37,632 nt of DNA from a virus. Its lineage: Duplodnaviria > Caudoviricetes. Location of the stretch: positions 1 through 37,632 of the IMG/VR virus record IMGVR_UViG_3300020043_002248. One strand, written 5' to 3'. Made by a program: the position numbers and the translations under genes. The notes beneath the pieces are model-generated. The model was not told the origin of the DNA, did no database searches, and saw only the letters and a list, made by a program, of their open reading frames with translations. Below are positions 1 to 37,632 of the stretch, piece after piece (positions within the stretch are counted from its first letter, which is position 1; the number at the start of each line of letters is the position of its first letter).

Positions 1-121
1 GCATTCATCCTCAACATAGTGCTTATTTCATTCGTCGCGTCCGTAGCGATGCCAAAGATCCGCTTACTTCTTTCTTGAAGGATGCTGGTTTCCCTTGGGA
101 GCCTTGTGTCATGAAGCCTGA
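1..121. repeat. Exact terminal direct repeat (copy at 37512-37632); circular assembly overlap
   Basis: The first 121 nt are identical to the last 121 nt, and the repeat lies in frame inside the RNR coding sequence. Confidence 0.95.
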
Positions 122-518
122 ATCCACTGTGATCTTTAGCTTTCCAATGAAGACACCTCAAGGTGCTCGTCTACGTGAAGATTTGTCAGCTTTGGAACAC
201 TTGGACCTGTGGTTGACATTCCAGCGTCACTGGTGTGAGCATAAGCCTTCAGTTACAATCTCAGTCAATGAGAATGAGTGGCCTAAAGTAGGAGCATGGA
301 CATGGGAGAACTTCGATGAAATCACTGGTGTATCGTACTTACCGATGGATGGTGGAACTTATCGTCAAGCTCCCTATGAATCCATTGACGAGAATACGTA
401 TGCTGAGCTTCTTAATGGGATGCCGACTACGATTGATTGGGATCAAATGAAGGAAGTCACTGACAACGTGGAAGGTGCTCAGACCCTAAGTTGTACAGCA
501 GGAGGATGTGAAATATGA
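1..518 (+). CDS. nrdJ: Class II ribonucleotide reductase, C-terminal part (continues from 36131 across the junction)
   Basis: In frame with the ORF starting at 36131; motifs WCEHKPSVT, GVSYLP, YRQAPYE and C-terminal CxxxxC redox pair (CTAGGCEI). Confidence 0.93.
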   Translation, partial: IHPQHSAYFIRRVRSDAKDPLTSFLKDAGFPWEPCVMKPESTVIFSFPMKTPQGARLREDLSALEHLDLWLTFQRHWCEHKPSVTISVNENEWPKVGAWTWENFDEITGVSYLPMDGGTYRQAPYESIDENTYAELLNGMPTTIDWDQMKEVTDNVEGAQTLSCTAGGCEI

Positions 519-715
519 TGAATACTGACCGTAGATTAAAAGTTTTTGAAGAACGTGAACATTTAGATTATTTAATTGGTAAACTTGAAATGTTTTTAGA
601 CTCTAAAGAAAGCGAACAAGTGGGGGAAGAAGAAGTAACACGGCTTAGAAGTCAGTTATATTTTATGACAAAGTACTCACAAGTTTTAACAGAGAGGCTA
701 GAAGCGTCTAAATGA
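515..715 (+). CDS. Small helical phage protein (resembles crAss001_48-related family)
   Basis: ATGA overlaps with neighbours; pattern EERxxLDxxIxKLxxF...QLxxMxxYSxVLxERL recognised by eye. Confidence 0.6.
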   Translation: MMNTDRRLKVFEEREHLDYLIGKLEMFLDSKESEQVGEEEVTRLRSQLYFMTKYSQVLTERLEASK

Positions 716-903
716 AGACTATTGTATACACCAAGGATAACTGCCCTGCGTGCGTGCAACTGAAGACGAAGTTGACTCTGGAAGGGGTTGACTTCGTTGA
801 GGTTCACTTAGGCAAGGATATGACTATTGAAGCCTTTAAGGAGAAGTTCCCTACGGTACGTTCTGTACCCCACATGATCTACTCAAAGGATGAAACATGG
901 TAA
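712..903 (+). CDS. Glutaredoxin / NrdH-like redoxin
   Basis: VYTKDNCPAC (CxxC) and RSVP cis-Pro motif; next to the RNR. Confidence 0.9.
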   Translation: MKTIVYTKDNCPACVQLKTKLTLEGVDFVEVHLGKDMTIEAFKEKFPTVRSVPHMIYSKDETW

Positions 904-922
904 GCGACAAAGGAGCGAACGT

Positions 923-1075
923 ATGGTAATAGACTTTAACTGGTCAGGAGGTCTTGTACTAGGTCTTGTACATACGGATGAGGCTATAGTGGAGACTGAT
1001 GAAGATAACTTTGAATTCTGTCAAGCTGTCATCATCCACTTAGGATTCTTTAACATAGCGATCCTATTCTTCTAA
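923..1075 (+). CDS. Hypothetical protein (50 aa)
   Basis: AGGAG at 911-915 favours ATG 923 over the track start at 890. Confidence 0.6.
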   Translation: MVIDFNWSGGLVLGLVHTDEAIVETDEDNFEFCQAVIIHLGFFNIAILFF

Positions 1076-1086
1076 CCCTAGAAACT

Positions 1087-1113
1087 AAGAAGCCCTCTTT
1101 CGAGGGCTTTTTT
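1087..1113. terminator. Rho-independent terminator where the two arms converge, probably bidirectional
   Basis: AAGCCCTC-TTTC-GAGGGCTT stem-loop followed by a T run on +; weaker T-rich tail on -. Confidence 0.85.
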
Positions 1114-1114
1114 G

Positions 1115-1567
1115 TTACGCCTTATGATACTGTTCTTCAGTCAAGATACCGGGTTTGTACTTGTTCTCAGGACGGTAGATAGTTAGCTCTTGTTGACGCA
1201 TCTCAGGGGCAAAGGAGATGTGCATCCAACGACCAAACTCATGGATCATCTGGTCAAACTTGATACCTGCCTTCTGTACTTCCTGACACAGTTGCAAAGG
1301 AGTCAATTTAGAGCTAGATACATCGATAGCCCAACCATCCATGTGAGAAGAGACTTTAGAGCCTCCAACAGCCACGTTAACGGCTGGTAGACGCAACCAA
1401 GAGTTAATCTTCAGAGGGCCAGTAACAGCACGTAGCTGCTCTAGCTTCTGAGCTGCAATCTTCATGTTCTCAAGTTGAACAGTAGAAGGTTGATTGTCGA
1501 TACCTTGACGTACAGCTGTCTCACTGTAAGTGGCTTCTTCAAGGGTGAAGTGTTCACTGAGGTTCAT
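1115..1567 (-). CDS. Endolysin, peptidase M15A (Zn D-Ala-D-Ala carboxypeptidase-like)
   Basis: HFTLEE N-terminus, SWLRxPxVNxAVGG, SxHxxGxAxD (SSHMDGWAID) and WMHISF motifs. Confidence 0.88.
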   Translation of the reverse strand: MNLSEHFTLEEATYSETAVRQGIDNQPSTVQLENMKIAAQKLEQLRAVTGPLKINSWLRLPAVNVAVGGSKVSSHMDGWAIDVSSSKLTPLQLCQEVQKAGIKFDQMIHEFGRWMHISFAPEMRQQELTIYRPENKYKPGILTEEQYHKA

Positions 1568-1570
1568 AGC

Positions 1571-1855
1571 TTATTCTCCTTCTTTAGTGGGGGCTGGTGA
1601 GCTTTTACGGCCTGAGATAGCACCCATAGCACCAACACCCATAAAGGCAATAGCTTTGAGGATCTCAAGGAATACAGCGTCGATAGGGGCTAAGTCACCT
1701 GTCTGCTCTTCAAAACCAATGAGCCACAGTACACCGAAGGCAATAATCATTACCATACAAGTGATAGAACGAACGACAAAAGCCCATGTACGGATCTCAA
1801 TCTCTTGTTCTGTTAGAGGTGGTTTATTAATCCACTGTTGAATTAGTTCTTTCAT
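1571..1855 (-). CDS. Two-TM membrane protein in the lysis module (holin/antiholin candidate)
   Basis: Two hydrophobic segments and a basic tail; lies between holin and endolysin. Confidence 0.6.
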   Translation of the reverse strand: MKELIQQWINKPPLTEQEIEIRTWAFVVRSITCMVMIIAFGVLWLIGFEEQTGDLAPIDAVFLEILKAIAFMGVGAMGAISGRKSSPAPTKEGE

Positions 1856-1856
1856 A

Positions 1857-2309
1857 TTACTTCTTTACCTTATCGGCTAGTTTTTCCATTGTCCTACCAC
1901 CGAAGTAGAAAGACATCACGAGCATTCCCCACTGACCTAAGAGTTCCACATAAGCACCTCTAGTCTCATAATTGAAAATAGAGGCAATAGCGAAGCCACT
2001 GTAGGCCACCAGAAGGAATATAAGCACCATAGGACGGATGTTCTTAGACAACCATGAGTCAGAGGCCATATCAGCCTTCATACGCTCCGTCAGGTTTGTT
2101 TGTTCAATCTCGTACTCTTTACAATCAATCTCTTTGAGCTTAGCAGCCATCTCAGGATTGTCTTTAAGAGCTTGAGTAACTGCGCTAGGAGTAGCTTCTA
2201 CGCCCAACTTAGCAGCGATAGCGTTCATAGCCATACCACCCATTGGACCCATCACAGCCGTAGCTAGTGCAGGTGCTGCATTTTTAAGCAGGTTCATTAA
2301 TTCATTCAT
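1857..2309 (-). CDS. Holin, GTA 3TM-holin-like family
   Basis: DSWLSKNIRP followed by hydrophobic helices and FYFGGRTMEK. Confidence 0.78.
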   Translation of the reverse strand: MNELMNLLKNAAPALATAVMGPMGGMAMNAIAAKLGVEATPSAVTQALKDNPEMAAKLKEIDCKEYEIEQTNLTERMKADMASDSWLSKNIRPMVLIFLLVAYSGFAIASIFNYETRGAYVELLGQWGMLVMSFYFGGRTMEKLADKVKK

Positions 2310-2318
2310 GTTATTTCC

Positions 2319-2465
2319 TTATCTGGGGCAAGTCTGTACATGATCTTGTACAATAATATATAGATAGAGTTCAAACGGTAAGATAATAAAGAACAGCAAC
2401 GTAAGCAGTATCAGGAAGCTTATGTAGGCTGTCTCGCTAGAAGAATTGCTATTGTTAGTCCCCAT
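2319..2465 (-). CDS. Small single-TM protein; start uncertain (2465 or 2501)
   Basis: Hydrophobic stretch ISFLILLTLLFFIILPF; overlaps the 3' end of the upstream gene. Confidence 0.45.
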   Translation of the reverse strand: MGTNNSNSSSETAYISFLILLTLLFFIILPFELYLYIIVQDHVQTCPR

Positions 2466-3187
2466 GTTTCCATCACTATTAAAGCCATTACTACGACCCA
2501 AGCTATTCTTTGTCTAATCTTATTGATAAGCCTGTGCTTCTTTAAAACTTCTTCTTTCCTTTGTTTCAAGGCTCTCAGGTGAGTTATTTCTTGTTTCTCT
2601 TGCACTATCCCAAACATCTCAATAACATCTGTGTAGAGAGCACCTAGCTCAGGAGGACTCTGATAGATCATTACCTCTCTGATCTCCTTCTGAGCCTTCT
2701 CCATCTCCTTCTTAGCTATAACTAAGTCAAGGGAGACATCAAGTAACTCATCAGGTTCAATGAACTCAGTATCAATACGTAGCTGTTGTGTCTCTATCTT
2801 ATGTTGAATGGCTATCATGGCCTTGAAGAATACCTTCAAGTTCTTGATTAGCTCATTCTTGATACCTTGTTCATCGTACTCTAGCGGAGGAGCTTTCTCA
2901 GCCTTCTTTTCCTTAACCTCAGTCTTAGTATCATTAGAAACCTCTATGCGGTCAGCACTTGTGCGTTGATTAGGTGGCTTAATCGCCTCAGATTTTGAGG
3001 TGAATAGACTCTGAATGAATCCCCATATACCTGTACTGACTTGAGTTACCTCAGTTGCTATCCCTTTGACTTCATCGAAGGTCTTCTTAGCTTTAAGGAC
3101 AGTACCTTTATATTCTTTATATAGCTCACATCCCTGCTGGATAGCCTCAACAGCCTTGAGAGCACCAGCAAGGATTAAGAGAGGCAT
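2420..3187 (-). CDS. Coiled-coil protein with C-terminal TM helix, function unknown
   Basis: 255 aa; K/E-rich helical body and terminal IAWVVVMALIVM...LTIAILL. Confidence 0.7.
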   Translation of the reverse strand: MPLLILAGALKAVEAIQQGCELYKEYKGTVLKAKKTFDEVKGIATEVTQVSTGIWGFIQSLFTSKSEAIKPPNQRTSADRIEVSNDTKTEVKEKKAEKAPPLEYDEQGIKNELIKNLKVFFKAMIAIQHKIETQQLRIDTEFIEPDELLDVSLDLVIAKKEMEKAQKEIREVMIYQSPPELGALYTDVIEMFGIVQEKQEITHLRALKQRKEEVLKKHRLINKIRQRIAWVVVMALIVMETWGLTIAILLARQPT

Positions 3188-3190
3188 GTC

Positions 3191-4837
3191 TTATCGGTTA
3201 ATATCAGTCGCTATAGGAGCACCAAATAAGCCTCCTGCCGTAGGAGCTGCCTGCTGAAGTTGAGCGCCCAACTGACGAGCTAGATCAGGACGAGAACGAA
3301 GCAACGCATCCATAGCTTTCTTACCGGCATCTGTATACATCAAAGCAGCTACAGGAGAGGCAGCCAGAGCAACAGCACTACCGCCAAGGTTAGACAAGGC
3401 TAGACGACCTTCAAGCGTAGAAGCAGAATCTTTACCTAATGTTTCCATAGCTGATTCAGCAACATCTTGACCACGAGCTGTACCCCGAGCAAAGGAACGC
3501 TTTTGACGACTTACATCAGCTTGACGGACAGCTGTTTGGTAGTTCTTAGGCGTAAAGACACCGTTCACAGCTCCGCCGTTAGCAGCTGCGCGTTCCATCA
3601 CAGACAAGTCACCGTAAGCGCTGTCTACTCGGCGCAGCTGAGGAGTCATTTTAGGGTTCTGGTTATACAGTTCTTTCTTAAATACATCTAAAGTATTACG
3701 AAGAGCTTCGCCAATGTTACGATCAGCTGCTGTAGGACTACTCAAGTATTTAGAAGCTTCCTGACGTAGATCAGATTCAATAGCTTTGTATTCAGCACCT
3801 GTTAGCGTAGGTTTATCAAAACGGTTTAGTGCTACTTTATTAAGCACGTTAATAGCTGTTTCTTTTTCAGCGGCAGAAGGCAGATTGGCTTTATTTAAAG
3901 CTCCGAGAATACCAGATGTTGTCTTAAAATCTAAGTTGAAGTTAATCTTGCCGAGCACGTCGTCATACTTATTTGACACTTGTTCAGCAGCATAAGACAC
4001 AGCATCACGGCCTACAACATTAGCTGGAAGTTTATCGTCAATTTTGCCAAGGGCTTTGTTAATAACACCTTTGTTAAAATCAAACAGAACTTTCTCACGA
4101 GCACTGCGAACTGCTTCACCAATCAATGGAAGATTCTGTGCAAAGTCTTCAGCTTTACGATAAGCTCCACCGAGTGCTTGACCTACAGTAGGGGTTACAC
4201 CGAGTTCACGCATTGTTTGCTCAGCTTTTGTAACCAAAGGATTCAAAGCAGTACCTACAGCTTTTGTAGCAACAGCTCCTAACTGTCCTCCAATAGCTCC
4301 AGTAGCTACTTGTCCTGCCTTTGTTGTAGCAAAATCCTCAGTCTCTGTAGTAGGAGTCAAAGCACCTTGAATAGCGCCAGCAACCACAGGAGCAGCACGC
4401 ACACCAGCAGCAAAGTTAGCAGGGTTAATCACGTTTCCAGCAATACGTCCGACATCAAGGCCTTCAGCTCCAGATGCTGCTCGTTGTTGAGCATACTTCT
4501 CTTGCTCCGCTTTAACCATCTGGTCTACACGTTGAGCTTCAGAACCAAAGAACTGACTTACAGGATTAGGAGTCAATCCACCTAACGATGTAATAGCTTC
4601 TAAACCACGAGGAAGCAGTTGAGCACCTCCGCTGATAGGGTCTTTTAAGCCCATAGCAAAACCGCTATTGATATTGCCTGTGTTAACGTCCGTAGGAGAC
4701 ATTGCTGATGTAGGAGCCATACCAAAGTCTTGGGCAGTAGCTAGACCAGCTTTAATAGCCTTTTGCATCACCTGCTCTTTGGTTGTCCCCTCTGGTACAC
4801 CTTGAATTACCGTACCGTTTGGGAGTTCAATATCCAT
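3191..4837 (-). CDS. Putative internal virion / DNA ejection protein
   Basis: 548 aa, A/G-rich, third of three genes after the tail nozzle; positional call. Confidence 0.65.
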   Translation of the reverse strand: MDIELPNGTVIQGVPEGTTKEQVMQKAIKAGLATAQDFGMAPTSAMSPTDVNTGNINSGFAMGLKDPISGGAQLLPRGLEAITSLGGLTPNPVSQFFGSEAQRVDQMVKAEQEKYAQQRAASGAEGLDVGRIAGNVINPANFAAGVRAAPVVAGAIQGALTPTTETEDFATTKAGQVATGAIGGQLGAVATKAVGTALNPLVTKAEQTMRELGVTPTVGQALGGAYRKAEDFAQNLPLIGEAVRSAREKVLFDFNKGVINKALGKIDDKLPANVVGRDAVSYAAEQVSNKYDDVLGKINFNLDFKTTSGILGALNKANLPSAAEKETAINVLNKVALNRFDKPTLTGAEYKAIESDLRQEASKYLSSPTAADRNIGEALRNTLDVFKKELYNQNPKMTPQLRRVDSAYGDLSVMERAAANGGAVNGVFTPKNYQTAVRQADVSRQKRSFARGTARGQDVAESAMETLGKDSASTLEGRLALSNLGGSAVALAASPVAALMYTDAGKKAMDALLRSRPDLARQLGAQLQQAAPTAGGLFGAPIATDINR

Positions 4838-4845
4838 ATATTTCC

Positions 4846-5835
4846 TTAGAGGTCAGAAAATTTAATAACTTTTTGAGGAGCTGTCGGTGTTACTGGCGCA
4901 ACTTGTTTTGCCATACCCGGCATATTGAGAGCACGTTGTTTAGCTTCTTCGAGGGAAGTCTTAATTTTTACAACTTGAGCATCAAACTCTTTCTGTTTCA
5001 TCTTAGGATCGAGAGCGCCAACAGCAGCTGTAAGTTTCTTACCTTCAGCATCTGACAAAGCACCCATACCTTTAAGAGCTGCCACTTGAGGAATAAAGGT
5101 TTGAGCTTTAAATGTTTCCAACTGAGAAGCAAAACCAGCAGCATCAGTACCGGGGATCATGGAAGCTACCCCACCTGTCAAAGCCCCAACAACTGACTTC
5201 TTGCCGGGATGAGTAGAAATAACATTAAGAGTGTCCAAAGCACTGTCAAACGCCGCTACTTTACCTTGAGCTTGTGATTGCAAGGTTGCTTGTTTTTCAT
5301 CAGCTTTAACCTTCAAATCTTCAATTCGTTGTTCAATCAACTGACGTTGGACATCGCTATTAGCTCCACGTAAAGCAGAATTCATCTGAGCGATCTGAGC
5401 CATCAAAGCATTACGTTCCGAGGCAATCTGTTCAGCACTCTGAATCTTCTCACGGCCTAGTGTGAGTGCTTGTTCACGTGCTGCTTGTTTCTCGTCAATC
5501 TTAGCTTGTAGTTCAGTAGCTCGTTGAGAAGCAACTACGGCTCCTTGGAGATCTCCAGCAGCTTGTAGTTCTTTAGCGTAAGTGGACCATCCTGTAGAAG
5601 TAGCCAAATCTTTACCTTGAGCTAGTTGATTACGAGCTGTAGCAAGCCTCAGCATAGGATCTTCACCGCCCAAGGCACGGCCTAGTTGACCGCCTGCGAA
5701 GTACTGAGAAGCAACAGCACGTTGCATAGGGTCTTGAGCTGCGTAAGCGCGTGCTTGCTCCATCTGAGCTTGCTGCTGACCAAGTTGGTATTGTTCAGGA
5801 GTCTGAAACAACCCCATAATAGAATCTGTAGCCAT
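4846..5835 (-). CDS. Putative internal virion / DNA ejection protein
   Basis: 329 aa, Q/A-rich helical with GALSDAEG motif; positional call. Confidence 0.65.
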   Translation of the reverse strand: MATDSIMGLFQTPEQYQLGQQQAQMEQARAYAAQDPMQRAVASQYFAGGQLGRALGGEDPMLRLATARNQLAQGKDLATSTGWSTYAKELQAAGDLQGAVVASQRATELQAKIDEKQAAREQALTLGREKIQSAEQIASERNALMAQIAQMNSALRGANSDVQRQLIEQRIEDLKVKADEKQATLQSQAQGKVAAFDSALDTLNVISTHPGKKSVVGALTGGVASMIPGTDAAGFASQLETFKAQTFIPQVAALKGMGALSDAEGKKLTAAVGALDPKMKQKEFDAQVVKIKTSLEEAKQRALNMPGMAKQVAPVTPTAPQKVIKFSDL

Positions 5836-5845
5836 GTCTTATTCC

Positions 5846-6862
5846 TTATTCACCGTACCATGTCTCACCAGCGCCTAAGACACCAGCAAAAGGATTACCA
5901 CCAGAGTATATATTAGATAGACCTGAATAGTCAATATTGCTTATATTTAGTCCACTGGGAGAGCCTGTATATGTGCTACCACCACCGAACAAACCACTCA
6001 AGCCTGATCCAATAGCGTTTTGAAGTTGAGGATTAGCTAAGAAGTTAGCTGTAGGGTTGTATGCAGCTGCTTGGTATGTATATGGAGTCAACGCACGAGC
6101 TGCTGAAGAAGCTTGACCGCCCAATTCAGAGCCTAAACCAAGAGCTTGCTGACCAGCTTGTTCAACTTGACCCATAGTGCCAAAGCCAGCCTTGAATGGC
6201 TCATAAGCACCCGAAGCCAAGCCTTGACCAAACTTAATCTGATTCTGAGCTGCCGTGTCAGCACCTGCTGCGATCTGAGCATTCTGCTGAGCAAGGGAGT
6301 TATAATACGCAGCCATCTCAGGGTTAGTAGCTGCCATGTCACCAGCTGTAGTAGCTCCTGTAGCTAGGCCACCACGACCTGTCTGGAATAGACGGTTACG
6401 AATGCCTGCTAATTGCTGTTCTTGCTGAGGCGCTAACAAACCTTGTTGCTGTTGAACATAACGCTGACGCACAGCATCAGGAGACTCACCGAGGTACTGA
6501 GAGGCAAGACCTTGGAGTTGTTGTCCTTGCAGCAAACCCTGACCTGTCATACCAGAAAGTTGGTTCTGATAAGCTTGAGCCTCGGGAGATAAGTTATATC
6601 CCGCGCCAGTTAAACGACCTGAAGGATCAAACTGAAAGCCTGAAGACCCAAAGCGAGTAGTTGTACCTATAGGACGGAACTGCCCCGCTTGAGCCACTTG
6701 CTGTGAAGCTTGTTGAGCAGACTGACCTGCCTGTTGTGAACCAAGCATACCTACACCGCTAGCAATCAAAGCAGGATTACCTGTATAGACACCAGCGGCT
6801 GTTGTAGCTATAGGCGCTACATCCTGAAATATATCTGTAATACCTGAAACAAGGCCGCCCAT
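5846..6862 (-). CDS. Putative internal virion (pilot-like) protein
   Basis: 338 aa, G/Q/A-rich with hydrophobic N-terminus; first of the ejection trio. Confidence 0.65.
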   Translation of the reverse strand: MGGLVSGITDIFQDVAPIATTAAGVYTGNPALIASGVGMLGSQQAGQSAQQASQQVAQAGQFRPIGTTTRFGSSGFQFDPSGRLTGAGYNLSPEAQAYQNQLSGMTGQGLLQGQQLQGLASQYLGESPDAVRQRYVQQQQGLLAPQQEQQLAGIRNRLFQTGRGGLATGATTAGDMAATNPEMAAYYNSLAQQNAQIAAGADTAAQNQIKFGQGLASGAYEPFKAGFGTMGQVEQAGQQALGLGSELGGQASSAARALTPYTYQAAAYNPTANFLANPQLQNAIGSGLSGLFGGGSTYTGSPSGLNISNIDYSGLSNIYSGGNPFAGVLGAGETWYGE

Positions 6863-6863
6863 A

Positions 6864-7169
6864 TTATTTACTCCAACTGTAGATATAGGCTTTAGAGCCG
6901 TTGTTTAACATAATCGTTTCCTTCTTAGTCCAACCTACTTTTTCACCAAACTTAGCTAATTTACTGTTGTCTTCTGTGACTAGAGCTATTAACGGTAAGG
7001 GTACTAAAGATTGTAAGGTTTTTAAATCTTTTATAAATTCTTGTTTTATCTTAGATGTCCACTCAAGCACATCAGTGTGGAACCATAGTTGATTGTTCCA
7101 AAACTCCAAGTACATTACATACGAGTCTCGAACAACAACAGGTGTCTTTACACTCTTAGTAGCTTCCAC
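6864..7169 (-). CDS. Virion assembly protein, possibly GNAT-like; start uncertain (GTG 7169 or ATG 7115)
   Basis: Sits between tail and ejection genes as T7 gp13 and P22 gp14 do; NSKLAKFGEKVGW resembles a GNAT C-terminal motif. Confidence 0.55.
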   Translation of the reverse strand: MEATKSVKTPVVVRDSYVMYLEFWNNQLWFHTDVLEWTSKIKQEFIKDLKTLQSLVPLPLIALVTEDNSKLAKFGEKVGWTKKETIMLNNGSKAYIYSWSK

Positions 7170-7359
7170 AGTCAACAGTGTACGTACCGCTAAGAGTGCC
7201 TGACAAAGCAGGACTAGCAGCATCTGCCTTAGAGTTAACAGCTGTGGAGATAGCTTCAAATTCAGCAGTTATTTCAGTGCCTTTAACAAGCTTATTTGTG
7301 TCTCCTGTAGCCAAGGAATCCTTAGCTGCAAAATCCACTGCAATAGTATAGTTACTCAT
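7156..7359 (-). CDS. Short tail protein (fibre/needle anchor domain only)
   Basis: MSNYTxAxxFAAKDSL...KGTEIxxEFxAI...NSKAD resembles N-termini of podophage fibre proteins; 67 aa. Confidence 0.65.
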   Translation of the reverse strand: MSNYTIAVDFAAKDSLATGDTNKLVKGTEITAEFEAISTAVNSKADAASPALSGTLSGTYTVDCGSY

Positions 7360-7360
7360 A

Positions 7361-8899
7361 TTATATTGTCCGTCCTAATTTAGCAAATACATCCATCTTC
7401 TGAACGCTTAACTCAAAACTGTTGATGTCCACTTCAATGCCGAATTGGAACACAGTACCACTACCTGAACCTTGGATACGCTGATTATCAAAGACAACAC
7501 CTGCTGTCCATTCAGCTAAACCCCATTCAGCTACATTATATTCAGATACTGACCTAGAACCCATAATGATGTTTCTAGTCTGGTACGTAGGGCTATAATC
7601 AAAGGAATACTTAACAATTACGTTGGCTTGATTACCACCGATAAGAGTAAAGCCTAGTTTCTTCAAGATCTTAATTGTCTGAGCTTGTCCTAAGTCAAAC
7701 CAGTTAGAGTAGTAAGCCATACGGTATCTAGCTGTACGATCTAGATTACCAGTGTAGTAGCCTACGTAGCTTGTAAAACCCATTAGAACTTCTTTATCAC
7801 GATTAGAGAACAACGCTTTAGGAACTAAGTTCCATGTTGTAACCCTTGCAGCACCGTTGGGAAGAGCAGCTCGTGTGTCGAAGCAGTATGTACGCCCCTT
7901 AGTAGGGAATGTAATGAGGTAGAAAGCATTGCTATCTGAGTACACAGCCTTGATGTTAGCCAGAGTCTCAGCGTTGAGGTCTTCTACCAAGTCATCACGC
8001 ACGTTGGCGCTAATGTCGCGGAAAGGAGCACTCTTCTCTTGGACAGTGCGTGAAAGACTACGCACACCGCTATCAGACAAGAAGATAACGTCAGTGCCTG
8101 TCAAAGCAACAGAGTCACGAGCACAGCAACCAATACCAGACACTGTGTCATGCAAAGACATAGCGGCAGGATCGTTAGCGCCTGTGTACACTAGGATTTG
8201 ACGACGACCAAAGATGTATAGGAAGCCGTTGTGAGCGGACAAAGCAACAATCTCATCTGCACCATTAGGCCACACTTCAGAGACATCAAGAGAGCCTGCT
8301 GTACCGGTAGACACGATATGACCAGCTAATAGGTCGCTAAATTGAACTGTAGATTTGCTGGAAGAATTACTGGCTGACCAGATACGACCATAGGCGCTGA
8401 TAACACAGTTATTCTGAGCTAATGTTCCCAATGCACCTGTCTTCTCAGAGACACGCTTAAACGTGGTTGTAGACACAGCAGGGTCGAACACTAAAGGATC
8501 ATAACCAGATTGATACAAGTAAAGGACTCCATTCAAAGGAGCCATCTGCCAGTTGTTTGTTGTGATTGTAGGAGCTGTACCACCACCACCGTATGTCAAT
8601 ACAGTCAGTGTACCGCTTGAGAGCTTAAACAGCTTGTTGTTACCTGCACAGATAGTGTAGCTAGTACCGTCGTTACCAATAAGCTCACCAATAGCTTGAA
8701 TAGGATTACTACCTAAATCAGAGCTAGTTGAGTTCTTAGCTAACCAGCCTTTACGAGCACCAATACGACCAAACTTATCAATGACACAGTTATTAGCAAC
8801 CGTGGCAAATCCTGACTCAAGAGTTACAGAACTGTCTTGAGTATTGATCCCTTTAAAGCCGGGAGCTGCAATGGATGATCCTACGAGTTGTTCAGCCAT
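7361..8899 (-). CDS. Tail nozzle / stabilisation protein (P22 gp10 or T7 gp12-like)
   Basis: 512 aa, beta-rich propeller-like sequence directly after the adaptor gene. Confidence 0.78.
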   Translation of the reverse strand: MAEQLVGSSIAAPGFKGINTQDSSVTLESGFATVANNCVIDKFGRIGARKGWLAKNSTSSDLGSNPIQAIGELIGNDGTSYTICAGNNKLFKLSSGTLTVLTYGGGGTAPTITTNNWQMAPLNGVLYLYQSGYDPLVFDPAVSTTTFKRVSEKTGALGTLAQNNCVISAYGRIWSASNSSSKSTVQFSDLLAGHIVSTGTAGSLDVSEVWPNGADEIVALSAHNGFLYIFGRRQILVYTGANDPAAMSLHDTVSGIGCCARDSVALTGTDVIFLSDSGVRSLSRTVQEKSAPFRDISANVRDDLVEDLNAETLANIKAVYSDSNAFYLITFPTKGRTYCFDTRAALPNGAARVTTWNLVPKALFSNRDKEVLMGFTSYVGYYTGNLDRTARYRMAYYSNWFDLGQAQTIKILKKLGFTLIGGNQANVIVKYSFDYSPTYQTRNIIMGSRSVSEYNVAEWGLAEWTAGVVFDNQRIQGSGSGTVFQFGIEVDINSFELSVQKMDVFAKLGRTI

Positions 8900-8901
8900 G
8901 A

Positions 8902-9555
8902 TTAAGGTGCAATCCAGTTCATCTCTTCAGAGTAACGATTACGCTCAATGGCAATCTCGTTAGCCAGAGCATTCTTGTACAAAGCGTAAGCTTCTGAAGA
9001 TAAGTTACCACCGTCTTCACCACGTTCAGCGATAGCTTTAGCGTATGCCAACATAGCTACCAAGTGAGCAGGTACTAGCACACGTGTTGTGTTAGCAGTC
9101 AGTTCAGCTTGAGGAATAACCAAGTTAAAACGAATAGAGTAAACGCCATCAGGACGCTCAAAGAGGTCAACCTGTGTGTCTCCGTTACTGTCTACACCGT
9201 TGAAGTTGTAGTACATTGGACTACCTCTATCATTGTCAGACGTAAACAAAAAGCGTTGAGTCATCCAAGAGGTAGGAGCATTCTGCAACAAGATGTTGTT
9301 TGTGTCGTTAACCACATCAATGACACGGAAACGAGTACCTGCACCTGTCAAAGTGTAGTTATAAGTGCCAGCAGTTGTGCTAACTGTAACAGTAGAAGAC
9401 AAAGCATTCCACTCAGTAGCATCCTCAACCTCACGTTTGGCATCATTAACAAAGACACCAAGCATAGAAGAGTAAGGAGTATCGTCAACGCTCTGCACTG
9501 TAGGCTCACGAAGCCTACGCAGTACGTTATTGACTGTCTCTAAATAAGTAGCCAT
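8902..9555 (-). CDS. Head-tail adaptor (tail tubular protein A-like)
   Basis: TYLETVNNVLRRLRE N-terminus typical of podovirus adaptors; 217 aa. Confidence 0.78.
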   Translation of the reverse strand: MATYLETVNNVLRRLREPTVQSVDDTPYSSMLGVFVNDAKREVEDATEWNALSSTVTVSTTAGTYNYTLTGAGTRFRVIDVVNDTNNILLQNAPTSWMTQRFLFTSDNDRGSPMYYNFNGVDSNGDTQVDLFERPDGVYSIRFNLVIPQAELTANTTRVLVPAHLVAMLAYAKAIAERGEDGGNLSSEAYALYKNALANEIAIERNRYSEEMNWIAP

Positions 9556-9560
9556 ATTCC

Positions 9561-9899
9561 TTAGAATCCTTCTTTCTTGAATAGCTCAAAGGTGCAGATA
9601 GTGCTAAATGTGCTACCAGCCTCGCTAATCATCTTAATTGTGTCACCCTCTTCCATGACTACGTAGGCTCCACCATCAATACGGACATACTCTTTAGAGC
9701 TAACAGTATTTTGGTTTTGAACGTAGATGTCAGCCCCTGCGCTAGCATCAGTCCAGTAAGCTGTAATGTGCTTGGTAGAGCCTGTACCGTTAAAGATATA
9801 CATCAAGTTCCACTTAGCGTAGTAGCCAGTAGGAACTGTATAGACAGTGGTTAAAGTGTTTGCAGTAAGGTTTAAGCCTACTGTGACAGGACGTGCCAT
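9561..9899 (-). CDS. Putative virion structural protein
   Basis: 112 aa, beta-rich (TTVYTVP...VVMEEGDTI) within the structural operon. Confidence 0.6.
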   Translation of the reverse strand: MARPVTVGLNLTANTLTTVYTVPTGYYAKWNLMYIFNGTGSTKHITAYWTDASAGADIYVQNQNTVSSKEYVRIDGGAYVVMEEGDTIKMISEAGSTFSTICTFELFKKEGF

Positions 9900-10088
9900 T
9901 TACTTCTTCTTAGCCTTGTTCTTAGCTGTACGCTGTCCACGCATAGGCATCTTCGCCTCGCTCATAGCAATAGCAACAGCTTGTTTCTTGTCTTTAACGA
10001 CAGGACCGCCTTTACCGCTATGGAGAGTGCCTTCTTTGTACTCACCCATAACCTTACCTACTTTAGCGTTTTGTTTCTTAGTAGCCAT
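9900..10088 (-). CDS. Small basic protein, DUF6496-like
   Basis: KVxKVMxEYKxGTLHSGKGGPVVKxxKQAVAIAMSEA. Confidence 0.75.
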   Translation of the reverse strand: MATKKQNAKVGKVMGEYKEGTLHSGKGGPVVKDKKQAVAIAMSEAKMPMRGQRTAKNKAKKK

Positions 10089-10089
10089 A

Positions 10090-10362
10090 TTAGACGCTCA
10101 CTTTGACTGTGATAGTGCCTGATGTATAAGCGGTTACGTTAGCTCGGATGAAAGGAGGAGGATTGTCAATAGTGATAATACCGTTGGCAGTCAAAGCTGT
10201 ACCTATAGTTGCCCAATTAGTGTTGTCTACACTGCCTTGAGCAGCTACAGTCCCCACTGTGAGGCCAGAGATCTGCATGAAAGCAGGTTTATTGCTGTCA
10301 GTACCTACCGACAAAGAAGCGCCAGATGCTGTTACTGCGTTGAGAAGAGTGGTGAGTGCCAT
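10090..10362 (-). CDS. Putative virion structural protein
   Basis: 90 aa, T/A/G-rich beta protein (QGSVDNTNW...FIRANVT). Confidence 0.6.
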   Translation of the reverse strand: MALTTLLNAVTASGASLSVGTDSNKPAFMQISGLTVGTVAAQGSVDNTNWATIGTALTANGIITIDNPPPFIRANVTAYTSGTITVKVSV

Positions 10363-10370
10363 AGTGCTAT

Positions 10371-10399
10371 ATCCTATCTTATTTATTCAGATTTGTCAA
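10371..10399 (-). promoter_or_regulatory. Sigma70-type promoter
   Basis: TTGACA-17 nt-TAGGAT on - strand just upstream of ATG 10362. Confidence 0.6.
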
Positions 10400-10610
10400 G
10401 AGATTTAGTAACATTAGTTGTAACGTCTTTATAGATTTGGAGTACTTTATGTCCAATCATTAAAGCCGTATAGATCAAAGTAGCCCATAGAACCAGCTCC
10501 GATACTTGATATCCTGCTACGGTAGCTAAGCTCACTGTCACAGGAGGCGCTGCTTTGGTTAACAGAGCTACCCCTGTTTCAGTCGTTAAGTGATCTGCTG
10601 ACATGATCAC
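10383..10610 (-). CDS. Small membrane protein (holin-like)
   Basis: 75 aa with hydrophobic LVLWATLIYTALMIG followed by a charged tail. Confidence 0.55.
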   Translation of the reverse strand: MIMSADHLTTETGVALLTKAAPPVTVSLATVAGYQVSELVLWATLIYTALMIGHKVLQIYKDVTTNVTKSLDKSE

Positions 10611-10768
10611 TCGTCAGCCGGTTCAGGCGTATTTCCTTCAGCTATCCAAGCTAGGTATTGCTGGTAGTCTGTGTTGGACTGGTCGAATGGGATATATGTA
10701 TTATCAGCAGTTCTTAAAATTGAATTAACTACTAAGGCATTAAAATTATCTTTATATTGTTTGTACAT
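10607..10768 (-). CDS. Tail fibre-associated chaperone-like protein (53 aa, not in the ORF track)
   Basis: Translated by hand: MYKQYKDNFNALVVNSILRTADNTYIPFDQSNTDYQQYLAWIAEGNTPEPADE; IPxDxxNxDYQxYLxW motif directly after the fibre gene. Confidence 0.8.
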   Translation of the reverse strand: MYKQYKDNFNALVVNSILRTADNTYIPFDQSNTDYQQYLAWIAEGNTPEPADE

Positions 10769-10770
10769 AG

Positions 10771-11928
10771 TTACAACTCCGCAGATGCCTTAATTGATGA
10801 ACCAAGCCAATATACAAGTTCTCCAGCACTTGCGCTAGAGTATCCTGTGTTATACCAATAAATCTCACTTACATTTGGATTGGCAGAAATTGGTGCAACA
10901 GCACTTGTTTTATTACCGTTTGCCATGTCACCTCTAAAAGAACCAGATGTAGGCATTGTTAAACTTGGATTGCTTCTCATAGTAACAGGCAGTTTTGCTT
11001 TAAAAGCTGCTTGCGTTGAGCTATACACAACACCGATTCCTTCGTTTGATACTGTTTGATAATAATACCGGTAACACAAAGCCAACTCAGTACCATACGG
11101 GCGGTAGTCAAACGATGTGGCTGTGCTGCCTTTTTCTAGTTGAACGCCTGTGATGTAGAAGGTTGCTCCAGATGTGCCGACTACGCTGGTTGCGCCAGTC
11201 GCTGAAGTGTAGTTTGCACCCGCCCATGAACCCGCCGTTCCGCTATATGTAGAGCCAGTTCCTAAACTAAAAGTTAAATTAACGCCAATACCGTTTGTGG
11301 TCAACCAAGTTCCAGTTGTATCACCAGCAACGGTAACTGTTTTTTGTTCCCAAGTATTCGCTGCGCTAATCGTGTATGTAAATGGGTAGGAACGGTCCCC
11401 TGCTGAATTTCGCAAAGAACCACCAAAAGTGCCAGTCAGTAAACTACGAACCCAGAAAGACACAGTTACAGTTGCAGCATTGGCAGTCCCCCAAGCGAGA
11501 TCAGCGCAATTAAGACCTTCAATTCTCTGTTGAAATGTAAAGATTTCACCAGCGCCAACAGAGTAAGCGGAATTTGACGTAAAACCAAGGTAGTTTATAA
11601 ACCCAACTGGCGGTGTTACGGCTCCAGCATTTTGTTGCCAAGTTCCTTTAGTATCTAAACTAGCGTTGAATTGCCATCTGTCTACTGTGTAAGCACTTGC
11701 AGTACCACTAGCCCCCGCATTACGCTGGTCAATCATCATCGCACCATTGATGATGCGGTTCTTGAAGCCGTTAAAGTTAGCGCCAAGCTCTACGACGTTG
11801 CCACCTGAGTCTTCAGTAAAGATCTTCTTATCAGTGACGTTAATTGCTAACTCACCTTGTACAAGATCACTAGATGTAGGCTTAGCATTAGCCGTACTAC
11901 TGTTTTTAATCTTAATTGTTGCTGCCAT
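10771..11928 (-). CDS. Tail fibre / receptor-binding protein
   Basis: N-terminal IKIKxS...LxxGELAIN module; FKNRIINGxMxIDQR...GVQLEKGSTATSF...ELALCxRYY carbohydrate-binding-like domain. Confidence 0.8.
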   Translation of the reverse strand: MAATIKIKNSSTANAKPTSSDLVQGELAINVTDKKIFTEDSGGNVVELGANFNGFKNRIINGAMMIDQRNAGASGTASAYTVDRWQFNASLDTKGTWQQNAGAVTPPVGFINYLGFTSNSAYSVGAGEIFTFQQRIEGLNCADLAWGTANAATVTVSFWVRSLLTGTFGGSLRNSAGDRSYPFTYTISAANTWEQKTVTVAGDTTGTWLTTNGIGVNLTFSLGTGSTYSGTAGSWAGANYTSATGATSVVGTSGATFYITGVQLEKGSTATSFDYRPYGTELALCYRYYYQTVSNEGIGVVYSSTQAAFKAKLPVTMRSNPSLTMPTSGSFRGDMANGNKTSAVAPISANPNVSEIYWYNTGYSSASAGELVYWLGSSIKASAEL

Positions 11929-11958
11929 AATTATGTTTCCTTCAGTACATTAAGTACG

Positions 11959-13272
11959 TTAGTAGGTTCCCCCGTCGATAGTTCCAGAAAGTTTAGATGC
12001 GTCTAAAGTAGACGAAGATGTTAAATATCCAGCTGAGGCATGATTGCCCCACCCGTAAGCTGTATTCCAGTTACTCGTATTCCCACCTGCGTAAGTAGTA
12101 GCTGTAATAGTAGTTCCGGTGATGGCAGCAGCTGTTGTAGCCCCAATAGTCACATTGTTCATGGAGGACAATGTAGCTGGATTTATCCTTACAGTTCCTG
12201 TTCCGGTAGGACTTATATCAACCTGAGCGTTAGCTGGGTTTAAGTTAGCAGCAACATCAAAAGTTAGGTTATTTCCGCCGCCGCTGCCCCACTGAAGCTG
12301 AGAAGTTCCTGAAGCGTTACGAAGAGCACCGCCACCTGAGCCAGAAGCATCAAAATAAGAACTTACAAACTTAGTTGAGGCTGTTACTATAGGGCTAGTT
12401 ACAGAAGTGCTAAATGTTTTAGCTCCTGCGACTGTTTCAGTACCTGTATTATGTACAACTGCACTATCTACCGCATAGCCTGCACTTGCGTGATTACCCC
12501 ATCCATAGGCTGTGTTCCAGTTTGTCTGACTAGCCGTAGTAGGTAGAGAGTATCCAGTATCAAAAGTAAGCGCTAAAGTACCTGAGCTAGTAACAGGCGT
12601 ACCGCTAATGGCAAAGCCTGTAGGCACTGTAGCAGCCACGCTAGTGACTGTGCCTGTGTAAGTCTCAGTTGTTAAGTAGCCAGCTGAAGCATGGTTTCCC
12701 CAACCGTAGGCAGTATCCCACTCAGTTTGTTTAGCTGTTGTAGGGATAGCATAACCTGAAGCATATGTAACAGCCAAAGTCCCTGTAGTAGTCACGGGGG
12801 AGCCAGCAACAGACAAACCAGTTGGGACAGACATAGCAACTGAAGTTACAGTGCCAGTACCTGCTGAAGGAAGATCGGTAAGATCATTATATGATCCTGT
12901 AGTAGCCACAGTAGACAAGTCACCGGGCTGTACAGCTGAGTCAGCTAATGTACCTTGAGCAGCAGTAGCAAAGTAACCTACATCTTCAGCAGCTGATGTA
13001 CCCAACGTAGGTTTATTAGTCAGGTCATCGTAGTCACCTGATGTAGCAACTGTAGCTAAGTCAGCAGATTGAAGAGCTGTGTCAGCTTTAGCGCCTTGAG
13101 CGGCTGTAGCGTATGCTGAAGCATCAGTAGTGGCAGCGGAGCCTAGGCCTAAATTAGTACGTGCTCCAGAGGCCGTAGAAGACCCTGTACCACCTTGTGA
13201 AATAGCAAGAAGGATAACTTCGGACTCGACAAGCCCGTCTAAGCTTCCTCCATTGCCCCTGTAAATTGCCAT
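11959..13272 (-). CDS. Tail fibre shaft protein with internal repeats
   Basis: T/A/G/S-rich; WxTAYGWGNHASAGY x3, TGTVTSVA x2, ATAAQG x2, LxTVATxGxYxDL x2. Confidence 0.8.
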   Translation of the reverse strand: MAIYRGNGGSLDGLVESEVILLAISQGGTGSSTASGARTNLGLGSAATTDASAYATAAQGAKADTALQSADLATVATSGDYDDLTNKPTLGTSAAEDVGYFATAAQGTLADSAVQPGDLSTVATTGSYNDLTDLPSAGTGTVTSVAMSVPTGLSVAGSPVTTTGTLAVTYASGYAIPTTAKQTEWDTAYGWGNHASAGYLTTETYTGTVTSVAATVPTGFAISGTPVTSSGTLALTFDTGYSLPTTASQTNWNTAYGWGNHASAGYAVDSAVVHNTGTETVAGAKTFSTSVTSPIVTASTKFVSSYFDASGSGGGALRNASGTSQLQWGSGGGNNLTFDVAANLNPANAQVDISPTGTGTVRINPATLSSMNNVTIGATTAAAITGTTITATTYAGGNTSNWNTAYGWGNHASAGYLTSSSTLDASKLSGTIDGGTY

Positions 13273-13275
13273 TTA

Positions 13276-13461
13276 TTATTCGTCCTTGTTTTTAGGAGGT
13301 CGTCCAGCACGTTTTTTGGTTACCTCGGTTGTCTGAGCTTCTACTTCCTGCTCTTGTTCAACAACCTCTACGTACCCATCGTGACCGACCATACTGTCAA
13401 TATCTACTTGTTGAGTAAATTCGACGATGTTCCCTGATACCAGACATCTAAATTTAGCCAT
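13276..13461 (-). CDS. Hypothetical protein
   Basis: 61 aa with basic KKRAGRPPK tail. Confidence 0.65.
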   Translation of the reverse strand: MAKFRCLVSGNIVEFTQQVDIDSMVGHDGYVEVVEQEQEVEAQTTEVTKKRAGRPPKNKDE

Positions 13462-13479
13462 TTTATTTTCTCTCTATCT

Positions 13480-13543
13480 CTTTTTAAAAACCACACTTTG
13501 TAGTCTTTAAAAAGCCCCCTCTCCGTATAAGATAGAGAAGGGG
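13480..13543 (-). terminator. Terminator hairpin followed by a second overlapping hairpin
   Basis: - strand CCCCTTCTCT/GGAGAGGGGG stem then CTTTTT; that T run starts the stem CTTTTTAAAGACTAC/GTGGTTTTTAAAAAG. Confidence 0.65.
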
Positions 13544-13583
13544 TAAAACTATTTATTATATTTGTTTTTATCGGTTTTCTGTA

Positions 13584-13907
13584 TTAAGCCAGACGACCAA
13601 CAACCACGCGAACGGTTGTAGAAGCCAAGTTAACAGTACCACCTGATTCGTTTTGCAAGCGCAAAGTTACGGTATCAGCAGCAGACACGTAAGCGTGACA
13701 AACCACACCAGCTTTGTCCACACCAAAAGAGAAACCCAACACCATATCGCCCAAGGCAACGCCCGGAACGGTAACAGTGTCGCTTTCACCAGCACCGTCA
13801 ATCAACGAGCCAGCATCCAGAGTACAGGTCACTTTAAACATTTCAGAGAACATGCCCTGAAATTGCTTAGTGCCTCGCTCAACAACAACAGCGGTAGCAG
13901 CAGCCAT
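13584..13907 (-). CDS. Putative capsid decoration / cement protein
   Basis: 107 aa, beta-rich (TVTVPGVALGD...AYVSAADTVT) directly after the capsid gene. Confidence 0.6.
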   Translation of the reverse strand: MAAATAVVVERGTKQFQGMFSEMFKVTCTLDAGSLIDGAGESDTVTVPGVALGDMVLGFSFGVDKAGVVCHAYVSAADTVTLRLQNESGGTVNLASTTVRVVVGRLA

Positions 13908-13942
13908 GATTATTTCCTTTAAAGTTTAATTAAAATACGAAG

Positions 13943-13971
13943 AAGAGGAGAACCTTATGAGTCCTCCTCTT
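13943..13971 (-). terminator. Stem-loop after the major capsid gene (terminator or mRNA stabiliser)
   Basis: - strand AAGAGGAGGAC-TCATAAG-GTTCTCCTCTT followed by a pyrimidine-rich tail. Confidence 0.6.
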
Positions 13972-13980
13972 GTACTTCAA

Positions 13981-14928
13981 TTAGGCTGGAACAACCAGAG
14001 CAACAGCACCGTCATCACGCAACTCAGCCACGCCGTACAAAGTATCAGCAGTGAACAAGTTAGCGAGGAATTGCTGTTGGTACTGAGTCTGCGAACGCAC
14101 ACCCATTTGCTCCACCAACACGAAGGCATCGCGGTGAGCCATCAAAGCAACACGTGCTGATTGAGCTGTACCTGAACCATCGTTAGCATCGTTAGGAGTA
14201 TCAGCGTTGCTCGACACAAACACAGACACGCCATACAAGCTACCCACTTCACCGTTACGGATAGTGTTACCTTGACCAGCTTCACCAACGAAAGCTTGCT
14301 CGGTGTAACGAGACAAACCCATCAAAGTGTTACGGCTTGAAGGAGGGATGATGAAGAAACGACCGTCCATAGGAGTGTCCACGTCGTCCAAACGCTGAAT
14401 AGTGCGGCGGATAGCAGCATCAGTCAAAGCAGCTTGGTTGTCAGTGGTGTAGTCATAAGCGGTAGTACCGTCAGAACCGATGTAAGCACCTGCGTAACGA
14501 GCACCAGCGCCACTGTTAACAGTACGGCCCAACTGGATGATGTCAGAGTCAACTTGCTTGCCCAAAGCGTAACCAGCGTCTTCAGTGTAGAAAGAACGCA
14601 AGCTGTTCAATGCTTGAGTAGCAACGATGTCTTCAATCAAACGGCTGTATTCGTAGTGTTTGTTGATGTACACTGGAATATCAGTATCGGTGTTAGCGAT
14701 CAAAGTCACTGCGTTAGCAGCAGTCTTGGCAGAGGCAGAACCACGTGAAGGGCTAGGAATGTGAACGGTGTCACCTTTCTTGCCACGGTGAGACATTTTC
14801 TTGATGAGGTTAGCTGCAACCAAGTTTTTCTTGTATGCGGCAACGATCTCATCGGACCAAATCTCAGGGATAAACGCATCAGCGTTGGAAGTTGTAACAG
14901 CATTGGTTGCTGCAAAAGTAGCGGCCAT
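13981..14928 (-). CDS. Major capsid protein
   Basis: FIPEIWS, GDTVHIP, GEVGSLYGV and DTLYGV motifs; follows the scaffold gene; 315 aa. Confidence 0.9.
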   Translation of the reverse strand: MAATFAATNAVTTSNADAFIPEIWSDEIVAAYKKNLVAANLIKKMSHRGKKGDTVHIPSPSRGSASAKTAANAVTLIANTDTDIPVYINKHYEYSRLIEDIVATQALNSLRSFYTEDAGYALGKQVDSDIIQLGRTVNSGAGARYAGAYIGSDGTTAYDYTTDNQAALTDAAIRRTIQRLDDVDTPMDGRFFIIPPSSRNTLMGLSRYTEQAFVGEAGQGNTIRNGEVGSLYGVSVFVSSNADTPNDANDGSGTAQSARVALMAHRDAFVLVEQMGVRSQTQYQQQFLANLFTADTLYGVAELRDDGAVALVVPA

Positions 14929-14962
14929 TTTTAAAGCTCCTAGATAATATTAAAAATAAAAT

Positions 14963-15745
14963 TTATTTAACACGACCTTCTTGATATGCGCGCATAATGT
15001 CGTCAGACAAAGCTTCATATCGAGCGGGGTCAGTCATACGTAGACGGATTAGATCAGCCCGTCGATAAACCTTCTTAGAGGATTCACCAGTACCGCCTAC
15101 ATCTACTCCAGCAGCCTTCATCGCAGTTTGACGGGCAACTTCTCCAGCTGCTTTAGTCTCTTGTGCTTTGATAGACTTGATCTGTTTGAATGTAGACAAC
15201 AACTCATTGGCACTGTCATAATCATACTCAGCGTCTGCTTTAGTGTACAAGCCCATGCGAACGGGTGATAATTTTACCCAGTTAACGAACTCAGGATCTT
15301 GTACAACTTGTGTGAAATCAGGGTGATCTGAATTCAACTTCTGCTGAATCTGCATCTTCTTGAAGTGCATTGCAGCTTCACGAGCAGCAATTACATCAGG
15401 GTGAGACGACAGTTCTTTTTGAATTGCTCTTTTGGGATCTTCAAAAAAGTCAATTTCAGGCTCTTGTGGTTCAATATATTGAGTTTTATTTGATGCGAGA
15501 CTTTGCTTTAGTAGTTCATCAGCTAACTTACGAACCTCACCAACTTCTTGAGCTTGCTTACCAATAAGCTTCTCAGCCTCTTGGTGCATCTTAATGACAT
15601 CTTCTGCTGTCTTACCCTTGTATTTCTCGGGGACTTCAAAAGATGATAGTTGCTGTGGTTCCTGAGTTTGCTTTGCTGTCTGCTGCATCTCTACAGCTTC
15701 AAGTTCACTACCCATGCCCAACTCTTCGTTGTCATCTACTAACAT
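14963..15745 (-). CDS. Capsid scaffolding protein
   Basis: Acidic helical protein with PEKYKGK and a C-terminal IMRAYQEGRVK; precedes the capsid gene. Confidence 0.8.
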   Translation of the reverse strand: MLVDDNEELGMGSELEAVEMQQTAKQTQEPQQLSSFEVPEKYKGKTAEDVIKMHQEAEKLIGKQAQEVGEVRKLADELLKQSLASNKTQYIEPQEPEIDFFEDPKRAIQKELSSHPDVIAAREAAMHFKKMQIQQKLNSDHPDFTQVVQDPEFVNWVKLSPVRMGLYTKADAEYDYDSANELLSTFKQIKSIKAQETKAAGEVARQTAMKAAGVDVGGTGESSKKVYRRADLIRLRMTDPARYEALSDDIMRAYQEGRVK

Positions 15746-15826
15746 ATTGCTTTCCTTTCCTGCCGGTATAACGGTTCTAGGATATAATTTAAAAATAGAA
15801 ACTACTACTCGGCCTTTTAATATGGC

Positions 15827-16060
15827 TTATGAGGTTTGTTTTCTCTCTTGAACAAGCTTTTCAGCGTGTTTTCGCTCCCATGCGTCATAAGCACTTGGAA
15901 AAGAGCCTGTAATGCCTTCTAACTTCATCATAGGAGCAGAGACTATTCGATCAGCTTTGGAACCACACTCTTTACAGGGCATGGTGAATTCCTCAGCGTC
16001 AATGAAAGCCTCGGTTTTATGGGAATTCTCACAGAAAAATTCAAATATGCGACGAGCCAT
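15827..16060 (-). CDS. FmdB-like zinc-ribbon protein
   Basis: IFEFFCxxxH...CKECG...RIVSAP. Confidence 0.7.
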   Translation of the reverse strand: MARRIFEFFCENSHKTEAFIDAEEFTMPCKECGSKADRIVSAPMMKLEGITGSFPSAYDAWERKHAEKLVQERKQTS

Positions 16061-16062
16061 AA

Positions 16063-16308
16063 TTAAATGTCCTCATTCGCTGTTTGAAGATCTTCGTAAG
16101 TCTTCTCATACGAGCTTTTCAGCCCTAAAAGCCAATTCAAGATATCAAGCTGTCCTTTACGGAAATAAAGTTCTTGTGTGTCCGCGACAGTTGATAGATC
16201 GTTATAATTAGCTTTAACCTTTTGAAGGTCCTCCACAAGATCTTTCCACCCTAAGGTAGCCATCATAGAGAACGCTTCTTCATAAAATTTCTGTAGTTCT
16301 TTATCCAT
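16063..16308 (-). CDS. Hypothetical protein between portal and scaffold
   Basis: 81 aa helical ORF with a promoter upstream. Confidence 0.7.
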   Translation of the reverse strand: MDKELQKFYEEAFSMMATLGWKDLVEDLQKVKANYNDLSTVADTQELYFRKGQLDILNWLLGLKSSYEKTYEDLQTANEDI

Positions 16309-16337
16309 TCGGAGAACCTAATAGTTAATAAGGGTGT

Positions 16338-16366
16338 ACTGTATAGTACTTTAATGTCTTTGTCAA
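16338..16366 (-). promoter_or_regulatory. Sigma70-type promoter for the scaffold/capsid block
   Basis: TTGACA-17 nt-TACAGT on - strand. Confidence 0.65.
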
Positions 16367-16390
16367 CCCCTTTGTACTACTTATTTACAT

Positions 16391-18397
16391 TTATTGTAAT
16401 TTATTTTGCTTATTCATCATCTGCATAGTGGCAATGCGCTCATTTGAGGCAATATCTGCTACTTTCAGGTTCACATTCTTCTCTTTGAGCATCAAGTCAG
16501 CTAGTTTTAAGCGTTTCTCGAAGTCATCACCTTGATTCAGGTTAGTAGAAGCTGCTTCAACCATCTTAGCTTGCAGCTCAATAGGCATCATCTGTGTTTC
16601 CACTTGTGTCTGCTGTGCGTTAGCAGCTTTTTCAGCTGTTTGAGCTTGCACCAGAGCCAACTGAGCCTGCAAGGTCTGCAACTGGAGCTGTTGCTGCATC
16701 ATTTGAGCTTGTTGCTGCTGAGGATCAGGCTGAGACATCTTATCCAAAGCAGCCATCATCTCGTAACGGTTAGTCAGAGAGCTGTTTGATACGATACCCT
16801 TCAAGATAACAGGCAAAACAGGAGTATTAGGGCCGAGAGTCTGCAACAAAGCGATAAACTGTTGTTGTTCGTACTCACGAGCCATGATACCCAAGGTAGC
16901 TGTAGGCATGAAGTTCATGTCAACTGAGGGATAACGCTCAGGATCGAACTGCATATAGCGGAAAGCTGCCTTCTTGATGAAAGGAATCAGGAAATCTTCT
17001 TGGAAGTTAGTCAAGGTACGCTTGTACTTCTTGATGATTGCTCCCATAGCTGCTGACATACCAGCACCTCCAGCGTCACGAGACACGTTAGATACCATGC
17101 CTTGAGAGTCCAGAGTTCCTGTAGCTTGCAAAAGCATACGCTCGAAAGCTTGAGCTGTCTGAAGGTTGTTGCCGTCTGTTACACCAAACTTAAATGGCTG
17201 GAGAATCTCGTTAGGATTGCCGTTTGTAAGGATAGCTTTACCGGGTTTAACTTCAAACTTAGCACCACGTGGCAGACGAGTAGCGTCGATACCGATCATA
17301 GGAGCTGTAGTAAGGGCCAGAGAGTCCATGTGGCTACGCATCTGGGCATCAATAGCCTTCTGCATATTGTAAGCCTTCTCTACCGTACCACGACCCAACA
17401 AGCGGTTAGGCACTGTATCGTCTTGGTAAGCGATAACAGGACGATCCTTCATCATGTAAGGATTCTCTTCAGCCTTCAAGAGCAAGGAGTCGTTGGCGAT
17501 AACGACAATGGCTTCAACCAAGTCAGTGTACTCGTCAGCGTCGCTCTCTTCAGGGAACAAGTCCATCAGCTCTTCTGTGGCTCCCAAGTCAGTGATATAC
17601 TCACGTGGGACTAAGCCGTAGTATGTCAGAAGCTTGACTTTGTCGGTTTGGAACTGAGAGTCTTCTTGGGTAACTTCCAAGTCCTCAGTGTCGTACATGG
17701 GACCAATGTTGACCTTACGATAGATACCGTCTTCGATACCTTTGACAATCTTGTGCAAGCCTACGTACTTTTCAACTGCTACACCAAGGCAGTCATCAAT
17801 GGATGTACCGTTAGGGTCAAACAGGAAGTTCTTAGGGTTGACAGGGATGATCTTAACTGCTGTACGGTCTTTCTCTTGAACGCCAATAGCAGCTTGACCA
17901 ACAATACCGGGGATAGCTTGAGTAGCTGGAACGTACTCTTTTTCCGTCTTGACTACAATCTCACCAATACCTGTACCGTAGATCTCAGCCATCAATTCAA
18001 TCTGGTCTACAGCTTTACGGATCTTATCCTTCTTAAAGTCATCAGCCAACTGAGCTTTAATCAGGGACACATCAATGTCGTTACCGTTAACGTCTTGAAC
18101 GTCATCTTCGATATCAAAGAAGTCACCTTGACCGAAGATAGCTTCCATGATCTCAGCGTGGCGAGTCTCAACAGCTTGCTGAGTAGCAGGGGAGATGATA
18201 CGTGAGCGCTCAGAGTCACGAGTCTTGTCTTCAGAAGCCCATACACCACGGAAAATACGCTCGTATTCGTCCCACAGTTCTAGGTAGTTGCTGTTACGCC
18301 AGTCACGCCAGCTATCGCAGTGACCTGTAACGTAGCTTACCAAGTCCTTATCAGACTCTGTAGGCTCTTCAAATTCTGGAGCTTTTGTGTTTTCCAT
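16391..18397 (-). CDS. Portal protein
   Basis: 668 aa between terminase and scaffold, with a Q-rich C-terminal coiled barrel as in P22-like portals. Confidence 0.85.
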   Translation of the reverse strand: MENTKAPEFEEPTESDKDLVSYVTGHCDSWRDWRNSNYLELWDEYERIFRGVWASEDKTRDSERSRIISPATQQAVETRHAEIMEAIFGQGDFFDIEDDVQDVNGNDIDVSLIKAQLADDFKKDKIRKAVDQIELMAEIYGTGIGEIVVKTEKEYVPATQAIPGIVGQAAIGVQEKDRTAVKIIPVNPKNFLFDPNGTSIDDCLGVAVEKYVGLHKIVKGIEDGIYRKVNIGPMYDTEDLEVTQEDSQFQTDKVKLLTYYGLVPREYITDLGATEELMDLFPEESDADEYTDLVEAIVVIANDSLLLKAEENPYMMKDRPVIAYQDDTVPNRLLGRGTVEKAYNMQKAIDAQMRSHMDSLALTTAPMIGIDATRLPRGAKFEVKPGKAILTNGNPNEILQPFKFGVTDGNNLQTAQAFERMLLQATGTLDSQGMVSNVSRDAGGAGMSAAMGAIIKKYKRTLTNFQEDFLIPFIKKAAFRYMQFDPERYPSVDMNFMPTATLGIMAREYEQQQFIALLQTLGPNTPVLPVILKGIVSNSSLTNRYEMMAALDKMSQPDPQQQQAQMMQQQLQLQTLQAQLALVQAQTAEKAANAQQTQVETQMMPIELQAKMVEAASTNLNQGDDFEKRLKLADLMLKEKNVNLKVADIASNERIATMQMMNKQNKLQ

Positions 18398-18433
18398 TGT
18401 ATCTTAGTTATTTCTATTTAATAATTAAACGCG

Positions 18434-18462
18434 ACTCTACACTATTTTGCTTACTTTGTCAA
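18434..18462 (-). promoter_or_regulatory. Sigma70-type promoter for the portal gene
   Basis: TTGACA-17 nt-TAGAGT on - strand. Confidence 0.6.
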
Positions 18463-18467
18463 CTATT

Positions 18468-19202
18468 TTATTTAATGCTTGGCTCAAAACCAGTGCCAAA
18501 TAATAGATTTTGTAAAGATTCGATAGTAGTTGGTTGACGAGGTACTTGAGGTGTAGCTGGAGGCAAATCACGGGCGTCTAAACGATCCAAACGAAGACCT
18601 GTTGAAGCTTTATAGGCTTCCATCATCCGAACATCGTTATTAAAAAGCGCTTTACGTAAAACAGGATCTTTAGTTAAGTCTATGCGCTTAGCTTCTTCAA
18701 ATCCGGATAAGCTTGCAAACAGCTCATTAGTGCTTGTTTTAGCAGCTTTACCCATCAAGTATGAATCATCCCCTGCCCCTAATTCTTTTAATCGTTCACG
18801 AACGGGTTTAGATTGAAGATTCTTACTAAAAGACCAATAAGGGTGGTCAAAGCCTAAAGCTCGTGGATCTTTAATGTTATAAGCTTTATTTAAGTTTTCG
18901 TTCCAAAGATCGTGCATTGTTGTTTTATAACGATCTTCAGCTCGGTTTTGCTGAATGTGTTCTTGCTCATGCGCTAGCACATAAGGAGGCAGAGTAGTGC
19001 CTGTAGTTCCACGATAATTACCTTGAAAATCTATCCGATGTCCAATCTCGTTTAAACCTTTATCCACCCACATTTCACCCGGAATGCTTGCTCCTGTTGT
19101 CGGAGTAAAACGTGTACCGTATAGTGTACCGGCATCCCATGTCCCTTGCTGTTGAGCGTTAGGGGCAATTTTATTAAACTGGTCAAATAAGCCTGTAGCC
19201 AT
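18468..19202 (-). CDS. Hypothetical protein with zincin HExxH motif
   Basis: VLAHEQEHIQQ and a downstream NELFA. Confidence 0.65.
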   Translation of the reverse strand: MATGLFDQFNKIAPNAQQQGTWDAGTLYGTRFTPTTGASIPGEMWVDKGLNEIGHRIDFQGNYRGTTGTTLPPYVLAHEQEHIQQNRAEDRYKTTMHDLWNENLNKAYNIKDPRALGFDHPYWSFSKNLQSKPVRERLKELGAGDDSYLMGKAAKTSTNELFASLSGFEEAKRIDLTKDPVLRKALFNNDVRMMEAYKASTGLRLDRLDARDLPPATPQVPRQPTTIESLQNLLFGTGFEPSIK

Positions 19203-19204
19203 AG

Positions 19205-20470
19205 TTAGTATCCACTTAAAATGTCAATCGGTTCGTATTCATCGTCATCGTAGTCAGTGTTGTAGCTGGTGACAGCTAACTGGTCAATATACGATAAGGA
19301 GTCAATTAAGTCATCATGAACGCCTGCTGTAGGGAACATACAGTACTGGTCAATAAAGTCTTTCCAAGCGGACTTATCCTTGTCATTCAAGGAAATACGT
19401 CCATGCTCAAACCTACCTTGTAAAGACCAAACAACCCTGTCAGTCTTCTTCTTGTTCCCGTGAGTCAGGTCTGTGATGTGTGTGTACACATTGTTTTTCC
19501 TCATCAGGTCATTCAGATAAGGAAGCACAGCATTCTTCAAGGCTCCACGTTCGATACCTACAGCGATAGGCTGGTGTTCACGTACAGCTAAGAGGATCTT
19601 AGAGGCAGTCTCTCGGATGTCCCATCGACCATGAAGGATGTCCTTAACCCACCAGTTACCGTTATCTTCTATCTTAACGATTGAGATAGCTGATTCGTCT
19701 AGTCTCTTCTTAGCAGCCCCTGCTGACTTAGCCACATCCTCAAAGCCAGCTAAGTCGATAGCGATGACGTAGGAGCCATACTGAGGCTCAGGAGAGTACT
19801 TAATCCAACTATCCTTGAAGATCTCCTGTCCAGCGTTATCGAAGCTAGAGAGGTATTCTTGACGGAAAGCAAAGGTACTCAAGGTACGCTCAGCAGCATC
19901 AATTTCCTTAGGATCGATAGTCTCGTTATCCCTAGTGGTAAAGTGCCATGAAGACCATTCCTCATCCTGCTCTTCCTGCCCTAAGTTAAAGACATCGTAG
20001 AACCAGTTACGTCCACTAGGAGTGGAAATGAACATAGCTCTACCTTTTTTATCAGACAGGGAAGCTCGAATGATCTTCTGCCAGACATCCTCTTTAATAA
20101 AGGCACATTCGTCCATGACTACATAGGTGAGTGAAACACCACGTAGAGAGTCAGGATTATCAGCACCTCGAACGAGAATCTTACGTCCATTAACTAATAG
20201 GATCTCAAGGTTATTGATATGGGAAGACTTGATGACAGGTCTGCCTAGCTCATGTAAGAGATCCCAGATAATCGTTCTAGCTTGTCCGAGGGTAGGAGCT
20301 ATGTACATCACAGCTGACCCTTCAGGACAGTTCAGAGCTTCAATGAGCAGGGTCACTGCGGAGAGCCTAGACTTACCACAGCGACGACCTGCTGCAACCA
20401 CTTTAAAGCGCTTGGTAGACTTGAAGACCTCTTGTTGCCACTTCAGTAGCTCAAAGTTCAATGAGGTCAT
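19205..20470 (-). CDS. terL: Terminase large subunit
   Basis: Walker A AGRRCGKS, Walker B VVMDE, coupling motif ISTP, nuclease motifs AIDLA and HDDLID. Confidence 0.95.
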   Translation of the reverse strand: MTSLNFELLKWQQEVFKSTKRFKVVAAGRRCGKSRLSAVTLLIEALNCPEGSAVMYIAPTLGQARTIIWDLLHELGRPVIKSSHINNLEILLVNGRKILVRGADNPDSLRGVSLTYVVMDECAFIKEDVWQKIIRASLSDKKGRAMFISTPSGRNWFYDVFNLGQEEQDEEWSSWHFTTRDNETIDPKEIDAAERTLSTFAFRQEYLSSFDNAGQEIFKDSWIKYSPEPQYGSYVIAIDLAGFEDVAKSAGAAKKRLDESAISIVKIEDNGNWWVKDILHGRWDIRETASKILLAVREHQPIAVGIERGALKNAVLPYLNDLMRKNNVYTHITDLTHGNKKKTDRVVWSLQGRFEHGRISLNDKDKSAWKDFIDQYCMFPTAGVHDDLIDSLSYIDQLAVTSYNTDYDDDEYEPIDILSGY

Positions 20471-20868
20471 TCCTTAGCCTCTACATCCGAGATGTCATAC
20501 GAGACATCATCCTGCTCAATAACAGTACTAGCTTGAGTAAGCCCTGTAATGTTAATGCTAATAGCAGGAGTACCACCGCCTTGTTTAACTTGTTCAAATG
20601 AAGACACAGGTACGATCCTGTCCACGATTAGCTTCCATGCTGCTGACTGAGCCTTATGTTCAGGATCTAAGGCAGCATCGAAGATAGCCTCTAAGACCCT
20701 AGCTGACTTAGGAGAGTTAAGCATCCTAGCTTTGTACTCATCCATGATAGCTTTGTCCCCTGCTGGACGACCACGTAACTCTCTGTTACCTTTTTTCTTT
20801 GCTACGATCTCACCCTTCTTGGGCCTACCTGCTTTACGCTTAGGTGTTACTTCTACTTCGTTAGACAT
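20467..20868 (-). CDS. Putative terminase small subunit
   Basis: Directly upstream of terL with a 4 nt overlap; basic GRP-containing N-terminus. Confidence 0.65.
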   Translation of the reverse strand: MSNEVEVTPKRKAGRPKKGEIVAKKKGNRELRGRPAGDKAIMDEYKARMLNSPKSARVLEAIFDAALDPEHKAQSAAWKLIVDRIVPVSSFEQVKQGGGTPAISINITGLTQASTVIEQDDVSYDISDVEAKE

Positions 20869-21034
20869 GGTTAGCCTTGTAGAAAGCCTTAACGTCAGTA
20901 GACACCCACTGTACGAAAGGTTTAAGGTCTTCAGGATTCAAGACATACCACTTACGGGTAGACATATCCCATTTACCACCTAAAGCTTTAACTTTGTCCT
21001 TATCGTTGTAAGGGACATCAAGATCAATACGCAT
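20861..21034 (-). CDS. DUF5710-like protein (57 aa, not in the ORF track)
   Basis: Translated by hand: MRIDLDVPYNDKDKVKALGGKWDMSTRKWYVLNPEDLKPFVQWVSTDVKAFYKANHV; AAGGAG RBS upstream. Confidence 0.78.
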   Translation of the reverse strand: MRIDLDVPYNDKDKVKALGGKWDMSTRKWYVLNPEDLKPFVQWVSTDVKAFYKANHV

Positions 21035-21159
21035 ACAGTGTTTTCTCCTTGTAGGAACACTTACTTTTATTAAAAATAGACAACAAGCTTCCTCTATAGA
21101 GTAGCTTTAATGGGTAGCTTAATGACTAGCTCTATGGGTAGACAATAAGAATTAAACGT

Positions 21160-21188
21160 AATGTATAACAAATACAGTAAAAAGTCAA
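21160..21188 (-). promoter_or_regulatory. Sigma70-type promoter for the late arm
   Basis: TTGACT-17 nt-TACATT on - strand. Confidence 0.5.
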
Positions 21189-21318
21189 GAAGTATTTACA
21201 TTAAATTAAACAATAAGTGGTATTTACACTACGTTTAACACCTATGTTCTTCATGTCGTCCTAGGAACTCTAGAGTCTCTACTTACTGTCTTGTTTTACT
21301 TGTTCCCGCATAAGGTTG

Positions 21319-21347
21319 AGCGTATCATATAAAATCTTAAAAGTCAA
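21319..21347 (-). promoter_or_regulatory. Sigma70-type promoter for the late arm
   Basis: TTGACT-17 nt-TACGCT with an extended TGn on - strand. Confidence 0.5.
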
Positions 21348-21386
21348 GTCTTTTTAGTCTATTTTGTCTATTTATTTTCTTCCTAT

Positions 21387-21490
21387 CTTCATAGACCTCT
21401 ACGACACTGCGTGTCTATGTGTCCTTACTTCATAGACCTCTTGTGTCCACTTCATAGTGCTCATGAGGTCTATGACAGGCTCCTGTGTCC
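21387..21490. repeat. Cluster of short direct and inverted repeats
   Basis: CTTCATAGACCTCT at 21387 and 21428, partial copy at 21450, inverted GAGGTCTATGA at 21465; TGTGTCC at 21418, 21442 and 21484. Confidence 0.8.
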
Positions 21491-21694
21491 AGATTAGGCC
21501 TACATTAGTGTTGTATTTACACCACAGATCTTTAAAGTCTCTATGTCTTTGATTTACTTGGTCTTTTTAGTTACTTTGATATGCTTTCTTCCATGCTCTT
21601 TTTTGTATATTTAGGAAGGTTCAGCAAAAGTAAACACAAGAGCTCTCCCCCTCCCCCCTATCAAGATACACTAATGACTCATCAGTCAGTAAGG

Positions 21695-21725
21695 TTATCC
21701 ACAGGATCTCCACAGTCTATCTACA
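21695..21725 (+). promoter_or_regulatory. DnaA box plus two degenerate boxes
   Basis: TTATCCACA (21695), ATCTCCACA (21706), CTATCTACA (21717); 11 bp period. Confidence 0.6.
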
Positions 21726-21728
21726 ATG

Positions 21729-21765
21729 TGCTTAAATAATAGGCAATATGCTTAAAAAGTAAGCA
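21729..21765. promoter_or_regulatory. Tandem Fis-type palindromes
   Basis: TGCTTAAATAATAGGCA and TGCTTAAAAAGTAAGCA, 20 bp apart; both fit GNNYA-N5-TRNNC. Confidence 0.55.
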
Positions 21766-21849
21766 GTGTAGGGCATTGTAGCACGCTATAACGTAACCTA
21801 TTAAGCACCACTACAGACACCAAACAATGCAACTATCAACGTATTGCAG

Positions 21850-21865
21850 AGCAATAACTATGCCA
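21850..21865 (-). promoter_or_regulatory. Sigma54 (-24/-12) promoter motif, leftward
   Basis: - strand TGGCATA-GTTA-TTGCT. Confidence 0.55.
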
Positions 21866-21871
21866 ACTCAA

Positions 21872-21929
21872 TGCACTATCAAGGTGCAATAATGCACCAT
21901 AGCAGGGAATCATGCACTATCAAGAGGCG
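21872..21929. promoter_or_regulatory. Three tandem NtrC-type enhancer boxes
   Basis: TGCACTATCAAGGTGCA (21872), TGCACCATAGCAGGGAA (21893), TGCACTATCAAGAGGCG (21913) versus consensus TGCACC-N5-GGTGCA. Confidence 0.6.
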
Positions 21930-22016
21930 TTGTGTACATACAACAGTGACTAAGTAAGTATTATATTTAAGGCTTATAAGATTACAATGTAAACTACAGT
22001 ACTACAAAACATAGAC

Positions 22017-22032
22017 TGGCACGGTGTTTGCT
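22017..22032 (+). promoter_or_regulatory. Sigma54 (-24/-12) promoter, rightward, upstream of the first early gene
   Basis: TGGCACG-GTGT-TTGCT, an exact match to TGGCACG-N4-TTGCW. Confidence 0.72.
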
Positions 22033-22086
22033 AAGTAATATCCGTCAAACGACAAACAACACTCACCAAGTATCGGAGCACTCACA

Positions 22087-22287
22087 ATGTCACACACATT
22101 AGACACAAACGTAAACGTCATCAAGGCACGCACAATGCTAGGCACTGTATCAGGCATCACGAGTGTAGATTCAGGCTTACTGTTAGATGATGATGGATTC
22201 TGTACATTACTCACGAAGCTGTCGCACAGTGTATCAGTTAGCGAGGGCGTGGAAGCTCTTACAGAATACGTGAACAACAACTACTGA
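22087..22287 (+). CDS. Early hypothetical protein
   Basis: GGAG RBS; first ORF after the sigma54 motif. Confidence 0.65.
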   Translation: MSHTLDTNVNVIKARTMLGTVSGITSVDSGLLLDDDGFCTLLTKLSHSVSVSEGVEALTEYVNNNY

Positions 22288-22311
22288 TCTAAACAGTAAG
22301 GAAACAATACT

Positions 22312-22491
22312 ATGTCTACACTTTATAATGTAGCAGTCAAATACAATGACGGCTCAGTCTCTTATCTATTCTACCGTAACCGTATTAATTGGACATTACG
22401 AACAGCACGTAAGCACGCTAAAGACTGCACAGCTAAGATCGTATCGGGTCAATGGCCTAATGTTAAGTATGTCGCTGTCGTTCTCGCTTAA
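22312..22491 (+). CDS. Early hypothetical protein (59 aa, not in the ORF track)
   Basis: TAAGGA RBS; MSTLYNVAVKYNDGSVSYLFYRNRINWTLRTARKHAKDCTAKIVSGQWPNVKYVAVVLA. Confidence 0.7.
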   Translation: MSTLYNVAVKYNDGSVSYLFYRNRINWTLRTARKHAKDCTAKIVSGQWPNVKYVAVVLA

Positions 22492-22517
22492 TCAATCTAA
22501 ACACAAGGGTAAACACT

Positions 22518-22592
22518 ATGTCTACATTCACTGATCGCATTCTATACTGTCTCTATGCCGTCGTCATTCTAGTTGTTTGGATGACACTCTAA
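22518..22592 (+). CDS. Small single-TM peptide (24 aa)
   Basis: AAGGGT RBS; MSTFTDRILYCLYAVVILVVWMTL. Confidence 0.55.
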   Translation: MSTFTDRILYCLYAVVILVVWMTL

Positions 22593-22637
22593 CAGTCTAA
22601 CTTATAGAGGCTCTTAACGGGGCTTCTATGGGGTACA

Positions 22638-22724
22638 CTGTACCGTCTAATCAACTCACTCACTCAAACTGTCCTATACTGGCTATACGCTATCGCTATC
22701 GTGGTAGTGTGGCTTACTCTGTAA
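22638..22724 (+). pseudogene. Paralog of the 24 aa TM peptide lacking a canonical start
   Basis: Frame reads ...TVLYWLYAIAIVVVWLTL-stop; only a CTG at 22638 upstream of the shared segment. Confidence 0.4.
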
Positions 22725-22763
22725 CTCTCTCTCTAAACTCAACTATTCAAGGATCGAATCATC

Positions 22764-23102
22764 ATGGATATCATTCAAACAATCGACACAGCTTCTCAAT
22801 TCCGTGACCAGTTTCACCGCTACGGTAGAGGGGATCAATTCTCATATGAGGCTCTTGGTTTACTCTTTGACTACCTCTCTGACTGTGGCTCTGATGTAGA
22901 GCTTGATGTAGTGGGTATCTGCTGTGAATTTGCAGAAGATAGTGTATCAACCATCATCGACAATTACTCGATTGATGTATCAAGCTTAGGCGATGACCCT
23001 GCTGTATCAGAACTTTGTGATTATGTTACAGAATGGTTATCAAATAACACTACAGTAGTGGGTAGTCCTAACGACTGTACTATTGTCTACGTTCAATTCT
23101 AA
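22764..23102 (+). CDS. Acidic early hypothetical protein
   Basis: AAGGA RBS; 112 aa, D/E-rich. Confidence 0.75.
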   Translation: MDIIQTIDTASQFRDQFHRYGRGDQFSYEALGLLFDYLSDCGSDVELDVVGICCEFAEDSVSTIIDNYSIDVSSLGDDPAVSELCDYVTEWLSNNTTVVGSPNDCTIVYVQF

Positions 23103-23111
23103 GAGGCTATC

Positions 23112-23396
23112 ATGCTAAACAATAACGACTTTATCAGCCTTGAACGCCGTCTATGGCGTGAAGGTAACCCATTGACCGATGAACTTTGCAGTACACGTGA
23201 TGAACTGCTATATCTATTGTCTGAGGCTAAGAAGGTAATGGAAAAGTACTCACCTGTGCTCAGTACGTTAGCGTCTAGTGACGATCTAGATTTCTACCGT
23301 GAATGGGATGAGTTCGGAGATACTTTGGACAATATTAGCTATGATCTAGGGGTTGATTCTGAAACACAATATAAACTACATGAGGTGACACGATGA
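23112..23396 (+). CDS. Early hypothetical protein
   Basis: GAGG RBS; 94 aa. Confidence 0.7.
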   Translation: MLNNNDFISLERRLWREGNPLTDELCSTRDELLYLLSEAKKVMEKYSPVLSTLASSDDLDFYREWDEFGDTLDNISYDLGVDSETQYKLHEVTR

Positions 23397-23563
23397 AAAC
23401 TTACAAGGTATATGCAGAGTATGTCTGCTATCTTGAGCATATTGTATTAGCTGAATCCGAAGATGAAGCATGGAAGATAGCTAATGACATGGATGGGGGC
23501 TCTTTTAAGCAGGTAGCCACTGATGATTGGTCAATCACTGATGTAGAGGAGATTAAACAATGA
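23393..23563 (+). CDS. Hypothetical protein, DpnD/PcfM-like (56 aa, not in the ORF track)
   Basis: GAGGTG RBS and ATGA overlap; MKTYKV...VLAESEDEAW. Confidence 0.65.
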   Translation: MKTYKVYAEYVCYLEHIVLAESEDEAWKIANDMDGGSFKQVATDDWSITDVEEIKQ

Positions 23564-23619
23564 CCATAATATTTGTCTGCTACTTTGTTGATCTAATCAT
23601 TGAAGGGATTGTTGTATGA
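23560..23619 (+). CDS. Hydrophobic micropeptide (19 aa)
   Basis: GGAG RBS; ATGA overlaps at both ends; MTIIFVCYFVDLIIEGIVV. Confidence 0.45.
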   Translation: MTIIFVCYFVDLIIEGIVV

Positions 23620-23741
23620 AAACAACACCCGTATCTAATTGGCCATTCCCTGCTGAATGTCCGCCTAAGCCGTGGACACCTGAGCAAGTAGAGGAATACA
23701 ATAAACAACAACGAGATAAGACACCTGAAGCACCCATGTGA
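23616..23741 (+). CDS. Proline-rich hypothetical protein (41 aa)
   Basis: MKTTPVSNWPFPAECPPKPWTPEQVEEYNKQQRDKTPEAPM; ATGA overlap. Confidence 0.55.
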   Translation: MKTTPVSNWPFPAECPPKPWTPEQVEEYNKQQRDKTPEAPM

Positions 23742-23821
23742 GGCTTTTAAGGGGTCTAGTTGTAAGTTTCGTGTAAGGTTCATATGCTAAAGTGTTACTC
23801 TTATCTTTATAGGGGTTACTT

Positions 23822-24322
23822 ATGGCTACGAATAAACACAGACAGGAATTAATCAAAATGCACCATCACAAATACACTCGACACTACACCACAGAGGGCT
23901 ATTACTGCTTCTATTGTGGCGATCCTGCCGAAGGATTAGACCATGTACCGCCAATTAGCATGATTGACGCTATGCCTTACAAGAAGCGAAAACAGGACAG
24001 GATTCCTGCCGTAACTGTAGCTTGCTGTAAGGAATGTAATGGAGCTTTGTCTAGCCGTAGGCTTCCAACTGTGGATGATCGCTTGATGTTTCTTGAATCC
24101 TACTATGACGCTAAGTTTAAAAAACAAAACGCCATGTGGACAGAAGAAGAAATTCAAGAACTAGGACACTCGCTACAAAAGAGCGTTCGAGCACGTCAAG
24201 AACAACTACAAAGATTCATACATAAAATCCGAGCAATTCAACGCCGACACATCATGGTTGAGACACATCCAACCTTTGACGTTAATCCAGAAGAGGAAGA
24301 ACAGCTCCAAAGTACCGTTTAA
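23822..24322 (+). CDS. HNH endonuclease
   Basis: CFYCG...LDHVPP...ACCKECN. Confidence 0.82.
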   Translation: MATNKHRQELIKMHHHKYTRHYTTEGYYCFYCGDPAEGLDHVPPISMIDAMPYKKRKQDRIPAVTVACCKECNGALSSRRLPTVDDRLMFLESYYDAKFKKQNAMWTEEEIQELGHSLQKSVRARQEQLQRFIHKIRAIQRRHIMVETHPTFDVNPEEEEQLQSTV

Positions 24323-24402
24323 AACGATTTAAACCCACCTAGAAGCGATTTTCTACCTTGATACCAACTCCGCGACACTCTAACCACTGAAAGGCCCTTA
24401 AA

Positions 24403-24675
24403 ATGCATTGCGTTAACTGCGACCGTTTGCTAAGCGATTTCGAAGCAACCCGTAAACACGCTGTTACATTTAAGTTCTTAGACTTATGTAAAGTTTGTTT
24501 TGAAGATGTTAAGACATTGATACCAACCATTGACAGGCGGGAATTGATGACTGAACAGGACTTTGATACCGAACCAGAAGACGATCTGGACACAGAGGTT
24601 TCCCTAGAAGACTTGGACATACATTATAGCTATCATGATACTCATGAGAACTATGGAGATGACTATGCAAGTTAA
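24403..24675 (+). CDS. Zinc-finger protein with acidic tail
   Basis: CVNC...DLCKVC followed by a D/E-rich C-terminus. Confidence 0.7.
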   Translation: MHCVNCDRLLSDFEATRKHAVTFKFLDLCKVCFEDVKTLIPTIDRRELMTEQDFDTEPEDDLDTEVSLEDLDIHYSYHDTHENYGDDYAS

Positions 24676-24751
24676 CTTCTATGTAAATACACTATTAATA
24701 TACTACTTAAGAAGAATACTAAGTAGTCTTTAAAGTAAAGAGGGGGATAAC

Positions 24752-24922
24752 ATGAAAGATTTTATGTCTGAAAATGAAAAAGAAGTTAGAGAGTTGTCTC
24801 TAATGATGGAAGAAGCTCATTATGTCCATACAATGAATGCTTTTGTTGAATTGATTGTCGTTTATGGATGGGATAAAGTAACGTCTGATCTTAGGACAGC
24901 AATGGGAGAAAAGAAATGGTAA
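24752..24922 (+). CDS. Hypothetical protein (56 aa, not in the ORF track)
   Basis: GAGGGGG RBS; MKDFMSENEKEVRELSLMMEEAHYVHTMNAFVELIVVYGWDKV... Confidence 0.65.
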   Translation: MKDFMSENEKEVRELSLMMEEAHYVHTMNAFVELIVVYGWDKVTSDLRTAMGEKKW

Positions 24923-24968
24923 TCTCTTTGTTTGTCTTTGTTTTAACTTTGGTAAAGGTGTCCTTAAA

Positions 24969-25178
24969 ATGAGTGGAACTGCAACATTAACGTACGATTT
25001 GTCTAAACCCGAACAAGCCTTTGCACATAAGTGTGCATTGAAGGGTCTTGAAGCGTGTCAGATGCTCGAAAGTCTTAAAGCTGCTACGGCAGGCTACCAA
25101 GCCTATAAAGGACTCTCTGAGAGCGTTCTAGCTGACATCATTCAAGACCTCTCACAATGGGAAGACGTAAAGCTATGA
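24969..25178 (+). CDS. Hypothetical protein
   Basis: AAGGTG RBS; 69 aa. Confidence 0.65.
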   Translation: MSGTATLTYDLSKPEQAFAHKCALKGLEACQMLESLKAATAGYQAYKGLSESVLADIIQDLSQWEDVKL

Positions 25179-25489
25179 CGCATGGAGATGGCGGTAAAGG
25201 ATCAGGAAGGCGTAAGGAAGACGCAAGTAAGGTCCGAGATAATTGGGATCTAATCTTTAAACCTAAGAAGGAACAACCTATGATGAATGATGATCCGCAG
25301 GACTTGTCCGAGGACTACGAGCGTAGCGAGGATGGCTACGAGATCTGCCATCACTGTAGCGGCTCAGGTGAGGGTATGTACGATGGCTCTCGCTGTGGCT
25401 TCTGTCACGGCACAGGTGAAGCACCAGTAGAGCGTGACTACGATGACTTTGATATTCCTATGGAGGATGACTACAATGACTACAATTAA
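25175..25489 (+). CDS. Protein with GDGGKGS N-terminal module and DnaJ-type zinc finger
   Basis: Two CxxCxGxG repeats (CHHCSGSG, CGFCHGTG); ATGA overlap at 25175. Confidence 0.65.
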   Translation: MTHGDGGKGSGRRKEDASKVRDNWDLIFKPKKEQPMMNDDPQDLSEDYERSEDGYEICHHCSGSGEGMYDGSRCGFCHGTGEAPVERDYDDFDIPMEDDYNDYN

Positions 25490-25688
25490 GTCAGTACACA
25501 TCAAAGAGTGCTGGCCTTATCAGTACGAGCCTATCAATCGTAGAGTCTTCAAACGAGAGACTATGGACAGGGCTAATGCTCGTAAGCGTGAGGTGTACCA
25601 TGCTAAGAAGAAGCTATTGAAGCTACAAGTCTTTGAGATGGACATTGACTTCTGTAAAGGATTGAATGATGCAACTACAACAAGATGA
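25476..25688 (+). CDS. Hypothetical basic protein
   Basis: GGAGG at 25462-25466 supports ATG 25476. Confidence 0.6.
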   Translation: MTTIKSVHIKECWPYQYEPINRRVFKRETMDRANARKREVYHAKKKLLKLQVFEMDIDFCKGLNDATTTR

Positions 25689-25923
25689 AATTATTGACAA
25701 GGACGAAGTCCTGAAGATGGCTAGACAGGCTGGTATTGTTTTTGATAACCAAGCAATGCCATATTACGAACGCTTTGCCAAACTGGTAGCAGACGTTGCC
25801 ACTGCTAAAGAGCGTGAGGCGTGTGCAAAGGTGTGTGACGACATTGATGTTGAATACGAAGGAGAAGATGTACTTGCAACATGGTGCAGTCGAGCAATCC
25901 GAGCAAGAGGTGAAGCAACATGA
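25666..25923 (+). CDS. Hypothetical phage protein
   Basis: ERFAKLV...EREACAKVCD...AIRARG pattern. Confidence 0.65.
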   Translation: MMQLQQDEIIDKDEVLKMARQAGIVFDNQAMPYYERFAKLVADVATAKEREACAKVCDDIDVEYEGEDVLATWCSRAIRARGEAT

Positions 25924-27536
25924 ATCTCAAAGTAGCTTCTAAGTTCATCAAGCACGTAGAGTGTTCTAACCCTCAATGTGGCTCTAGCGATGCTAATAGC
26001 CTCTACGATGATGGACACCAATACTGCTTTGCCTGTAACACCTACGTCAATGGTGGTGACGAAAACGTAGGTAGTTATCAACAAGTACCGACAAAACGAA
26101 CAACGGAATTCAAGATGAAGACACAAGGGGAAGTTAAGGCTATCGTAGATCGAGGTATCTCACGTGATACGTGTGAATACTTTGGTGTTACTCAAGCTGA
26201 TAATAAGCATTACTACCCTTATTTCGATGAAACAGGCGCTAAAGTAGCTGAAAAGATTCGATCTGTAGAGAACAAGACATTCTCAATTGCAGGGAATTTC
26301 AACAAAGCTACGCTCTTCGGACAGAATTTGTTTCAGAAAGAGGGTAAGTACATCACCATCGTTGAAGGTGAGCTAGACGCTTTGGCTAGTTATCAGATGA
26401 CAGGCAGCAAATGGCCTACTGTGAGCATCCGTAATGGGGCTTCAGCGGCTGTTAAAGACTGCAAGGCTCAGTATGAGTACCTAGATAGCTTTGAGACTAT
26501 CGTGATCTGCTTCGATGCTGATGAACCTGGTCAGAAGGCTGCTAAAGAAGTTGCTGAATTGTTCGGTAACAAGGTTAAGATTGTTAAACACTTAAAGGAT
26601 TGTAAAGATGCCTGCGACTATCTCTCTAACGGACGAGGAGCTGAATATGTTAATCAATGGTGGCGCAGTGAATCTTATGTTCCAGATGGAATCATCGCAG
26701 CATCATCCCTCTGGGAGAGTGTTTGTACGCCTGAGCCTGTTGCAGAAGCCTTCTACCCCTTCAAAGGACTCAACGAGCTTCTATATGGCCTCAGATCGGC
26801 TGAACTCATTACAGTTACAGCTGGATCAGGCCTTGGAAAGAGTCAGTTCTTACGAGAAATCTTGTTCCGTATCCTCGAAACTACCAAGTGGAATATCGGA
26901 GGTATGTTCTTGGAAGAGTCAGTGCGGAAAACAGCAAGATCAATCATGTCTCTACACGCTAACAAAAAGCTGCATCTGCCAGATACCCCAGTTACAGAGC
27001 AAGAATTGAAGGAGGCTTTTGATGCTACTCTCGGTACTAATCGTGTGTATCTTTTCGATCACTTTGGTTCTTTGGCTATCGACAATGTACTCAACAGGAT
27101 CAGATATATGGCTAGGGCTTGTGACTGTAGGGTTGTTTTCCTCGATCACATTAGTCTCGTTGTCTCTGGTATGGATGGGAATGATGAGCGCAAGTCTATT
27201 GATGTCTTGATGACTCGTTTGCGTACATTGGTACAGGAGACAGGTATTACCTTGATCTGTGTATCACACTTGAAACGACCTAGCACTGACAAAGGACATG
27301 AAGATGGTTCAGCGGTATCCTTATCTCAGCTACGTGGCTCTGGTGCTATCGCTCAGTTGTCTGACGCTGTTATCACTCTTGAGCGTAACTCCATGAGTCA
27401 AGATCCTACAGTACGTCACACTACCAAGGTTGCAGTGGCTAAGAATCGTTATAACGGACTCACAGGACCAGCTTGCTCCCTGATGTACGATATGAACACA
27501 GGACGTATGGTTGAAGTTACTATGGAGGAACTATGA
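25920..27536 (+). CDS. T7 gp4-like DNA primase-helicase
   Basis: Zn-binding Cys4 N-terminus; TOPRIM EGELDA and FDADEPG; Walker A GSGLGKS; LDH; QLRGSGAIAQLSD. Confidence 0.95.
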   Translation: MNLKVASKFIKHVECSNPQCGSSDANSLYDDGHQYCFACNTYVNGGDENVGSYQQVPTKRTTEFKMKTQGEVKAIVDRGISRDTCEYFGVTQADNKHYYPYFDETGAKVAEKIRSVENKTFSIAGNFNKATLFGQNLFQKEGKYITIVEGELDALASYQMTGSKWPTVSIRNGASAAVKDCKAQYEYLDSFETIVICFDADEPGQKAAKEVAELFGNKVKIVKHLKDCKDACDYLSNGRGAEYVNQWWRSESYVPDGIIAASSLWESVCTPEPVAEAFYPFKGLNELLYGLRSAELITVTAGSGLGKSQFLREILFRILETTKWNIGGMFLEESVRKTARSIMSLHANKKLHLPDTPVTEQELKEAFDATLGTNRVYLFDHFGSLAIDNVLNRIRYMARACDCRVVFLDHISLVVSGMDGNDERKSIDVLMTRLRTLVQETGITLICVSHLKRPSTDKGHEDGSAVSLSQLRGSGAIAQLSDAVITLERNSMSQDPTVRHTTKVAVAKNRYNGLTGPACSLMYDMNTGRMVEVTMEEL

Positions 27537-27537
27537 C

Positions 27538-27828
27538 ATGAAAATGATTCGTGATTTGACACCAATTAAAGAACGCAATCTTCGTTGGCAGATCTGTCGT
27601 TACGGAGTTATCATTGAAGGCAAAGTTCTCATAGCTAAATCTAAGAGCCGTTGGAAAAAGATAGGAGAATATGATTGGCACTCATATTACGGCCTAGGTA
27701 AGTTATGTGATGCTTTGATTGAGAATCGTCTAGATGAATACGCTCTTGAACAAGACTTGAATAACAACAGGAAAGACAGAGCTGTACCAGTAAACAACTC
27801 AATAACACGAGGGGTAATTTATGATTGA
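27538..27828 (+). CDS. Hypothetical protein
   Basis: ATG directly after the helicase stop, GGAGG upstream. Confidence 0.6.
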   Translation: MKMIRDLTPIKERNLRWQICRYGVIIEGKVLIAKSKSRWKKIGEYDWHSYYGLGKLCDALIENRLDEYALEQDLNNNRKDRAVPVNNSITRGVIYD

Positions 27829-27967
27829 AATGATTATCGTAGGTAGCACAGGTATCGGCTATGCTATAGTTGGTACGCTACAGGGACTCAAAGGTGAGTA
27901 CTCAAACATGGCTATCTGGATTGGATACGCTATTGCACAGGTTGGTTTATTCTGGAATCTAAAATAA
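27821..27967 (+). CDS. Small two-TM membrane protein (48 aa, not in the ORF track)
   Basis: GAGGGG RBS; MIEMIIVGSTGIGYAIVGTLQGLKGEYSNMAIWIGYAIAQVGLFWNLK. Confidence 0.65.
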   Translation: MIEMIIVGSTGIGYAIVGTLQGLKGEYSNMAIWIGYAIAQVGLFWNLK

Positions 27968-27980
27968 GGCTCACAAATGC

Positions 27981-28009
27981 TTGACTTATTGTGCTCCGTA
28001 TGATACAGT
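27981..28009 (+). promoter_or_regulatory. Sigma70-type promoter
   Basis: TTGACT-17 nt-TACAGT with an extended TGn. Confidence 0.62.
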
Positions 28010-28028
28010 TAAGCTTTTGGAGAACTGA

Positions 28029-28469
28029 ATGAAAACATGCCAAGTTTGTAATCAAGAGTTATCATTGTTTGAATTTCCTAGAGGGAAGCAACGAAAAGAT
28101 GGCTCTTACAACTATCGACCAGCCTGTAAGGACTGCACTGTTGCACAGAATCTTGACCATTACCACAACAAAGGCGGTAAAGAGAAACAGAAGCAACGAT
28201 CGTTTAAAAACAATCTAAAGAAATATGGCATCACTCCTGAAACTTACAAAGAACTCTTCACAAAACAAGAAGGTAAATGTGCAATCTGCTCGTCAACAGA
28301 GGTATCAGTGGCACGAAGGTCTTACAACCTATTTGTTGACCACGACCACAAAACAGGAAAAGTCAGGGGACTGCTATGTCATCACTGCAACGCTGGCCTT
28401 GGACACTACAGAGACAACACAGAAACCTTACAGAAAGCAATCGAGTATCTAAATGCGAATTGCACTTGA
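28029..28469 (+). CDS. Endonuclease VII-type (HNH) free-standing endonuclease
   Basis: CAIC...VDHDHKTGKVRGLLCHHCNAGLG plus an N-terminal CxxC...CxxC finger. Confidence 0.88.
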   Translation: MKTCQVCNQELSLFEFPRGKQRKDGSYNYRPACKDCTVAQNLDHYHNKGGKEKQKQRSFKNNLKKYGITPETYKELFTKQEGKCAICSSTEVSVARRSYNLFVDHDHKTGKVRGLLCHHCNAGLGHYRDNTETLQKAIEYLNANCT

Positions 28470-30183
28470 TATTGAAACAATGATGGATCACCAAACGATT
28501 CACTTGTGTATTACGCAAGACGTAGACACGAATGAGGTGCGTATCTGGAAGACTCCTGATGGCTTATGGGATTACCTCAAACAGGCTGATCTCATAATTG
28601 CCCATAACGGTATTGGTTTTGACTTTCCGATCTTAAACAAGCTCTGGAAGACCAAGATTGGATTGAAGCAAGCGTACGATACGTTGATAGTGTCAAGACT
28701 GCTAGAGCCAACGAGGGACGGAGGTCACAGCCTAGACGCATGGGGAAAGACTCTAGGCGTAGCGAAGCTGGACTACAAAGCAACGTGGCAGTGGATGATG
28801 AACAGAAGGGAAGAGTATGACGGTGAAGCGTTTGACAAACCTATTGATAATCTTTTGGAATTCTACTGTAGACGTGATGTTTCAGTTCTTCGAGATCTTT
28901 ATTTACACCTTTTCAATATTGTTGTCGATAAAGCTTTCTCTGATGATTCTGTTCTCTTAGAACACCAAGTAGCAGCCATTATAAACAAGCAAGAGAAGAA
29001 TGGATTCAAACTAGACACCATTCACGCTACTTGTTTACTGGCTGAACTCAAGGGGAAGATGAGTGCCATCAATGACAGGATGCAGGAAGAGTATCCTCCA
29101 TACGAGGTTGAACGTATCTCTGAGAAGACAGGGAAGGTACTGAAGCCTGAGCTGGTTGTGTTCAATCCTGCCTCTAGACAACAGATCGCTGAGAAGCTCA
29201 TTGGACTTGGGTGGAAACCTAAGAAGTTCACTGAGCCTACAGCTAACTATCCTCAAGGGCAAGCTATCGTTGATGAGAGTACCTTAATGGGTTTGAAGTA
29301 CCCCATAGCGGGTATGATCGCTGAGTACATGATGCTCGGTAAGCGTATCGCTCAGATTGAGTCATGGCTAGAGGTCGTAGCAGCTGATGGGAGGGTTCAC
29401 GGTAGAGTCATCACTAACGGTGCTGTAACAGGCCGTATGACTCACATGAAGCCTAACATGGCACAGATCCCTAACTCAGGCTCACCGTATGGTCCTGAGT
29501 GTCGTCAGTGTTGGACAGTTGAGGAAGGTAACGTCCTAGTTGGATGTGACGCAAGTGGTTTAGAGCTACGTATGTTGGCTCATTACATGAAGGATGATGA
29601 TTATGTTAAGACAGTCTGTGAGGGATCGTCTAAGGTTGGGACGGATGTCCACACGGTTAATCAAAAAGCAGCCGGACTACAAACACGTGACCAAGCGAAG
29701 ACTTTCATCTATGCGTTCTTGTACGGTGCAGGGCCAGCGAAGATTGGCTCGATTGTCGGTGGTAGTGCTACGGCTGGACAAAAGCTCATCAATGCCTTTC
29801 TTAAAGGGACTCCCGCATTGCAGCGTCTACGTGATAAAGTATCCTTATATGCGTCCAAGGGCTATGTACCGGGGCTTGATGGTCGTAAGATTTGGGTTCG
29901 TAGTGAACATGCGGCACTCAATAGCTTGCTTCAAGGGGCAGGCGCTATTGTCATGAAGAAGGCATTAGTTATCTTCAATGATAAGATCAAAAGCGCATCT
30001 TGGAATGTACAAATGGTTGCAAATGTACACGATGAGATACAGTTTGAGTGTTCACCTAACATTGCTGAGGAAGCAGGTAAAGCTTGTGTACAATCAATCA
30101 GAGAAGCTGGCTTAGCGTATAATCTACGTTGTCCTCTCGATGGCGAATACAAAATTGGTTTAAACTGGCGTATGACGCATTGA
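28453..30183 (+). CDS. Family A DNA polymerase (T7 gp5-like)
   Basis: Exo motifs DIET and HNGIGFD; motif A DASGLELR, motif B RDQAKTFIYAFLYG, motif C VHDE. Confidence 0.96.
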   Translation: MRIALDIETMMDHQTIHLCITQDVDTNEVRIWKTPDGLWDYLKQADLIIAHNGIGFDFPILNKLWKTKIGLKQAYDTLIVSRLLEPTRDGGHSLDAWGKTLGVAKLDYKATWQWMMNRREEYDGEAFDKPIDNLLEFYCRRDVSVLRDLYLHLFNIVVDKAFSDDSVLLEHQVAAIINKQEKNGFKLDTIHATCLLAELKGKMSAINDRMQEEYPPYEVERISEKTGKVLKPELVVFNPASRQQIAEKLIGLGWKPKKFTEPTANYPQGQAIVDESTLMGLKYPIAGMIAEYMMLGKRIAQIESWLEVVAADGRVHGRVITNGAVTGRMTHMKPNMAQIPNSGSPYGPECRQCWTVEEGNVLVGCDASGLELRMLAHYMKDDDYVKTVCEGSSKVGTDVHTVNQKAAGLQTRDQAKTFIYAFLYGAGPAKIGSIVGGSATAGQKLINAFLKGTPALQRLRDKVSLYASKGYVPGLDGRKIWVRSEHAALNSLLQGAGAIVMKKALVIFNDKIKSASWNVQMVANVHDEIQFECSPNIAEEAGKACVQSIREAGLAYNLRCPLDGEYKIGLNWRMTH

Positions 30184-30193
30184 GGAGTAAGAC

Positions 30194-30409
30194 ATGAATG
30201 ACGATGAAGTTGAAAAAATTATCAAACGCAACATGAATCTGCAAATGAATCTTGCCGGTATACGGGCAGACTTTGAAGAAGCGCTACAGCGCACATGGGT
30301 GGGACTTAGTGTGTTTGAGATAGACGAGCTTGTGGAAAACACGGAATTTGACGACTATCACGGGCTTGTGGAAGCTGTGGAAGCCAAACTCAAAGAGAAA
30401 AACACATGA
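30194..30409 (+). CDS. Hypothetical protein
   Basis: GAGGAG RBS; WVGL...EAKLKEKN pattern. Confidence 0.65.
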   Translation: MNDDEVEKIIKRNMNLQMNLAGIRADFEEALQRTWVGLSVFEIDELVENTEFDDYHGLVEAVEAKLKEKNT

Positions 30410-30591
30410 AACCCATTGAACCAAAAGCAACACAACAGATTCTGTTGAACATCAGTGATGAAAGTTTCTTGATTCACCATTCAGCAGATATGGATATTCT
30501 TGATGTATACTTGGTGCTCTCAGCAGCCCTTGATTACATTGAGGATGAAGCAGAGGCTATCTCTCGTAAAGAAGGTAGTTATTTACAGTAA
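30406..30591 (+). CDS. Hypothetical protein
   Basis: ATGA overlap; 61 aa. Confidence 0.65.
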   Translation: MKPIEPKATQQILLNISDESFLIHHSADMDILDVYLVLSAALDYIEDEAEAISRKEGSYLQ

Positions 30592-30664
30592 CGTAAGTTA
30601 CGTCAGTAAAGTGCGATTTTGCACGTAATCGGCGAAAGCCCAATCCTTAAAAGGAAAAGAAACC

Positions 30665-31093
30665 ATGTCAGATTTGAAACCAGTGAAGATTAGCGGTGAG
30701 TTGTTTTGGACTAAGTGGATGGCTGAGTTCAACAAAGCATTCAACACAGACAACGACAAGTACGAATGTACCATCGGTAATATCAGCGATGACGATGCAG
30801 CTAAGCTCACAAGCTTGGGTATCAAAGTGAAGCACAAGGATGCAATGGGTAACTTCATTGTCGCTAAGAGCAAGTACTTGTTCAAACCTACAGACGATAC
30901 ACTCAAGGAAGTGCCTATCGAAGCTCTCGGTAACGGCTCTAAGTGCGTAGCTATCGTTGGCTCATACACACATCGTATGTCAGCTAAGCACGGTAATGCT
31001 CCTTCAATCAAGACTGTCATGGTCACTGAAGTGAAGACTTACGTACCAGCGGATGCGTCTGAAGCAACTACTGCGGATGATGACGCTCTCTAA
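30665..31093 (+). CDS. Putative single-stranded DNA-binding protein
   Basis: Between polymerase and exonuclease; beta-rich body and acidic tail ADDDAL. Confidence 0.68.
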   Translation: MSDLKPVKISGELFWTKWMAEFNKAFNTDNDKYECTIGNISDDDAAKLTSLGIKVKHKDAMGNFIVAKSKYLFKPTDDTLKEVPIEALGNGSKCVAIVGSYTHRMSAKHGNAPSIKTVMVTEVKTYVPADASEATTADDDAL

Positions 31094-31100
31094 ATAAGTG

Positions 31101-31129
31101 TTGACTTTTCCTACTCTATATGCTACAGT
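31101..31129 (+). promoter_or_regulatory. Sigma70-type promoter
   Basis: TTGACT-17 nt-TACAGT with an extended TGn. Confidence 0.62.
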
Positions 31130-31156
31130 GTTGGTGTTATAGTTTAGGAGAAGTTA

Positions 31157-31636
31157 ATGTTTACACGGTTAATTAAAGAACGAGACGAGCAAGGGAAGAT
31201 AAAGAGTTACGAGTTGTTATTTGACGGGAAACCTATACCAGAAGGTAAAAAGTACTGCCCTTCATGTACACAGCTTTTAGATCTATCTTCCTTTTCAGCT
31301 AAAGGTAACGCTTGTAAGACCTGCGCTACGCAAAGAGCTAAGAATTGGAGAGTTGTTAAAGAAAACAATCCAGATTGGCGAAAAGAGCGTAACGCACAGA
31401 TTGTAGAGAATAACCGGAAGTTGAAACGTAAGATGGTTGAATTGAAGGGAGATTGTTGTAGCGCTTGTGGTAACCAATATCCAGACGTTGTATACGATTT
31501 CCATCATCTTGACCCATCAGAAAAAGACTTTAACATTGGTCAGTCTCGTAACTGGCCTAAGATTGAAAAGGAGTTAGCAAAATGTGTAATGTTATGTGCA
31601 AACTGTCACCGTATCGAGCACTTCCATAATGGTTGA
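31157..31636 (+). CDS. HNH endonuclease
   Basis: CSACG...DFHHLDP...LCANCHRIEH plus an N-terminal CxxC...CxxC finger. Confidence 0.88.
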   Translation: MFTRLIKERDEQGKIKSYELLFDGKPIPEGKKYCPSCTQLLDLSSFSAKGNACKTCATQRAKNWRVVKENNPDWRKERNAQIVENNRKLKRKMVELKGDCCSACGNQYPDVVYDFHHLDPSEKDFNIGQSRNWPKIEKELAKCVMLCANCHRIEHFHNG

Positions 31637-32345
31637 AAAACCAAAACTGGCTATAATTGACGCAGATTTGATAACCTACCGAGTAGGTTTCGCTAGTGAT
31701 GACGTTGATGAGGCTATCTGTTTGGCTCGTGTGACTCAGTTAGTCCATGAGATTGTCTTCGATGAACTGAAATGTGACGATTACAAAGCTTACATTACAG
31801 GCAGGACAAACTTTAGGAATGACATAGCAGTCACTGAGCCTTACAAAGGTAACCGCAAGGATGCTAAGAGGCCAGTGCATTATCAAGCTATTCGTACCCA
31901 TCTCCAGCGCCTAGGTGCAGAACTGGTAGAGGGTTCAGAAGCAGACGATGCAGTGGCTACTGAGGCTACTAAGACGGGTGGATGGATTGTCTCCATTGAC
32001 AAAGACCTAGATCAAGTTGCAGGTTGGCATTACAACTTTGTGAAGCGCTTAGAATACTACGTTACTGAGGAAGAAGGTCTTCGTAACTTATTCACACAAG
32101 TGCTCACAGGGGATCGTACTGACAACATCATTGGCTTGAAAGGCATTGGACCTGTGAAGGCTGAAAAGCTTTTAAAGGATTGTAAAACTGAAAGGGAATA
32201 CTATGACGCTTGTCTCAAAGCTTACGACGGTAATCAACTTCGTGTCGATGAAAACTTAAACCTTTTATGGCTACGAAGAGAACCCAACCAAGTTTGCCCA
32301 CATCTTTCTATCTCGTTGGATGTCAGTGGAACGTCAAGTACATAG
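31629..32345 (+). CDS. 5'-3' exonuclease (T7 gp6 / FEN-like)
   Basis: IIDAD, YKGNR, EADD, DKDL, GDRTDNIIGLKGIG. Confidence 0.92.
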   Translation: MVEKPKLAIIDADLITYRVGFASDDVDEAICLARVTQLVHEIVFDELKCDDYKAYITGRTNFRNDIAVTEPYKGNRKDAKRPVHYQAIRTHLQRLGAELVEGSEADDAVATEATKTGGWIVSIDKDLDQVAGWHYNFVKRLEYYVTEEEGLRNLFTQVLTGDRTDNIIGLKGIGPVKAEKLLKDCKTEREYYDACLKAYDGNQLRVDENLNLLWLRREPNQVCPHLSISLDVSGTSST

Positions 32346-32551
32346 AGGATTTGACTGAGTACGGTACTTGTGACTGTACTACTCAAACAATCCGACTACG
32401 TGCAGGAATGCCTAAGGCCTTCACTGAGCAGACATTCTTCCATGAATTAGTTCATGCAGTTATGTTTGCTATGGGGCATACACAGCACGATGAGGTATTC
32501 GTTGATGCCTTTGGTGCTTTGTTACATCAGTATGAAAGGACTAAACTGTGA
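32267..32551 (+). CDS. Small zincin-like metallopeptidase domain protein
   Basis: TFFHELVHA...HDE. Confidence 0.72.
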   Translation: MATKRTQPSLPTSFYLVGCQWNVKYIEDLTEYGTCDCTTQTIRLRAGMPKAFTEQTFFHELVHAVMFAMGHTQHDEVFVDAFGALLHQYERTKL

Positions 32552-32628
32552 GTTATTTAGCTGTTGTGCTAGCTCTTATCTTAGGATTTGTAGTTGGTTT
32601 TTTTGTTTGTTTGGTTTCTTCTTTTTGA
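32548..32628 (+). CDS. Single-TM micropeptide (26 aa)
   Basis: AAGGA RBS and GTGA overlap; MSYLAVVLALILGFVVGFFVCLVSSF. Confidence 0.45.
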   Translation: MSYLAVVLALILGFVVGFFVCLVSSF

Positions 32629-32635
32629 CGCGCTT

Positions 32636-33091
32636 ATGGTAACTCGAAAAACAACATCTAATACAAGGGCTAATGCTCTGAAGCATGGGTGGCGTAGCGG
32701 TCTTGAAGAAGATGTCGCTAAAGCCCTTACTTCAGCGGGTGTTCCTTTCACCTACGAAGAGATGAAGATCAAGTACATCAAGCCAGCGAGTGAACATCAA
32801 TATACTCCTGACTTTGTGCTAGATAACGGAATCATCGTGGAGACTAAGGGACGCTTCCTCATAGCAGACCGTAAGAAACACATTCTCATCAAGAGACAAC
32901 AACCACACTTGGACATTCGTTTTGTCTTCTCTAACAGCTCACAGAAGCTGAACAAGGGATCACGTACAACGTATGCTCAGTGGTGTGTTAAGAACGGCTT
33001 TTTGTATTCAGATAAAACTATTCCCCATGACTGGGTGATTGAACGCAGACGAAAGGTAAGCGATGGAACTCGTATTAGTAAAGGAGAATGA
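32636..33091 (+). CDS. Endonuclease I (T7 gp3-like Holliday junction resolvase)
   Basis: RSGLE, YTPDF, ETKG, LDIRFVF. Confidence 0.93.
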   Translation: MVTRKTTSNTRANALKHGWRSGLEEDVAKALTSAGVPFTYEEMKIKYIKPASEHQYTPDFVLDNGIIVETKGRFLIADRKKHILIKRQQPHLDIRFVFSNSSQKLNKGSRTTYAQWCVKNGFLYSDKTIPHDWVIERRRKVSDGTRISKGE

Positions 33092-33335
33092 GGACGGTAG
33101 CGCAACTTATCAGTTCGACATGACGGATGATGAGAGGTTGCAGTTACTGAACTTAGGTATCATTACAGCATTGAAAATGGGAATAGAAGAAGGAAGGAAA
33201 TTAGATGAGTCAAGTCAAGCTAGTGTGGGTGACACCGGAAGCGGAACAGAAGATTGCGTATATGGCCCGTGTGTCAAATCCGGCAAATCAGGACAACCCT
33301 GCCTCTGCGACCAAGTTACTAAAGTACCTTATTAA
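33063..33335 (+). CDS. Hypothetical protein overlapping the 5' end of thyX
   Basis: AAGGT RBS; KENEDGSA N-terminus; C-terminal part overlaps thyX. Confidence 0.55.
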   Translation: MELVLVKENEDGSATYQFDMTDDERLQLLNLGIITALKMGIEEGRKLDESSQASVGDTGSGTEDCVYGPCVKSGKSGQPCLCDQVTKVPY

Positions 33336-33855
33336 GAACAAGCATTGGTCCCCATTTGAGATGGTAAACGTCTGTATGGAGATTGAAACTACACGTGATA
33401 TAGCTCGTCAGATCTTACGTCACCGTAGCTTCTCCTTCCAAGAGTTCTCACAGCGTTACGCAGTCTCTGAGGGGTTCATTCAGGACTCTCAAGCTCGTTT
33501 GCAAGATGAGAAGAACCGACAGAACAGTCTCTACACTGATGACATCAGCTTACAGAACTGGTTTGAAGGTGCTCAACGTAGGATAGTCACTGAAGCTAAG
33601 TTCCTGTACTCAAGTGCCTTGGAAAAGGGTATCGCTAAAGAGTGTGCTCGTGTGCTGCTGCCTGAAGGCTTAACTGTCTCTCGTATGTACATGAACGGCA
33701 CTCTGCGTAGCTGGTTACACTACATTGACATCCGTTGTGATTCTGCAACACAGAAGGAACATCGTGCAGTAGCTGTTCAATGTCGTGATATTATCTTCGC
33801 TGAGTTCCCATCAATCAAGGAGTTAATGTATGGCCAAAATAGTGGTTCACTATAA
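33205..33855 (+). CDS. thyX: Flavin-dependent thymidylate synthase
   Basis: HWSPFE and the RHRSFSFQEFSQRY signature. Confidence 0.96.
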   Translation: MSQVKLVWVTPEAEQKIAYMARVSNPANQDNPASATKLLKYLIKNKHWSPFEMVNVCMEIETTRDIARQILRHRSFSFQEFSQRYAVSEGFIQDSQARLQDEKNRQNSLYTDDISLQNWFEGAQRRIVTEAKFLYSSALEKGIAKECARVLLPEGLTVSRMYMNGTLRSWLHYIDIRCDSATQKEHRAVAVQCRDIIFAEFPSIKELMYGQNSGSL

Positions 33856-34036
33856 ACCTCCTCCCTTTCACCCTGATTGGACTGATGGGTGTTATAAGGT
33901 CTACGTAACTGACCATCCTAGATTAGGGTGTAGAATGATACAGACATCTAAAGTACTCAAGGACTACGGTAACGGAATCTTTGAGACACAATGGGTGGTG
34001 TATCATCCAGTAGACGGAGACTTCAATGACACTTGA
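33830..34036 (+). CDS. Hypothetical protein
   Basis: AAGGAG RBS; DHPRLG...TSKV...FET pattern. Confidence 0.65.
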   Translation: MAKIVVHYKPPPFHPDWTDGCYKVYVTDHPRLGCRMIQTSKVLKDYGNGIFETQWVVYHPVDGDFNDT

Positions 34037-34538
34037 CCAGTATTTTCATTTAATCATCAACAAACCACGTATTGTTTACGTAGAGGAACCAACAACTATG
34101 TTTGATAATTTAAAAACTTATTTGGCTAACTTCAAAGCAGACTTCATGTCCTTATGGACTAAGCCTGTAGCGTTTGTAGAGGAAGACCCTACGCTGTACG
34201 AAGATGGCTATTGGGCTTTTGAGATGTACACACCTTCTTGGATCAATGAACACGGTGAGAAAGTAGAGCCTGTCCATACAGTGCTTGTTGAGCCTCATGA
34301 GGGTACTTGGATGGAAGTCCTAGATACCGTCTTAGATGCAATGGAGAAGCACTACGGCTACAACATCAAAGAGCAAGTTTACTACTCAGTTAACTTCCCT
34401 TTGAACCAGTCTGATTTGTCCGGCTATGGTCGTTGCTTGAATGATGAACGCTTACAGCAGATCCTCTTAGCCTTCCCTGAGCTTTACTTGTCAGGTGGTT
34501 GGGGTACTGGCTCAGAACGTGAGGCTATGTTCAAATGA
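34026..34538 (+). CDS. Hypothetical protein
   Basis: 170 aa; GGAG RBS; a second possible start with GAGG RBS near 34098. Confidence 0.65.
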   Translation: MTLDQYFHLIINKPRIVYVEEPTTMFDNLKTYLANFKADFMSLWTKPVAFVEEDPTLYEDGYWAFEMYTPSWINEHGEKVEPVHTVLVEPHEGTWMEVLDTVLDAMEKHYGYNIKEQVYYSVNFPLNQSDLSGYGRCLNDERLQQILLAFPELYLSGGWGTGSEREAMFK

Positions 34539-34984
34539 AGAAGTGCACAGGCTGTGATGAAGTTCTTCCACTGTCGTCTTTTTCAAAACACGCTAAAAAC
34601 AAAGATGGCCTACAGCAAGAATGTAAAGCTTGTAATAAAACCTCTTCAAGTATTTGGCGTAAAGAGAACAAAGACGTTTTTGCTTTAAAACGAATTAAAG
34701 AACGGGCAAAAGAAAAAGGCCTTGATTTTAATTTGACTAGGGAAGACATTCAACACCCGCCTGTGTGCCCTGTTTTTGGTTTCACTTTAGAGCGGTCTAA
34801 TGACGGCCTACCTAAGAAGAACTCACCTTCTGTGGACCGTATAGACCCTAATAAAGGATATACTAAAGATAACATTCAGATAATTAGCCAGCTTGCAAAC
34901 GCAATGAAACAAAACGCTACACCAGAGCAGTTAATTGCTTTTGCAGAATGGGTTCTTAAAACATATCAAAAGGAAAGTAAATGA
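34535..34984 (+). CDS. HNH-like endonuclease
   Basis: CPVFG...SVDRIDPNKGYTKDNIQIIS...N; N-terminal CTGC...CKAC finger. Confidence 0.82.
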   Translation: MKKCTGCDEVLPLSSFSKHAKNKDGLQQECKACNKTSSSIWRKENKDVFALKRIKERAKEKGLDFNLTREDIQHPPVCPVFGFTLERSNDGLPKKNSPSVDRIDPNKGYTKDNIQIISQLANAMKQNATPEQLIAFAEWVLKTYQKESK

Positions 34985-35763
34985 GACATTTAGTCGTGCC
35001 AGACACGCAGTGCAAGCCGGGACACTCTTTTGAACACCTCACGTGGGTTGGTCAGTACGCTGCTGAAAAGAAGCCTGATGTCATTATCCATCTAGGCGAT
35101 CATTGGGATATGCCTAGCCTGTCTATTTATGATGTAGGTAAGAAAGCCTTTGAAGGCCGTACATATCAGGCTGATATTGATGCTGGACTTAAAGGTATGG
35201 AAGCTTTATTAGCTCCGATTAATGAAGAGAAAGAACGTCTTAAGCGAAACAAAGAGAAGCAGTGGAAACCCCGTCTTGTGTTCTTATGTGGAAATCACGA
35301 GGAGCGTATTCAACGAGCTATCAATAGCGATCGCAAACTAGACGGTCTGATTGGTTATGATGATTTTGCTCTTGAGAAATCAGGATGGGAGTTTGTAGAT
35401 TTTCTTCAACCTATCATCATTGATGGTATTGCTTACTGTCACTACTTTACCTCTGGTGTTATGGGTCGTCCTGTTAGTTCCCCTGCTAACATGCTGACAA
35501 AGAAGCACATGAGCTGTATCATGGGACATGTCCAAGATCGTGGGATCGCTTTTGCTAAACGCGCAGACGGTAAACAAATGACTGGTCTTTTCGCTGGTAT
35601 TTGCTATCCTCACAACGAGGATTATTTAACACCTCAGACGAACGGCTCATGGGCTGGTGTTTGGATGTTAAACGATGTGCAAGACGGTAGTTTCGATGAA
35701 ATGCCTGTTAGTCTTAAATATTTGAAGGAAACTTATGAGCAAACCAACAGTAAGAGAGATTGA
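34981..35763 (+). CDS. Calcineurin-like metallophosphoesterase
   Basis: PDTQ, LGDHWD, GNHE, CH and GHVQ motifs. Confidence 0.88.
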   Translation: MRHLVVPDTQCKPGHSFEHLTWVGQYAAEKKPDVIIHLGDHWDMPSLSIYDVGKKAFEGRTYQADIDAGLKGMEALLAPINEEKERLKRNKEKQWKPRLVFLCGNHEERIQRAINSDRKLDGLIGYDDFALEKSGWEFVDFLQPIIIDGIAYCHYFTSGVMGRPVSSPANMLTKKHMSCIMGHVQDRGIAFAKRADGKQMTGLFAGICYPHNEDYLTPQTNGSWAGVWMLNDVQDGSFDEMPVSLKYLKETYEQTNSKRD

Positions 35764-36091
35764 GGAATATATGGCTGCTTTGAACATCCCGATGGAACAA
35801 CGCTTTACGCAAGGCTTAAACGGCACATCAGCTGAAGACTTCAATGTAATTAGTAAACCAAAGCATTACATGTTGTTTGCTTGGGATGAACTACCTACAG
35901 GAGGAGCAGGTATTGAGGTACGTGATGTAATTGAGAAGCTTGTAAACAAGTTTGGCCCTCCCGTAGAAGGTATGTTCATTGCTGATTATGTACAACTTAT
36001 GCAGTACTTAATGAGATTCATGGACAAGAATGGTAAAGAAGACCTCGAAAAAGCTCGTTGGTATCTTGACAAAATGATTTCATCATACTAA
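35735..36091 (+). CDS. DUF3310 / T7 gp1.7-like (nucleotide kinase-like) protein
   Basis: KPKHY...YLMR...KNGKEDLEKARWYL. Confidence 0.78.
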   Translation: MSKPTVREIEEYMAALNIPMEQRFTQGLNGTSAEDFNVISKPKHYMLFAWDELPTGGAGIEVRDVIEKLVNKFGPPVEGMFIADYVQLMQYLMRFMDKNGKEDLEKARWYLDKMISSY

Positions 36092-36094
36092 AAT
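36066..36094 (+). promoter_or_regulatory. Sigma70-type promoter for the RNR
   Basis: TTGACA-17 nt-TAAAAT. Confidence 0.65.
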
Positions 36095-36130
36095 GCCTGC
36101 CCACTAAAAATAACACATGGAACTGAACAA

Positions 36131-37632
36131 ATGAATATGACACCCTACCAGACCTACATTGCCAAGAGCCGTTATAGCCGCTACTTGGACGATAAAGGCC
36201 GTCGTGAGCACTGGAACGAGACAGTCTCTCGCTACTTTGACTTCATGGAGAGTCACCTAAGTGACAAACATAGCTACACCTTGACACCGGAGATGCGTAG
36301 CCGTCTTGAGGGTGCAGTGATGAACCTCGACGTTATGCCCTCTATGCGTAGTCTTATGACTGCTGGTGATGCCTTGGAACGTCAGAACGTAGCTGGTTAC
36401 AACTGCTCATACTTGCCCATTGATGACCCTAAGGCCTTTGATGAGGCTATGTACATTCTCCTGTGTGGTACAGGTGTAGGTTTCTCTGTGGAGCAGAAGT
36501 ATGTCAACCGTTTACCTGAAATCCCTGAAAAGCTTTATGAGTCTAATACTGTGGTTCACGTTAAAGACTCCAAAGAAGGATGGGCAAAGGCACTACGACA
36601 AGTACTTGCCCTCCTGTGGGCAGGTGAAGTACCTAAGTGGGATGTCTCCGCTGTACGTTCGGCAGGAACACGCCTTAAAACATTCGGCGGTCGTGCAAGT
36701 GGTCCTGAGCCGTTGGTCGAACTCTTCAAGTATGTCGTACAGAAGTTCAAGGGAGCACAGGGTCGGAAGCTATTCTCGATTGAAGCACATGACATTCTCT
36801 GCAAGATTGGGGAAGTCGTGGTTGTCGGTGGTGTACGTCGATCTGCTATGATCTCTCTGTCTGACTTGGGTGATGATCGTATGGCTAAGGCTAAAGCAGG
36901 TGCTTGGTGGGACGGTAATGGTCAACGAGCCTTGGCTAACAACTCAGCTGTGTACGATGTCAAACCTGACGTAGGCCAGTTCATGCGTGAATGGAGCAAT
37001 ATCTATGAATCACACTCAGGTGAACGAGGTATCTTTAACCGCTATGCGTCAGAGATTCAAGCAGCTAAGAATGGTCGTCGTGTACTCAATAAAGAGTGGG
37101 GTACTAACCCTTGCTCTGAGATTATTCTCCGTCCTTATCAGTTCTGCAACCTCAGCTCAGTTATTGTTCGTGCGGATGACACTGTGGAGTCTCTCAAAGA
37201 GAAAGTGGCTATCGCGACTATACTTGGAACTTTCCAATCGACGTTGACTAGCTTCCCGTACCTGCGTAAAGTGTGGCAGACTAACACTGAGGAAGAGCGT
37301 TTGTTGGGTGTCTCCATGACAGGTATCCTAGACAATACCTTGTTGAACAACGCCTACGATAAAGGCTTGCCTGCACGTTTAGAGGAGCTGAAGAATGTTG
37401 CTGTCGATACTAATAAGCACCTTGCTGCTGAACTTGGCATCAATGCTTCTGCTGCGATCACGTGTGTCAAGCCTGAGGGAACTGTTAGTCAGCTCACTGG
37501 TACTGCTAGCGGCATTCATCCTCAACATAGTGCTTATTTCATTCGTCGCGTCCGTAGCGATGCCAAAGATCCGCTTACTTCTTTCTTGAAGGATGCTGGT
37601 TTCCCTTGGGAGCCTTGTGTCATGAAGCCTGA
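36131..37632 (+). CDS. nrdJ: Class II (adenosylcobalamin) ribonucleotide reductase, N-terminal part; absent from the ORF track because it runs off the end (632 aa in total when circularised)
   Basis: MNMTPYQTYIAKSRYSRY..., PSMR, YNCSY, GTGVGFS, VVGGVRRSA, TNPCSE, FCNL, VKPEGTVSQL; no R2 subunit gene present. Confidence 0.93.
   Translation, partial: MNMTPYQTYIAKSRYSRYLDDKGRREHWNETVSRYFDFMESHLSDKHSYTLTPEMRSRLEGAVMNLDVMPSMRSLMTAGDALERQNVAGYNCSYLPIDDPKAFDEAMYILLCGTGVGFSVEQKYVNRLPEIPEKLYESNTVVHVKDSKEGWAKALRQVLALLWAGEVPKWDVSAVRSAGTRLKTFGGRASGPEPLVELFKYVVQKFKGAQGRKLFSIEAHDILCKIGEVVVVGGVRRSAMISLSDLGDDRMAKAKAGAWWDGNGQRALANNSAVYDVKPDVGQFMREWSNIYESHSGERGIFNRYASEIQAAKNGRRVLNKEWGTNPCSEIILRPYQFCNLSSVIVRADDTVESLKEKVAIATILGTFQSTLTSFPYLRKVWQTNTEEERLLGVSMTGILDNTLLNNAYDKGLPARLEELKNVAVDTNKHLAAELGINASAAITCVKPEGTVSQLTGTASGIHPQHSAYFIRRVRSDAKDPLTSFLKDAGFPWEPCVMKP
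37512..37632. repeat. Terminal direct repeat copy of 1-121
   Basis: Exact sequence identity with the window start. Confidence 0.95.

Follow-up and report, generated by a model that had tools for sequence, protein, structure and literature searches.

We analyzed a 37,632-nt viral sequence of the Caudoviricetes (IMG/VR record IMGVR_UViG_3300020043_002248, positions 1 to 37,632; hereafter, the window) and found that the approximately 430 bp between a conserved motif, E1, and the early genes form a cassette that carries an array of sites for host DNA-binding proteins. The array is real and widespread. In its downstream half, at 21872-22032, we recognized a sigma-54/NtrC promoter that is well formed and host-like in geometry, and much of the array is therefore explained as an early promoter. 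We propose that the cassette is the first-entering end of the genome, with an NtrC/sigma-54 early promoter and a swappable coat of host proteins in front of it, a proposal for which we consider the case evenly balanced. The promoter part of the proposal is better supported than the coat part.

Genome organization

The termini of the window overlap by 121 nt and the contig is circular, so we took it as the complete genome, about 37.5 kb in length, of a podovirus-like phage. The terminase, portal, capsid and tail proteins are encoded on the minus strand, while the primase-helicase, DNA polymerase and ribonucleotide reductase are encoded on the plus strand; a non-coding gap (20869-22086) separates the two divergent arms. 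The large terminase subunit is encoded at 19205-20470 (minus strand). The first gene of the late arm (20467..20868, minus strand) lies directly upstream of it and is the probable small terminase subunit by position; its product had no PHROG or Pfam match, and a fold comparison ranked the NV1 small terminase second (Z 4.4, rmsd 4.0, 49 residues aligned). The first ORF of the early arm (22087..22287, plus strand) encodes 66 aa with no family assigned. No RNA polymerase gene was detected among the 54 of 120 ORFs scanned. Three endonuclease VII/HNH-type genes (28029-28469, 31157-31636 and 34535-34984) stand among the replication genes and are probably homing endonucleases.

Within the non-coding gap, a sigma-70-like repeat (family D8) occurs in two copies at 21163-21189 and 21322-21348 (minus strand), the former being a 9/12 promoter match. 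From their sequence, the two copies are likely promoters of the late arm. As these repeats face the terminase arm, the host sigma factors used may differ between the two arms. Three copies of a 17-bp repeat and a 14-bp inverted repeat (D4, I25) were also seen at 21381-21475, on the terminase side of E1, and are candidate binding sites for the small terminase.

The phage has no close cultured relative; the best matches of the terminase, capsid and primase were all below 60% identity, and a blastn search with the cassette returned eight matches at chance level only. In IMG/VR, by comparison, relatives are many, with an estimated 2900 or so stretches matching the terminase patterns of the clade. 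Sequencing runs containing parts of the genome were mostly from freshwater (word shares of at most 0.28). A capsid search of genome contigs yielded 11 loci, mostly on short contigs in unrelated bins. One contig of a long-read Ca. Eutrophomonas MAG (L311:8110-8135; G007 contig 1) was considered as a host link and rejected as a probable chimera; in it, host DNA abuts the start of a small-terminase homologue/related structural module, inside an apparent reading frame.

Recurrence of the array in related phages

An earlier sequence-only reading of this DNA had described a dense array of different host-protein sites at 21500..22035, an observation that proved mostly real. We collected 156 loci, of which 87 had at least 2.6 kb of upstream sequence; with the window added and near-duplicates removed, 71 were left, and 59 of these carried a poly-C anchor that forms part of E1. 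Gapped words were learned from the 450 bp past the poly-C in 55 relatives, with the three closest relatives excluded, a procedure that avoids post hoc choice of motifs. The top 200 gapped words matched the window cassette 74 times, compared with 3.9 +/- 3.0 times (maximum 15) in 300 dinucleotide shuffles, and across 166 genome tiles the median of this score was 2. The density of motifs in the cassette was, therefore, far above that of shuffled sequence, the comparison that had been suggested along with the original observation.

The sigma-54 box was the top word, found in 39/55 relatives (0.7 in shuffles), and an NtrC-type word was found in 35/58 (1.5 in shuffles), although all such counts among relatives share ancestry. 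The same reading had also suggested that the site classes might recur in relatives in shuffled order, and this was observed; past the poly-C, the order, number and orientation of the sites vary. Total palindrome density gave no excess for the cassette (2472 compared with 2984 on the terminase side). That finding fits an explanation by chance matches in AT-rich intergenic DNA, which does hold for the IHF labels and for the second and third DnaA boxes described below. For the array as a whole we find chance scarcely credible, given the cross-validated excess over the shuffles and the recurrence in unrelated phage families; for the sigma-54, NtrC, DnaA, TGAC and GTTG classes, the shuffles and the recurrence refute it. 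In some relatives, the cassette also holds sequences with a putative likeness to parS (L002, L120 and L124), SlmA sites (L134 and L256) and NrdR sites (L061 and L110).

A probable sigma-54/NtrC promoter in the downstream half

The forward sigma-54 -24/-12 box (22017-22032, plus strand) lies 70 bp before the ORF at 22087, and a reverse box (21850-21865, minus strand) points towards the predicted genome end. Both are exact, and they are the only exact sigma-54 matches in the 37.6-kb window. The two sigma-54 motifs claimed earlier were thus located, and the forward word was the top de novo word in the relatives. The box at 22017 is identical to the published sigma-54 consensus (PMC12316311). Upstream of the forward box, three NtrC-type boxes (21872, 21893 and 21913, together 21872..21929) are spaced 21 and 20 bp apart and are a likely enhancer; the first is a perfect palindrome and the third is a half-site match. 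They fit the 17-bp NtrC box (PMC8743547) as well as the boxes at host glnA, in agreement with the earlier description of three NtrC-type boxes at 20-21 bp steps. The distance from these boxes to the forward sigma-54 box is 103-144 bp, within the approximately 80-150 bp expected for an NtrC-activated promoter.

Between the enhancer and the promoter is an AT-rich spacer with a TGTA-N11-TACA palindrome (21955..22006), a possible bending region judging by its composition; this palindrome class occurs in 15/58 cassettes compared with 3.5 in shuffles. An IHF site is common, but not obligatory, between an NtrC enhancer and a sigma-54 promoter. There was none at this place, the sole exact IHF match being upstream of the enhancer. 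On the plus strand, the first sigma-70 match of at least 10/12 near or beyond the forward box is at 23673.

The forward box was present in 43/59 loci of the clade and missing from the other 16. Exact sigma-54 matches in the clade (n=54) comprised 43 forward and 11 reverse boxes. The last forward box stood a median of 353 bp past the poly-C, and in 23/38 loci it was 42-73 bp ahead of the first ORF. Distances from the enhancer were phased at 10.5-11 bp (0.42-0.46, compared with 0.17-0.21 at 9.5-10 bp; n=129, not independent of one another). A strong sigma-70 promoter occupied the place in 7/16 of the loci lacking the box and in 3/43 of those with it (Fisher p 0.002, kinship ignored), and a tree of the terminases (54 rows) requires a minimum of 4-5 switches in the type of cassette. 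In L014, L124 and L156 the sigma-54 box is kept and the triplet upstream of it is replaced, suggesting that different enhancer-binding proteins probably bind the replacements. Two further kinds of repeated palindrome were seen where the NtrC triplet would stand in L014 (with a step of about 21 bp), L124, L156 and L009.

We compared the phage sites with bacterial promoters by training matrices on the phage sites alone and applying them upstream of glnA in one Burkholderiales family, which may not be that of the host; a glnA locus that had just 60 bp of sequence upstream was excluded. The sigma-54 matrix scored at least 12 on the correct strand in 9/15 loci (in-gene controls, 3.0 or less), and the NtrC matrix scored at least 12 in 13/15 (in-gene controls, 7.0 or less). 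The spacing of the enhancer at host glnA is mostly 77-109 bp, compared with 103-144 bp in the window. In a 2.08-Mb genome (G013), glnA, glnK and amt were among the top matches of the NtrC matrix, alongside some in-gene matches. An RpoN domain was detected in 24/29 genomes of the family and NtrC above the cut-off in 26/29. The phage motifs are, therefore, the same as those of bacterial sigma-54 and NtrC promoters. From sequence and geometry we consider it quite likely that the forward box works as an early promoter and, with somewhat less assurance, probable that NtrC activates it.

An alternative is that the forward sigma-54 box never fires, its closed complex serving as an anchor or cap and nothing else, with the early genes transcribed from some other promoter. 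The sigma-54 closed complex is stable without an activator (PMC12316311), and other phage families have their boxes dispersed and pointing either way, as this explanation would have it. However, the forward box comes last in the clade, its distance to the first ORF is steady, phased enhancer boxes precede it, and no strong sigma-70 alternative is nearby. We regard an array without a working promoter as unlikely.

Other sites in the cassette

The upstream half of the cassette contains a consensus DnaA box (10.1101/866236) at 21695-21703, where the window has its single exact TTATCCACA, followed at 11-bp steps by two weak look-alikes (21695..21725, plus strand). Three DnaA-like boxes had been proposed here. 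The first is exact and its word was found in 31/58 cassettes compared with 1.5 in shuffles, whereas the window contains 102 matches as good as box 2 and 159 as good as box 3, and these two boxes, taken singly, are no better than chance. We considered whether the array might be a replication origin or an aid to duplication of a terminal repeat, at which DnaA bound to the 11-bp-phased boxes would open the DNA for the primase-helicase. The exact box with its two look-alikes and the presence of the word in more than half of the cassettes would suit such a role, as would the lack of a phage RNA polymerase for priming among the ORFs scanned. Against it, the exact word is missing from 27/58 cassettes, neither box 2 nor box 3 reaches significance, and the NtrC and sigma-54 sites would go unexplained; we judge an origin function improbable. 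A conserved, oriented array of the oriC type was rejected, as the boxes vary in number and orientation.

The TGACT-N4-AGTCA palindrome reported at 21675-21688 was located within a TGAC-N6-GTCA palindrome (21672..21691) of a class that recurs in relatives, occurring in 25/58 cassettes compared with 0.5 in shuffles and in none of the terminase-side flanks. The two GTTGT-N6-ACAAC-type palindromes were likewise found, a perfect one at 21929..21944 and one with a single mismatch at 21510..21525, on the terminase side of E1. The GTTG-N8-CAAC class is present in 15/58 cassettes and 9/58 terminase-side flanks (0.4 in shuffles). A HexR operator was considered for this palindrome and rejected; the HexR consensus is TTGT-N7-8-ACAA (PMC5489143), and the 6-bp spacer in the window and in relatives is 1-2 bp too short.

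Two Fis-type boxes had been assigned at 21724 and 21744, where a 20-bp direct repeat (D11; 21724..21764, plus strand) is real. The Fis pattern matches about 40 places in the window, and so the repeat stands while the label is unsupported. Matches to the repeat were found in 4-6/55 cassettes and 10-13/55 terminase-side flanks, compared with 0-0.3 in shuffles. The claim of two IHF-like sites was not sustained: the two 13-mers occur in 13/55 and 11/55 relatives, compared with 12.7 and 12.0 in shuffles. With one mismatch allowed, the IHF pattern has 59 matches in the window, and the exact match at 21834..21846 (plus strand) is probably due to chance.

We also scanned the 2.08-Mb genome G013 with 26 phage-trained matrices for the cassette palindromes and found no general intergenic enrichment; matches were clearly coherent only for the NtrC class and for one class upstream of lexA. 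Given this lack of enrichment in one bacterial genome, some of the unnamed palindromes may bind phage proteins. Names such as Fur, SlmA, parS, NrdR, CRP and Fis for such sites were given by eye and are putative.

Conserved motifs at the predicted genome end

E1 (21599..21658, plus strand) consists of a T-run motif at 21599-21632 and the poly-C at 21647-21658; it is unique in the window and conserved in 58/59 loci. A second conserved motif, E2 (21762..21790, plus strand), is present in 44/59 loci and sits 110-213 bp past E1. Both motifs had been missed by the sequence-only reading. E1 is a probable terminase cut site or left-end signal, and E2 is a candidate for the far boundary of a short terminal repeat, so that E1 to E2 may be a terminal repeat of approximately 165 bp. 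By eye, E1 is similar to a junction in the record of Ralstonia phage RSJ5, although the formal alignment was poor. The E1 hairpin was not significant (z -0.5).

Of 37 different contigs whose ends fall on this side, about 15 stop between E1 and 75 bp past E2. This clustering is suggestive of a short terminal repeat and also fits assembly breaks at variable DNA or strain variation. All 17 metagenome contigs carrying the poly-C word extend at least 281 bp beyond it on both sides, and no pile-up of starts or ends was seen at four runs, for which contigs were used. A 36-kb linear contig (G001; L042, L241) has one end inside E1 and, at its other end, a long G/C run at the position of the poly-C.

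The array had been placed at a probable genome end. It adjoins the conserved E1 motif; the palindrome at 21510, which had been counted with it, lies on the other side of E1. The position of an end next to the cassette is a predicted one. Packaging begins at the terminase-side end, and in L230, a T7-like phage whose terminase is 75% identical to that of Lau218, the array follows the terminase gene, the T7-type left-end position. From these two points we infer that the cassette end enters the cell first.

Arrays in other phage families

We searched IMG/VR without regard to family for sigma-54 boxes preceded at 99-129 bp by an NtrC box. This unbiased scan returned 53 loci (some of them near-duplicates), of which 40, from at least four families, were within 1.5 kb of terminase genes. 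The 40 loci come from the window clade and its sister clade, from T7-like phages, from a family with a split terminase and from two more types, and in 27 of them a G/C run separates the array from the terminase. Sigma-54-like boxes numbered 82 in the 39 kb around the arrays, 40 of them forced by the search, compared with nine in the remaining 172 kb. Twenty-seven of the boxes face the terminase, 15/40 loci have at least three, and head-to-head pairs occur. These arrays also contain sites that, by eye, are putatively Fur-, SlmA-, parS- and NrdR-like. No sigma-54 or NtrC boxes were found at the corresponding place in P26218 and Lau218, indicating that the design, although common, is not shared by all.

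In VCPH (AP014889, L434:2351-3050), a cultured T5-like Vibrio phage, the non-coding DNA between divergent pre-early genes holds five sigma-54-like boxes in both orientations, together with three DnaA boxes; palindromes in the same stretch are presumably LexA-like. In the injection-stop (iss) region of DT57C (L276:1470-2085), we observed DnaA boxes and about ten tandem repeats, which we take to be Fur-like, with one presumably LexA-like box beside the DnaA boxes. A separate observation concerns ten loci (L229, L234, L243, L247, L256, L257, L261, L262, L267 and L268) with two adjacent ORFs of about 330 and 450 aa that both resemble the terminase large subunit. Several members of this group, of which four loci were scanned, have head-to-head pairs of sigma-54 boxes adjoining these ORFs.

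The additional boxes, in both orientations and beside the terminase genes of several families, go beyond what one promoter explains, and the earlier statement that the array is more than one promoter needs was upheld. They bear on the possibility that the array is purely regulatory, a single complex and perhaps divergent promoter activated by NtrC and tuned to nitrogen and growth by DnaA and other proteins. Its canonical promoter geometry and the sigma-70 replacement in loci without the box argue for this explanation, and the RpoN holoenzyme by itself can act as a repressor of overlapping promoters (PMC8743547), which would give extra boxes a use. What it accommodates poorly are the multiple and head-to-head sigma-54 boxes, many of which face the terminase side, the upstream sites at 250-350 bp from the promoter, whose class, number and orientation vary freely, and the occurrence of two site classes on the terminase side as well. 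We consider a purely regulatory array a serious but less probable explanation.

In a further explanation, replicated copies of the array would act as a decoy, titrating DnaA, sigma-54 and NtrC off the host chromosome. The sites are near-perfect and serve several unrelated global regulators, as would be expected of a decoy, but a sponge would have no need of a position at the packaging end, where 40/53 loci are found, and one to five sites per class would presumably give it little capacity. A decoy function is, in our estimation, very improbable.

Proposed function of the cassette

We return to the reading given at the outset, in which the cassette combines a coat of host proteins with an early promoter. 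The terminase would cut in or near E1, so that the cassette would be packaged last and be the first DNA into the cell. DnaA, the sigma-54 holoenzyme, NtrC and unnamed repressor-type proteins would then bind within the first 450 bp, ahead of the synthesis of phage proteins. These bound host proteins could keep the end in the cytoplasm and hinder nucleases that load at ends. Phosphorylated NtrC would open the forward sigma-54 complex, and the host polymerase would transcribe the early arm, possibly drawing in more DNA, with early expression following the nitrogen state of the host. Any strong binder would suffice for a coat, which would explain the swapping of sites. For the other sites of the cassette, a role in such a coat instead of in regulation has, in our view, slightly less than an even chance. 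The idea of a first-entering landing pad of host-protein sites, which accompanied the original observation, draws support from the recurrence and from the extra boxes in both orientations beside terminases; it was narrowed by the explanation of the downstream half as an early promoter.

A sigma-54 promoter needs an activator to fire, and an NtrC enhancer before the early genes would consequently tie infection to nitrogen limitation. If this is true, the start of lytic infection is conditional on nitrogen starvation of the host in an abundant freshwater clade. More tentatively, many unrelated tailed phages of Proteobacteria may cap their first-entering DNA with a swappable array of the strongest binding sites for host proteins (sigma-54 polymerase, NtrC, DnaA and others), the NtrC gate being a feature of this clade. 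Borrowed host proteins would then anchor, shield and draw in a gene-free end. Such an array would amount to an entry device encoded in cis plus a nutrient gate, of which the T5 injection-stop region would be one case. How the ends of phage DNA survive and keep entering early was posed as a question, and left open, in the available part of a study of T5 (10.1101/866236). A 500-bp fragment makes two matters testable, the survival and entry of the end before phage proteins are present and the reading of host nutrient state by a lytic phage. The array could double as a fingerprint of host range, and one version of it exists in T5-like phages that are in culture.

Comparison with known systems

In open-access full texts, with subscription journals mostly outside the search, we found no description, among the matches listed, of an NtrC enhancer on the early promoter of a lytic phage, nor, again among the matches listed in open-access full texts, of packaging ends that carry multi-factor arrays in a range of phage families. 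Several known systems share parts of the arrangement. The left end of T7 carries the constitutive sigma-70 promoters A1-A3, from which the host polymerase pulls DNA in, and T7 encodes its own polymerase. The window phage is similar in having a host-polymerase promoter just inside the end predicted to enter first; unlike T7, its promoter is activator-dependent and no polymerase gene was found. NtrC-activated promoters of the glnAp2 type, such as those of Burkholderiales glnA, glnK and amt, share the -24/-12 box, the 17-bp boxes and a comparable distance between them, but the phage copy precedes early genes near a predicted genome end and is accompanied by a reverse box and unrelated sites. The Pseudomonas phage YuA has a sigma-54-like promoter, P015 (PMC10914365), and so is likewise a lytic phage with a host sigma-54 promoter; in the part of that source available to us, an enhancer, a link to NtrC and a genome-end position are not named for P015.

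A further likeness is to the iss region of T5, early-entering non-coding DNA with repeats and DnaA boxes, for which binding of DnaA at the membrane has been proposed in silico (10.1101/866236). The window array is similarly non-coding and repeat-rich, with a consensus DnaA box, and it is predicted to enter early. The differences are several. As described in the same source, the T5 region is situated some 9 kb into a terminal repeat of 10 kb, approximately 8% into the genome, has eight fixed boxes and needs A1/A2. The window array lies no further than 450 bp from the predicted end, combines many classes of site whose order is shuffled, and has a promoter as its last part; it contains one consensus DnaA box compared with eight in T5-like phages. 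No A1/A2 family match was found among the 54 of 120 ORFs scanned. Identity with the T5 injection-stop region was rejected, since the array adjoins E1, which is the wrong position, and A1/A2 were not found among these ORFs. The terms NtrC, Fur, LexA and sigma do not occur in the main text of 10.1101/866236. The earlier remark that no named system resembles the array was accurate insofar as none is described as a whole in the open-access matches listed, while the DnaA boxes of the T5 injection-stop region are a partial precedent. The separate parts of the arrangement, therefore, have precedents, in the DnaA boxes of T5 iss and the sigma-54-like promoter of YuA.
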